From Octopus sinensis (taxonomy: Eukaryota), in contig NC_043018.1 in the NCBI RefSeq assembly GCF_006345805.1, positions 21,700,001 to 21,764,000 on the forward strand: 64,000 bases of DNA, read 5' to 3'. Positions 1-64,000 of the stretch are shown here, piece after piece. The notes under the pieces are model-generated. The model did not search any database. It saw nothing but the letters and a program-made list of their open reading frames with translations, and had not been told where the DNA came from. Numbering within the stretch: position 1 is the first letter of the stretch; each line of letters begins with the position of its first letter. The translations under genes and the position numbers were made by a program.

Positions 1-830
1 ATTAAATTACAATGAAACAAGGAAAACTTTTCCTGCCCAAGCTGATGATAATGATCATCATTATTATCATCGTTTAACGTTTGGCATGGGTTGGACTGTT
101 AGAGAGGAGCTGGCAAGCCAAAGGGCTACAGCAGGTACAAGTCATTTGTTTTGATATTGTTTTTATGGCCAGATGCCCTTTCTAATGCCAACCACTTTAC
201 AGAGTGTAATGAGTGCTTTGTACGTGGTACGAGTGTGAGTGCTTTTTAAATGGCACCAGCACAAGAGCTTTATATGTGACACCAGAATGGGTGCTCTTTA
301 CATGGTACCAACACAAGTGCCTTTTACATGGCACTGGCACTGTGATTAGAAGTTGTCACCTATTAATCAGCAGTGACTGATTCCACAGTGTGGCTTGAAG
401 TGGCCACTAAGCATGAGTCTTGCTTTAAAAGATAAAGGATAAAGACCCCCTTCAGTCATGAATGACCATGGGGTTGCACCTAGAAAGTTCCCCTCTGAGG
501 CACAAGTCTGGGCAAGGTTGTTTATGGAAGACCAGCAGTCACCCATGCATACCAAGCTCCCCTTTCCAAACCAGTGATGTCATCCAAGGGAAAGGTAAAG
601 GCTGGCACCAGCTTGGCACCAGTGATGTCGCAACTCATGTCTACAGCTGAGATAAGTGAAGCAACGTGAAATAAAGTGTCTTGCTCAAGAACACAACACA
701 CACCCCAGACCAGGAATCAAACTGACTACCTCATGATTGTAAACCTGACACTTTAACCACTGAACCATGTGCCTTCACCACTGAACAAAAATCAGCCTTC
801 TTTCAAAGCCATGGCATCCTTACCACTCTT

Positions 831-1010
831 TTGAAAGAAAAGAGCTCAAAGTATAACATCAGAAAGGGACTATCAGTGAAATACGAATGTTCTTCCAACA
901 GCAGCAGAAAATGTGGACTATGTTTAGCAGAGAAGAAACTGACAGAATCCCTTATACTTGGATTATATCTCAATGTTAAATCAAAACATTTAAAATTAGA
1001 ATATACATGA
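831..1010 (+). mobile_element. Degenerate Penelope-like element, GIY-YIG endonuclease C-terminal remnant
   Basis: Manual translation LKEKSSKYNIRKGLSVKYECSSNSSRKCGLCLAEKK...LNVKS matches the PLE pattern L.EK...YNI.W.I......SN.S..C.LCL.EK....LN.RS. Confidence 0.6.
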
Positions 1011-1160
1011 GAGGAAGTACATGCTCAGATACTGGTCTAGGCCACAGTAGGAGAGTCAGTGCCATTGCTCCATCTATCTCACACACACGCATACATATAT
1101 ATGTGAGTATGTGTATGTATGTATGTCTGTGTATGTATGTATGTATGTATGTATGTATGT

Positions 1161-1478
1161 ATCTGGCACCTGTGTCGGTGGCACATAAAAAACACCATCC
1201 GAGCGTGGCCGTCTGGCACCTGTGTCGGTGGCACATAAAAAACACCATCCGAGCGTGGCCGTTTGCCAGCCTCGTCTGGCACCTGTGTCGGTGGCACATA
1301 AAATCACCCACTACACTCTCGGAGTGGTTGGCGTTAGGAAGGGCATCCAGCTGTAGAAACACTGCCAGATCTGACTGGCCTGGTGCAGCCTTTGGGCTCC
1401 CCAGACCCCAGTTGAACCGTCCAACCCATGCTAGCATGGAAAGCGGACGTTAAATGATGATGATGATGATGATGATGA
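1161..1478 (+). mobile_element. Family A (5'-truncated RTE 3'UTR) with internal tandem units
   Basis: gttggcgttaggaagggcatccagctgtagaaac core and (GAT)n tail. Confidence 0.8.
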
Positions 1479-1489
1479 TATATATATAT

Positions 1490-1544
<55 letters not shown>

Positions 1545-1560
1545 AGAGATAGACAGATTG

Positions 1561-1612
<52 letters not shown>

Positions 1613-1852
1613 GTTAATTCTGGCCTTACAAAAGGTCACTGCCCAGCTTCAATTACTATCCCTAGCTTGCTAACAGAACATGCAGTTCTGTGTATTACTT
1701 TGAGGTCTAACTGTATTTAAATATCAGTATGACAGGGTTGCAGCATATCAATTAATTAAATAGAGCACAAGGTAAAAGTAATCAAATCCTGATGATGGCT
1801 TTAACAAAAGAATGAAACTAATCAATTACTTGACTCATTTTTTTCTCCCCAG

Positions 1853-1862
1853 CTGCTGAAAG
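1853..1862 (+). other. Candidate 10-nt microexon (CTGCTGAAAG) of an unidentified + strand gene
   Basis: tgactcatttttttctccccag|CTGCTGAAAG|gtatgt within non-repetitive sequence. Confidence 0.4.
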
Positions 1863-2221
1863 GTATGTAGTTTAGAGCTACAGCATTTATTTTAGCAGCA
1901 GGGCTAAAAATATGTTTCTTAAATATATTGTTCTTTCTGTCTTTCTTTACAAACTTTATCTCGCTTACAATATATATAGGGGGTCTAGTTAATTACATAC
2001 ACATTCACACAAACGTGCACATACACACACACAAACGTGCACAGACACAGACACACACAAACGTGTGTACACACACATGCACATACACACACACTTATAT
2101 ATATACATATATATATTATAATTTCACTTCAGTATAGCAATAGTAGTAACCAGTTGTTATATCTTTATATATGTGTGTGGTGTTCCAGAATAAAGTTAGG
2201 CTAGTACAGAGTATAATATAA

Positions 2222-2375
2222 AGTATTTAATGACAAGAGAACAGGAATTACATAATCAACTTCATTAGCTTACAGCTGTTTCGGCATTAAGATGCAGTGC
2301 ACTTAGCGCTGAATGCATTAGCTGTGTACTAATGAAGTTGATTAGCAATTCCTGTGCCCTTGTCATTCAATAATA
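2222..2375. mobile_element. Old fold-back element, Penelope-like
   Basis: Imperfect palindrome. Minus strand retains GCCGAAACAGCUGUA, resembling a hammerhead 3' half. Confidence 0.5.
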
Positions 2376-2405
2376 TATATGTGTGTGTGTGTGTGTGTGT
2401 GTATT

Positions 2406-2725
2406 GTGGAGGCACAATGGCCCAGTGGTGAGGGCAGTGGACTCACAGTCGGAGGATCGTGGTTTCGATTCCCAGACCATGCGTTGTGTGAGTTTATTGA
2501 ACAAAAACACCTAAAGCCCCACAAGTCTCCAGCAGGGGGTGGTGGCGACCCCTGTTGTACTCTTTCATCCCCAACTTTCTCTCACTCTTTCTTTCTGTTT
2601 CTTGAGTAACGCTGCTATGGACTGGCGTCCTGTCCGGCTGGGGGGGAACACATACGCCACAGAAACCGGGAAACCGGGCCCATGAACCTGGCTAGGCTTG
2701 AAAAGGGTGTATAAATAAATAAATA
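2406..2725 (+). mobile_element. tRNA-derived SINE family D with V-domain-like tail
   Basis: A box tggcccagtgg and B box ggtttcgattcc. The tail gctatggactggcgtcctgtcc resembles the V-SINE domain. Confidence 0.8.
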
Positions 2726-2735
2726 TGTATGTATA

Positions 2736-3075
2736 TCACATGGCTCAGGAGTTAGTGCATTGGACTCATAATCTTGAGGTAGTGAGTTTGATTCACAGAC
2801 CAGGCTGTGTTGTGTTCTTAAGCAAGGCACTTCATTTCATGTTGCTCCAGTTCACTCAGCTGTAGAAATGAGTTGTGATGTCACTGGTGCCAAGCTGTAT
2901 TGGCCCCTTTACCTTTCCTATGGATAATATTGGTTGCACAGACAAGGGAGGCTGGTATGCATGGGCGACTGGTGGTCTTCCATAAACGACCTTGCCTGGA
3001 CTTGTGCCTTGGAGGAGATCTTTCAAGGTGCAATCCCATGGTCATTCATGACCGAAGGGTTTTTTTACCCTTTTA
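2736..3075 (+). mobile_element. CORE-like SINE family E
   Basis: tRNA-like head plus ttaagcaaggcacttcatttcatgttgctccagttcactcagctgtagaaatg (CORE-like). Copies at 428-780, 4478-4790, 12760-13110, 24150-24447 and 35240-35375 (all minus). Confidence 0.75.
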
Positions 3076-4430
3076 TACATAAATAGAGGAGAGGGTTTAC
3101 ACAGCACCACACAGGTGCTCTTACATGGCACCAGTGCAAATGCTTTTTACATGGCACCAGCACCCATAAGCTCATGAGATTAGGAATGCTTAGCAGGAGA
3201 GGGATGCCTGTATGCAAGGACAATCAAGTAAATATGGGATCATCCTTGCATAAAGGCATGTCCCCTGCATCCCTTTTCAGCCGAGTATTTCTAATCTTAC
3301 TTGTTTGTGGGTGCCAGTCCCATGTAAAAAGCTCCTGTGTTGGTGCTGTGTTAAAGCATCCAGTACACTGTAAAGCGATTGGTGCTAAGAAGGGCATCCA
3401 GCCGTAAAAATCATGCTAAAACAGACATTTAGCCCAGGCAGCTTTCCAGCTGACCACCTCGTATTATAATAATAATAAATGCCCTGATGCAGTACCAGGT
3501 AGTGGTTCTCGTGGCTTCTGATCTTAACTGATTGGAAGTGTTATCATGTACATTGTTTTGATGGGCTACAGCAAATATTCTACTCAATACCACAGATTTG
3601 CTTGTCAGTTGTTTGACCTTAACCAGTTGAGCATGTCCCTTAGTGGCTGACGATATGTGCATCGCTGATCATGAGCAGAAGTAGTGGGGGATCATCATAG
3701 CCATGTGTTGAGAGGGATTCTTTGGGGTTTGAATAATTCATTTCTGAAAACATGGGTGTTTCGTTCAACATCCTTAAACTGAAAGGTAAAGTTGACTGCA
3801 GCTGGGTTTTTTCGGGGGGTTTTTTCGATCTTAATGGGTCACACTAAAAAAAAAACAGCTTTTCAAACTGAAAAACTTAACTTGCAACTTTGCTGCAGTA
3901 GTAGTTTAGCTACAGGACAATAATGATCAAATAAAGCTTTTCATTAACTGGTGTGCCAACCATGGCCACCCTGTCTACAGTACTAGGTGTCACAGCTTAC
4001 CTTGAATTTTTCACCTTGTCAATTCATATTCCAAAAACTTGACTAGGAAGAAAGGGCATCGATATATGCTTTGACCAATATTAAGGAGCTTAGGTGAAAG
4101 GACCCATTTAATGCCTTGTTCAGAGGCATGTAAAAAGGGAGATAAATCCTGTCAAATCTCTTGGAGTAGTCTTTCCTTGTTATTGACGCCACGTATTTTA
4201 GTATCTATATGTGTATGTCCGCATCTGTATGTGCCTAGTTATTGACGTACTTATGTAGGTTATGTGTATATGAGTACAAATGCGTTTATAAGGAAACTTC
4301 TTACCACACTGCTACGGCTATATAAAGCTATGTATACGGTGTGTGTGTGTGTGTATACATACATCCATACATATATACATATATATATACATATACATAT
4401 ATATATATACATATATACATATACATATAT

Positions 4431-4478
<48 letters not shown>

Positions 4479-4803
4479 ACACTATACAGTTATGAATGTT
4501 CATGGGATTACATCTAGAAAGTTCCCCTCCGAGGTACAAGTCTGGGCAAGGTTGTATTATGGAAGACCAGCAATCGTCCATGCATATCAGCCTCCTCTCT
4601 CCTCACCACTGATGTTAGCTAAGGAAAAGGCATAAGGGCCGATACAGCTTGGCACCAGTGACATCACAACTCATTTTCTACAGCTGAGTAAACTGGAGCA
4701 ACGTGGAATAAAGTGTCTTGCTCAAGCACACAATGCACAGCCCTGTTAGAGAATCGAACTGACTAGCTCATGACTGTGAACCTAATGCTATATTTACTTT
4801 ATA

Positions 4804-4836
<33 letters not shown>

Positions 4837-4843
4837 GATATAC

Positions 4844-4883
<40 letters not shown>

Positions 4884-4904
4884 AATATATATATATATAT
4901 TGTT

Positions 4905-5700
4905 TTTTCGGAATGGTCATTTTGCAGTTTAGCCAATAAAAACACACACAACTATATATTTGGTGTTACTTTTGCTTAAGTTTATTTATTTTTTTACATT
5001 AATCTTAATCTTATTTCGGCCAGAGTTCTTTCGTCACACTCCTGGCTAAACTGGCAAAATGACCATTCCGAAATATAACAATATCTGTTTCAACACACGA
5101 CTTCACATAAAAAATCTTGCACAACAAATATTTAAATGTATATATATATATATAGGGAGAGTTAGCGAACAAAAAAACAAAAGACGAAGACAGGTGGTGT
5201 ACAAAACAAACAGATGTAATAGTATAACGCTCAGAATAGAAAAAGTCTTTTATGTTTCGAGCCTATGCTCTTCTACAGAAAGGTACACAGAAAAACAAGG
5301 AGAGAAAAGAATGTATGTTGTGGCTATATATATATATATATATATAACTCCAAGAAAGTTAGAGGTTGTGAATCCAACCAACTAAGGGATAATATCTATC
5401 CAATATACTGCTGGTAGAATACCCAATTATTAATGCACAAGTGTTTTTTATTGCATGGCAATTACATTACCAAGTGTACTAAATGGGTGAAAATAAGGAG
5501 ATGTTTTACCATTAATTTACATAGTAATAAGAAAACGGAGGAGATCAATAGGGGGTTCATCAACTTTTAGACATTGTAGGGAATATGACCGTACGTAAGG
5601 AGTTGGTGACAAATGTCTCCTTTTTAACGCCGCACGGTACCCCCTAACAAAATATGAAATGAAATACATGGTATAAAATACAGCAGTACTATGCATAGAT
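4905..5700. mobile_element. Penelope-like non-autonomous fragments
   Basis: Short inverted repeat 4906-4936/5043-5073. Body aaaagacgaagacaggtgg...gtttcgagcctatgctcttc is shared with 9420-9480 and 41185-41400. Confidence 0.55.
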
Positions 5701-6095
5701 TAAATACTGAGATTAAAAGGTAGGGGCAAATTATGCCTACCTAATCTACAAAAAAATATATATTTTGCATTTTATGCAAAGTAATCAGAGTAACCTTCAT
5801 AATTTTATTGAATTCTGTGCATATTCTGCCAGAAAAGGAAAATGTTACTATTGATCTATTATTTTCAGGGTAGGCACTGCTTTCCTTGCCTACCTAGGTG
5901 GCATTCATGTATATATGTATGTCTGTGCACATGTATCAGTATGTGCACATGTATGTATGTGTATAGATGTACTATATATGTGCATGTGTGTATGGGGGGT
6001 TCTCTTCAGTTTTTGATTATCTGAAGTATTCTTGTAAGGAAGGACTGTGTGAACCTATTAATATATGTATAGATATATATAAGAATGTATGCATA

Positions 6096-6146
<51 letters not shown>

Positions 6147-6188
6147 AATGTGTATGCGTGTTGTGTAATACATACATACATACATACA

Positions 6189-6224
<36 letters not shown>

Positions 6225-6863
6225 TATATCATCATAAAATATGAATTAAGATAAAACCACTATTATGCAACTCAAACAGTGATAGAAATAAACCAATACA
6301 TAAACAACAAATAATATAAATATAATTAATATAATATATAATATATATATATATGTAATTTTTTTTTTCTCAAAAAGTATAAAAAGAATGATAAATATAA
6401 TATAATAAGTAAAAACACTACGTACGTTTCATGACTATATATAAATATATATATAATGTTAGTACATGTGTGTAGAAATGCATGTATGTAAGTATGTTTG
6501 TAGAAAGATGTATATGTATGTCGTCAGCTGATTTGTTTAAAGAGTCATCTCAGAGCAAATGGGTGTATGATTGCAAGAAGTTTGACCGACCAAACTGACA
6601 AAACAACCATTGTGTTGACAATATTTTTTCATTTGTTTTTGGAACCTGTTTTGGGTGGAATGCAGAAATATAGGTTTACGTCCTTCTTAATTGACAATTA
6701 CCATTCTCTGAGTCAGAAAATATATTTATATTTTACAAAATAAATTTACATTTTTTTCCTTGTTCTTCTTTGCGTACACACACGCGCATGCGTGCACACA
6801 TACATACACACACAAACACGTACATGTGTGTGGGTGTGTTTGTGCCTGTGTGTGAGTATATAC

Positions 6864-6907
<44 letters not shown>

Positions 6908-7189
6908 GCATGCACATATATGTATATAATATAATTATTAATTTTGAAAACAGAGAGATCTAATGGATACAAGTTAATTAATTAATTAATTAACATATTC
7001 ACCATTAATTTGTATCCATTTGATCTCTCTGTTTTCAAGCTTAATAATAATATTTGATATTTTGCGATAGTTTATATAATATATTCATTGAAGAAATATC
7101 CCTTCAAAATACAATATATTAAACCAGTGTATCTTGGACAAAAATATCCCTATAAGAGGTCTAAATATCCTCATTGTGAATATATATAT

Positions 7190-7340
7190 ATGTTGGCGTT
7201 AGGAAGGGCATCCAGCTGTAGAAACACTGCCAGATCTGACTGGCCTGGTGCAGCCTTCGGGCTCCCCAGACCCCAGTTGAACCGTCCAACCCATGCTAGC
7301 ATGGAAAGCGGACGTTAAACGATGATGATGATGATGATGA
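7190..7340 (+). mobile_element. Family A, short truncated copy
   Basis: Same core and tail as the other copies. Confidence 0.8.
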
Positions 7341-7348
7341 TATAGGCG

Positions 7349-7382
<34 letters not shown>

Positions 7383-7384
<2 letters not shown>

Positions 7385-8022
7385 CTATACAATAATATGT
7401 TACATTACTCGATAGTCAAGATAAAACTCTGAGTTTCAGATGCCGAAGTGGAAATCCACAACGCCATCTCTTCGGTTATCTGTCCTTGTGTTTAGACATG
7501 TAGTAGGGTCTAAGCTGCTTTTCCAGATAAGCCATCTCTCCATGTCGCATAGAACGCACCTTCCGCTGCCGTTGGTATAGGGCTTACATCTGGCCAAAAT
7601 CTTCCAATGTATGTTATAATCGACACCTTTATCTCTTAAAGACCAAAGGACCAAAGGACAGAGCTTTTCGGATCATGCCCACATGTGACTAAATTTCTGT
7701 TACGTTTTTGGTCCCCTAAAGAAAACAGATAGAACATGCTTTCTATGTTATGTCCCAAGAAGATTTTATATATTTTTATATATTATATATATATTTTTAA
7801 TGTATTTTTATATAATTTTTATGACGAAAAATGCGAGCGATGTATAAGTACGCAGGCAAGCAGAGTTATAACACAGTAATTTCCCTTTATATAACGGTAT
7901 TTTTTCATAGCGTTTTCAAATAGCCAGATAACCGAAGAGATGGCGTTGTGGATTTCCACTTCGGCATCTGAAACTCAGAGTTTTATCTTGACTATCGAGT
8001 AATGTAACATTTTTGTATAGAT
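7383..8022 (-). mobile_element. Penelope-like element fragment: GIY-YIG C-terminus flanked by inverted terminal repeats
   Basis: ORF 7436-7654 reads LWSLRDKGVDYNIHWKILARCKPYTNGSGRCVLCDMERWLI...LNTR. Perfect 86-bp inverted repeat at 7397-7482 and 7925-8010. Confidence 0.85.
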
Positions 8023-8424
8023 AAATTTCCTCTATTTACATTTCTTTCTTTGTTATCTTACCGTTTTACCAATATATTATATTATATATATATTATATAT
8101 ATATATACCTATATTACGGAGATGTACTCGCATAGCAAGTAATTTGATCTGAGATCGTGTGCTGAAACGAAAACATTGCAGCGTGGAAGGTGTTTGTAAG
8201 CCATTTAAGAAACACACAAAAGCCGTTCGATTCACTTCAACATTTAAGTTTAATTTGTAAAATATTTTCGTCGCTAAAATCCGCGACCTGTTCACTGACA
8301 AAAATCCGTGCATAGCACCTTGGCCAAGTGTCTTCTACTATAGCCTTGGGCTGACCAAAGCCTTGTGAGTGGATTTGGTAGATGGAAACTGAAAGAAGTC
8401 TGTCGTATATATTGTGCATATATA

Positions 8425-8716
8425 TCATCATCATCATCATCATCATCGTTTAACGTCCGCTTTCCATGCTAGCATGGGTTGGACGGTTCAACTGGGGTCT
8501 GGGAAGCCCGAAGGCTGCACCAGCAGTCAGATGTGGCAGTGGTTTTCTACCGCTGGATGCCCTTCCTAACGCCAACCACTCCGAGAGTGTAGTGGGTGAT
8601 TTTATGTGCCACCGACACAGGTGCCAGACGAGGCTGGCAGACGGCACGCTCGATGGTGTTTTTTATGTGCCACCGACACAGGTGCCAGACGAGGCTGGCA
8701 GACGGCCACGCTCGGA
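8425..8716 (-). mobile_element. Family A copy
   Basis: (CAT)n-cgtttaacgtccgctttccatgctagc start and about 60-bp units. Confidence 0.8.
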
Positions 8717-8893
8717 ATATATATATATTATTATATTATATATATATATATATACTATATATTATATATATATGCAGTGCTTCTTCAGTTTTCCCAAGCT
8801 TTTTCCCAGTAAAAGAACTTGGAAAAATTGGACCTCCAGCCAGGCCTTTGCAATACCCTTAAAGCCGGAACTTTTAGCACCCTTCATATATAT

Positions 8894-8954
<61 letters not shown>

Positions 8955-9113
8955 ATATATGTACACACACAACACACACATGTTTATGTGTATATGCTTG
9001 TGGTATGGAATGTAAACAGGATTATTATACTATATCTTAGACATAAATCTTTTGTACAATCAACCTCCTTCTGGTTGACTGTTTTTGGGTTTGGATTTAC
9101 TTTCTTGTCTCAG

Positions 9114-9158
9114 CTCACTGACAAACTCAGTCAACCATGAAAAAATTGGTTCTTTCCG
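9114..9158 (+). other. Candidate 45-nt exon (phase 2-2, SLTNSVNHEKIGSFR)
   Basis: tttactttcttgtctcag acceptor and CG|gtattt donor. Only the phase-2 frame is open; compatible with the 1853 microexon. Confidence 0.3.
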
Positions 9159-9229
9159 GTATTTGTGGTCCTGTTATAATATAATCCTGTTTAACTCACA
9201 TTTGTCAAAATCTATCAGCCTGTCTGTGT

Positions 9230-9315
9230 ATGTATGTATGTATGTATGTATGTATCTATCTATCTATCCATCCATCTATATCTACACACACACTTTTATG
9301 TGTATGTGGGTGTGC

Positions 9316-9359
<44 letters not shown>

Positions 9360-9755
9360 ATATATATATTCATATAGATATATATAATACATACATATAT
9401 ACAACATAATATATATAATACATTTGTTTGTTTGTACTCCACCTGCCTTCGTCTTTTGTTTATTTTCGTAAACCTTCCCATTATATATACATACATACAT
9501 ATATATACATACATACATATATACATACATATATACATAAATAATACATATATATATATATACATACATACATAAATACATACATATATATACATACATA
9601 CATTCATACATACATACATACATACATACATACATACATAAATACATACATACATACATACATACATACATACATACATACATACATACATACATAAATA
9701 CATACATACATAATACATACATACATACATACATACATACATACATACATACATA
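9230..9755. repeat. (TATG)n/(TA)n/(TACA)n microsatellite field
   Basis: Seen directly. Confidence 0.9.
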
Positions 9756-10695
9756 GGTATTATCTCTTAGAGTGTTGGATCCACAACCCCTGACTTATTT
9801 GGATTTATATATATATGTGTGTGTATGTATGTATATATACACTCACACATACATATATACATACACACACGCTCTCTCTCACACACACACACACATTTAT
9901 GTATGTGTGCGTGTGTGTGTGCATGAAGATATGTATGTATATGTAATTAGGAAAAAGGAGCTTTTCTCTCAAACCTGCTCTGTTTAGGCCATGACTGTGC
10001 TCTGGGTCATCACAGGTCAGTGGTGTCAGAGGCATTATCATGTGTAGAACTGACCAGGTCCACTAGTGCTCTCTATCGCTGGCAGTCCACTGCAGGCAGT
10101 CCATTGCTGGCGATCCATTGCTAGGATGAAAATCCATTATGAAACTAAAGCACAAAGGTGGAGGGTGGTGTTGGTGTGATTCTTGAGGAAATCACTTGTG
10201 ATGTTTGCAAAAATAAATAAATAAATAAATAAATAAATAAATGAAAAAATACAATATAGATGAACAAATGAAAAAGGATAAAAACAAAAAAAAATTAAAA
10301 TTAAACCCAGGCTCGTTAGTCATTTGATGGCTTCTGGTTGAAATGCAGTTAAACCTGTTACTCACCATTTTAATTATCTCTGCAATAAGAAAGTGGTAAT
10401 GCTTGAAATTACATTGATAACCACTAGGGATGTGTGTGTGTGTGTGTGTATGTTTATATATGTGCATACAGATATTTGTATGTGTGTGGGTTTTTGTGTA
10501 TGTGTATGTATGTGTGCATATGTGTGTGTGTATGCCTGCATATATATTTCTTTACTACCCACAAGGGGCTAAACACAGATGAAATACCAATACACATTTT
10601 GCCCGGCGTGCTAACGTTTCTGCCAGCTTGGGCCAACCAAAACCTTGTGAGTGGATTTGGTAGACGGAAACTGAAAGAAGCTCATCGTATATATG

Positions 10696-10728
<33 letters not shown>

Positions 10729-10959
10729 TTGTATGTGTGTATTTGTCCCCCTCACATTGCTTGACAACCGATGCTGGTGTACTTACATCCCTGTCACTGA
10801 GCAGTTCGGCAAAAGAGACTGATAGAATAAGTACTGGGCTTACAAAGAATAAGTCCCAGGGTTGATTTGCTCGACTAAAGGCAGTGCTCCAACATGGTCG
10901 CAGTCAAATGACTGAAACAAGTAAAAGAGCAAAAAAGAGTTAAAGAGTATACATAATAT

Positions 10960-11007
<48 letters not shown>

Positions 11008-11494
11008 TATATACACACACACACATACTGTATATGTATTTATAAACATTTAGATATATATATATATATACATATGTGTATATATATAAATGCATGTGTG
11101 TGTAAATGCGTATGTGCATGTGTGTGCATGTGTGCGTAAGTATGTGTGTATTTATGTAACAGCCCTTCTCTAAAACATCTCAAGTTGTTAAACCCCACCC
11201 TACAATGCTCTCCACCCACTCATTACCTCGTTCCCATTTCTAACATTATTCCTTAAAACATGTCAACTTTTATTGTTCTAGAAAATCAATAAAACTGTTC
11301 AATAACAGCAATTCAGTTTGAACACTGAAGGTTTTTTTTAAAAAAAAGTTATTGGTCGTATCTTTGAAGCTTTCATTGATTTGAGACCGACATCAGCTGT
11401 TGGCCCCATCTGGTTCAGTCTGACACGGATGAGTGGTTGGTAGTAGTGGCTGTTGTTGTTGTGATGGTGGTGGTGTTTTTAATGATTTTTTTAG

Positions 11495-11602
11495 GAGACA
11501 GCGGATGGCTTCGTGGACCTGACAGGCTCTCCCAAACCAGTGTGGGTTTCAGGTTGAAAGCTTCTCTTGAATGTTTGCAAGTCAACTTTGGACTGTTTAC
11601 AG
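11495..11602 (+). other. Candidate 108-nt exon
   Basis: gatttttttag acceptor and ACAG|gtgagt donor; length is a multiple of 3. Open in phase 1; phase 0 reads ETADGFVDLTGSPKPVWVSG*. Confidence 0.3.
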
Positions 11603-12149
11603 GTGAGTTGGTCATGGACACAGCAGAGGTGCAGGCATGGCTGTGTGGTAAGAAGCTTGCTTCAAAACCACATGGTTACACCTTGTGTAAATGTCTTCTA
11701 CTACAGCCTTAGGTCAACCAAATCCTTGTGAATGAATTTGGTAAGCAGAAATTGAAAGAAGCCCATTGTGTGTGTGTGTGTGTGTGTGTATATATCATAT
11801 ATATTTCTTTACTGCTCAGAAGGGGCTAAACATAGAGGGGACAAACAAGGACAGACATAGGTATTAAGTCGATTATATCGCCCCCAGTGCGAAACTAGTA
11901 CTTTATTTATCGACCCCGAAAGGATGAAAGGCAAAGTTGACCTCGGCAGAATTTGAACTCAGAACGTAACAACAGACGAAATACCGCTAAGCATTTTGCC
12001 CGGCGTGCTAACGTGTCTGCCAGCTCGCCTTATATATATATATATACACACACACATGCATACATATTTACATATTCTCGATTGGTGTTTTTGGGTGATT
12101 ATAGTCCCTGTTAGTATATATGTCTACAATTATGTGCTTTGACTACTAC

Positions 12150-12420
12150 ATCATTAGAGCATTTGATCACAGTTTTGATTCCCAGACCGGGTGTTGAGAG
12201 TGTTTATTGAGCGAAAACACCTAAAGCTCCACGAGGCTCCGACAGGGGGTGGTGGCGACCCCTGCTGTACTCTTTCACCACAACTTTCTCTTTTTGTTCT
12301 GTTGGCCTGCAGGGTGGCGTCATTTGAAGGCTAAAACAATGCAAAGCGCATTGTGACCAGCGATGTGTAGCAACATCTGATAGCCTGGTCGGTCACGGTG
12401 ATCACGGTGATCATGGTGAT
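12150..12420 (+). mobile_element. SINE family D with tail type 2 ((ggtgatcac)n)
   Basis: Shares the D body aaaacacctaaagctccacgagg...tactctttc; different 3' end. Confidence 0.75.
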
Positions 12421-13529
12421 ATGTGTGTAATATGAAACCCATTTTGTTGTTGACTTTCTTGTTATACTGAAGTCTATGAATATGGAAGCAACTGGAATAT
12501 AATTTTGGCATGATGGTTCCGTGTGTAATCGGAAAGAATTTTAGAACTGCAAAAGTTTCTGCAATGCAGAAGCTGTTCTAAATGCAAACATCTTCCAAAG
12601 ATTCTGGGATCAATTCAATTGGAATAAAATTCTCACTGCTACAAAATAAATAAATAAATAAATCACTTTTGAAGGAACAAGCATGGCTTTAGTGGTTAAG
12701 ACGCTTGCTTTGTAACCAGTTCGTTTCAGGTTCAGTCCCACTGTGCAGCACCTGTATATAAAAGGGTAAAGGGTAAAGAACCCCTTCGGTCATGAATGAC
12801 CATGGGATTGCACCGAGAATGTTCCCCTCCAAGGCACAAGTCTGGGCAGGGTTGTTTATAGAAGACCAGAAGTCACCAATGCATACCATTCTCCAATCTC
12901 CATGCCACCAATGTTATCCAAGGGAAAGGCAAAGGGGCCAATACAGTTTGGGGCCAATCACATCACAACTCATATCGATGGCTGAGTGAATTGGAGCAAT
13001 GTGAAAATAAAGTGTCTTGATCAAGAACACAACACATAACAAGTCCAGGAATCGAACTCACAACCTCATGGTTGTGAGCCTGACGCTCTAACCACTGAGC
13101 CACCAATAACCTTCATGTGTATGTGGTGTGTGTGTGTTGGGGGGGTGCATGTGTGTGTGTTGTGTTTGTCCCTTACCACTTCTAGACAACTGGTGTCGGT
13201 TTATTTATGTCCCCATAACTTAGCAGTTCAACAAAGAGACTGACAGAATAAGCTGAAGAATAAGATAAAGAATAACTATTGGGGTCGATTTCTTTGACTA
13301 AACTCTTGAAGGTGGTGCTCCAGTATGGTTGCATTCCAACAACTGGAAACAGAGATCAAAGATACAAACTCTTTACTGTTTTTTTTTTTCCTCAGATGTG
13401 GTCCCTGTATGTTGGACTTGGTGACTAAATAGTAGGAGCAGGGACAAGAAGGGTACCCAGCCGTGAAGACCCTACTTCAGAGAACAAGCCTAACCCATGT
13501 GGAAGGGAAATGTTTCTGCCATCACCACA

Positions 13530-13645
13530 GATGATGACGACGATGATGATGATGATGATGACGATGAGGGGGAGGATGGGGATTGTGGTGGTAGTAGTGG
13601 CAATTGAGGAGGAGGAAGATGGTTGTGGTGATAGTGATGGTGATA

Positions 13646-13701
<56 letters not shown>

Positions 13702-13895
13702 GAAGATGATGATGATGAAGGTGATGATGATGATGATAGTAGTAGTGGTGGTAGTGATGGTGGTGGTGGTGGTGGTGGTGGTGGTGGTGGTGGTGATGTC
13801 AGTGGTTGTGGTACTGTTGCTGCTGATGCTGTTGCTGCTGCTGGTGGTATTGCTGGTGGTGGTGATAATGATGATGATGATGATGATGATGATGG
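13530..13895. repeat. (GAT)n/(GGT)n/(GCT)n trinucleotide field
   Basis: Seen directly. Confidence 0.9.
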
Positions 13896-14114
13896 TGGCT
13901 TTACTTCCATCTCAAACCACCATGTAACCAACCCTCCCTTCTAAAATACCCCTCATCAGTAAATGACACCCCCACCTCAAAAGCTACCCTGCATTATATA
14001 ACGACAAGCCATCTCTTGTCTTAAAGTCTGTCTGCTCCCATCGCATAAAAAGCATCCCTTTTCTGTAGAAACCCAACAAAAAAAAATGAAAAATAAAAAA
14101 AAAATACAGACATA

Positions 14115-14530
14115 GGCATGGCTGTGTGGTAAGAAGCTTGCTTCCCAATTACACGATTCTGGGTTCAGTTCCACTGCAGGGCATCCTGGGCAAGTGTCTT
14201 CTACTCTAGGCTCAGGCCAGCCAAAGCCCTGAAAGTGAATTTGATTGATGGAAACTGAAAGAAGCTTGTTGAATGTACATATATATATATATATATATGT
14301 ATATCTATGTGTGTGCATGTGTCATTGTGTCTGTGTTTGTCCCCCACAGCCACTTGACAACCGGTGTTGGTGGGTTTGTGTCCCCCCATAACTTAGCGGT
14401 TTGGCAAAAGAGACTGATAGAATAAGTACTGGGATTGATTCGTTTGACTAAAAATTCTTCAAGGCAGTGCCCCAGAATGGCCACAGTCTAATGACCGAAG
14501 CAAGCGATAGATAAAAGATAAAAAGATAAA
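14115..14530 (+). mobile_element. SINE family B (diverged)
   Basis: Same head, body and tail. Confidence 0.8.
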
Positions 14531-14604
14531 CAAAAAAAAAACAATAACAAGAACCAAAAAAAAAGGAAATAAAAAACATTCAAAATTGTTGAAGATATTA
14601 CATA

Positions 14605-14975
14605 AAACACATACACACACACACACACACAAACATATGTACACCACACATACAAATGCACATAGAGACACAAACACACACACACATGCACACTCACACA
14701 ATCACACACACACATGTACACTCACACACAATCACACACACACACACAATCACACACACACACACACACATGCACACTCACACACACACACACACACACA
14801 CACATGCACACTCACACACAATCACACACTCACACACAATCACATGCACACTCACACACACACATACACACACACATGCACACTCACACAATCATACACG
14901 CACACACACACACACACACATGCGTGCACACGCACACACACACACACACACACGTGCGCGCACACATGCACACAC
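14605..14975. repeat. Degenerate (CA)n field
   Basis: Seen directly. Confidence 0.9.
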
Positions 14976-15204
14976 ATAAAACAAAAACTGAAGTGGAGGA
15001 CTGTTTAATAATTAAATCTTGTAGCAGAAGAATTCCACGGAATCAAGAGAAGAAATATCGGTCATTTGTAACAAATGACCATTAGCAGATGTTTTAGAAC
15101 ATAATATATTAATGTCTTGATGCCAAACATTGATGATGATGAATCTCTGACATTTAAACCAGCAGAACCAGAAAGCTGATACAAGAGGAACCAAGGCCTT
15201 CTTC

Positions 15205-15253
<49 letters not shown>

Positions 15254-15302
15254 GAAGATGTCACACAATATCCAATATTGTGATGTTGTAGATTGAACAT
15301 TA

Positions 15303-15335
<33 letters not shown>

Positions 15336-15339
15336 TATT

Positions 15340-15900
15340 ATTATTATTATGAGTGAGAGAACAGTGCATGCCATCAAAGTGACACTGGGGTAAAATATAC
15401 GAAGCCCAGTATACCCATCATGACTACCTGTCTGATAAGGGTACACTAGGCACATGCATCACAACCATATGTGCACAACATGGTGATCTAATATCAAGAT
15501 AAACAGCACATGACCTTGCAGGTGGAGCCCAGTTAGAATTTTCTTCTGGTTGAGTAGCCCATCCCACTCAAAAGGTCCCTGAATAAGGGTCGTTTAAGGA
15601 TGTTGAACGAAACACCCATGTTTCCAGAGGTGAATTAATCAAACCCCAAAGAATTCCTCTCAACACATGGCTATGATGCTCCCCCACTACTTCTGCTCAT
15701 GATGAGAGATGCACATACCGTCAGCCACTAAGGGACATGCTCAACTGGTTAAGGTCAAACAACTGACAAGCAAATCTGTGGTATTGAGCAGAATATTTGC
15801 TGTAGCCCATCTTTTATACCAAGACAAAACAATGTACATGATAACACTTCCAGTCAGTTAAGATCAGAAGTCATGAGAGCCACTGTCTGGTACTGCATTG
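15340..15900 (-). mobile_element. About 560-bp retro-repeat family F with (AAT)n tail
   Basis: Homologous copies at 3485-3780 (+) and 48318-48745 (-). Confidence 0.7.
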
Positions 15901-15976
15901 TTAATTATAATAAAAGAAATCATTACTATTATTTTTATTATTATTATTATTTTCAAATACACTCAACAGATTAGAT

Positions 15977-16241
15977 CAGTGGTTCCCAAACTTTTTCAGG
16001 CTGCCGCCCCCTTGATTCTAAGGCCACATTCCTAGTGCCCCCCCCCCACCTCACCATTACAGACATTGACCAGTATTTCACTAATAAAACTTAATCTACT
16101 TAACTCTTTATTTTATTTGTCTTTTTACATCCATTGCTCCGTTTTGGTACCCCCGTTATCGCCCCATTTTTCTTCAAGGACCCCTGGATCTTTCCACCGC
16201 CCCCAGGGGTCGGGCAGTACCACCCACTTTGGGAACCGCTC
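15977..16241. mobile_element. hAT (Charlie-like) MITE
   Basis: TIR cagtggttcccaaa / tttgggaaccgctc; 8-bp TSD gattagat / gattagac. Confidence 0.8.
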
Positions 16242-16309
16242 GATTAGACTGCTGGAAAAGAAAAGAATCCTAACATTGGGTTACAACAAGTAACCTTAGA
16301 TGCCAAGAA

Positions 16310-16361
<52 letters not shown>

Positions 16362-16679
16362 TATGTTTGACTTTCGTTTTATATTTGTACAAGTTGGCTC
16401 CAAGTCTCACCCAGAGACCTCAAGAGACAACAGGTAGGAAGTTCATGTTGTTGTTATGCCTAGTGTGCCATATATTTGGTTTTGTATTTAGTGTTGTACT
16501 AGTGAATGTCTTAAAAAAAAAACGAAAATTATGTTTGTTTTAAACCTTGAGATTACATAGTAAGTATTTTGCATAGGATATGAGCAGTTCCCATGAGCAC
16601 TATCTTTTGAATTTTTGCCATTTTGGGGTTTCCTGGTATCTGAGTTAGGTAGCAATCAGCCCCTTTTGCTATCATTCCC

Positions 16680-16759
<80 letters not shown>

Positions 16760-17084
16760 TGAAATTGTAAAGCAGTGAGCTGGCAGAATCGTTAGTGTGC
16801 TAGACAAAATGCTTAGTGGTGCTTCACCCATCACTCTGATCTGAGTTCAAATTCCGCTAAGGTCGACTTTGCCTTTCAACTGTTTTTTTTTTTGGTGAGG
16901 GGAGGTAGGGTCGATAAAATAAGTACCAGTTAAGCGCTGGGGTTGTTCTAAGCGACTTACCCCTCCTCCAAACTTGCTGGCCTTGTGCAAAAATTCGAAA
17001 TCACCACCACCATCATCATCATCATCATTATCATTATTATTATTATAAAAGAAATCATCATCATCCTCCTCATCATAATCATTA

Positions 17085-17470
17085 TTGGATGGAAGCACTC
17101 CGTCGGTTCCGACAACGAGCGTTCCGGTTGATCCGATCAACGGAACAGCCTGCTCGTGAAATTAACGTGTAAGTGGCTGAGCACTCCACAGACACGTGTA
17201 CCCTTAACGTAGTTCTCGGAGATATTCAGCGTGACACAGAGAGTGACAAGGCCGGCCCCTTGAAATACAGGTACAACAGAAACAGGAAGTAAGAGTGAGA
17301 GAAAGTTGTGGTGAAAGAGTACAGCAGGGATCACCACCATCCCCTGCTGGACCTCGTGGAGCTTTAGGTGTTTTCGCTCAATAAACACTCACAACGCCCG
17401 GTCTGGGAATCGAAACCGCGATCCTACGACCGTGAGTCCACTGCCCTAACCACTGGGCCATTGCGCCTCC
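17085..17470 (-). mobile_element. SINE family D with tail type 3
   Basis: Shares the D head and body; unrelated 3' end of about 190 bp. Confidence 0.8.
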
Positions 17471-18204
17471 TAATCATTATTATCATTATCATCATAAAAG
17501 AAATTATTATTATTGTTATTATTATTATTATAAAAGAAATTATTGTTATTACTTTTACTATTATTATTATTATTTGGCCTTATTGGACATTACTCTGAAG
17601 CATTGGATATTTATTAAAACCATCCGCAAAAAGAAAAGAAAGAAAATTCATAACACAAAAATATAAATAAATAATAAAATAAAATGTTTGTTTTGTTTCG
17701 TCATTTTTATCTGTTTCCGATCCATTATTTTGTTTTCCTTAATTTATAAATCTATATAAATTGATTCTGCATACTTATAGATTTTCATGAGAGAAGAAAA
17801 AAAATCTGTGTTTTTAGGGTTAAATAAACCTGCAAATTTATAGATTTTTAAATTCCGTTATTGACACAAACAAGGCATTGTTGTTCGTTGGTTGGATGCA
17901 CAAAACAACGGATAAAGAAAAGGGTTTGGTTCGTATTCTGCTGCGTGAAGGGTGGGGTAGTTGGGAGGTTGGGTGGTTGGTGGGGCGAGGGGTGGGGATT
18001 CACTGCCCTCGTGCCCCTGAGTAAAACATTTGAAAACTGGGCCCAGGGCCATGGCTGATTGATTAATAGAATATTCGTCAGCCACAGCATTGGGTTAGAT
18101 GAAATAAATTGACTTTCAATTAGAACCATGATTAACAGTATCATCATCATCATTTGATGTTTTCCATGATGCCAATGCTGCTGTTGTTGCTGCTGCTGCT
18201 GTTT

Positions 18205-18578
18205 GTTTGTTGAGCGAAGTGGTCTTCATCCCGTCTGTAGTGGGAGAAGTCCGAAATGTGGTCCTTTGCTATTCGTAAGACCTGCAGAAGAGAAAGTAGG
18301 TCAACCCCCGACACCGAGAGCATCGACGGATGGATGAATGCGCATCCAGGCTCAGCGGTTGCGTAGGAAGTCGGGGAGGACAAGAAACAGGAAGAAAGAG
18401 TGAGAGAAAGTTGGGGCGAAAGAGTACAACAGGGGTCGCCAACACCCCCTGCCAGAGCCTCGTGGAGCTTTAGGTGTTTTCGCTCAATAAACACACACAA
18501 CGCCCTGTCTGGGAATCGAAACCGCGATCCTCCGACTGCGAGTCCGCTGCCCTAACCACCAGGTCATTGCGCCTCCAC
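18205..18578 (-). mobile_element. SINE family D with tail type 4 ((AAAC)n end)
   Basis: Shares the D head and body; unrelated 3' end of about 170 bp. Confidence 0.8.
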
Positions 18579-18914
18579 TGCTGCTGCTGCTGATGATGAT
18601 GATGATGCTGCTGATGATGATGTTAGTCATTACTGTAATTGATGGACAATTATTTCATTAATCCCGATGATTCTATTAATCCTTATGATCCTTTAACAAC
18701 AGTTATTTCACCAATCCTCGGCCCGTGAGAAGACCAGAACTTAGACTTCGTGGGTGCCGCCCCTAGGCCGAGAGGTTTTAAGGGGACCGCTATGATTTTG
18801 CAAATGTAAGATTTTAACTGTTTGGATGCAAATAATAGGACTGTGTACTGTAAAAAAAAAAAAACATAACATTGTAAATAATCTAAACACAATCTAACCT
18901 TTTTTGGTTACTCT

Positions 18915-19131
18915 CTTTACCCTTTTACTCTCTTTACTTGTTTCAGTCATTTAACTGCGGCCATGCTGGAGCACCGCCTTTACTCGAGCAAATCGACCCC
19001 GGGACTTATTCTTTGTAAGCCCAGTACTTATTCTATCGGTCTCTTTTTTGCTGAACCGCTAAGTGACGGGGACGTAAACACACCAGCATCGGTTGTCAAG
19101 CAATGCTAGGGGAACAAACACAGACACACAA

Positions 19132-19164
<33 letters not shown>

Positions 19165-19335
19165 CATATATACGACAGGCTCCTTTCAGTTTCCGTCTAT
19201 CAAATCCACTCACAAGGCATTGGTCGGCCCGGGGCCATAGCAGAAGACACTTGCCCAAGATGCTACGCAGTGGGACTGAACCCGGAACCATGTGGTTGAT
19301 TAGCAAGCTACTTACCACACAGCCACTCCTGCGCC
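18915..19335 (-). mobile_element. SINE family B, full length
   Basis: Reverse complement of 23531-23945. Confidence 0.85.
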
Positions 19336-19914
19336 TTGTAAATTTTGGTATGAAAAATCTGATTTGTATTCTGGAAAATATGATAATTTTAAACTCCAGG
19401 CTTTAGGTTTCTCTGGCTTAAAGGGACCCTCCCACCTCCCACCAATGCTTGCTTGTCTCCACTTCACAAGCTTGGAAGGGGCCTGAACCATGGCTCATAT
19501 TGACACTTACATAATCCACCCCTGGCCATGACTAACAATTGTTTTATCAATCCCATGACTGTGACTAACAATTATTTTAATCAGTCACAGAGTTATGACT
19601 AACAATTATTCTAACAATTCGGAATGAAGAAAAAAAGCCAAATTTGTCATTGGTGGATCATGAAGTCAGAACATAAAGGCATCATGTCTAAATGTCACAT
19701 ATGATCAATTATAAACCAACACAGCAACCTCTACATGATACTTCAATCTGCTAGATATAGCAGTCAAATCTCTGAATCATTGGTTCTCAAAAATGACAAT
19801 TACCAGCCAACCCACCAAAAATAGGGTAATATTCACCCCTTGCCTTCATTAATGAGAAGATGAAATAGAATTTACATCTTCATCATTCTTATTTCTTCAC
19901 CAAGGCAATAGATA

Positions 19915-20235
19915 TCATCATCATCATTGTTTAACGTCCATTTTCCATGCTAGCATGGGTTGGACGGTTCGACCAGGGTCTGGGAAGCCAGGAGGCTGCA
20001 CCAGGCTCCAGTCTGATCTGGCAGTGTTTCTACAGCTGGATGCCCTTCCTAACGCCAACCACTCCATGAGTGTAGTGGGTGCTTTTTACGTGCCACTGGC
20101 ACAGGGGCCAGAGGAGGCTGGCGATGTCCACGATTGGTTGGTGCTTTTTATGTGCCACTGGCACAGACGCCAGTCAAGGTGGCACTGGCATTGGCGACGT
20201 TTAGATGCTGTTTTTTACGTGCCACCAGCATGGAT
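19915..20235 (-). mobile_element. Family A copy
   Basis: Same core sequence. Confidence 0.75.
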
Positions 20236-21105
20236 GTCACAACTACAATTTCCATTTGATTTTTATTTTAATATTGATGTACTTGACTCAATAGATCTCC
20301 TCAAGAACAGTGGGTCACCCTACGATCCAAGGTAAGCACAGCAGGCCGTCCTGTGAGCCATGAACTCACTTTATTTGTCGGATCTTCACAGTCGACATGT
20401 TTAACTTTTTAATGTTTAAACTGACCATATCAGTCCAAAATATTCTGCCTGTTTTATCTTGAAAGTGGCTAAATCTGGTCTCTCACACTCACCCTAAAAT
20501 ACTATTCACACTGTCGAAATCTCAAAGTCACAAGATTTGATGTCAATATTATTCTTGTTGACAAGGTGGCAAGCTTGGCACAATCCTAAACACACCAGAC
20601 AAAATGCTTAGTGGCATTTCATCCATCCTTACATTCTGAGTTCAAATCCCACCAAGGTCCACTTTGCCTTTCATCCTTTCGGAGTCGATAAAATAAGTAC
20701 CAGTTGAGTACTGGGGTTGATGTAATTGACTTATTCCTTCCCCAGAATTTACTGGCCTTGTGCCAAAATTTGACGTCAATATTATTATTCTTGTTGACAA
20801 GGCGGCAAGCTGACACAATCCTAAGCACACCAGACGAAATGCCCAGTGGCATTTCATCTATCTTCACGTTCTGAGTTCAAATCCCGCTGAAGTCCACTTA
20901 AACATTCATCAGTTTGAGAGTCAACAAAATAAGTACCAGTTATACACTGGGGTCAATGTAATTGACTAACCCTCTCCCTACAACAAATTTCAGGTTTTGT
21001 GCCTAGAGTATGAAGAATTATAAAGGATCATTAATTGCCAGACTTATTAGAACATTAGCAAAAATATGTCTAACTAATTACAATAGTTTTGGTCAATAGA
21101 GTACC

Positions 21106-21336
21106 TATTTCTTTATTACCCACAAGGGGCTAAACATAGAGGGGACAAACAAGGACAGACATAGGTATTAAGTCGATTACATCGACCCCAGTGCGTAACT
21201 GGTACTTAATTTATCGACCCCGAAAGGATGAAAGGCAAAGTCGACCTCGGCGGAATTTGAACTCAGAACGTAGCGGCAGACGAAATACCGCTAAGCATTT
21301 CGCCCGGCGTGCTAACGTTTCTGCTAGCTCGCCGCC
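21106..21336 (-). mobile_element. tRNA-derived SINE family C, young copy with 18-bp TSD
   Basis: TSD tttggtcaatagagtacc at 21088-21105 and 21337-21354; B box gagttcaaattcc. Confidence 0.9.
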
Positions 21337-21619
21337 TTTGGTCAATAGAGTACCAGTAATATCATGGGGTGGTCTGTGATTGGCCTCCTCACTGCCATCA
21401 AACTCATGGAATTATTATTAAGAGCTTTGTTAACGACTGGTAATTAGCTGATTGACTGACCAACTGGCCAACTGACCGTAGTAGTTTTGGTCAACAGAAT
21501 GAAGGAGAAAAGTTGTGTGTCTCAATAAATTATGGAATTTAATGTCTGGCTTTATAATAAATGGTATCTGGTGGAAGCGACATCTTCTTGTCTTCTTTTG
21601 CAAGAATGGCGGTGGTGAT

Positions 21620-21851
21620 CACATGGTGATGGTGTTTGTAGTAGCAGTGGTGGTGGTGGTGGTGGTATGTTGATTGTATCGATGCTGGTGCTGGTGGTAG
21701 TGTTGGTAGGACAGCGTGGTGGAGCTAGTGGTGATAGTGATGGTATCATAATGGTGGTAGTGGTAGCAATGATTATGGTGGTGGTGGTGGTGGTTGAAAT
21801 GACATGATAGTGATGATATTGGTGGTGGTGGTGATGGTGGTGGTGGTGGTG

Positions 21852-21895
<44 letters not shown>

Positions 21896-21896
21896 C

Positions 21897-21950
<54 letters not shown>

Positions 21951-23213
21951 TTTGTGGTGGTGGTGGTGTTAGTGACAGTATAGTGATTATGCTGGGGCAG
22001 GGCAGGGTCAATGATGGTGGTGGTGATTATAGTGGTGGCGGTGGTGGTGGTGGTGGTGGTGGTGGTGGTGCGTATGTGTGTGTAGTGGAGCATAATGGTA
22101 GATCGATGGTGGTGGCAATGGACTGCTGACCATCTTGGTGATGATGTTGGCTGTGATAATAACGACGACATTAGAGGTGCCAGTGGGTGGTGTCGATGGA
22201 TGGTGTTGCTGGCAGCAATGGTCACTAAGAGAGAGAGAGAGAGAGAGAGAGAAGCAGACTGATTGATGCTGTGTTCACATTCCACACGAGGAAGAAGAGA
22301 TAGAAACCAACTTTCAGTCTGGAAGAGATGGAATCTAATTACCACTGCGGCAGTTTTTATGACAAATATCCAGCACAGAGGAACGATGACAGGTTGGCTG
22401 TGTGTGTGTGCGTGCATGTGTGTGCGTGTGTGTGTGCGTGTGTGTGTGCATGTGTGTGTGTGTGCATGTGTGTGTGTGTGTGTGCAAGTGAACGTGTGTG
22501 TGTGTGTGTGTGTGTGCATCTGTCAGTGTACATGAGTCTGTATGTGTGTGTGTGTCGATGTGTGTGTGTGTGTGTCGATGTGTGTGTCGATGTGTGTGTG
22601 TGCGTCCATATGTATGTGTCCGTGTACGAGTCTGTATCTGTGTGTGTCGATGTGTGTGTGTGTGTCGATATGTGTGTGTGTGTGTGTGTGAGTCTGTATC
22701 CATGTGTGTGTGTGTGTGTATACAAGTGAATCTGTCTGTCAGTGCATGCATGTGTGTATGTGTACAAGTGAACATATGTATATGTGTGTGTGTGTGTGTC
22801 CATGTATGTGTGAGTCTGTATTTGTGAGTGTGTGCGTGTCTTTCAGTGCACATGTGTGTGCGTGTATGTGTGCAAGTGAAAATATATATATGTGTGTATG
22901 TGTGTGTGTTTATAGTTATGTCTGGTTGCATGTATAGATGTGTGTGTGTGTGTGTGTGTATGCATATAGTTGTGTGTGTACTATGTGTAGTGTATGCATC
23001 CATGTAAGTGTATGTGTGTGTAGCATGTGTATCTGTGTGTGTGTGGATGTGGTTGTCTATATGTGTGCAATTGTTTCTGTGTGTGTATACATGCTGTGTC
23101 TGTATATGCGTGTATGTGTGTGTCCCCGTGCGTGTAACTGTGTATATTAACATGTATGTCTGTGTGTACAGTTGTGTATGTTTGCATGTATATGCTTATT
23201 GTCTAAGTGTATA

Positions 23214-23254
<41 letters not shown>

Positions 23255-23360
23255 TGTGCACATGTCTAGCTATCAATGATGTGATGATAATGATGTTGAT
23301 GATGATGATGATGACGAAGATGATGTTGATGATGATGATGATGGCAATAATGATTTAGTG
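21620..23360. repeat. Compound simple-repeat field: (GGT)n/(TAG)n, then degenerate (TG)n, then (GAT)n
   Basis: Seen directly; source of many spurious ORFs. Confidence 0.9.
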
Positions 23361-23530
23361 ATAGGTGGGAAGTGGGGGCAATGATGACAGTGCCCATGGT
23401 ATTGGTGAAGCTGGTGGTGACAATGATGTTGATCATAATCACAAAATTGATGACAATTATTGTTGTTTAGCCCTAGGTCAGTCTTGATCAATGAGACAAT
23501 GAGCAAATGAAATTTTTTTTTTTACTATAG

Positions 23531-23945
23531 ATGCAGGAGTGGCTGTGTGGTAAGTAGCTTGCTTACCAACCACATGGTTCTGGGTTCAGTCCCACTGCGT
23601 GGCACCTTGGGCAAGTGTCTTCTACTATAGCCTTGAGTTAACTAAAGCCTTGTGAGTGGATTTGGTAGATGGAAACTGAAAGAAACCCGTCATATATATG
23701 TGTATGTATATATATGTGTGTGTATGTATATGTTTGTGTGTCTGTGTTTGTCCCCCCAACATCGCTTGACAACTGATGCTGGTGTGTTTACGTCCCTGTA
23801 ACTTAGCAGTTCGGCAAAAGAGACCGATAGAATAAGTACTAGGCTTACAAAGAATAAATCCTGGGGTCGATTTGCTCGACTAAAGGCATTGCTCCAGCAT
23901 GGCCGCAGTCAAAATGACTGAAACAAATGAAAGAATAAAAGAATA
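23531..23945 (+). mobile_element. tRNA-derived SINE family B (full length, internal TA/TG microsatellite)
   Basis: A box tggctgtgtgg, B box ggttcagtccc, CORE-like ccttgggcaagtgtctt and (aaaagag)n tail. Further copies: 10625-10935, 11630-11790, 14115-14530, 58980-59345, 62590-63130 (+); 18915-19335, 24470-24805, 25790-25990, 26365-26600, 55420-55825, 56890-57285 (-). Confidence 0.85.
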
Positions 23946-25210
23946 ATAATTGTGTATCATACCAGGCTGAAGATGGAAAGGATGGCTTCCCTTTGCAAAT
24001 ACTGATAGGACACAGAAAGTGTGTCAATAGCCAGCTGGGGGAGAAGTCTTCCTGGGGCTACAAGCTGAAGTTGCATCCACCCTTAGGGGTTAGCCACATT
24101 TAAGTGACAAATATATTTCACGATATATATATATATTTAGGAAACCCCCTACAAAGTTACCCTCTGAAGCATAAGTCCAAGCAAGGTTGTTTATGGAAGA
24201 CCAGCAGTCGCCCATGCATACCAGCTTCCCCTCTCCACATCATTGATGTTATCTAAGGGAAAGGTAAAGGGGCCGATACAGCTTGGCACCAGTGATGTCA
24301 CAACTCATTTCTGCAACTGAGTGAACTGGAGCAATGTGAAATAAAGTGTCTTGCTCAAGAACACAACACAAAGCCCGGTCTGGGAATCGAACTCACAACC
24401 TCATAATTGTAAGTTCTATGCTCTAACCACTAAGCCATGTGCCTTCACACACACACACACACACACATACTCTTTTACTTCTTTCAGTCATTTGACTGTG
24501 GCCATGCTGGAGCACCGCCTTTAGTTGAGTAAACCGATCCCAGGATCTTTTGCTGAACCACTAAGTTACGTAAACACACCACTGTTGTCAAGCGATGTTG
24601 GAGGGACAAACAGACACACAAACATATATATACATATATATGATGGGCTTCTTTCAGTTTCCGTCTACCAAATCTACTCACAAGGCTTTGGTCGACCCGA
24701 GGCTATAGTAGAAGACACTTACCCAAGGAGCCACGCAGTGGGACTGAACCCAGAACCACATGGTTGGTTAGCAAGCTACTTACCACACATCCACTCCAGC
24801 GCCTATACATATATATAAAAAAAAGAATCAAAAAGTGGATACACACACGTTTATGTAGATTTGCCTAAACTATTATACATTCAACAGATCATAGTACATT
24901 GCTACGTTATACGTCATTATACAAAGTTATTTCAATTTTAAAAAAATCTCATCAAACAATTTATTTAATCAAGAAAAAAGAAAAAAGAAAAAGAAATCTG
25001 GTTTTATAAAATCTGTCGCGTTTTGGTAAATAGTCCTACAAGATTTACTTCCCTTGTATTAGAAATTACATCCAGTTCAATTCTAATTTTTTTCCTTCCC
25101 TCGCGATGATGTTTCAGCATTAATCGGTTTGACTGAAGATTTATCGGTCTTGGACTGCGCCCATGCTGGGGCACTGCTTTAAAGGTTTTAGCCGAACAAA
25201 TCAATTTTCT

Positions 25211-25470
25211 TTTTACTTTTTCATTCTTGTTGTTTCTTTCTTTCATTCTTTCTCTCTCTCTTCTCTCCTCTCTCTCTCATCTCTTTCTTCTTTCTCCTTT
25301 CTCCGTCATTCTCTCTCTTCTCTCTCTCCTCTCTCTCTTTTCTTCTCTTTCTTTCTTTCTTTTTCTTTCATTCTTTCTCTCTCTCTCTCTCTTTCTTTCT
25401 TTCTGTCTTTCCTTCTTTCTTTCTTTTTTCTTTCCTTCCTTCCTTCTTTCCTTCCTTTCATTCTTTTCTA
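25211..25470. repeat. Polypyrimidine (CT/CTTT) tract
   Basis: Seen directly. Confidence 0.9.
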
Positions 25471-25994
25471 AAAAACAATCTGGTGCTAATTCTTTCGAAG
25501 CTCTTTGGCCGAACTGATTGTTTGTTTGTTACGAGGATGTAAACAAACAAACACCGGTTGTCAAGCGGTTGGTCGGGGGGGGGGGGACACACAAAGGCAC
25601 ACGGACACACTCACACAGACACATATATGTATACATACATACATATACACGCACATATACATATGCCCACACAGACATATATATATACAGAAAGGCATAC
25701 ACATACACACACCCACCACACACATACATATATAATTTCTTCACATTATTTTGAATTAACGAAGCATTCGGATTTTTGTACCTATCTCTTTTTACTCTTT
25801 TACTTGTTTCAGTCATTTGACTGCGGCCATGCTGGAGCACCGTCTTTAGTCGACCAAATCGACCCCGGGACTTATTCTTTGTAAGCCCAGTACTTATTCC
25901 ATCGGTCTCTTTTGCCAAACCACTAAGTGACAAGGACGTAAACACACCAGCATCGGTTGTCAAGCAATGCTAGGGGGACAAACACAGACACAGA

Positions 25995-26041
<47 letters not shown>

Positions 26042-26609
26042 GTTTATTCTTAAAATGGCATTGTAGGGTAGTGTGAGAGGCCTGATCTAACTTGTTTGTA
26101 CACAAAAACAGGAAAAAATATTTGGAGGCCGGATGTTGCTGGTTTAAATACTAAAAGGGTTAAGGCAGCAACCTGCCACATTTATTAGCATGTCAGATAA
26201 AATGTTTAGCACCATTTGTTCTGAGTTCAAATCCTGCCAAGGTTAACTTTGCCCTTTATCCTTTTAGGGTTGATAAAGGAGACACCAATTGAGCCCTGGG
26301 GTGGATGTTATTGATTAACCCCCCCCCCACACACACACACACATGCAAATTTCAGACCTTGTACCTATCTCTTTTTACTGTTTTACTCTTTTACTAGTTT
26401 CAGTCATTTGACTGCAGCCATGCTGGAGCACCGCCTTCAGTCGAGCAAATCGACCCCGGGACTTATTCTTTGTAAGCCCAGTACTTATTCTATCAGTCTC
26501 TTTTGCTGAACCGCTAAGTGACAGGGACGTAAACACACCAGCATCGGTTGTCAAGCAATGCTAGGGGGACAAACACAGACACACAAATACATACACACAC
26601 ACATATATA

Positions 26610-26850
26610 TCATCATCATCATCGTTTAACGCCCGCTTTTCATGCTAGCATGGGTTGGACGGTTCAACTGGGGTCTGGGAAGCCCGAAGGCTGCACCAGG
26701 CCAGTCATATCTGGCGGTGTTTCTACAGCTGGATGCCCTTCCTAACGCCAACCACTCCGTGAGTGTAGTGGGTGCTTTTTATGTGCCACCGACACAGGTG
26801 CCAGACGAGGCTGGCGAACGGCCATGCTCGGATGGTGCTTTTTACGTGCC
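26610..26850 (-). mobile_element. Family A copy
   Basis: Same core sequence. Confidence 0.8.
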
Positions 26851-27141
26851 ATGTGTGTGTATGGCCACAGTTCAATGAGTGAAACAAATAAGAAATGAAA
26901 GATAAAGAACAGAAAATAAGAAAAATAAAGAACGGCTGAACGTAACTTTATGTCTTTTGGTTGAAAACTCAAACAGTTTTTTCTGAATTGTACAACTTTT
27001 AACTTACCTTGTTCCAACAAATTTCAGAATCTTCTTATCTGTCATTATCTTAGATGAGTTTCTTTAATTTCCCCAACAGAATGGTGAGGGTGACAGTGAA
27101 ATCTGGCAATTGGCGCCAACCCTACTGAAGAGGCTTTGGTC

Positions 27142-27370
27142 TTAACCCTTTCGTTACCAACCCGGCTGAAACCAGCTCTAGCTCTGTAATACAAATGTTT
27201 TCTTTTCAAGAGTTCTGAATTAAAATCTTCCACCAAACTTTAGTCACAATTTATGTTCCTAACACTAGCTGAATGATAACTAAGTTATTTTGCTAGATTC
27301 TTTGTTATATTTAAAATAATTGAAAGAAGCACAGAGCATCTCAAAATAAATACGATAACAAAAGGGCTAA
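27142..27370 (-). mobile_element. piggyBac-type MITE family G
   Basis: ttaaccctttcgttac TIR; reverse complement of 42290-42517. Confidence 0.8.
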
Positions 27371-28199
27371 ACCTGAAACCATCGATGGTATAAGGATATC
27401 ATGACTGCTGATTTCAGATGTTTACGGTCTCGGTCAGTGTGTACGTGTATAATTGTGTGCATTGACTGCAGCATCTGAGTACTTTAGCTCTTATTTCTAG
27501 CACTGTAGATGTCCTAACATCCTCTGTCACATTGATGCAAACAGGGAAAATAGAACTCCAATTTATACTCTTTTACTTGTTTCAGTCATTTGACCGCGGC
27601 CATGCTGGAGCACCGCCTTTAGTTGACCAAATCGACCCCATGGTAGTGGCTCTGTGATGAATTTGGAAAACATTTCAAAGAATTTGAAAGGGAACTGACA
27701 AGCCGCAGGGCTGTATTACACTCCAATGTCATCATTGGTATGGTTCAACAGCTGGATGCTCTTGCTAATGCCAATCTATTTACTTAAGGTGGGGGAGTGG
27801 GTTAGAGACAGGAAGGCGTCTAGCTGTAAAACAATACCTCAATAATATATTCATCTAACCCATGCCAGCGTGGGAAAACAGTTGTAAAATGAACAAATAG
27901 ATGGATGAATAATTTAACCCTTTAGCATCTAAACTGATCACATCCAACCGAAATATTCTACCCATTTTGTGTTCAGACTGGCCAGATCCAGCCTCTCACA
28001 CCAACCCTACAAAGTCATTCTTAAAATAAACAATGTGAACCAATAAGTATTGCATTTGGCAGAATAATCTGAATTCTAAAGGGTTAAGTCATGTTCTTGG
28101 CATTTAACAAGAGACTATTGTCAACTTCAGAAACTGGTTCAGTGTTTGATCAAGTGAGATTCCCATAGTGACCACCTCATCTATAACATTAACGATTTT

Positions 28200-28505
28200 T
28201 TGTTTGTTTGTTCCTTCTTGAGCCACGCCTGGCTCATAAGGGCCAGTTTCCTGGTTTCCTTGGCGTATAGGTTCCCCACCTGAACGGGATGCCGGTCTGT
28301 CGCAGGTGAGCTGCAAGATGCAGGAGGAAAGAGTGAGAGATAGTTGTGGCGAGAGAGTCAGCAGAAGTTCGCCATTACCTTCTGCCAGAGCCGCGTGGAG
28401 ATTAGGTGTTTTGCTCATAAACACATACATCGCTCAGTCTGAGATTCGAACCCGCGATCCCTCGACCGTGAGTCCGCTGCTCTAACCACTAGGCTATGTG
28501 CCTCC
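28200..28505 (-). mobile_element. SINE family D with V-domain-like tail
   Basis: Tail is homologous to 2606-2720. Confidence 0.75.
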
Positions 28506-28546
28506 CCAACATTAACAATGGCTGAGCCAGAGAGAGAGAGAAAGAA

Positions 28547-28780
28547 AGTTAGTTAGTTAATTTTTTGGCTCAAAAAGCAAAAAGCAAGGCCATGTAGGGG
28601 GACATGGAGTTATGTGCAGGGTGGTGTTCATGTAAAGAGTTCAGGCCACTTGTGGTCAAGGGAGACTTTGAACCGAGCGGTCGTCGGCATCTTCACTATC
28701 TCGTCCAGCAGCTTATTCCACGGATCCGCAACCCGGACGGAGAAAGGCCCTCTCCTTTGTAGGTTTGAAGAATTGCTGAC
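28547..28780 (-). mobile_element. CR1/L2-type LINE 3' end
   Basis: RRGPFSVRVADPWNKLLDEIVKMPTTARFKVSLDHKW* matches R..FS.RV...WN.LP.E.V......FK..LD; (AACT)n tail. Confidence 0.75.
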
Positions 28781-28959
28781 TTTGTCTTGGACAGTGATTA
28801 ACCTTTTTGTTACCATGTTTCTCTTGAATAAAACTCTCTTTATTTCAACCAATTTTGAAAATAATTAAGAATTTACTAGAATATTTTTGTCATTACTAAG
28901 CTGGTAATTGGGTCATAAATTAACGTAGAAGCTTAGTGGGAAATTTTTTATTTAGATCC

Positions 28960-29352
28960 GAAATTGATCAACATCAATGGAAATTGCAGCTGTGATACCA
29001 GTGCCGCTGGTGGCATGTAAGAGAACCATCTGAACGTGCCGGTGGCACGTAAAAAGCACCATCCGATCGTGGCCGTTTGCCAGCCTCATCTGGCCCCCGT
29101 GCCGGTGGCATGTAAAAAGCACCAACTGATCATGGCCGTTTGCCAGCCTCGTCTGGCACCTGAGCAAGTGGCACGTAAAAAGCACCCACTACACTCACGG
29201 AGTGGTTGGCGTTAGGAAGGGCATCCAGCTGTAGAAACACTGCCAGATCAGACTGGGCCTGGCGAAACCTCCTGGCTTCCCAGACCCCAGTTGAACAGTC
29301 CAACCCATGCTAGCATGGAAAACGGACATTAAACGACGATGATGATGATGAT
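28960..29352 (+). mobile_element. Family A copy with about 3 internal units
   Basis: Same core sequence and (GAT)n tail. Confidence 0.8.
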
Positions 29353-29877
29353 CTTAAAATGGGAAGTTTGTACCATGGAAGCAAGGCTGGTTTTGAGCAG
29401 GTGAGTACCAAAGGTGTTCACAGGTAAAAACAGATGGGCTCTCATTGAATATGTAAACATCCAGATTGAAGCTAAACAACAACAACAACAACAAACATTT
29501 GACAACATGAACAACAACAATAACAATAATAATAATAATAATAATAATAACAACAACAACACAAAGAGAGCCAAGTTCATTGACATTATTTTTCTTTATT
29601 TAAGTCTGGGAATATTTCATCTTTGATTACATTATGAGGGCAGACATTTAGTGAAGAGGAGGAGAGGAAGAAGAAGGAGTCAACAAATAGAAGAGAGAGA
29701 GAGAGAGAGAGAGTAGGAACAGGAACCGTGGAAACATAAAAATTGTAAAAAAAAAAAAAAAATCAAAAAACGAAAACAAAAAATAAACAAAAAACAAAAC
29801 AAACAGCAAAGATGAGAAGACTATCATTATTATTATTGTTGTTGTTGTTGTTGTTGCTGCAAGTGGTAACAGTGGTG

Positions 29878-29909
<32 letters not shown>

Positions 29910-30570
29910 TATAATAATTATAATGATTTTTAGGCTGAAAGAACAAGAAAGAAAGTTACAAAAAAAGTTATAACCGAAGAAGATAAATTAAAGGTGAAGT
30001 GTTGGGGGAGGTGATGGGGGTGGGATGGGGTGAAGTAATCAAGGTGTAGATTGGGGGGGGGGGGGGTGGAGGTTGTTTTGTAATGAGAAGGGGGGAGCGG
30101 TGGTGGTGGTAGTGGTGGTGGTGGTGGTTGTAGTGGTGGTGGTGGTGGTGGGGTGGTTGTGGTGGTGGTGAAGTTCTATCGTGAGTTTGTAAAAAGGCTA
30201 TGGGCCCCGGAGAACAGGGTACGAAGTAGAAGTAAAGGAGACATTAATTTCGAATCATGATTCCCAAACTGATTGTCGTTGTTATTACAGTTACCTTTTA
30301 ATTAATTTTTTTTTTTTTTTAAATCATCATCATCATCATCATCATCGTCGTCGTCGTCATCATAAGCCATCATCATCATCATCATCGTCATCATCGTCAT
30401 CGTCATTGTCAATGTCATCATCATCATCATCATCATCATCGTCAGCATCGTTATTAATTATTCTCTCTCGTCTTGTCATAATGTGATGACAACAACCTCG
30501 GATATCCTCACAAGCTACTTTTTATCGATTCGTCGAAGGAAAAATTTTTTTTTTTTTTGTTGTTCAGTAC

Positions 30571-30612
<42 letters not shown>

Positions 30613-30960
30613 AGAGAGATAAATTCTATCTTTAGAGAGTAACCCGCTTGTTATATATAATTGAGTGAGAGAATGGAATACAGGAGTTGTCAGCAGACTT
30701 TAGAGTAGAGGTGTGTCCACAGAGTTTATGATAGATACAAGAGTACCCAGATTACAAGAGATATGTGAAAATCCACAGATCCGCAGAGATTGTTTTAAGA
30801 CAGAGACAGGAGTACTCACAAAGATTTATGAGATAGAGACAGGATCATCTTAGAGTATCCACAGAAAATACTTTTAATACAGATACAGGAGTATCCATAG
30901 ACAGACTTAAGAGACAGGAGAATCTACATATTAAGAAATACAGGAGTATCCACAGACAGA

Positions 30961-31269
30961 ATTTTAAGACAGATACAGGAGTACTCATATTTTAAGACAG
31001 ATACAGGAGTACCCAGATTTTAAGATAGGGACAGGAGTACCCAAATTTTAAGACAGGGACAGGAGTACCCAAATTTTAAGATAGGGACAGGAGTACCCAA
31101 ATTTTAAGATAGGGACAGGAGTATCCAGATTTTAAGACAGATACAGGAGTACCCAAATTTTAAGATAGGGACAGGAGTACTCAGATTTTGAAGACAGATA
31201 CAGGAGTACCCAAATTTTAAGATAGGGACAGGAGTATCCAGATTTTAAGATAGGGACAGGAGTATCCAG
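30961..31269. repeat. 28-bp minisatellite, 11 units
   Basis: Consensus attttaagatagggacaggagtacccaa; degenerate units extend left to about 30670. Confidence 0.92.
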
Positions 31270-31470
31270 TGAGCGTCCAGAGAGAGACTATTAAGACAGA
31301 GAGTTAGAATCCACAGACTTTTAAAGATTACAGGAGTGTCGAAAGAGGAGGCGGCGGATTTGAATGGCGTCAAAATGTGAATAGTGTTTGTTTGGAGATA
31401 CAGTGAGATATCTGGGAATGATCTGAGAGATTTTGGTGAGAATCGGTTCTAGTAAATAACACAACAGACA

Positions 31471-31489
31471 CTGCCTCTAGATGGCAGCA
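31471..31489 (+). promoter_or_regulatory. CTCF consensus motif
   Basis: ctGCCTCTAGATGGCAGCA fits the CTCF core RCCWSYAGRKGGCRSYA at every position. Confidence 0.55.
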
Positions 31490-32179
31490 GAAGTTCTACT
31501 GATAGCAACAAGGTCCTTTAGAAGAAGTATAAAATATACACCCTGGACAAAAATGTGATGTAAGTGTTGACAAGAAATTGTCCTGTTTGCTTTGTTTTTG
31601 TTTTTTTTTTGTTTGTATATATTTATATTTATAATTTTTTTTTTTTTTTCACATTTTCTTCAAATTTCAGAGTAAAAATAACCCTCCATTCCTTTATTTT
31701 GGGAGATTCCTGAAGATGTTTCTGGAACTGGCAAATGAAAACATAAATAAAAATAAAAAGAAACAAAACTGGGAAGAATAAATTAAAAAAAAGCAAAAAC
31801 AAAAACCAAAAGATACAAAAAAAAAAAAAAAAATTTCAAAAATGGAAATAATAATAATAATAATAATAATAATCAGAAAAAATGTTTTTCTTTATGAATT
31901 TTATTTAAATGTTAATAACCTTGCCAAAACACTAATGATATAGAAAGTATACTGTCTGTTGTTGGAAATAAAATTGACTTGCAGTGAAACGGGTGGTAGG
32001 AAAAGAAATCAAAAACATGGCAAGAGGTTATGAAACAGTTTGGTTTGCTCACCATGATTCAATGGAATTATTACATAATTGAACTGGATGATCATCAGTT
32101 GGACAAAGCACAACACACCTGATATCATGACATTGGTTTTCTTTTATACAATTCGACACACCAAATATTTTTTTCCATG

Positions 32180-32351
32180 GCATGGTTATTATATATATAT
32201 AGATGTGTGTGTGTGTGTATGTATGTGTGTATATTTAAATGTATGTTGTGTGTGTGTGTGTGTATATATATATATAATATATATATATATATATAGATAG
32301 ATAGTACATGTTAAAAGTATTTAAATATATACTGTGATTTTGAAAATTCTG

Positions 32352-32391
<40 letters not shown>

Positions 32392-32394
32392 TAA

Positions 32395-32446
<52 letters not shown>

Positions 32447-32653
32447 AATATATATGTATATATATATATATAAATATAATGTATATATATATATATATAA
32501 ATATATATTATATATATATATAAATTATATATATATATATATATATATTAAATATATTATATTATATATAATATATATATTGTATATATATATATAATAT
32601 ATATATGTATATATATAAATATATATGTATATTATATATATATATATAATAAA

Positions 32654-32684
<31 letters not shown>

Positions 32685-32759
32685 AATATATATATATGTA
32701 TATTATATATAAATATATATTATATGTATATATATATATATATAAATATATATATATGT

Positions 32760-32823
<64 letters not shown>

Positions 32824-32845
32824 ATAATATATATATATATATATA
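32180..32845. repeat. Degenerate (TA)n field
   Basis: Seen directly. Confidence 0.9.
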
Positions 32846-33045
32846 CTTTATTTAAAAGCAGCAGAAATTCAACAAAACCTGTTACTCGGAGTTTCACAAA
32901 AACTGTCCGACGAACGGGAATGTGAAACTCCGAGTAACAGGTTTTGTTGAATTTCTGCTGCTTTTAAATAAAGCATATTACTCTACCCCTGGTATTTGAG
33001 TACTTTTTTTTCCACCTTGTTTCACATTTATGTGTTTACTCCGGT
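32845..33045. mobile_element. Fold-back Penelope-derived element (same family as 38428-38700)
   Basis: ctttatttaaaagcagcag...ctgctgcttttaaataaag palindrome followed by a shared tail. Confidence 0.75.
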
Positions 33046-33682
33046 ATATATATATATATATATATATATAATGTATAAATACACGTGTGTATGTATATAT
33101 GTATAAATATATATGCATTGGTCATAAAAAGCATTATTGTCACATGTAAATAATAACTTGGAGTCAAAGTAGGTACAAAGGATTCTGGTTGTCCAGTCTT
33201 TACAAGTCAGTTCTTTGTAGCATAAGTTATTTTTTTGTCAGCTTGTTTGCCTTTTCCTTCACAAGAGATGATAATCAATGAATCAATCATTAATCAATAT
33301 ATATATATATACATATACACACTATAAACAAATGACAGATTTGGGGATGGGAGTGGGATATTCTGTAAATTTGTTAATATTAAAAAAAAAAAAAATGTTT
33401 GTTTCTCCATAACCATTTCTATTGTATGCAGTTCGTGTTTAAATGGAGTTGGTTTAAAATGGGAAAGAATTATATATATATAATTATTGGGATTAACTAA
33501 GCTACTGATGGTTTCATGGAAATTTCACAAGTTTTCAAGCGTTTCGTTTAAGTATGTTGGTAATTCCTCTTCATGTTTCATAAAAAATTGTGAAATCACC
33601 TGCATGAAACCAGTGGTAACATTGTTAATTTCAAATAAAGAATGCAGTTCTGAGTGCTTTGGTCTTACTGTTCAATGCTATC

Positions 33683-33714
<32 letters not shown>

Positions 33715-34059
33715 ATACATACACACACATATTCTACAACTTCCCAGATTACATTTCAGTATTCCATCCATATTGGCATGTAAAGGGGATTTTTTCACAG
33801 AAATAATTTTTTCTTCTTCCATGCAAAACATTAGACTAACCTTCTCTCTCTCTATCTCTTTTTTCTTTCTAGTTTTATTTCTCATCAACACATACAGATA
33901 TCTGAGAACTATTTTGATGGAGAATAAGACAACAACAAAAAAAATGAATTCAAAGAAAGTAATTTCCTCCTTCCTTTGTATTATTATTATTATTATTATC
34001 ATCATCATTATTATTGTTTGAGAGGTACTGGGTGGAAGAGATAACAGTGCACTAAGGAT

Positions 34060-34095
<36 letters not shown>

Positions 34096-34439
34096 GAAAA
34101 AGAAATCAGAGAGTAATAAATAGAAATTGATAAAAATCAAATTCTTAGAATTTCTATTTTCATTCAAGAGAAATTCAGGAGTAAGATAAATTATTTGATT
34201 GGTTAAAAAAAAAAATAATAATTAACAAAATTATCAATTAACTACTGAAATAATTTATCTAAAAACTATTTTAGTTTGAGTGAGAAATAAATTAAAATTG
34301 TGGTGTTTTAAAAAGATAAAACTGTTTTGATTTAGGTGAGAAAATTTTAATGAACAGAAAAAAAAAAAAAATCAGTGCATTTTAGTTTGAAAATAATTGT
34401 TTCTAGGTTAAAATAATGGCAACATGTTTTTTATATGTA

Positions 34440-34476
<37 letters not shown>

Positions 34477-34625
34477 AGAGAGAGAGAGAGAGAGTGTGTG
34501 TGTGTGTGTGTATATATATACACACATGTGTATAGTCCACAAATGACATCCAGAGATTCTCAGTACAATTGTCCCTATAGATGGGTATGTATGTATATAT
34601 ATATATATGTGTGTGTGTATGTATG

Positions 34626-34660
<35 letters not shown>

Positions 34661-36263
34661 ATATATATATATGTACAGGTGTGTGTGTGTGTATATATTT
34701 GAATATATATGTGTAAGTATATGTATGTGTCAAGTATGAATAACTGGTAGGCTGTAGTAAAGATGTTTCTTTTGGGGTATCTATTCGTTGAGGAAAAAAT
34801 TAAATAAATTAAATATTTTTCTGATCTGTGGTAGGGATGTGTCCAAGATTTAAAAAATTCCCACCTGAACCAACAACATATAGGACTTTGTGTTTTAACT
34901 TCCATATTTGTGGCATTTTCTAGAAGTTTGGTGACTGCAGACCATCACTAGTTGTGTCAGAACCTGTTTAGTACACACACATGTATACATATACACATGC
35001 ATTCATATATATCCATATATACACACACACATAAACACATACCTATACATGTGTATGTATATGTATATGCATATATACCAACAGATAGATATATATATAT
35101 ATATAATATATATGACAGACTCCCTACTCATTAGACGATGTATGAAGGTTCGACAAGTTCTTACTGATCAATCACACAAATGATTTGTTTTTAGGGATCA
35201 AATGTTTGTGTAGACACAAGCTCACTCCCTCCATCAAACTGACATTACCTGTACAGGTGCAACATGAAATGAAGTGCTTTGCTCAAGAACACAATGCAAT
35301 GCCCATTCTGGCAATTGAACCCTTGATCTTGCAATTGTGAGTGCAACACCCTAACCACTAAGCCATGCACCTTCACACACACACATACATATATGCCTAA
35401 ATACACACATATATAGAAGTATATGTATACATAAACACACACACAAACTGTTTGCAAGATTTTTGTTTTAAACCAAAAGAATTTCAAAAAATACCAAAAA
35501 GAAAAACAAACTAAAATTCTAAGAACACAAGAATACAAAGAAAACAGAAACATCCCGATTCTTAGCATCATTACCGAGAGTCTGTATGTCCATATTTGGT
35601 AATTCAATTGTCCTAGTGTCCATTCACTGATGAAGTACAAAGCTATAATGGGAAACATCATATTATTTGCTAACGAGAAGACTAACGAGACGAGTAATTG
35701 GTTTTAAGAGGATATATTGACTTTTGCTTTTAATATATATCTCAATCCTTATTACTGCATTGTTACAGAAAACTGTAATTAATGATCATTCTTTCGCCAT
35801 AGGTAAACTATGATCCTTTAGATTTATTGGACTACAGACATTCCATCTGTTGCCATTCTGAATATTTTCATTATTTTTTTCTTGTATTGGTATTTAGTAC
35901 TAGGTCAAGTAACCAGCTACAATTGTAGAAATAATATAAATAGTAAATTATATGTTATTTTAATCTATATAGAGTTGTATAGTGGAAATTGGGCTTGTAG
36001 AGGAGAACCACAGGTAAAAATATTTTTCTCAGGGTTTTTTAAACTGCCAAAACTGTGTAAGTATAAGAGCATTTAAGAGTCATTGACCAGACGGATTTGT
36101 CTGAGAATTCTTCAAGGACAAAAGACATTAGCACAAACTCTCTTTAGCAATCTAAGACTAATATGGTTCTAAAATTAACCAATTACGAAGGCTAATTTCA
36201 GGATGTCAACATCGAGATATCAGTAGTCTTACTTCACTACAAATGTCAAGTCTCACCTCTCAC

Positions 36264-36395
36264 CATGATGGCTAATTCTAGCAGTACAGATGTCACTAGT
36301 CTTACTCCATCATGAAGGCTAATTCTAGAAGCACAGATGTCAATAGTCTTATCTCATCATGATGGCTAATTCTATTAGTATAGACATCAATAGAG
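36264..36395. repeat. 47-bp tandem repeat (about 3 units) plus adjacent 25-bp duplication
   Basis: catgatggctaattct recurs at 36264, 36311 and 36358. Confidence 0.8.
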
Positions 36396-36939
36396 CTCTA
36401 TACAAATTATGAAAATAGAGTTCTATGCAAATTATGAAAATAGAGGCAAAAGAGAACTTTTAGCCTAACATCAAATTATTTCACAAACATCTGAGTAGAT
36501 CAATCACATTATATTCTAGATTAATGACTGGAGATTTACAGTGAGAAGGTGAATCCTTACCAACTTTGGAGAGATGAAATACTTAACTCTTTCCCCACTA
36601 ATAATAATAATAATCCTTTCGTATACAGGCAAGAGGCCTGAAGTTTATCTTAAGGGAAGAAAGAAATGCTATTTTAAGGTTGATAAAATTTATTCCTATA
36701 AAAGAAAAAACAAAACAAACAAACAAAAGAAGAAGATTGGTTCATTCATTCAATATTGGAATCTTTTATTCATCATTGTTCAGGTAATTTAGATAATGTA
36801 GTTGTTTATTTAGGTTCCTAGGCTTCAAACTACATTTGTTGTTCTGTCAGGGTGTGCTGTGGCAATAACAACAGCAGTCGTTCGTCTCCCTAACCAATGG
36901 TGATGCTTTGACCAACAGGACATTCCTTGCATGCACAAG

Positions 36940-37280
36940 CAAATATATATATATGAACATATGTATATACACACACCTCTATATATAGATATATACATGC
37001 ATATATATATACATGCAAATATATATATATATATATAAAGCATTCATACATACAAGCATTCACATATATACATGTATATACATACAAGCATATATATATA
37101 TATCTATATATATATATATACATACAAGCATTCACATATATACATGTATATACATAGAAAGCATTCACATATATACATATATATATACATACAAGCATTC
37201 ACATATATATGTATGTATATATATATATACATATACATACATACATACATACATACACACACAGATATATACCTACACAG
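36940..37280. repeat. (TA/TACA)n field with a higher-order unit
   Basis: tacaagcattcacatatatac recurs several times. Confidence 0.85.
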
Positions 37281-37555
37281 ACACACTTGGGGAGAAATGA
37301 AAAATCTAGCAAATGTCAGTAGATGAACCAAAGAAGAAAAAAAAAAAAACTCTGTTCAGTGATGTTTTGTTATTTATTTGGCAGTTTATATAAATTCTGA
37401 GATAAAAATTCTTAAAAACCTACCATTCATTTAGCTCTTATGTAATGAGATATAAATACTGACTGCACAGAGGATTCAGTAAAACAAGTAAAAAAACCCA
37501 AAAAACAAAACAAAATCAAAAGCAATGTGTTTGTCTATACACTCTCTCTCTCTCA

Positions 37556-37602
<47 letters not shown>

Positions 37603-38032
37603 CACACACTCTCTGTAATGGTGAAAAACCTTGTATATGCTATTTAGACATACTCGCAAACAGGGGTATTGGTTAAGTTGCGTAATTAATTAACCAAACC
37701 TCAGCTGAAATAAATTACAAGACAATGACTCGAAAGGTGAAACCTTTTATTTATTTATTAATTAATTAGGGAGATTGTACTAATTATTATGAACAGAATT
37801 CTTCGACTGAAAACCTATTTCGTTTGTCGAAGATTAACAAAAGAAAATTTTCTGGCTTCACAAATATTCTGTCTATGTATTATTGTATAATTATGTGTGT
37901 GTGTGTGTGTATATATATGCATATATACATAATATATATACACACATGTATGTGAATATATACATGCATGATGATGATATGTGTGTGTGTGCATGCATTT
38001 CATATATATATATATATAATATATATATATAG

Positions 38033-38064
<32 letters not shown>

Positions 38065-38106
38065 GTATATATATATATATATAGATATATATAGATATGT
38101 ATATAT

Positions 38107-38142
<36 letters not shown>

Positions 38143-38427
38143 AATTCACACCCTAGGTAAATTACACATGGATACACAGTGTGACATAGTTCTACTCGCA
38201 AATATTGTTGGAGCTAGACTTTAGATGCGGATGATGACAGCGATATAACAAAGTTGGTTAAGACAATGGACATAACAACAAAAACAACAACAGTAATAAC
38301 AACTTTCGGTAGTACAATGTAAATGACCAACACACACGTGTTCAGTCATGCCATTTTGCACCACTGCAGTTCATGTCAAGTAAAAGAAGGTGGTGAAGAA
38401 AAGATATACACACACACATATATATAT

Positions 38428-38699
38428 ATATATATTCTTTATTTAAAGCAGCAGAAAATTCAACAAAACCTGTTACTCTGAGTTTCCCGTTGCCGTTCAT
38501 CGGACAGTTTTTTGCTAGAATGGAACCAGTTTGCTTGAATCGGTTCCATCCTAGCAAAAACTGTCCGATGAACGGCAACGGGAAACTCAGAGTAACAGGT
38601 TTTGTTGAATTTTCTGCTGCTTTAAATAAAGCATATTACTCTACCACTGGTATTTGAGTACTCTTTTTTCCACCTTGTTTCACATTTATGTGTTTACTC

Positions 38700-38700
<1 letters not shown>
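38428..38700. mobile_element. Fold-back Penelope-derived element with near-perfect arms of about 100 bp
   Basis: Arms about 38428-38527 and 38542-38631; hammerhead-like motif in each arm. Confidence 0.8.
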
Positions 38701-38746
<46 letters not shown>

Positions 38747-40625
38747 AATGTATATATATTGTTCACTCACCAGTATTTCAAATTGTTGATGTCGTTGTCA
38801 TTGTTGACAAAGCTCCTCTTGATGGCTTAGATGACTTTTATTGTCTTTCTTCTCTCATTGTTCGCTTAATTTTGACAAAACAGAAATGGAAGTGTCACAC
38901 ACACGCGTGCACACACACACACACGCGCATACAAACATCTATGCATGCACACGCATAATCTGACAAATACACAAATATATAATTACACATACACTTGCAC
39001 ATTCATGGACACATTCACACACACACACACACACATACACAACTGCTCAAACATGGCTACAGTAACACACACCATCGCATACACGCATAATCAAACACTC
39101 ACACACACATATATATATATACAATACACATATAGTATCATACTCCTAGTGACATCAATTGTAAAAGCTGAGCGCACACACACACACACACACATATACA
39201 TATATATATATGTGTGTGTGTGAGGGTGGAACATAGATGTAGGGACACACAGCAGTTTGGACTGAATTATCCTTGTGGAGAGTGATGACGTCTGGAACTT
39301 CTGCAGAGACAAAGTCTTGGATGTGTCGATGATATAAGATATCTGGCAGATGTCTTAGAGAGAGAGAGATGCATACGTGTACATCGTGTGTGTCTTTGTA
39401 TGGTGTTCACAGAGAGAGAGACAGAGAGAGAGAGAGGGGGAGGGAGATATGTACATATGTGTGTGTGTTTGTGTGGTGTCTAAAGAAAAAGAGAGCATTA
39501 AGGAAGGGAGAAAGAAAGAGGGGACAGACAGACAGACAAGGTTAGATAAGAGACAAGAGTGGGAGAGATAAGGGACTGATGATGACCATAAACGAGAGAA
39601 TTTGTGGTAAAATAAAAAAAAAACTTCACACAGACAGACAGGGGGGAAAAAAAATACAAATAAGGGTTGGAAAAAAAAAAAATAAAATGAAGTTATCACA
39701 AGGACATAAAATATATATTATCATTATTAATTATTTTTTTTTTTTTTTTCAGGTAAGCCAGTAAAGTAAAAGGAGAGAGAAAAATTTAATCATAGTTAAT
39801 CCTGATTGAAGTTTGTTGGAGAAATGATGTCAGTTTTGCTGGTATGTAAAATGTTCAGACAAGATTCTCCGTGTTTTTGGGTGGGGAAGCTCTATACTCT
39901 CACAATAACATGGCAACAAAAAAAAGGGATGTTTTGTGGTAGGGGACAGAGTTAGAGCCAAGTTTAGGTCTTTAGTTGTTTTTTTTTTATGGGGGAGTAG
40001 GGGGTATGCATGTGTATATTTTTTCGGTTTTTTTTTTCCAAGTTTCTTTTTATTTATATTATACATTATTTCATGTTTTTTTTTTGTTATTCAGAGTATC
40101 AATTCCCCACAAGTCTCATGTACCCTTGTACCAGGTTTAAGGGGGGGAGGAGAGAAAAGTCTGCATATATCTATCTATATATATATAGATATATATATAT
40201 ATATACATATAGATTAAAATGTATGTGTAGCAACAGGCAGGGTTCAGAGATTAGCAGCTGTTGTCCAGGAAGGTTTTACTGTCAAACGGTTCATGCCTTG
40301 CAGATGTAGTAGTAGTAGTGATAGTAATAATAATAATAATAATTATAATAATAATAATAGTTGTAGTATGTTGAAATGATGCTGGATCAATGTCCAATGG
40401 CTTCTCCCACTTTTGAGGGAAGGAGCTAGAATTTTAGCAATAAACACAAACCGTCACAGACAAAAAAAAAAAATTTTTTTTTTTTTTAAATGAAAACATT
40501 TTCCTTCCTGTAGTTTTTTTTTTTTTTTGGAATTCAACATCTTGCTTGCTTCAAAAAAAAAAAAAAAGTTTCCAGACAGGACTCTGTTAGGTAAGACCCT
40601 CCCCCCACCCCTGCACACAAAATGT

Positions 40626-40822
40626 TCAGCCAAGATAAACCCTAAAAGAACGCTCTATAGGGGTTCGACAAAGAGGACAGTGCCTGACAGATTTGCCACA
40701 GTCACTACAACACACCAGATGCCCACATGGAATAAACGTAACGTTGATGTCATTATCCATACAGATTTTGCATTGGTTTAATTCTTTCAAATTACGATTT
40801 TCCTCCAAAAGTTCTTCAAGTC
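40626..40822 (-). CDS. IAP terminal exon: coiled region plus C3HC4 RING (RLEELLEENRNLKELNQCKICMDNDINVTFIPCGHLVCCSDCGKSVRHCPLCRTPIERSFRVYLG*)
   Basis: C-x2-C-x11-C-x-H-x3-C-x2-C-x6-C-x2-C spacing with the RING at the extreme C-terminus, typical of IAPs. Acceptor tttctttttctttctctttttag; TGA at 40626-40628. Confidence 0.93.
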
Positions 40823-43800
40823 CTAAAAAGAGAAAGAAAAAGAAACATAAATATATATTTCTTTACTACCCACAAGGGGCTAAACACAGAGAGGACAAAC
40901 AAATGGATTAAGTCAATTATATCGACCCCAGTGCGTAACTGGTACTTATTTAATCGACCCCGAAAGGATGAAAGGCAAAGTCGACCTCGGCGGAATTTGA
41001 ACCCAGAACGTGGCAGCAGACGAAATACTGCTAAGCATTTCGTCTGGCGGGCTAACATTTCTGCCAGCTCACCGCCCAAACATTATATAGTTGACAATAG
41101 TTATTAGGGATGGATGTAAATTTGTTGGCCATGAGATCAACAAAGAGATAGAGAGGAAGGCTTTGTTTGGGATGAAATATATATAAAAGGAGAGTTTACG
41201 AAAATAGACAAAAGACAAAGGCAGGTGGAGTACAAACAAACAAATGTATTAGTATAGCGCTCAGGAATAGAAAAAGTCTTTTACGTTTCGAGCCTACGCT
41301 CTTCGACAGAAAGATATACAGAAAAAAACAAGGAGAGAAAAAAATGTGTGTAGGAGCTGAGAGAGAGAGAGAGCGAGATCTATCAAGGTTACCGAATTAG
41401 GACCAGTTATTAAAAAAAGAAATGAGTGAGAAGAAACAGTAGGGGATGGGTGTAGAACGGATTATATAGATGAAATAAATAAGTGTGCATATACGACAGA
41501 GAGTAAATGATTCAAGGGAAAAACTGGGTACACAGAATGAAGTGGTGAGAAAGGATCTTCAGATGTTGGGTTTCACAAAGGGGATGACAGGAGACTGAGA
41601 CACTCCTGGTTGTTTCCTGTGCTTGAGAAGACACGTCAAGCTCCCTTGCATCCCCCTCCAGCTGAGCATTCCTAATCTTGAGGACTTGTAAGGTGCTGGT
41701 GCCATGTAAAAAGCACCTGTATCGGTGCCACATAAACACACCCATGCTGGTGTTGTGTAAAACCACCCAGTACACCCTGTAAAGTGGTTGGCATTAGGAA
41801 GGGCATCCAGCTGTAGAAACCATACCAAAACAGACATGGAACCTGCACAGCACTTTAGCTGGCCAGCTGCTGTCAAACTGTCCAACCCATACCAGCATAG
41901 AAAACAGACATTAAATGATGATGATGATGATGATGATAATAAGACAAAAAAAAAAGGGAAAGAGCAGTTTTAACTCTTTAGAATTTAAACTGGTCATATC
42001 CGGTTAAAATATTCTACCTATTTTTTTTGTTGAAACTGACCCAATTTGGCCTCTCACACCTACCATACAATGCCATTCTAAAACTACACAATCGCATCAT
42101 TGAAATCTCGTAGCTATGAGATATTGTACGATTAATACAAAACAATGTGAATAAACAAGCAGTGCTTTTGACAGAGTAATCTGAATGCTAAAGGGTTACA
42201 GTCAGTGGTGGTCAGCATCATCATAAACCAATGGAGATGATTGAACTGTTAGATTGAAAATAGCAACAAATAAATAAGAATTAACCTGATTAACCCTTTC
42301 GTTACTGTATATATTTTGAGATGCTCTGTGTTTCTTTCACTTACTTTAAATATAACAAAGAATTTAGTAAAATAACTTAGTTATCATTCAGCTAGTGTTA
42401 GGAACATAAATTGTGACTAAGGTTTGGTGGAAGATTTTAATTCAGAGCTTATGAAAACAAGACATTTGTACTCAGAGCCAGAGGCAGTTTCAGCTGGGTT
42501 GGTACCAAAAGGGTTAAGAATTGTTTCTCTATTATATATTTTAACCCTTTTGTTACCATATTGCTGCTGAGATGCTCTGTGTTTCTTTCAATTACTTTAA
42601 ATATAACAAAGAATTTAGTAAAATAACTTAGTTATCATTAAGCTAGTGTTAGGAACGTAAATTGTGACTAAAGTTTGGTGGAAGATTTTAATTCAAAACT
42701 TATGAAAACAAGACATTTGTACTCAGAGCCAGAGCCGGTTTCAGCCGGGTTGGTATCGAAAGGGGTAATCAATAAATGCGGGCATGGCTGTGTGGTTAGG
42801 AAGCTTGCTTCCTAGCTACATGGTTTCGGGTTCAGTCCCACTGCGTGACACTTTGGGTAAGTGTCTTCCGCTATAGCCCCAAGCCGACCGGAGCTTTGTG
42901 ATTGAATTCGGTAGGTGGAAGTTACTGCCGTGTGTGTATGTGTGCGTATAGCTGCTCAGTGCCTCTCCGAAAGAGTGAGAAAGAATCAAAGAAATTGTCA
43001 GTTCTACAGTTTGTAGATGTCAAGTAAAAGATACAACATCTAGACACACACACAGAGTAGATGCATGTAAGTTGAAATATTCTCAGAACGAAAATCAGTG
43101 AAAGACAAACTTACTCCTTTTTTCTTCAGATTCAGCAGAGTCTTCTTTGCCGTCTTTTGATTCGAGTGTATCGTCTAGTTTGGTCGTGAACGGCGAAGAC
43201 GTGTCAGTATCATCACCTTCCTTTTCCAGACTGCCGATAGATGGCGCCGTTACACTGGACTGGGCTTTGCTTTCCCCACTCACCGACACAGGAGGCAGCT
43301 CATTGATGATCTGGGGAGGGGGAGGAGGTGGTGGTGGTGGAGGGGGCGGCGGCGGTGGAACTGATGTTGGTGGGGGTGGCGGGGGTGGTTGTTGTTGTTG
43401 TTGCTGTTGTTGTTGTTGAGGCTGGGATGGTACCGATGCTGATGGGGATGGTACTGGTGCTGCTGGTAACTGGCTAGTTACCGGCTGCTGTTGTTGTTGT
43501 TGTTGCTGCTGTTGTGGTTGTTGTTGCAGTTGTTGTTGTTGTTGTTGTGGTGTTGGTGTTGGTGGTGGTGGCTGTGGCAAAACAGGCGACTGATGCTGAT
43601 TGGATGAGGGCGAAGGTGAGGTCTGGACTTGAGGTGTCGGGGACGACCGGGGAGACTGCAGGGGCTGCACGGACAGTGGAGCCGCAGCCTGTGGCTGTGG
43701 GGGTTGCGGTTGCGGTGGTGGTGGTGGTGAGTGAAGTTGGTGTGGGTGGGGAGGTAGCGGGGAGTGAGGGGGGACCGATAACGCAACCTGTACTTCACCT

Positions 43801-46800
43801 GGTGAAGGTGGTGAAGACAGTTGCTGCTGCTGCTGCTGGTGTTGTTGCTGCTGCTGCTGTTGCTGCTGCTGATGATGTTGCTGCTGCTGTTGTTGTTGGT
43901 GATGCTGCATTGATGCTGGCAGCTGTGGGTGTGGCTGCATGTGCAACTGCTGTTGCTGCTGCGAAGGTGGAGACAATGTCTGTTGCTGCTGCAGCTGCTG
44001 CTGTTGTTGTTGTTGTTGCTGCAGCTGCATGGTTGCTAACGGCAACAACGAGCTTGACGATGGTTGCAAATGTGAAGGAGAAGGGAGAGGCGGTTGTGCA
44101 GAAGTACTCCTGATTGCATGTGTGAGTACAGACCCAGCTGCAGCAGCGGCTGCAATTGAAGACGATGACGACGACGACGACGACGAAGAGGAGGAGGAGG
44201 ATGACTGCTGTGGTTGTGGTGGTGGTGGTAGCTGTTGGTGGTGATGGTGGTGATGGTGTTGTTGTTGTTGTTGCTGCTGCTGCTGCTGTTGGGAGTGTCG
44301 CACAATCGATGAAACAGCCGCAGAAGACAAATGCTGCTGCGATTGCCTTGCATTCGACCGATGCTGGTGCACGTGGCGCTGAGATGACGAAGGATTTGTC
44401 TGTTGAAGGGCAGATGACAATGATGATGGCGATGACGATGACGATGATGACGACGACGATGATGATGGTTGTGGTTGTGGCTGTGGTGGCGGCGAACGTG
44501 GTGGTTGTGACAGAGATGTACAAACACTTGTCCTTTGTTGATCACTAACTACAGTGCGCTGTTGTTGTTGCTGCTGCTGCTGTTGCTGTTGGTGCTGCTG
44601 CTGCTGCTGCTGTTGATGTTGGTGCTGCAACTGCTGCAGATGCTGAATCTGTTGTCTATGGTGCATCCACTGATGACGTTCTTCGTCTTCAGAGTCCGTA
44701 TCTTCCAGAGCTCGGTACATTACTTCACGACTTACAAAGTTTTCCCCTTTATCAAAAAAAAAAAAAAAAGAAAAATCACAATACATAAAAAAAAAAGAAA
44801 AAAAAGAAGAAAGAAATCCTCCCTGCCCCCCACAACCTTGTTTGACATCATTCAGCTCCTGAAGTCAGTCCTGATTCTGTTGACAAATCATCGAAGATGT
44901 CCTAGTCATTGCCCTCTAGTCTTTTACCGAGACCTATACCGAGGGTACAACAGCAAGACAGACTCACAAAGAGGGGCCTTGCAGGGACAGGCGACCTTTT
45001 GGAAACCCAGATCAAGAAGACGAAATAAGATTGGGACACACCCAATGGAAAACCTGTTTCCAACACTACAGGCAAGCTTTCCAATGGACAACCCCAAGGG
45101 AGACATGGAAGCATGGCAGACCAAAAACAAGGAGAAAGTCCACAGAAACTGAAGCACTAACAGGCAGCTACACTTGGGGACAACTGCAATCTAGTGCCAA
45201 AGATTGAGACTGAATGCAGCCCCTTATTGGCATCCAATGCTCCACATGGAGTCAAAAGAATTAAGAAGAAATCATCATCATCATCATCGTTTAACGTCCG
45301 CTTTCCATGCTAGCATGGGTTGGACAGTTCGACCGGGATCTGGGAAGCCAGAAGGCTGCACCAGGCTCCAGTCTGATCTGGCAGTGTTTCTACAGCTGGA
45401 TGCCCTTCCTAATGCCAACCACTCCGTGAGTGTAGTGGGAGCTTTTTACGTGCCCTGGATTACATTATTAATGTGCCCTTTTAAAAGATGGCTGGATATG
45501 AGTTGAGTAAGATTTGGTTGCTATTTCTAGCAGGTTGAACTACTGTGTAAAAGCTTCCTCGGGTGATCTTTCCAGTTGAGACACTGGAAACAGACCAAAT
45601 TAACTCAATATATCAGGTCCAAGTATAGGCTATGTGATTGAGAAGTTCATTCCACAGCCCTGTGGTGCCAGCTTTCAATCCCAATGCGCAGCACCATGTG
45701 GAAAGCAAAACTTGGGAGTCAGAAACTGGTTGGTCGGTTGGTTGGTGGGTGTGTGAAAAATTATAATTACTAGCAGTATCGCCCGGTGTTGCTCGGGTTT
45801 GTAAGGGAAATAACTATATAAGCATTTTTAGAGAGTTACTTCCCTTATATAACCCAAGCAAAAATCATTAAAAATGCGGAAAAATGATGGTAAATTTTTT
45901 TTTTAATCGTAGACTCATCGTAGACGCGCGCTAATACCCAGAAGGGCTCGATATGAATGACGACTATAAGATAGCCGCTTTTGGTTAAACTGCACCGCAA
46001 AATGTGGGAGTAGTTAGGAATCTAAATCGGAGGAGACAGAGTCTCAAACACACAACTTCAATTTTATATATAAAGATTAGTATTTTGCTAAAAATGGTCA
46101 TGGATGTTGGGTAAAATAACAAAAGAGCATGACTGCAAATGCAAGCGGTTGAAATGGGGTTCCTCCAAGGGAACTCTTATGTAACATTACTTGACAGGGA
46201 GCATAGCATGCAGATCAGACTACTCTTCAGGTTGAACTGCTATTTCTCTGCATTGAGAGATCACAGCTCAGGTACCATGAACAAGCAATTAGAATGTCAC
46301 AGGAAATAATCACAAAACTGGTTCTTCAAGTTGAGCCAATGGGTAGGAGCCATATGGAGGAGACCAAGGATGAGATAGTTGGATAATATCCAGTCTCAGT
46401 TGGCCGTGCTTGGGAATTTGGCCAGAAAGTGTAAATGTCAGCTGCTTCTAATAGAACCTTATTAAAGAGAAGACTGATGACTCTACCCCAATGACCGTCC
46501 CAAGAATAGCAAGTAGAGAAGAAATTTAAAGAGATGAGGAATTATGTACATTATTTACATTCATCGGATTTTGTCCTCATCTTGTTTGTTGTTAACACAA
46601 CGTTTCGGCTGATATACCTTCCAGCCTTCATCAGGTGTCTTGGGGAAATTATGAACCTGGGTTCTCATTCTCATTAGGAATGAGAACCCAGGTTCAAAAT
46701 TTCCCCAAGACACTCGAAGAAGGCTGGAAGGTATATCAGCCGAGACGTTGTGTTAACAACAAACAAGATGAGGGGCCTTCCAAATTTGTTTTAAGAAAAT

Positions 46801-49800
46801 ATTTTTTAAAGAACTGATCAAAAGCTATGTGCAGTGTAGCACTATTAGAAACAAGAATGAGAAAAAGAGTGAAATCACACACCAGTACTTTGCAGTTGTT
46901 TCTTTAAGACTTTCCGAATCCTTCGTTCACTATAACCATTCTCTAAGAAGGTCAGCACACGAGGCTGCTGCAGACATAATTGCAGTTTACTTCTCCAGGA
47001 TTCAGAAGCTGTTAACAAAACCAAAAAAAGAATATTTAGAAAATTCTGAAAAATCACATGGCAAAGAAGTCAGTGTTTTCTTGGTGTTACCACTTTATTG
47101 TAAGTTTATATGTGTGTATGTATGTTTTTATTTTTCACTTTTTAATTTAGAGTTCATTTTAACTGGCCAGCTAGCTGCTTGGTAAGTAAGTTTCTCAAGG
47201 AAAGCATCTTGTTTTGTTCCATTATCTTTAGATTTTAACGGTCTTGTGAATTTTTATTGTTGTGATCATTTGTAAGGAATTAAGGAGCTGCATGATCAAC
47301 CATATTTTGTTCCAGGTGGGTTGTTACATGTCCTGTTGCTCCAATAATACCAGTTATGAATGAAACTGAAAGTCTATCTATTTGCAATGATCCAGAAATG
47401 TTTTCTTTCTCCTGTATTTTTCTGACATCATAGTGTCCAGGGGCCAGCTGATTTACATAACATAGCATTTTTTTTCTTGTGCTCCTACACAAAAATACCT
47501 GGCCCCATTTTTTTTTTTGTCTTTGACACATTAAATTCCAATATAATTGTAATCTACACCATCTGAAAGTATTTGCAAAAAATATCATTAAAAAATACCT
47601 ATTTTCCTGAAAGTCATGAGAAGACAAATAGGGGGTGGAAGAATACACTTCTGTAATTAAGTTCAATCGACATAAGTAAATTAGATCCTGTTTTCCTATT
47701 CAGCTTTCTATTTCAAAAACACCACCCAACAAATATGAAAGAATATTGGAATCAACTTAATTTAGATGACACTGGATTAAAATTATAATTTGTAGGAAGT
47801 AATGTTGCTAATATTGGCAACTCCAGAAAATGTTAAACTAACCCACAGTAAATTGAAATACTGCAGTGAATAAGACTTGTGAGTGAAGCATGTACTTGAA
47901 ATATTCAATAATAAAAGGAAGTTCAAAACAGCATTTTGATAAAAATATATCAACACTGGAATTTATACAAATTTTTCAGACAATCTAACATTAATAACTG
48001 CTTTTAGTATAAGTTATATAATTCCAGCTAATTAATAAGCAACTTTCCCCCATTATATATTTCTTTACTACCCACAAGGGGCTAAACACAGAGGGGACAA
48101 ACAAGGACAGACAAACGGATTAAGTCGATCACATCGACCCCAGTGCGTAACTGGTACTTTATTTATCGACCCCGAAAGGATGAAAGGCAAAGTCGACCTC
48201 GGCGGAATTTGAACTCAGAACGTAACAGCAGACGAAATACGGCTACGCATTTCGCCCGGCATGCCAACGTTTCTGCCAACTCGCCGCCTTTCCCCCATTA
48301 TAGTACTTATTATTATTATAGAGTGAGAGAGCAGTGTGTGCCATCAAAGTGACAGTGGGGTACAAATATATGAAGCCCAATATACCCATCATGACTACTC
48401 ATCTGATAACATGGATCACAACCATATGTGCACAACAAGGTGATCTCATATCAAGATAGTGTATGACCTCATAGGTGGGGCCTAGTTACAATTTTCATCA
48501 GATCAAGTAGCCCATCCCATTCAAAAGGTCCCTGAATAAGGGTTGTTTAAGGATGTAGAAGAAAACACTCATGTTTCCACAGGTGAATTATTCAAACCCC
48601 AAAGAATTCTTCTCAACACATGGTTGATGCTCTCCCACTACTTCTGATCATGATCAGAGATGCACATATCGTCAGCCACCAAGTGACATGCTTAACTGAT
48701 TACGGTCAAACAACTGACAAAGCAAATCTGTGGTACTGAGCAGAATAGTTGCTGCAGCCCATCTTGTGCTTGGCAACTATGGCACTACATCTGACCACAA
48801 TTTCCCCATGCACCACATTGGGAATCCCTGCTCTATATACAACCTTTATGTAGTAGAAAAGCTACATCCCCACTTGAAATACAGGAGTCCTCTACGGTCT
48901 TTCCCTAGGACTACAATATGCAAGGTACTCATAGCCATTCTTCTCAATGCAAGACAAGGTAGCAACAGTAAAATAAACAATAAAATACTTACTTGTTTCT
49001 TGAGAAGAAGGAACATGTAACTGCAAAGAAATAGAGAAATACAATGATGAGTATACTGAGATGACACAATACAACTTATTGTATAAGATTTACAGGCAAA
49101 ACATAACAAACAAGGCTGGTTTTGATATTCTGAATTATGCTCCCTGTCTAATAACAATGAAAAAATTACTGTCACATCGTAGCATGAGTGTGCCTCTATG
49201 TGGTCACTCAACATGCTAAAAATAGCAGTAAGATCTCTCCCAACTGATCATAATATCATTTAAGAAAAAAAAAGGGTGGAGGCATATTTGATTATGTAGT
49301 TCTAGATACACTATTAAATGATTGAAAATGTAAGATGTGTTGTTAATTAATCAAGTTATAATTTTTCAAATTGTTAATCACCATCTATGAAAATGAAACT
49401 TTTTATATTACTTGCAACATCCCTCTCTACTCCCCACTAAGTCGAGAGGTTTTGTCTTGTGAGTATCCGATGACCCTGACTAGTGTCATGTAAAAAGTAT
49501 CCAATATGGTCTAAAATGTAGTTGGTGTTAGGAAGGTCATCAAGAAGTCAGAAGACACTGGAGTTTGGTGCAGTTGTCTCGCTTACCAGCTCCTGGTCAG
49601 CTGTCCAAGCCATGCCAACGAAACAGAAATGATGATGATGTCTACACAATGTTTTCATCTGTTGATCATTGACCATTATTTGATGGTCTTATTCCTAGAT
49701 ATGTAAATAATACCAGACGGGATTCAAATTAAGTGCCTTTATTTCAAAAACAGAAGGCTGCAAACACCAACCAGGCTACAGAAGCAGGAGAGTAAGAATT

Positions 49801-51322
49801 TTTGGTTGAGAAAAAAGAAATTCTTCCTTTGATCCCAGTCCAGTATTCTATACAACATCACGGAATAAGACAAATACTAACAACTGGAGATCAAACTGAT
49901 AACAATACAGACAGTACATCATCATCATTTAATGTTCACTGTCCATGCTGGCATGGGTTGGATGGCTTGACTGGGTTGGCACGCTGGAAGGCTGCACCAG
50001 GCTCCAGTCTGATTTGGCATGGTTTTCTACAGCTGGATACCCTTCCTAATGCCAACCACTCCAAGAGTGTAATGGGTGCTTTTATGTGCCACCAGCACAG
50101 GTGCCATTTGCATGACACCGGTATCTGCCATAACTGCAATTTTTGATGATATGACTATATTTCTAGACTGACATTGTAGGCTAGGTGTGAGAAGCTGGCA
50201 TGAATATAAAACAAGTACGGGATTTTGGCCCGATATGGCTAGTTTAAACACTAAAGGGTTAGGAAGACTCAAACCCCGTTTTAACTGCTTGATAGGAAAC
50301 CTCACCGGTGATTACAATACAGAGAGCCTGCCATTCCATCTTGTAATCTTTATATATAAAAGTCAAGTTGTGTGTCTGTCTCCTACGATTTAGATTCCTA
50401 ACTACTCCCACATTTTGTGGTGCAGTTTAACCAAAACCGGGTATCTTATAGTCGTGATTCATATCGAGCCCTTCTGGGTATTAGCGTGTGTCTATGATGA
50501 GTCTACGATTTAAAAAAAAATTTACCATCATCTTTTTCCATTTTAATGCATTTTTTGCTATTATATAAGGGAAGTAACTCTCTAAAAATGTCTACAATGA
50601 GTCAACGATTTAAAAAAAAATTTACCATAATTTTTTCCCCATTTTTAATGCATTTTTTTGCTATTTTTTGGCTATAACTCTCTAAAAATGCTTATATAGT
50701 TATTTCCCTTACAAACCCGAGCAACGCTGGGCAATACTGCTAGTACTAGATACAGTAACTGTTTTGCTTATCTTTTAACAGAACAAATTTATCTCAGCAG
50801 CATATTTAGTCAGTCGCTTGGCACTAGCAGCATAGGTTATTCGGCTCATGTTCAGCTTAGCAAGGTGTTACCACTTTGGTCCAGTGTTTGCCACAAGAAC
50901 TAATAACCTCACGAATAATTTCAATGGAACTTCTCAAATAAAAGACAAATTCACAGCAGGAAAATTTCTTTTCTGAGGTATACTTGCCATCTCAATATGG
51001 CTAACCACTAAGGGTGGGTGTTACTGTAGCTTGTAGCCCCAGGAGAACATCGTCTCCAGCTGGCTTTAGGCACACTTCTCCCTTAGTGGTTAACCATATT
51101 ACGCTCCCTGTCTAATAACAATGAAAAAATTACTGTCATATTGTAGCACGAGTGTGCCTCTATGTGGTCACTCAACATGCTAAAAATAGCAGTAAGATCT
51201 CTCCCAACTGATCAAAGAAAAAAAAGGGTGGAGGCGTATTTGATAATGTAGTTCTAGATACACTATTGAATGATTCAGAGATTTATTATTGCTTGCGTGC
51301 AAAATTTCTTTTGTTTTTAAGA

Positions 51323-51353
<31 letters not shown>

Positions 51354-51490
51354 CAAAACAAAAAACACACCCATGATGAAATTCTACTCACTGGACGGTA
51401 CTTGTCTGTTTGCTGGGTGGGGTCCTTTTTGCAAACTTTTGCTTCTCTCCAGTCATTGGGCTCGATACCAAGGAGCCTATGGGGCTGGAT
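40626..51490 (-). CDS. Inhibitor of apoptosis (IAP/BIRC, cIAP/XIAP-like) E3 ligase, 3' partial: join(complement 51392-51490, 48993-49020, 46883-47008, 43115-44746, 40626-40822)
   Basis: Five GT-AG bounded exons with consistent phases (0-0, 0-1, 1-1, 1-1, 1-stop), 2082 nt = 693 aa plus stop. IAP-type UBA followed by a terminal IAP-type RING. No BIR exon seen in the window. Confidence 0.85.
40853..41077 (-). mobile_element. SINE family C, abutting the IAP last-exon acceptor
   Basis: Same sequence as the other C copies. Additional copies at 11805-12030 (-) and 16775-17000, 20560-20765, 20800-21010 (+, older). Confidence 0.85.
41185..41400. mobile_element. Penelope-like non-autonomous fragment with hammerhead-like motif (41279-41313, minus)
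   Basis: Same family as 5160-5330. Minus strand reads CUUU-CUGUCGA-A-GAGC-GUAG-GCUC-GAAA-CG-UA-AAAG. Confidence 0.6.
41510..41937 (+). mobile_element. RTE-clade LINE 3' end: ORF C-terminus, 3'UTR (family A body) and (GAT)n tail
   Basis: 41533-41640 translates EVVRKDLQMLGFTKGMTGD*...VLEKTRQA, directly followed by ggttggcattaggaagggcatccagc...gacattaaatgatgat. Confidence 0.75.
42290..42768 (+). mobile_element. Two head-to-tail piggyBac-type MITEs (family G)
   Basis: TTAA-CCCTTT...AAAGGG-TTAA ends at 42290-42517 and 42541-42768. Further copies at 27142-27370 (-) and 63896-64000 (partial). Confidence 0.8.
43115..44746 (-). CDS. IAP 1632-nt exon: second half of UBA (GENFVSREVMYRALED) followed by a polyQ/P/S/H/A linker
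   Basis: Acceptor (t)n-gataaag at 44747 and donor A|gtaagt at 43114. Phase 1-1, 544 codons, open in only one frame over the full length. The N-terminus resembles the cIAP UBA segment GENY..V..LV..LL.AEDE. Confidence 0.82.
44850..45268 (+). mobile_element. RTE LINE 3' ORF remnant (frameshifted)
   Basis: Fragments W.PQG...GRPK..RR..E.E...TWGQLQ..AKD...CSTW are typical of the RTE RT C-terminus. Confidence 0.6.
45272..45456 (-). mobile_element. Family A copy in IAP intron
   Basis: Same core sequence. Confidence 0.8.
45770..46076 (-). mobile_element. Non-autonomous Helitron
   Basis: On the minus strand: 5' A|TC start, subterminal hairpin cccgagcaacaccggg and CTAG|T end. Confidence 0.8.
46130..46520 (+). 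mobile_element. RTE LINE 3' ORF remnant
   Basis: Fragments LQAVEMGFL...IERSQLRY...ITKLVLQVEPMGR...RPRMR.LDNI. Confidence 0.6.
46575..46773. mobile_element. Fold-back (palindromic) Penelope-derived element
   Basis: About 96-bp arms with 5 mismatches and a 7-nt loop (46671-46677). Confidence 0.8.
46594..46639 (-). ncRNA. Minimal type I hammerhead ribozyme motif
   Basis: GACAC-CUGAUGA-A-GGCUG(GAAGGUAUAU)CAGCC-GAAA-CG-UU-GUGUU: intact core, stems I and II, and a palindromic AACGUU stem III. Confidence 0.65.
46883..47008 (-). CDS. IAP exon, first half of UBA (SESWRSKLQLCLQQPRVLTFLENGYSERRIRKVLKKQLQST)
   Basis: Acceptor ttttggttttgttaacag and donor G|gtgtgt; 126 nt, phase 1-1. LENGYS..RIRKVL..QL.STG aligns by eye with the IAP UBA motif LEMGF....VKQ.V..KI..TG and joins in frame to GENF. 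Confidence 0.88.
48058..48287 (-). mobile_element. SINE family C with 15-bp TSD
   Basis: TSD ctttcccccattata at 48043-48057 and 48288-48302. Confidence 0.9.
48993..49020 (-). CDS. IAP 28-nt microexon (LHVPSSQET)
   Basis: Strong acceptor tttctctatttctttgcag and donor A|gtaagta. Phase 0-1 bridges the two neighbouring exons. Confidence 0.72.
49915..50145 (-). mobile_element. Family A copy (diverged)
   Basis: Same core sequence. Confidence 0.7.
50347..50743 (+). mobile_element. Non-autonomous Helitron (same family, with an internal duplication)
   Basis: A|TCTTTATATATAAA start, cccgagcaacgctggg hairpin and CTAG|T end. Confidence 0.8.
50994..51100. mobile_element. Small MITE-like element with 21-bp TIR
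   Basis: aatatggctaaccactaaggg / cccttagtggttaaccatatt; related partial copy at 24020-24100. Confidence 0.55.
51392..51490 (-). CDS. IAP 99-nt exon (IQPHRLLGIEPNDWREAKVCKKDPTQQTDKYRP)
   Basis: Acceptor ttttgttttattttaaacag and donor CCA|gtgagta. Phase 0-0, open, unique sequence. Confidence 0.72.
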
Positions 51491-51829
51491 CTGTTTAAAA
51501 TAAAACAAAAATAGAAATTAAAATAGATTCCTCGTTCAATTTTCAGCTATGGAAGGTCAATATAAACAAGAGCTTAGAAGGTTTTCAAAGGCTATGGGAT
51601 CGTCCCCACCTCCTTGGTTTAAATAGTCAAATGATAAAAGATAAAAACACACAAAAATATACAATAATAAAATGCTTTAATTTCATACTGGACTGAAAAA
51701 AAAAAATCATAATGTAAAGAATGAGGGAGCCATTATATGGTTGTTTGATATGCTATGAATAACAGCCAATTCTTCAAATCACACCTTACTGTCTTAAAAA
51801 AAATGACAGTCAATAAAGTAGTTTTAGGC

Positions 51830-52192
51830 CAGTGTTTCTCAACCTTTTTTACCCTTGTGTAACCCTTAAAATAAATTACATGTCTCAAGGGACCCCTGCA
51901 CAAAAAAATTATATACCATATCTTTCTTGTATTTTTTTTCATTTTAGTTCACATGGTAACTATCATATATATATATATACAAACACACACTCATATATAT
52001 GGTGGTTATATTTTTTGATAACAGGTTAGATATGATGATATCTATATTACAATAACCAACAAAATGTTGTGCATGTATAGTAATATTATTATCATGGAAT
52101 TAACATTAGCTTATCTCACTCTATCTCGCGGAACCCCTAGGAACCTTTTGCAGAACCCTAAGGTGCCGGGGAACCCCAGTTGAGAAATGCTG
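51830..52192. mobile_element. hAT (Charlie-like) MITE
   Basis: TIR cagtgtttctcaac / gttgagaaatgctg; degenerate 8-bp TSD ttttaggc / tcttagac. Confidence 0.75.
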
Positions 52193-52296
52193 TCTTAGAC
52201 TTACAAAAAGAAGGGATAGTCATGGGGCCACCTGGGCCTAAATAATCCTTTCCACTATAGGCACAAGGCCTAAAATTTTGTGAGGCGGAGGCTAAT

Positions 52297-52610
52297 CATC
52301 ACCATCATCATTTAGTGTCCGTTGTCCATGCTAGCATGGGTTGGACAGTTTGACTGGGCTGGCACGCTGGAAGGCTGTGCCAGGCTCCAGTCTGATTTGG
52401 CATGGTTTCTATGGCTGGATACCCTTCCTAACGCCAACCACTCCGAGAGTGTAACGGGTGCTTTTATGTGCCACTGGCACAGGTACCATTTGTGTGACAC
52501 TGGTATCTGCTATGGCCTGTGAGGCCAGACACTCGAAAGGAGGTTGACCACTGTGCCTTCATGATGCCCAACACTTGAAAGGAACTCAGCCACCTCGCCT
52601 CAGTGAGGCC
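52297..52610 (-). mobile_element. Family A copy (diverged)
   Basis: Same core sequence. Confidence 0.7.
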
Positions 52611-53262
52611 CGTCAATTACATCAACCTCCGATATTTGACTGGTACCTATTTTATTGACCCCAAATGATTGTAAAGCAAAGACAACTTTGGTGGATTCTG
52701 AAATCGGAACATAAAGCCAAAAAAAAATGCTGCTAAGCATTTTGACCAGAATGGTAATGACTTATTAGCTCACTGCTTTAAATAATGGTTTTGGATTAGG
52801 TACAGAGCCAGCAGTTTTGAGAGAAGGGGGATAGTTATAAAAAATCTTAGTACTTGATGGGTACTTTATTTCTGGCAACCCCCAGAGGGACAAAAAGCAA
52901 AGATGACCACAGCAAGATCTGAATTCTGAACATAAAGAGCTAGAAGAAATGCCACAAAACATTTTGTTTGACGCACTAACAATTCTGCCAGCTCACTGCT
53001 TTTCTGGACCTAAGTAATAAGAACAAGAGAGACATAAACTATAATCAAAAATAATTCTTCTGAATGGCCAGATGTGATCAATATAATTGTCGTTAATTAT
53101 GATAATTATTGGAGTCATGATGTCAGTTTTAATGAAAGATGTGACAACTATAAAACGATGTTGGTTAATTAACTGTAAACTTCTTCTCTCCTTGTAAACT
53201 GAATCAATCATTTCTGTAGACAAGGACTTTTCTCCTGTCCATTTGGTGAGACTTAGTAGACA

Positions 53263-53695
53263 ATCATCATCATCATCATCATCATCATTTAGCGTCCGCT
53301 TTCCATGCTAGCATGGGTTGGACGGGTCAACTGGGGTCTGTGAAGCTGGAAGGCTTCGTCAGGCCCAGTCAGATCTGGCAGTGTTTCTACGGCTGGATGC
53401 CCTTCCTAACGCCAACCACTCCGCGAGTGTAGTGGGTGTTTTTTACGTGCCACCTGCACAGGTGCCAGACAGAGCTGACGAACGGATGGTGCTTTTACGT
53501 GTCACCGGCACGGGGCCAGGCGATGCTGGCAACGGACACGAACGGATGGTGCTTTTACGTGCCACCGACACGGGGCCAGACAGAGCTGGCAAACGGCCAC
53601 GAACGGACGGTGCTTTTACGTGTCACCGGCATGGGGGCCAGCCGAGGCTGACAACGAACACGAACGGATGGTGCTTTTACGTGCCACCGACACAA
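53263..53695 (-). mobile_element. Family A copy with 60/61-bp VNTR
   Basis: gatggtgcttttacgtg recurs at about 53485, 53545, 53606 and 53667. Confidence 0.85.
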
Positions 53696-54084
53696 TGTTG
53701 CACATTATTCTTCATTGAGAGAGAGAGAGAGAGAGCTCATGTAATTCATCATCATCAGCATTTAACATCCACTTTTCCATGCTTGCATGAGTTGGACAGG
53801 ACTTGCTGAGGCAGATTTTCTACAACCAGATGGTCTTACTGTTGTTAAACCCTTTCCTGCTTTCAAGCAAAGTAATATTTCACCATGGCTGGGCATTTTT
53901 TTTTCACAGAAGGCAGGAAACCCACAACACTGCCTGTATGACAGTGATGCTCATTTACAACCATCACATGACGTCAAAACAAGAGTACAACAACAACACA
54001 CACACACACATGCAATGGGCTTCTTTCAGTTTCCATCTCCAAAACCACAACATCATGAATGCAACACCCTAACCAATAGGCCAC

Positions 54085-54315
54085 AGGCTGTCCTTAGTTA
54101 AACTATGTGCTCCCTTAACTATCTGGCTGTTAAAATAAAGCTATCCTTGTTAATTAAGTTGACTAGGTGCACCCCTAATTACCTATCTATTTGAATGAAG
54201 CTGTCCTTAATTCATCCTGAGTAGGTGCACTCCTAACCACCTATTTAAACAAAGCTAATCTTGTTAATTAAGTTGACTAGGTACATCCCTTACTATCTGG
54301 CTATTTAAACAAACC
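54085..54315. repeat. Degenerate 52-60-bp tandem repeat, about 4 units
   Basis: gctgtcctt/gctatcctt...gactaggtgcac units. Confidence 0.65.
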
Positions 54316-54714
54316 TCTCCTCTTCCCTCAAGCTTTGTCAAACACTTTAAATGAAAGCATACACACACACAATATATATATTATTTTAATAGGATTACCA
54401 ACAATTTGAAATAATAAATAAACCCTGCAGCTATGTTTCTCTGTTGAATATCAACCATTTTAAGGGGAAAGGCGGATTAAAGTGGATTACTAATGGCAGT
54501 AAAAGTTTATTGGGGGGTACAAAAGCAAGGGCAGTAAGCTCTTTTTTCTTTTCCTTTCAACACAGTGTGACATATGTTGATTAAGTTAATCAATAACTTG
54601 GTTGTTGTTTAGCTCAAGATCAAACCTAATCAAAGAGACTTATGATCAAAGATGTTCCATCCATGACTACCTTGTCTTGTTTTAGCAGATGTGGGTCTAC
54701 ATTACATAATGTAT

Positions 54715-54962
54715 TCATCATCATTGTTTAACGTCCGTTCTCCATGCTAGCATGGGTTGGGCAGTTCGACCGGGGATCTGGGAAGCCAGAAGGCTGCACC
54801 AGGCTCCAGTCTGATCTGGCAGTGTTTCTACAGCTGGATGCCCTTCCTAACGCCAACCACTCTGTGAGTGTAGTGGGTTGCTTATTATGTGCCACCTGCA
54901 TAGGTGCCAGGCAAGGCTGGCAACGGCCACGATCGGATTGGTGCATTTTACGTGCCACCGGC
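54715..54962 (-). mobile_element. Family A copy
   Basis: Same core sequence. Confidence 0.8.
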
Positions 54963-55419
54963 CAGGCAATAGAATGTAACTTGAGGGGGATTTATTTACT
55001 TTCTCCAGCAAACTGAGCAGCCTTGTGGAAGTCCCTCCATTGGCCAATTATAATTCTGCACCTTGTACTCTGACAGAGTAAGGAGCAATGATGGGACATA
55101 AATATCATAACTGGTATGTTACAAGCATAAATGGATAATACCCAGGTAAAGATAAGGACTCTACATAAGGACCTTACAGCAAGAAGGGATAGAGAGTAGG
55201 TCTGGCTGCACATTCATGAGCTACTGGATAAAATACAATGCTGGATCAACCAAGGTTTATATAGATAAATTTTGAAGACACTTGCCCAAGATGCAATGAA
55301 GTGGGACTGAACCTGGAACCATGTGGTTGGAAAGCAAACGTCTTACCGTAGAGACACTACTGCACCTGCTTACTAAAAAACAAACACACACCACGCATTA
55401 AATACTCTTTTTTTTTCTT

Positions 55420-55825
55420 TTTTACTCTTACTTGTTTCAGTCATTTGACTGCGGCCATGCTGGAGCACCGCCTTTAGTCAAGCAAATCGACCCCGGGACT
55501 TATTCTTTGTAAGCCCAGTACTTATTCTATCGGTCTCTTTTGCCGAACCGCTAAGTTACGGGGACGTAAACACACCAGCATCAGTTGTCAAGCAATGCTA
55601 GGGGGACAAACACAGACACACAAACACATACACACACACACATATACATATATATATACATATATACGACAGGCTTCTTTCAGTTTCCGTCTACCAAATC
55701 CACTGACGAGGATTGGTTGGCCCGGGGCTATAGCAGAAGACACTTGCCCAAGATGCCACGCAGTGGGACTGAACCCGGAACCATGTGGTTGGTTAGCAAG
55801 CTACTTACCACACAGCCACTCCTAA
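55420..55825 (-). mobile_element. SINE family B, full length
   Basis: Same head, body and tail. Confidence 0.85.
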
Positions 55826-56287
55826 TGTAATATGGAGTACACCATTCTTGAAAAGAAAGGAAATGGAATGGAATGGTCATGGCTGGAACTGCTTCGATCC
55901 TAGGTCCTTCCAATCAATGTTGATTTGTAGTTGAACACCACCACTACCACCACCACCGCTGCAACTAGATCACCAGGAAATGTTGCCTCTGAGATGCAGA
56001 GATAGGGTTTAATTTCTTAGCTAGATGATGTTATGAAACTGGAGCTAAGCAATGACTCTTACAAAGCAAAAAAAAAAACCCACCTTGCTGCTTTAAAGAG
56101 TCAGCAAAAATAACATAGAATTGATCAGTGAGTCGTGATACATACACTTCATACATTCTTGGCATGTTACTTCATCAAATGACTAACTGAATACAGACAC
56201 ACAGACAGACAGATAAACACACACACACATACAAATAGGGACATGCACATGTGCACAAACTCACACACACACACACTTATACATACC

Positions 56288-56522
56288 TATTTCTTTATTA
56301 CCCACAAGGGGCTAAACATAGAGGGGACAAACAAGGACAGACATAGGTATTAAGTCGATTACATCGACATCAGTGCGTAACTGGTACTTTAATTTATCGA
56401 CCCCGAAAGGATGAAAGGCAAAGTCGACCTCGGCGGAATTTGAACTCAGAACATAACGGCAGACGAAATACCGCTAAGCATTTCGCCCGGCGAGTTAACG
56501 TCTCTGCTAGCTTGCCGCCTTA
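56288..56522 (-). mobile_element. SINE family C, young copy with 17-bp TSD
   Basis: TSD acacacttatacatacc at 56271-56287 and 56523-56539. Confidence 0.9.
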
Positions 56523-56559
56523 ACACACTTATACATACCATAGGCATACAAACACTGAT

Positions 56560-56592
<33 letters not shown>

Positions 56593-56816
56593 TGCTAACA
56601 CACACCAATTTTTTAATGAAATTGTAATTTACTCTTTGCTGCCAATATTCCTCAAACATCCAAATATATCCAGTCTAGAATATTCTGATAATGTTTTAAA
56701 CTTAATTTTAATTATAATGAATATAGCTGCTACTTCAATTTACTGTTTATTTCTTTCTTAATTCAAAGTAATGATGATACAAATTGTATTACAGTGGACA
56801 TCTATCTACCTACCTA

Positions 56817-56874
<58 letters not shown>

Positions 56875-56889
56875 CATAAACACACATAT

Positions 56890-57283
56890 ATTCTTTTATT
56901 CTTTCACTTGTTTCAGTCATTGACTGCGGCCATGCTGGAGCACCGCCTTTAATCGAGCAAATCGACCCCAGGACTTATTCTTTGTAAGCCTAGTACTTAT
57001 TCTATCGGTCTCATTTTTGCTGAACTACTATGTGATGGGTATGCAAACACACCAACATTGGTTGTCAAGCAATGGTGGAGGGACAAACAGACACAAATAA
57101 CAAATACATACATACATATATGACGGGCTTTTTTCAGTTTCTGTCTACCAAATCCACTCACAAGGATTTGGTCGGTTTGAGGCTACAGTGGAAGACACAT
57201 ACCCAAGGTGCCATGCAGTGGAACAGAACCTGGAACCATGTGGTTGGGAAGCAAGCTTCTTACTACACAACCACTCCTGCACC

Positions 57284-57285
<2 letters not shown>
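56890..57285 (-). mobile_element. SINE family B
   Basis: Same head, body and tail. Confidence 0.8.
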
Positions 57286-57316
<31 letters not shown>

Positions 57317-57699
57317 TATATATATATAGTCATCACTTAGTGTCCATTTTTTCATGCTTGCATGGATTGGATGGTATTTGTTGAGGCAAATTTTCAATGG
57401 CTGGAGACCCTTCTTGATGCCAATCCTCAACTGTTTCCAAATAAGGTAATATTTCCCCATGATCAGCCACACTTTCAAAGAAGAATGGAAACATGCGTGT
57501 GTGTTGGCGACACTTGCATGCACACATGCACATACAATAAGCTTCTTTCAGCTTCCATCAACCAAATCCATTCACAAAATTTGGCGGCCCAAGATTACAA
57601 AAGACACTTGCCCAGTGTGCTATGCAGTGGGATTGAACATGAAACCTGGTGGTTAGCAAGCAAACTTCTTACCACACGACCATACCTGCATCTATCATT

Positions 57700-58090
57700 C
57701 ATCATCATCATCTTCGTTTAGCGTCCGCTGTCCATGCTAGCATGGGTTGGACGGTTCAACTGGGGTCTGGGAAGCCAGAAGGCTGCACCAGGCCCAGTCT
57801 GATCTGGCAGTGTTTCTACGGCTGGATGCCTTTCCTAACGCCAACCACTCCGTGAGTGTAGTGGGTGCTTTTTATGTGCCACCCGCACAGGTGCCAGACG
57901 AGGCTGGCAACGGCCACGGTTGGATGGTGCTTTTTACATGCCACCGGCATGGGGGCCAGGCGAGGCTGGCAACGGCCACAATCAGATGGTGCCACCAGCA
58001 CGAGGCCATTCGGGGCGGCGCTGGCAATGGCCACGTTTGGATGGTTCTCTTACATACCACCGGCACTGGTATCACAGCTGCAATTTCCAT
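57700..58090 (-). mobile_element. Family A copy with internal units
   Basis: Same core sequence. Confidence 0.8.
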
Positions 58091-58979
58091 TCTATCCACA
58101 AATAATATATATATTATCATCCTTTAAATCCATTTTCAATGCTGGCATGGGTTGGATGGTTTAACCAGAGCTGGCAAGTTGGAGAACTGCAACAGGTTCC
58201 AGACACTCTCACATTTGTACAAATATGTAGATAAATGCAAGTAATTGCATGTGCGCATGCACACATGCACACGCACACACAAAGTGGATCCCATTTGGTA
58301 TTTAGGTAGAGTCAGACTAAGTACATGCACTATTAATAATTCACTCCATTATTTGTGCTATTAGTATAGAATTATTTTTGTGACATTCCTGTCACCTTTA
58401 CAATGGTCTCTACCAGGCTGAATAATTAATAGAATGATTGAGATAACATGTTGTAAACACAGTAAAGGCCAGTCTAGTATGAGAAGAAAAAAACACAATG
58501 TTAAAAATTGTTATAGTAATGATGATAACAGCATGATGATTGGTGACGAACATTAATGATGGTGGTTGTTTAGTCACAGGCCAAAGACATTCCAACAGTG
58601 ACCATCCCCATCAAATTCCTTTATTTTAAATCAATCAAGGTCATAGGCAAGTGCAGATATTATTTTAAATAATATTAAACTCATTAATATGTTTATCATT
58701 TCAGTGCTTTAACTTTCTATATTCATTAGGTTTCGGGTTCAGTCCCACTGCGTGACACTTTGAGTAGGTGTCTTCCTATAGCCCTGAGTCAACCGAAGCT
58801 TTGTGATTGAATTCGGTAGGCGGAAGTTACGGCCATGTGTGTATATGTGCTCAGTGCCTCTCCGAAAGAGAGGGAGGGATAACCGGACATCAGTTATATC
58901 CTCATAAACTTTGACAAACTATATAATTCCTATTTCATGTGTACAAAAAAAAAAAAAAATAAAAAAATAAAATCAATAT

Positions 58980-59095
58980 TCTGGGTTCAGTCCCACTGCG
59001 TGGCACCTTGGGCAAGTGTCTTCTGCCATAGCCCTGGGCCGACCAATGCCTTGTGAGTGGATTTGGTAGGCGGAAACTGAAAGAAGCCTGTCGTA

Positions 59096-59140
<45 letters not shown>

Positions 59141-59345
59141 TTGTGTGTCTGTGTTTGTCCCCCTAGCATTGCTTGACAACCGATGCTGGTGTGTTTACGT
59201 CCCCGTCACTTAGCGGTTCGGCAAAAAGAGAATAAGTACTGGGCTTACAAAGAATAAGTCCCGGGGTCGATTTGCACGAATAAAGGCGGTGCTCCAGCAT
59301 GGCCGCAGTCAAATGACTGAAACAAGTAAAAGAGTAAAAGAGAGT
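58980..59345 (+). mobile_element. SINE family B
   Basis: Same body and tail; head slightly truncated. Confidence 0.8.
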
Positions 59346-59859
59346 ATGTGTTTGTAACTGCACCCAGTCTGAAGACATAACTTTACATAACGTCTGGTTC
59401 GAAAAACTTGCATGGTCCAACATTTTGTGGGCCGCAACAACTGTACAGTTACGTTAATAATCACATGGTTATAAGCTCCAATTTCACAACAGCTGTTCCT
59501 TCCATCCTACCATCACAAACACCTTCAAGACTGGTGGTGTGTGGACTGAGCTATGCCCTCTGAGCAAGGCACGTAACTCTCTTGCAATACTAAAGGCGAA
59601 GGAAAATACTGTGGAGGAACCTTATGGATAATAAGTATAAAAACGCAAGGATCTCAACATATGTAATATAGTGAGTTCAAAAACTTTGATCTACTGAAAT
59701 TATCTATGCCATGAGTAGGCAAAAACTCCTGAGAGTGTTAAAAAAAAGTTAAACCAAGGGAGATAATTGATCTTACTGGAGTTATTTCCCTTGCTTTATT
59801 TAAATATTTAGATATTAAGCAATTCACCAACGAGGGAAATTTTTGTATTCTCATTGCAG

Positions 59860-60060
59860 GGATAATTTCAGTTGATGGAAATTTTACACCTGATTGAGAG
59901 TTCACAGCTCCAGTGCTACAGAAAAGGATTGCAAGACAAATTCTCCAAGCTGAGCCAACCAGTAGGAGACCTAGGGGTAGACCGCAAGCAAGATGGTTGG
60001 ATAACATCCATAGTCCCAGTTGGTCACACTTGGCGATCCAGTAGGGAAGTGCAATGATGA
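59860..60060 (+). mobile_element. RTE LINE 3' ORF remnant, same family as 46130-46520
   Basis: IESSQLQCY then RIARQILQAEPTSRRPRGRPQARWLDNI across a frameshift. Confidence 0.7.
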
Positions 60061-60980
60061 TTGCTTCTGATAGAGCCCTAACTCTAGCCCATAACACTTC
60101 CAAGAATATTAGGAGATCAGAATGGATGTATTACATAACAGGGCAGCTGAAACCACAGCAAGGTAATGGTGGGTGACAAGAGACCACAGATAGAACCCTT
60201 AATTCAGCCCTTGCTGTTTCACTCAGGCAAAGCATAAGGAGCGAAACACTTGTGACCCTGAGATACCTGCTGAAGATATATGGAAGGTGATGGCTTCAGT
60301 CATCATCAGAAGAGCTTGCATTATCTCAAACCCTTTAGCATTCAGATTACTCTGTCAAATTTAGAAGCTATTTCTTCACATTGCTTTGAATTAATCATGC
60401 ATTACCTTTGAGATATTCTAGGATGTGATTGATTATTTATTTTTTTTAGAATAACATTGGAGGATAGGTATAAGAGGTCAGATATGGCTGGTTTGAGTAG
60501 AAAACAGATAGAATATTTGAGTTGGATATGGCTGGTTTAAATGCAAAAGGGTTCAGTAGCTTCTGCAGTCTCTGCAGTGTGGCAGAACATCTTTGATGCT
60601 ATTTCGCAACATAAGTATCTTTTTACAGACACTACTAATTCATTCTCACTCTCTTCCCTAAATGTGTACAGCTCCTCTATTACAAGAAACCTATTCTACC
60701 CTAACTTTTTTCTTCTCGTTCCTTAACCCCTACCTAGCATAAGGACATACCTCCATCCCTCCCTCCCTCAGGTTTTGTAGACTTGTGAGCTACAAAGTAA
60801 CCTCAAAGTGCTGATGGCATGAAGAAAAAAGCACCCAGTACACAACTGCCAAGTGGTTGGCTTTATGAAGAGCATCCTGCCCTAGAAACAATACGAGATG
60901 ACACTGAAGTAGAACACAGTCCTTGGACTCAACAAATCCTATCAAACCATCCAACCCATGTCAGCATATAACAGGAATGT

Positions 60981-61209
60981 TTAACCCTTTAGCTTTTAAA
61001 CCGGCCTTATCCGGCCAAAAGTACTCTGCCTGTTTTATGTTCAAACTGACCAGATCTGGTCTCTCACACCAACCCTACAATATCATTCTAACTATTAACA
61101 GCTACCTCATCAAAATCTCAAAGCTACAACATAATGTATGATTAGTTCAAAACAATATGGATAAAAATGGATTAATTTTGGCAGAATAATGCAAACACTA
61201 AAGGGTTAA
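60981..61209 (+). mobile_element. piggyBac-type MITE family H
   Basis: TTAA-CCCTTTAGC...CTAAAGGG-TTAA. Copies at 27914-28087 and 41970-42199 (+); 60329-60555 and 62195-62423 (-). Confidence 0.8.
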
Positions 61210-61840
61210 TGATGATGATGATGGTAAGTAAAGACTCTGGTTGGCCTGAGTGATAGACAAAGTAGTTTTACTTCTAACTTCATGACTGAGGTAGAACAAG
61301 AGACATCCATCTAGCTGTAATAACAACTGATCAAATAAATAAACTATCCCACCTACGCATACAGGTAAAACAATGTAAAACTCTGTGTGTGTGTGTGTAA
61401 TGGTTTAAGCAGAGTATTGTCATGCACCAACAGGAAACACACTTATGCTTCCTGTTGGAACACACACACACACACACATACACGTCTGTACACATGGACA
61501 AATGCACACGTATACATGTGTGAGTGTGTGTGTGTGTGTGTGTGTAAAATATCTTGGTTGGTTTTTCATGTTTTTTCTTTCTTTCTTTCAGGATGTTGTT
61601 GAAACAGAAAGAAAAAAAAATTTGTTAAACTGACGACACACAACAAATGAGAGGGTGCAAGAGTGAGAGAGAGAGAGGACATTTAGACAGGTGTGCAAAT
61701 AGTAAACATAGGTACTAGGACATACAAACAGCTGGACAGTTAAATTGATTGATGAATAGGTATATATGTATGTTTATAAGCATATACATGTAAACATGTG
61801 TAGGAGTGTGATACATATATATGCGCAAATTTAAGTGTGT

Positions 61841-61873
<33 letters not shown>

Positions 61874-62194
61874 CTATCAAATGTCCCTTGGCATTCTGTC
61901 ATTCTATATTACGACTCCCTATCATTATCTCATCCCATCTAGCTACATTTATTCATTTACCTTATTAGTTTGTTATTCTATAATTTTCTATTCTTTGTTG
62001 TACACTTTAATTTTATATAGCTGATTCAATTCCACTGCCACCTACACTGTCATCATCATAATCAATGTCATCACTGTCATCATCATAATCGATACCCCTA
62101 TTAACACCAATCCCAACCTTTATTACTCCAGCTATCTGTTTACCTGTCGATCTTTTTTTCTACCTATTTATTAACTCACCATTTTAGGTTTTTT

Positions 62195-62423
62195 TTAACC
62201 CTTTAGTGTTCACATTATTCTGCCCAAGTTAATGCTTTTTTATCCACATTGTTTTGAACTAATCATGCATTATCTTGTAGCTATGAGATTTTGATGAGGT
62301 AGTTGTTAATTTTTAAAACGATATTGTAGGGTTGGTGTGAGAGACCAGATCTGGCCAGTTTGAACTTTAAACAAGCAGAATACTTTTGGCCGGATATGGC
62401 CGGTTTAAATGCTAAAGGGTTAA
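62195..62423 (-). mobile_element. piggyBac-type MITE family H
   Basis: TTAA at both ends; reverse complement of 60981-61209. Confidence 0.8.
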
Positions 62424-64000
62424 ACTGGTTGGGGTTACGACCAACTATGGAAGGAATGAATCTTGGACATAAACTTGTCTTACTGACAAGGGGTAAAATG
62501 CCTACAAGATGCTTTACTAACAAAACTCTAATGAGGTTTATAGAGTTTAACTCTTAAGACACTACCTTTGTCTTAATTTAGAAAATAACTGAGGTTTTGG
62601 GTCCATTTCCACTGCATACCACCTTGAGCAAGTATCTTCTACTATAGCCCCAGGCCAACCAATGCTTTGCAAATGAATTTGGTAGATGGAAACTGTTTGG
62701 AAGCTCACCATGTGTGTGTGTGTGTGGTGTAATTTTTATACAGTTATTGACAGTGATTTCAGATTTTTGGCCAGCTAAGCCATCATTGGACTGGCCAAAA
62801 CTTCAAAATCATTGTCAACAACATTCTTGTATAAAAATAATAAATTTGTACTGTACAAAGGTATAGAGCAACCCATCAGATTAATGTAAAATTATTTTTA
62901 TTATAACTGAACGTAAAAACAATGTGTGTGTGTGTGTGTGTGTGTTTTTAAAAAAATGCTTGATAACCAATGTTGGTTTGTTTACATCTCTGTAACAGCA
63001 GTTTGGCAAAAGAGATCAAGACTTGAAAAAAAAAAAAGAAAGTACTGAGGTTAAGTTTGTTTGACTGTATCCTTCAAGGTGGTGCCCCAGCATGACCACA
63101 GTCCAATGACTGAAACAAGTAAAAGATAAAAGATATGTAGCTGGTGTTTGGGACATAAATTAACATCAAATTTGATGGAAAGTTTTTAAAATTTAGATCC
63201 CTTTAAAACGGGATGTCTCTATAGAACTGGGGGTAGTTTTAGTTGGACTGGAATAAAAAGGGTTAAAGTAGAAAGGAGCAATGTAAGTGGTAACTAGGCA
63301 CACACACACACACAAAGCACAATTTAATTTGTCTAATTGAAGTATTTGTTCATTAAGAGTGCTCTACAACTAATTAGAAATTGGTTTAATTGACTAAGAT
63401 AGGGAAGAAATACACTTCAACAACAACAGCAGCAACAATGATGATGGTTTTAATGATGAAGACAAGTGGTAATGATGATGATGAGGACTACGATGATGAT
63501 GATGATGATGATAACAATGATGACTAATTTATCAGTAACAACGCTACCAATGTTATTATGAATGAATAACTGATTGGTGTACTTAAATTAACAGTAACAT
63601 TCGAAAATTAAACAAGGATCGTCTTCAATTTGTTCATTAGTCAAATACAAAAACTTGAATATTGGTTAGTTAATCTCTTGGTAGAATTTTTTTTTAAGAT
63701 TGTGGGAAGAGTGATTATGAGTGTGTAAAATATGTACCATTCTTATTCCAATGCTAGTCTTATGAGGGCAACAGTTTTAATGCAACTCACTCCTGGTGGG
63801 AAATCCGCGAACAATGATGTGAAGAAAAGGAACTTCTAGCTAATGGGGATCTAGCTTGATATAATATCAGACTCAATAAAGCTATTGACCTGTCAATAAC
63901 CCTTTTGTTACTGTATTTATTTTGAGATGCTCTGTTTCTTTCAATTAATTTTAAATATAAGAAAGAATTTAGTGAAATAACTTAGTTATCATTCAGCTAG

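What the first reader, a model, noticed from the sequence alone, without database searches (positions are those of the whole stretch)
43115..44746. IAP with a ~530-aa polyQ/polyP/polyS/polyH linker in one exon, between UBA and RING
Seen: a single 1632-nt, phase 1-1 exon built from CAG/CAA/CCA/TCA runs. It stays open in only one frame, so repeat indels appear to be in-frame. It starts with the second half of the UBA and ends just before the RING exon. Known: vertebrate cIAP1/2 carry a CARD at this position and XIAP has a short linker. Inference: an intrinsically disordered, prion-like spacer replaces the CARD and could drive condensate formation or tune RING dimerisation and ubiquitin reach. 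It may also be length-polymorphic.
Basis: partly seen in the sequence, partly recalled or inferred. Interest (0 to 1): 0.75.

Follow-up and report, generated by a model that had tools for sequence, protein, structure and literature searches.

The report
Octopus IAP with giant disordered linker
The 1632-base stretch is a real coding exon of an octopus cell-death regulator (an IAP-type ubiquitin ligase); it encodes a long floppy spacer rich in glutamine, proline and serine, which cuttlefish mRNA also carries, so it is an unusual but not revolutionary variant of a well-known protein family.

Summary
Observation confirmed. Window 44746..43115 (minus strand) is a 1632-nt exon, phase 1-1, with an AG acceptor and a GTAAGT donor. 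It has no stops in its own frame, against 8 and 13 in the other two sense frames (dinucleotide-shuffle P about 0.0005).

The genome matches Octopus sinensis. The gene has seven coding exons over about 101 kb and encodes 1183 aa: BIR1, BIR2, a Ser-rich stretch, a UBA-like segment, a linker of about 525 aa (Q 27%, S 17%, P 17%, H 6%), then a RING. Both BIR exons lie outside the window.

Public RNA-seq contigs of the cuttlefish Sepia esculenta hold the full-length orthologue (1019-1021 aa). They run unbroken across both predicted junctions and keep the whole linker.

The linker ends are 76-79% identical between octopus and cuttlefish. The core cannot be aligned and is about 160 aa shorter in Sepia. 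Sepia contigs differ only by in-frame indels.

No CARD or other fold was detected, and AlphaFold confidence is low. The disordered spacer at the CARD position is supported. The prion or condensate reading was not tested, and the composition (17% Pro, 1% Asn, almost no aromatics) argues against a classical prion domain. It is a new variant of a known kind, of moderate interest.

The parts
43115..44746 (-). Coding exon 6 (the finding). It is 1632 nt, phase 1-1, and encodes residues 575-1119 of the 1183-aa model: the last helix of the UBA-like segment plus the Q/P/S/H-rich linker.
   Evidence: Splice signals read directly. No stops in frame against 8 and 13 in the other sense frames, shuffle P about 0.0005. 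Matches Sepia cDNA at both ends.
44613..44746 (-). Conserved N-terminal island of exon 6 (first 45 aa). It holds UBA helix 3 (ENFVSREVMYRALE), the acidic stretch DTDSEDEE, and RHQWMHHRQQIQHLQQL, which starts a predicted Q-rich helix.
   Evidence: 34 of 45 residues are identical to Sepia. The alignment to the XIAP UBA (2kna) runs across the exon 5/6 junction. AF2 predicts a helix over residues 18-78 of the exon, with pLDDT about 60-80 over residues 11-80.
43326..44612 (-). Hypervariable low-complexity core of the linker (429 aa: polyQ, polyS, polyP, polyH and polyA runs).
   Evidence: Only 31% of the octopus residues find an identical partner in Sepia, and 159 residues are octopus-only. Triplet arrays are imperfect. 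Most 10-residue blocks of the core average pLDDT below 50; an exception is about 65 at exon residues 461-480. No Pfam family.
43115..43325 (-). Conserved C-terminal island of exon 6 (last 70 aa): PPQIINELPPVSVSGESKAQSS...EKEGDDTDTSSPFTTKLDDTLESKDGKEDSAESEEKR.
   Evidence: 55 of 70 residues are identical to Sepia. This island gave the only specific hit among 1.84 billion representative proteins (P0006, E=1.5e-12).
40626..40822 (-). Coding exon 7: the pre-RING helix, the C3HC4 RING and the C-terminal tail, including the TGA stop at 40626-40628.
   Evidence: Acceptor tttttag|GA. Pfam zf-C3HC4_3 E=2.8e-14. cIAP2 RING 3eb5 E=1.7e-18. 100% amino-acid and 84% nucleotide identity to Sepia. Single copy in the genome.
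46883..47008 (-). Coding exon 5 (126 nt, phase 1-1): the first helices of the UBA-like segment (SESWRSKLQLCLQQPRVLTFLENGYSERRIRKVLKKQLQSTG).
   Evidence: Splice signals. Best PDB hits are the XIAP UBA (E=0.0023) and cIAP1 (E=0.0062). Pfam UBA_BIRC2-3 is the top hit but below its cut-off. No paralogous copy was found in the genome.
48993..49020 (-). Coding exon 4: a 28-nt micro-exon (LHVPSSQET plus one base), needed to restore the reading phase between exons 3 and 5.
   Evidence: Found by scanning AG..GT segments against the Sepia cDNA peptide LHATPSQES. Flanked by tttgcag| and |gtaagt. The full model is in frame only when it is included.
51392..51490 (-). Coding exon 3 (99 nt, phase 0-0): IQPHRLLGIEPNDWREAKVCKKDPTQQTDKYRP.
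   Evidence: tblastn of the Sepia ORF gives 69% identity over a 42-residue HSP that runs past the exon's 5' end. Signals aaacag| and |gtgagt.

Best explanation
The exon is a genuine coding exon of the only UBA-bearing IAP that these searches found in the Octopus sinensis genome. The protein is a cIAP/XIAP-type E3 ubiquitin ligase.

**What the exon encodes.** It encodes the last helix of the UBA-like segment and then an intrinsically disordered spacer of about 525 residues, rich in glutamine, proline, serine and histidine. The spacer tethers the N-terminal binding module (BIR1, BIR2, UBA) to the C-terminal catalytic RING.

**Shown**
- The exon structure and the open frame.
- The domain identities of the flanking exons.
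- Inclusion of the whole linker in cuttlefish mRNA.
- Conservation of about 45 aa at the N end and about 70 aa at the C end of the linker across the octopus-cuttlefish split.
- A core that keeps its composition but not its sequence or length.

**Inferred**
- The core grows and shrinks by in-frame triplet slippage. It acts mainly as a flexible, length-tolerant spacer.
- The conserved islands carry the specific functions, such as docking or regulatory sites next to the UBA and the RING.
- Because no CARD is present, the CARD-dependent closed, auto-inhibited state described for cIAP1 cannot operate. RING dimerisation would then be governed by the tether and by partners.
For: - **Exon.** Canonical splice signals and exact coordinates. 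Only one open frame, shuffle P about 0.0005.
- **Gene model.** A seven-exon model with all AG/GT boundaries gives an uninterrupted 1183-aa protein.
- **Domains.** Pfam BIR x2 and RING. PDB best hits are cIAP1 BIR3, XIAP BIR2, the cIAP2 and cIAP1 RINGs, and the XIAP and cIAP1 UBA domains.
- **Transcripts.** Independent Logan RNA-seq contigs (L018-L022, L028) contain a 1019-1021-aa ORF colinear with all seven octopus exons, including the whole linker. The C-terminal product P0013 is indexed in 76 blocks of the collection.
- **Species of the contigs.** Runs SRR19578113 and the SRR239361xx block are Sepia esculenta.
- **Conservation by region.** Identity is 76-100% outside the core and 31% in the core, with about 160 extra residues in octopus.
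- **Indels.** All six linker indels among Sepia contigs are multiples of 3.
- **No fold in the linker.** No Pfam family in the exon. AF2 mean pLDDT 44.8.
- **Uniqueness.** The UBA exon and the RING exon have no close paralogue.
- **Contrast.** The nearest IAP paralogue examined has a linker of about 130 aa without polyQ.
Against: - No RNA evidence from O. sinensis itself could be obtained.
- Donor-like and acceptor-like sites exist inside the exon. One in-frame pair (GT at 44735, AG ending at 43311) would remove 475 codons, so partial splicing in octopus is not excluded.
- Logan contigs are short-read assemblies. Low-complexity stretches can be collapsed, so the exact lengths are provisional.
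- The UBA assignment is below Pfam's threshold, and the fold search was uninformative.
- In-frame indels are what triplet slippage produces anyway, so they do not prove selection.
- Low pLDDT from a single-sequence model is only a proxy for disorder.
- The functional statements (spacer, loss of CARD-type auto-inhibition) are inference from the literature on cIAP1 (PMC8869227, citing Lopez et al. 2011).
Confidence: 0.75

Rival explanations
1. The linker is a prion-like or condensate-forming module. The polyQ, polyH and polyS tracts would drive self-association or phase separation, which would concentrate the ligase or promote RING dimerisation.
For: - 27% Gln, with eleven polyQ runs of 5 or more residues, and a His7 run.
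- A Q-rich helix predicted directly after the UBA-like segment in both species. This could form coiled coils.
- The low-complexity character has been retained since the octopus-cuttlefish split.
Against: - 17% Pro, including P15 and P7 runs. Only 5 Asn, 1 Tyr, 2 Phe and 7 Gly in 545 residues. This is unlike yeast-type prion domains and poor in aromatic 'stickers'.
- PolyQ content is not conserved. Sepia has 19.5% Q with a longest run of 6, against 27% and 11 in octopus.
Confidence: 0.12
2. Part of the exon behaves as an exitron, or the whole exon is a cassette. The exon is phase 1-1 and contains in-frame cryptic sites. A substantial share of octopus transcripts might therefore lack most of the linker, giving a short XIAP-like isoform.
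For: - The exon is symmetrical (phase 1-1), so skipping it keeps the frame.
- An internal donor-like site GAAAACTTT|gtaagt (GT at 44735) and a strong pyrimidine-rich acceptor ...cctccccag|ATC (exon resumes at 43310) are both phase 0 and 1425 nt apart.
- Octopus has about 160 residues more than Sepia.
Against: - Every Sepia contig that reaches far enough upstream keeps the full linker.
- Exact look-ups for eight products of an exon-6-skipping Sepia transcript found nothing. This is a weak negative.
- The would-be donor lies inside the conserved UBA helix 3, which Sepia mRNA retains.
Confidence: 0.1
3. The open frame is a by-product of simple-sequence DNA or of an assembly or annotation error, and is not translated.
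For: - Low-complexity DNA elsewhere in the window gives ORFs of 130-250 aa in several frames on both strands, for example 13425-13944 and 21552-22522.
- The RefSeq protein could not be retrieved for comparison.
Against: - The frame is open for 544 codons in one frame only.
- It is flanked by canonical sites that join a UBA half and a RING in phase.
- Both ends are conserved at protein level, with 72-85% nucleotide identity in the flanking exons, in cuttlefish mRNA.
Confidence: 0.02

Closest known systems
Vertebrate cIAP1/cIAP2 (BIRC2/BIRC3)
   Same: - BIR2 matches cIAP1 BIR3 best among isolated BIR-domain structures (E=1.2e-23); multi-BIR NAIP chains score higher overall.
- The RING matches the cIAP2 and cIAP1 RINGs best (1.7e-18 and 1.8e-17) and includes the C-terminal tail.
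- A UBA-like segment sits between the last BIR and the RING.
   Different: - Two BIRs instead of three.
- No CARD. In cIAP1 (3t6p) the UBA and RING matches are about 115 residues apart. Here they are about 530 apart and the interval is low-complexity.
XIAP (BIRC4) and, from general knowledge, Drosophila DIAP2
   Same: - The architecture is BIR, UBA, RING without a CARD.
- BIR1 matches XIAP BIR2 (E=9e-17).
- The UBA-like segment matches the XIAP UBA 2kna best (E=0.0023).
   Different: XIAP joins the UBA to the RING with a short linker of tens of residues (general knowledge). The octopus protein has about 525 residues and the cuttlefish protein about 365.
Bivalve 'BIRC2/3-like' IAPs (PMC8917759)
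   Same: These are molluscan IAPs with two BIRs, sometimes a UBA, and a C-terminal RING.
   Different: The oyster proteins carry a death-fold domain (DD) between the BIR or UBA and the RING. None is detectable here. Orthology to those oyster clusters was not tested.
PolyQ-polyP low-complexity regions such as huntingtin exon 1 or transcription-factor Q-rich regions
   Same: - CAG/CAA-mixed polyQ next to polyP.
- A Leu-preceded Q-rich helix, as described for the androgen receptor (title and abstract of PMC6497633, listed; the Leu detail is general knowledge).
- Evolution by triplet slippage.
   Different: Here the region is a spacer between two functional modules of an E3 ligase. No single pure tract exceeds 6 repeat units.

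Membership tests
IAP (BIR-containing) family | At least one BIR domain (zinc-binding C-C-H-C fold) | tested here: met
   Pfam PF00653 matches twice in the spliced model (E=7.6e-38). The BIR exons are on the same strand, 4.2-4.9 kb and about 77-78 kb beyond the window. They are joined to the window's exons in Sepia cDNA.
RING-bearing IAP E3 ligases (cIAP/XIAP/ML-IAP type) | A C-terminal C3HC4 RING of the IAP subtype, at the very C-terminus | tested here: met
   zf-C3HC4_3 E=2.8e-14. cIAP2, cIAP1 and XIAP RING structures are the best PDB hits, aligned to the last residue but one.
UBA-bearing IAPs (cIAP1/2, XIAP, DIAP2) | A UBA domain between the last BIR and the RING | tested here: inconclusive
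   - The top PDB sequence hits are the XIAP UBA (E=0.0023) and cIAP1 (E=0.0062).
- A two-sequence profile gives E=0.0034.
- Pfam UBA_BIRC2-3 is the best family but scores 16.4 bits against a cut-off of 27.2.
- AF2 of the Sepia segment gives four short helices with block-mean pLDDT about 69-83, but Foldseek finds nothing significant.
- The ubiquitin-binding loop reads NGY instead of MGF (the MGF motif is from general knowledge).
cIAP1/cIAP2 subfamily | A CARD between the UBA and the RING | tested here: not met
   No CARD, Death or any other Pfam family in the exon at E<=10 or in the full model at E<=1. AF2 shows no compact domain.
Intrinsically disordered low-complexity linker | Biased composition and no stable fold | tested here: met
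   Q, S, P and H make up 68% of residues. AF2 mean pLDDT is 44.8, with 403 of 543 residues below 50. This is a single-sequence proxy only.
Prion-like domain (yeast-prion/PLAAC sense) | Q/N-rich, poor in Pro and in charged residues, and scored by the PLAAC HMM | not tested
   PLAAC was not available. The composition is Q-rich but has 0.9% Asn and 17% Pro, which does not fit the classical profile.
Constitutive coding exon | Present in mature mRNA with the predicted junctions | tested here: met
   Met for the Sepia esculenta orthologue: six long contigs from five or more runs keep the full linker and both junction sequences. For O. sinensis itself this could not be tested with these tools.

The most novel reading that the evidence does not exclude
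In coleoid cephalopods the death-fold (CARD/DD) regulator of cIAP-type ligases may have been replaced, more than about 250 million years ago, by a selected self-associating Q/P/S/H-rich module. The length of this module would be tuned by triplet slippage, and the adjoining RING would be recoded by A-to-I editing. Together these would give a tunable switch for RING dimerisation and cell-death or immune signalling.
Probability: 0.08. Interest if true: 0.6.

Novelty: new variant of a known kind. Interest (0 to 1): 0.35.

Why it matters
IAP ligases are controlled by how their BIR, UBA and RING modules are held together. In cIAP1 a CARD locks the protein shut.

A natural IAP in which this position is filled by a disordered spacer of 365-525 residues, kept for the whole history of coleoids yet free to change length, is a ready-made test case. 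It can show how tether length and composition affect RING dimerisation, auto-ubiquitination and substrate reach.

It also gives a corrected seven-exon, 101-kb gene model. The model includes a 28-nt micro-exon and a BIR domain split by a 72-kb intron, both of which automatic annotation can easily miss.

It does not open a long-standing question. Low-complexity insertions in regulatory proteins are common.

Tried and rejected
1. **Word-indexed protein searches.** Three searches found no cephalopod full-length protein. The queries were the full model, the C-terminal region, and the 120-aa Sepia piece. The gene caller behind that database splits these low-complexity transcripts into fragments.
2. 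**Exact look-ups.** Look-ups of the 1183-aa octopus model, of Met-started sub-ORFs, of the Sepia full-length protein and of eight exon-6-skipping Sepia products all returned nothing.
3. **First gene model.** My first model joined exon 2 directly to the UBA exon. It failed on phase. The Sepia cDNA then revealed exon 3 and the micro-exon 4.
4. **Structure prediction of the spliced octopus C-terminus.** The contiguous exon and a Sepia cDNA segment were used instead.
5. **Foldseek of the UBA model.** It gave only noise.
6. **Other hits of the representative search.** P0007-P0012 are unrelated polyQ or polyP proteins.
7. **Supplement of the oyster IAP paper.** It did not list this octopus protein in usable form.
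8. **Pfam hit CIS_TMP.** It falls in the low-complexity region (23.6 bits, below cut-off) and is a composition artefact.


Full report
**Where the window comes from.** The window is G000:C22:21,700,001-21,764,000 of a genome of 2,719,151,902 bp in 13,516 contigs. These figures match Octopus sinensis GCA_006345805.1 as tabulated in PMC8917759.

**The observation.** On the minus strand, 44746..43115 is bounded by a T-rich tract plus AG (44748-44747) and by AAGGA|gtaagt.
- It is 1632 nt long, which is 544 codons, with phase 1 at both ends.
- It has no stop in its own frame. The other two sense frames have 8 and 13 stops, and the antisense frames have 8, 32 and 18.
- In 2000 dinucleotide-preserving shuffles a given frame carried 7.6 stops on average, and only 0.05% were open.
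- The product has Q 148, S 94, P 93 and H 33 out of 545 residues. The longest runs are Q11, S16, P15 and H7.
- The codons are mixed (CAG 80, CAA 68). The longest pure triplet tract is six units, and Tandem Repeats Finder reports only imperfect arrays (62-100% matches).

So this is an old, interrupted low-complexity coding region, not a fresh microsatellite expansion. As an internal control, other simple-sequence stretches of the window (13425-13944 and 21552-22522) are open for only 130-250 codons, and in several frames at once.

**The gene.** The window contains no BIR.
- A Pfam BIR search of the whole genome found two matches on the same strand just beyond the window.
- One exon (L015 5117-4334) starts with ATG directly after an in-frame TGA. 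It encodes BIR1 and the first half of BIR2.
- A second exon (L013 4934-4249) encodes the rest of BIR2 and a Ser/Asn-rich stretch.
- My first attempt to join this to the UBA exon failed on reading phase.
- The answer came from transcripts of a relative (see the next section). They showed two more small exons in the window: 51490-51392, and a 28-nt micro-exon at 49020-48993.
- The final model has seven coding exons, all with AG/GT boundaries. It spans about 101.5 kb and encodes 1183 aa.
- Pfam finds BIR twice (E=7.6e-38) and zf-C3HC4_3 (E=2.8e-14).
- Against solved structures, BIR2 is closest to cIAP1 BIR3 among isolated BIR domains (1.2e-23), although multi-BIR NAIP chains score higher overall. 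BIR1 is closest to XIAP BIR2 (9e-17), and the RING to the cIAP2 and cIAP1 RINGs (1.7e-18 and 1.8e-17).
- The segment across the exon 5/6 junction is closest to the XIAP UBA (2kna, E=0.0023) and the cIAP1 UBA (3t6p, E=0.0062).
- The UBA call stays weak. Pfam UBA_BIRC2-3 is the top family but scores 16.4 bits against a cut-off of 27.2. A two-species profile does not improve the score. A Foldseek search with an AF2 model of the Sepia segment gave no significant match.
- Neither the UBA exon nor the RING exon has a close paralogue in the genome. This is therefore the only UBA-bearing IAP these searches found in O. sinensis.

**Transcript evidence from a relative.** A search of 1.84 billion representative proteins with the exon's translation gave one specific hit. 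P0006 is 120 aa. Its first 55 residues are 81% identical to the end of the exon, and the rest is identical to the RING exon. The two parts are joined exactly as predicted (SEEKR-R-LEELL).
- Its cluster members lie on Logan assemblies of RNA-seq runs. P0013 is indexed in 76 blocks of the collection.
- Contigs L018 and L019 (3.5 kb) hold a complete ORF of 1019-1021 aa. It is colinear with all seven octopus exons.
- Run SRR19578113 (L023) is published as Sepia esculenta (PMC9538352). The SRR23936169-82 runs are published as S. esculenta larvae, PRJNA947123 (PMC10571815, PMC10442824). The contigs from SRR23936168, 78 and 79 are 99.6-99.9% identical to them.
- Nucleotide identity to the octopus exons is 72-85%, and there is no UTR match. 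This fits a deep octopus-cuttlefish divergence with strong purifying selection.

**Pattern of conservation (alignment A1).**

| Region | Identity to Sepia |
|---|---|
| BIR1 region | 88% |
| Inter-BIR stretch | 83% |
| BIR2 | 93% |
| Ser-rich remainder of exon 2 | 82% |
| Exons 3 and 4 | 76% |
| UBA-like segment | 79% |
| RING exon | 100% |
| Exon 6, first 45 residues | 34 of 45 identical |
| Exon 6, last 70 residues | 55 of 70 identical |
| Exon 6, 429-residue core | 31% of octopus residues identical |

- In the core, 159 residues are octopus-only.
- The exon-6 equivalent is 383-385 aa in Sepia against 544 in octopus.
- Sepia has less Gln (19.5%, longest run 6) but an even longer polyP run (17).
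- Sepia contigs from different runs differ inside the linker by indels of 6, 3, 6, 3, 9 and 3 nt, all multiples of three.
- Triplet slippage produces in-frame indels by itself, so this is compatible with selection on the frame but does not prove it.

**Structure.** No Pfam family matches the exon product at E<=10. A single-sequence AlphaFold model has mean pLDDT 44.8, with 403 of 543 residues below 50. Only Q-rich helices are predicted. The most confident one directly follows the UBA-like helix 3, and the Sepia segment shows the same helix. There is no CARD or other death-fold domain.

**Interpretation.** The best-supported reading is a disordered tether between the binding module (BIR-BIR-UBA) and the catalytic RING of a cIAP/XIAP-type ligase.
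- The tether has two conserved islands that probably carry specific sites. The core is constrained only in composition and approximate size.
- In cIAP1 the UBA and RING landmarks are about 115 residues apart (3t6p coordinates). The CARD between them regulates activating dimerisation (PMC8869227, citing Lopez et al. 2011). That mechanism cannot apply here.
- Oyster UBA-bearing IAPs keep a death-fold domain before the RING (PMC8917759). This makes a replacement in the cephalopod lineage plausible, but orthology was not established.
The composition (17% Pro, 0.9% Asn, almost no aromatic residues) and the poor conservation of the polyQ runs speak against a classical prion-like domain.

**What is not excluded.** No octopus RNA data were reachable. 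The exon contains donor-like and acceptor-like sites. One in-frame pair (GT at 44735 and an acceptor ending at 43311) would remove 475 codons. Sepia mRNAs do not use the equivalent sites, and exact look-ups for exon-skipping products found nothing, but that is weak negative evidence.

**Verdict.** The IAP and linker reading is right. The mechanistic ideas are speculative. The feature is a new architectural variant of a well-known family, conserved across coleoids, and of moderate interest.

Noticed in passing
window 40683-40685 (minus strand, AGG = Arg1165 in the RING); seen in L028-L031 and L017: Sepia RNA-seq contigs from other runs differ from the main form only by A-to-G changes. AGG becomes GGG (Arg to Gly in the RING motif SVRHCP). 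In two contigs the adjacent GTA becomes GTG. In one contig AGT becomes GGT (Ser to Gly) in the linker tail. Clustered A-to-G differences are the signature of A-to-I RNA editing, which is widespread in coleoids. The octopus genome has the same AGG codon.
   Followed up: partly
L015 4334 to L013 4934 (C22:21,841,334 to 21,768,934): The second BIR domain is split by an intron of about 72 kb. The whole gene spans about 101.5 kb for a 3.55-kb coding sequence.
   Followed up: yes
window 48993-49020: A 28-nt micro-exon is needed to keep the reading frame. Gene predictors can easily miss it.
   Followed up: yes
window 44735 and 43310 (minus strand): A donor-like site (ACTTT|gtaagt) and a strong pyrimidine-rich acceptor (cctccccag|ATC) lie inside the exon. 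Both are phase 0 and they are 1425 nt apart. They could define an in-frame exitron.
   Followed up: partly
window 13425-13944 and 21552-22522: These are simple-sequence blocks (polyS, polyP, polyT, polyH or polyD when translated) that are open in several frames on both strands. They look like non-coding microsatellite DNA and served as an internal contrast to the exon.
   Followed up: partly
window 976-1449, 8454-9140, 19856-20335, 45195-45506, 53312-53809, 57741-58127 and others: A dispersed repeat recurs whose translation reads ...SDLAVFLQLDALPNANHS.SVVG.FYVP... A second recurs reading ...PRKDERQSRPRRNLNSERNGRRNTA.HF... Both fill the introns of this gene on both strands. They are presumably SINE-like or other transposable elements.
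   Followed up: no
L016 (C2:205,226,001-205,236,000): The nearest IAP paralogue examined has a Ser-rich linker of about 130 aa, with no polyQ and no detectable UBA, before its RING. The locus between its last BIR and that linker exon also holds a 221-codon open tandem repeat of the heptad NPYPLPT (5841-6506).
   Followed up: partly
L013 4249-4750 (exon 2, residues about 321-490): The Ser/Asn/Gln-rich stretch after BIR2 looks disordered, yet it is 82% identical between octopus and cuttlefish. This is a sharp contrast with the linker core and suggests it carries conserved binding motifs.
   Followed up: partly
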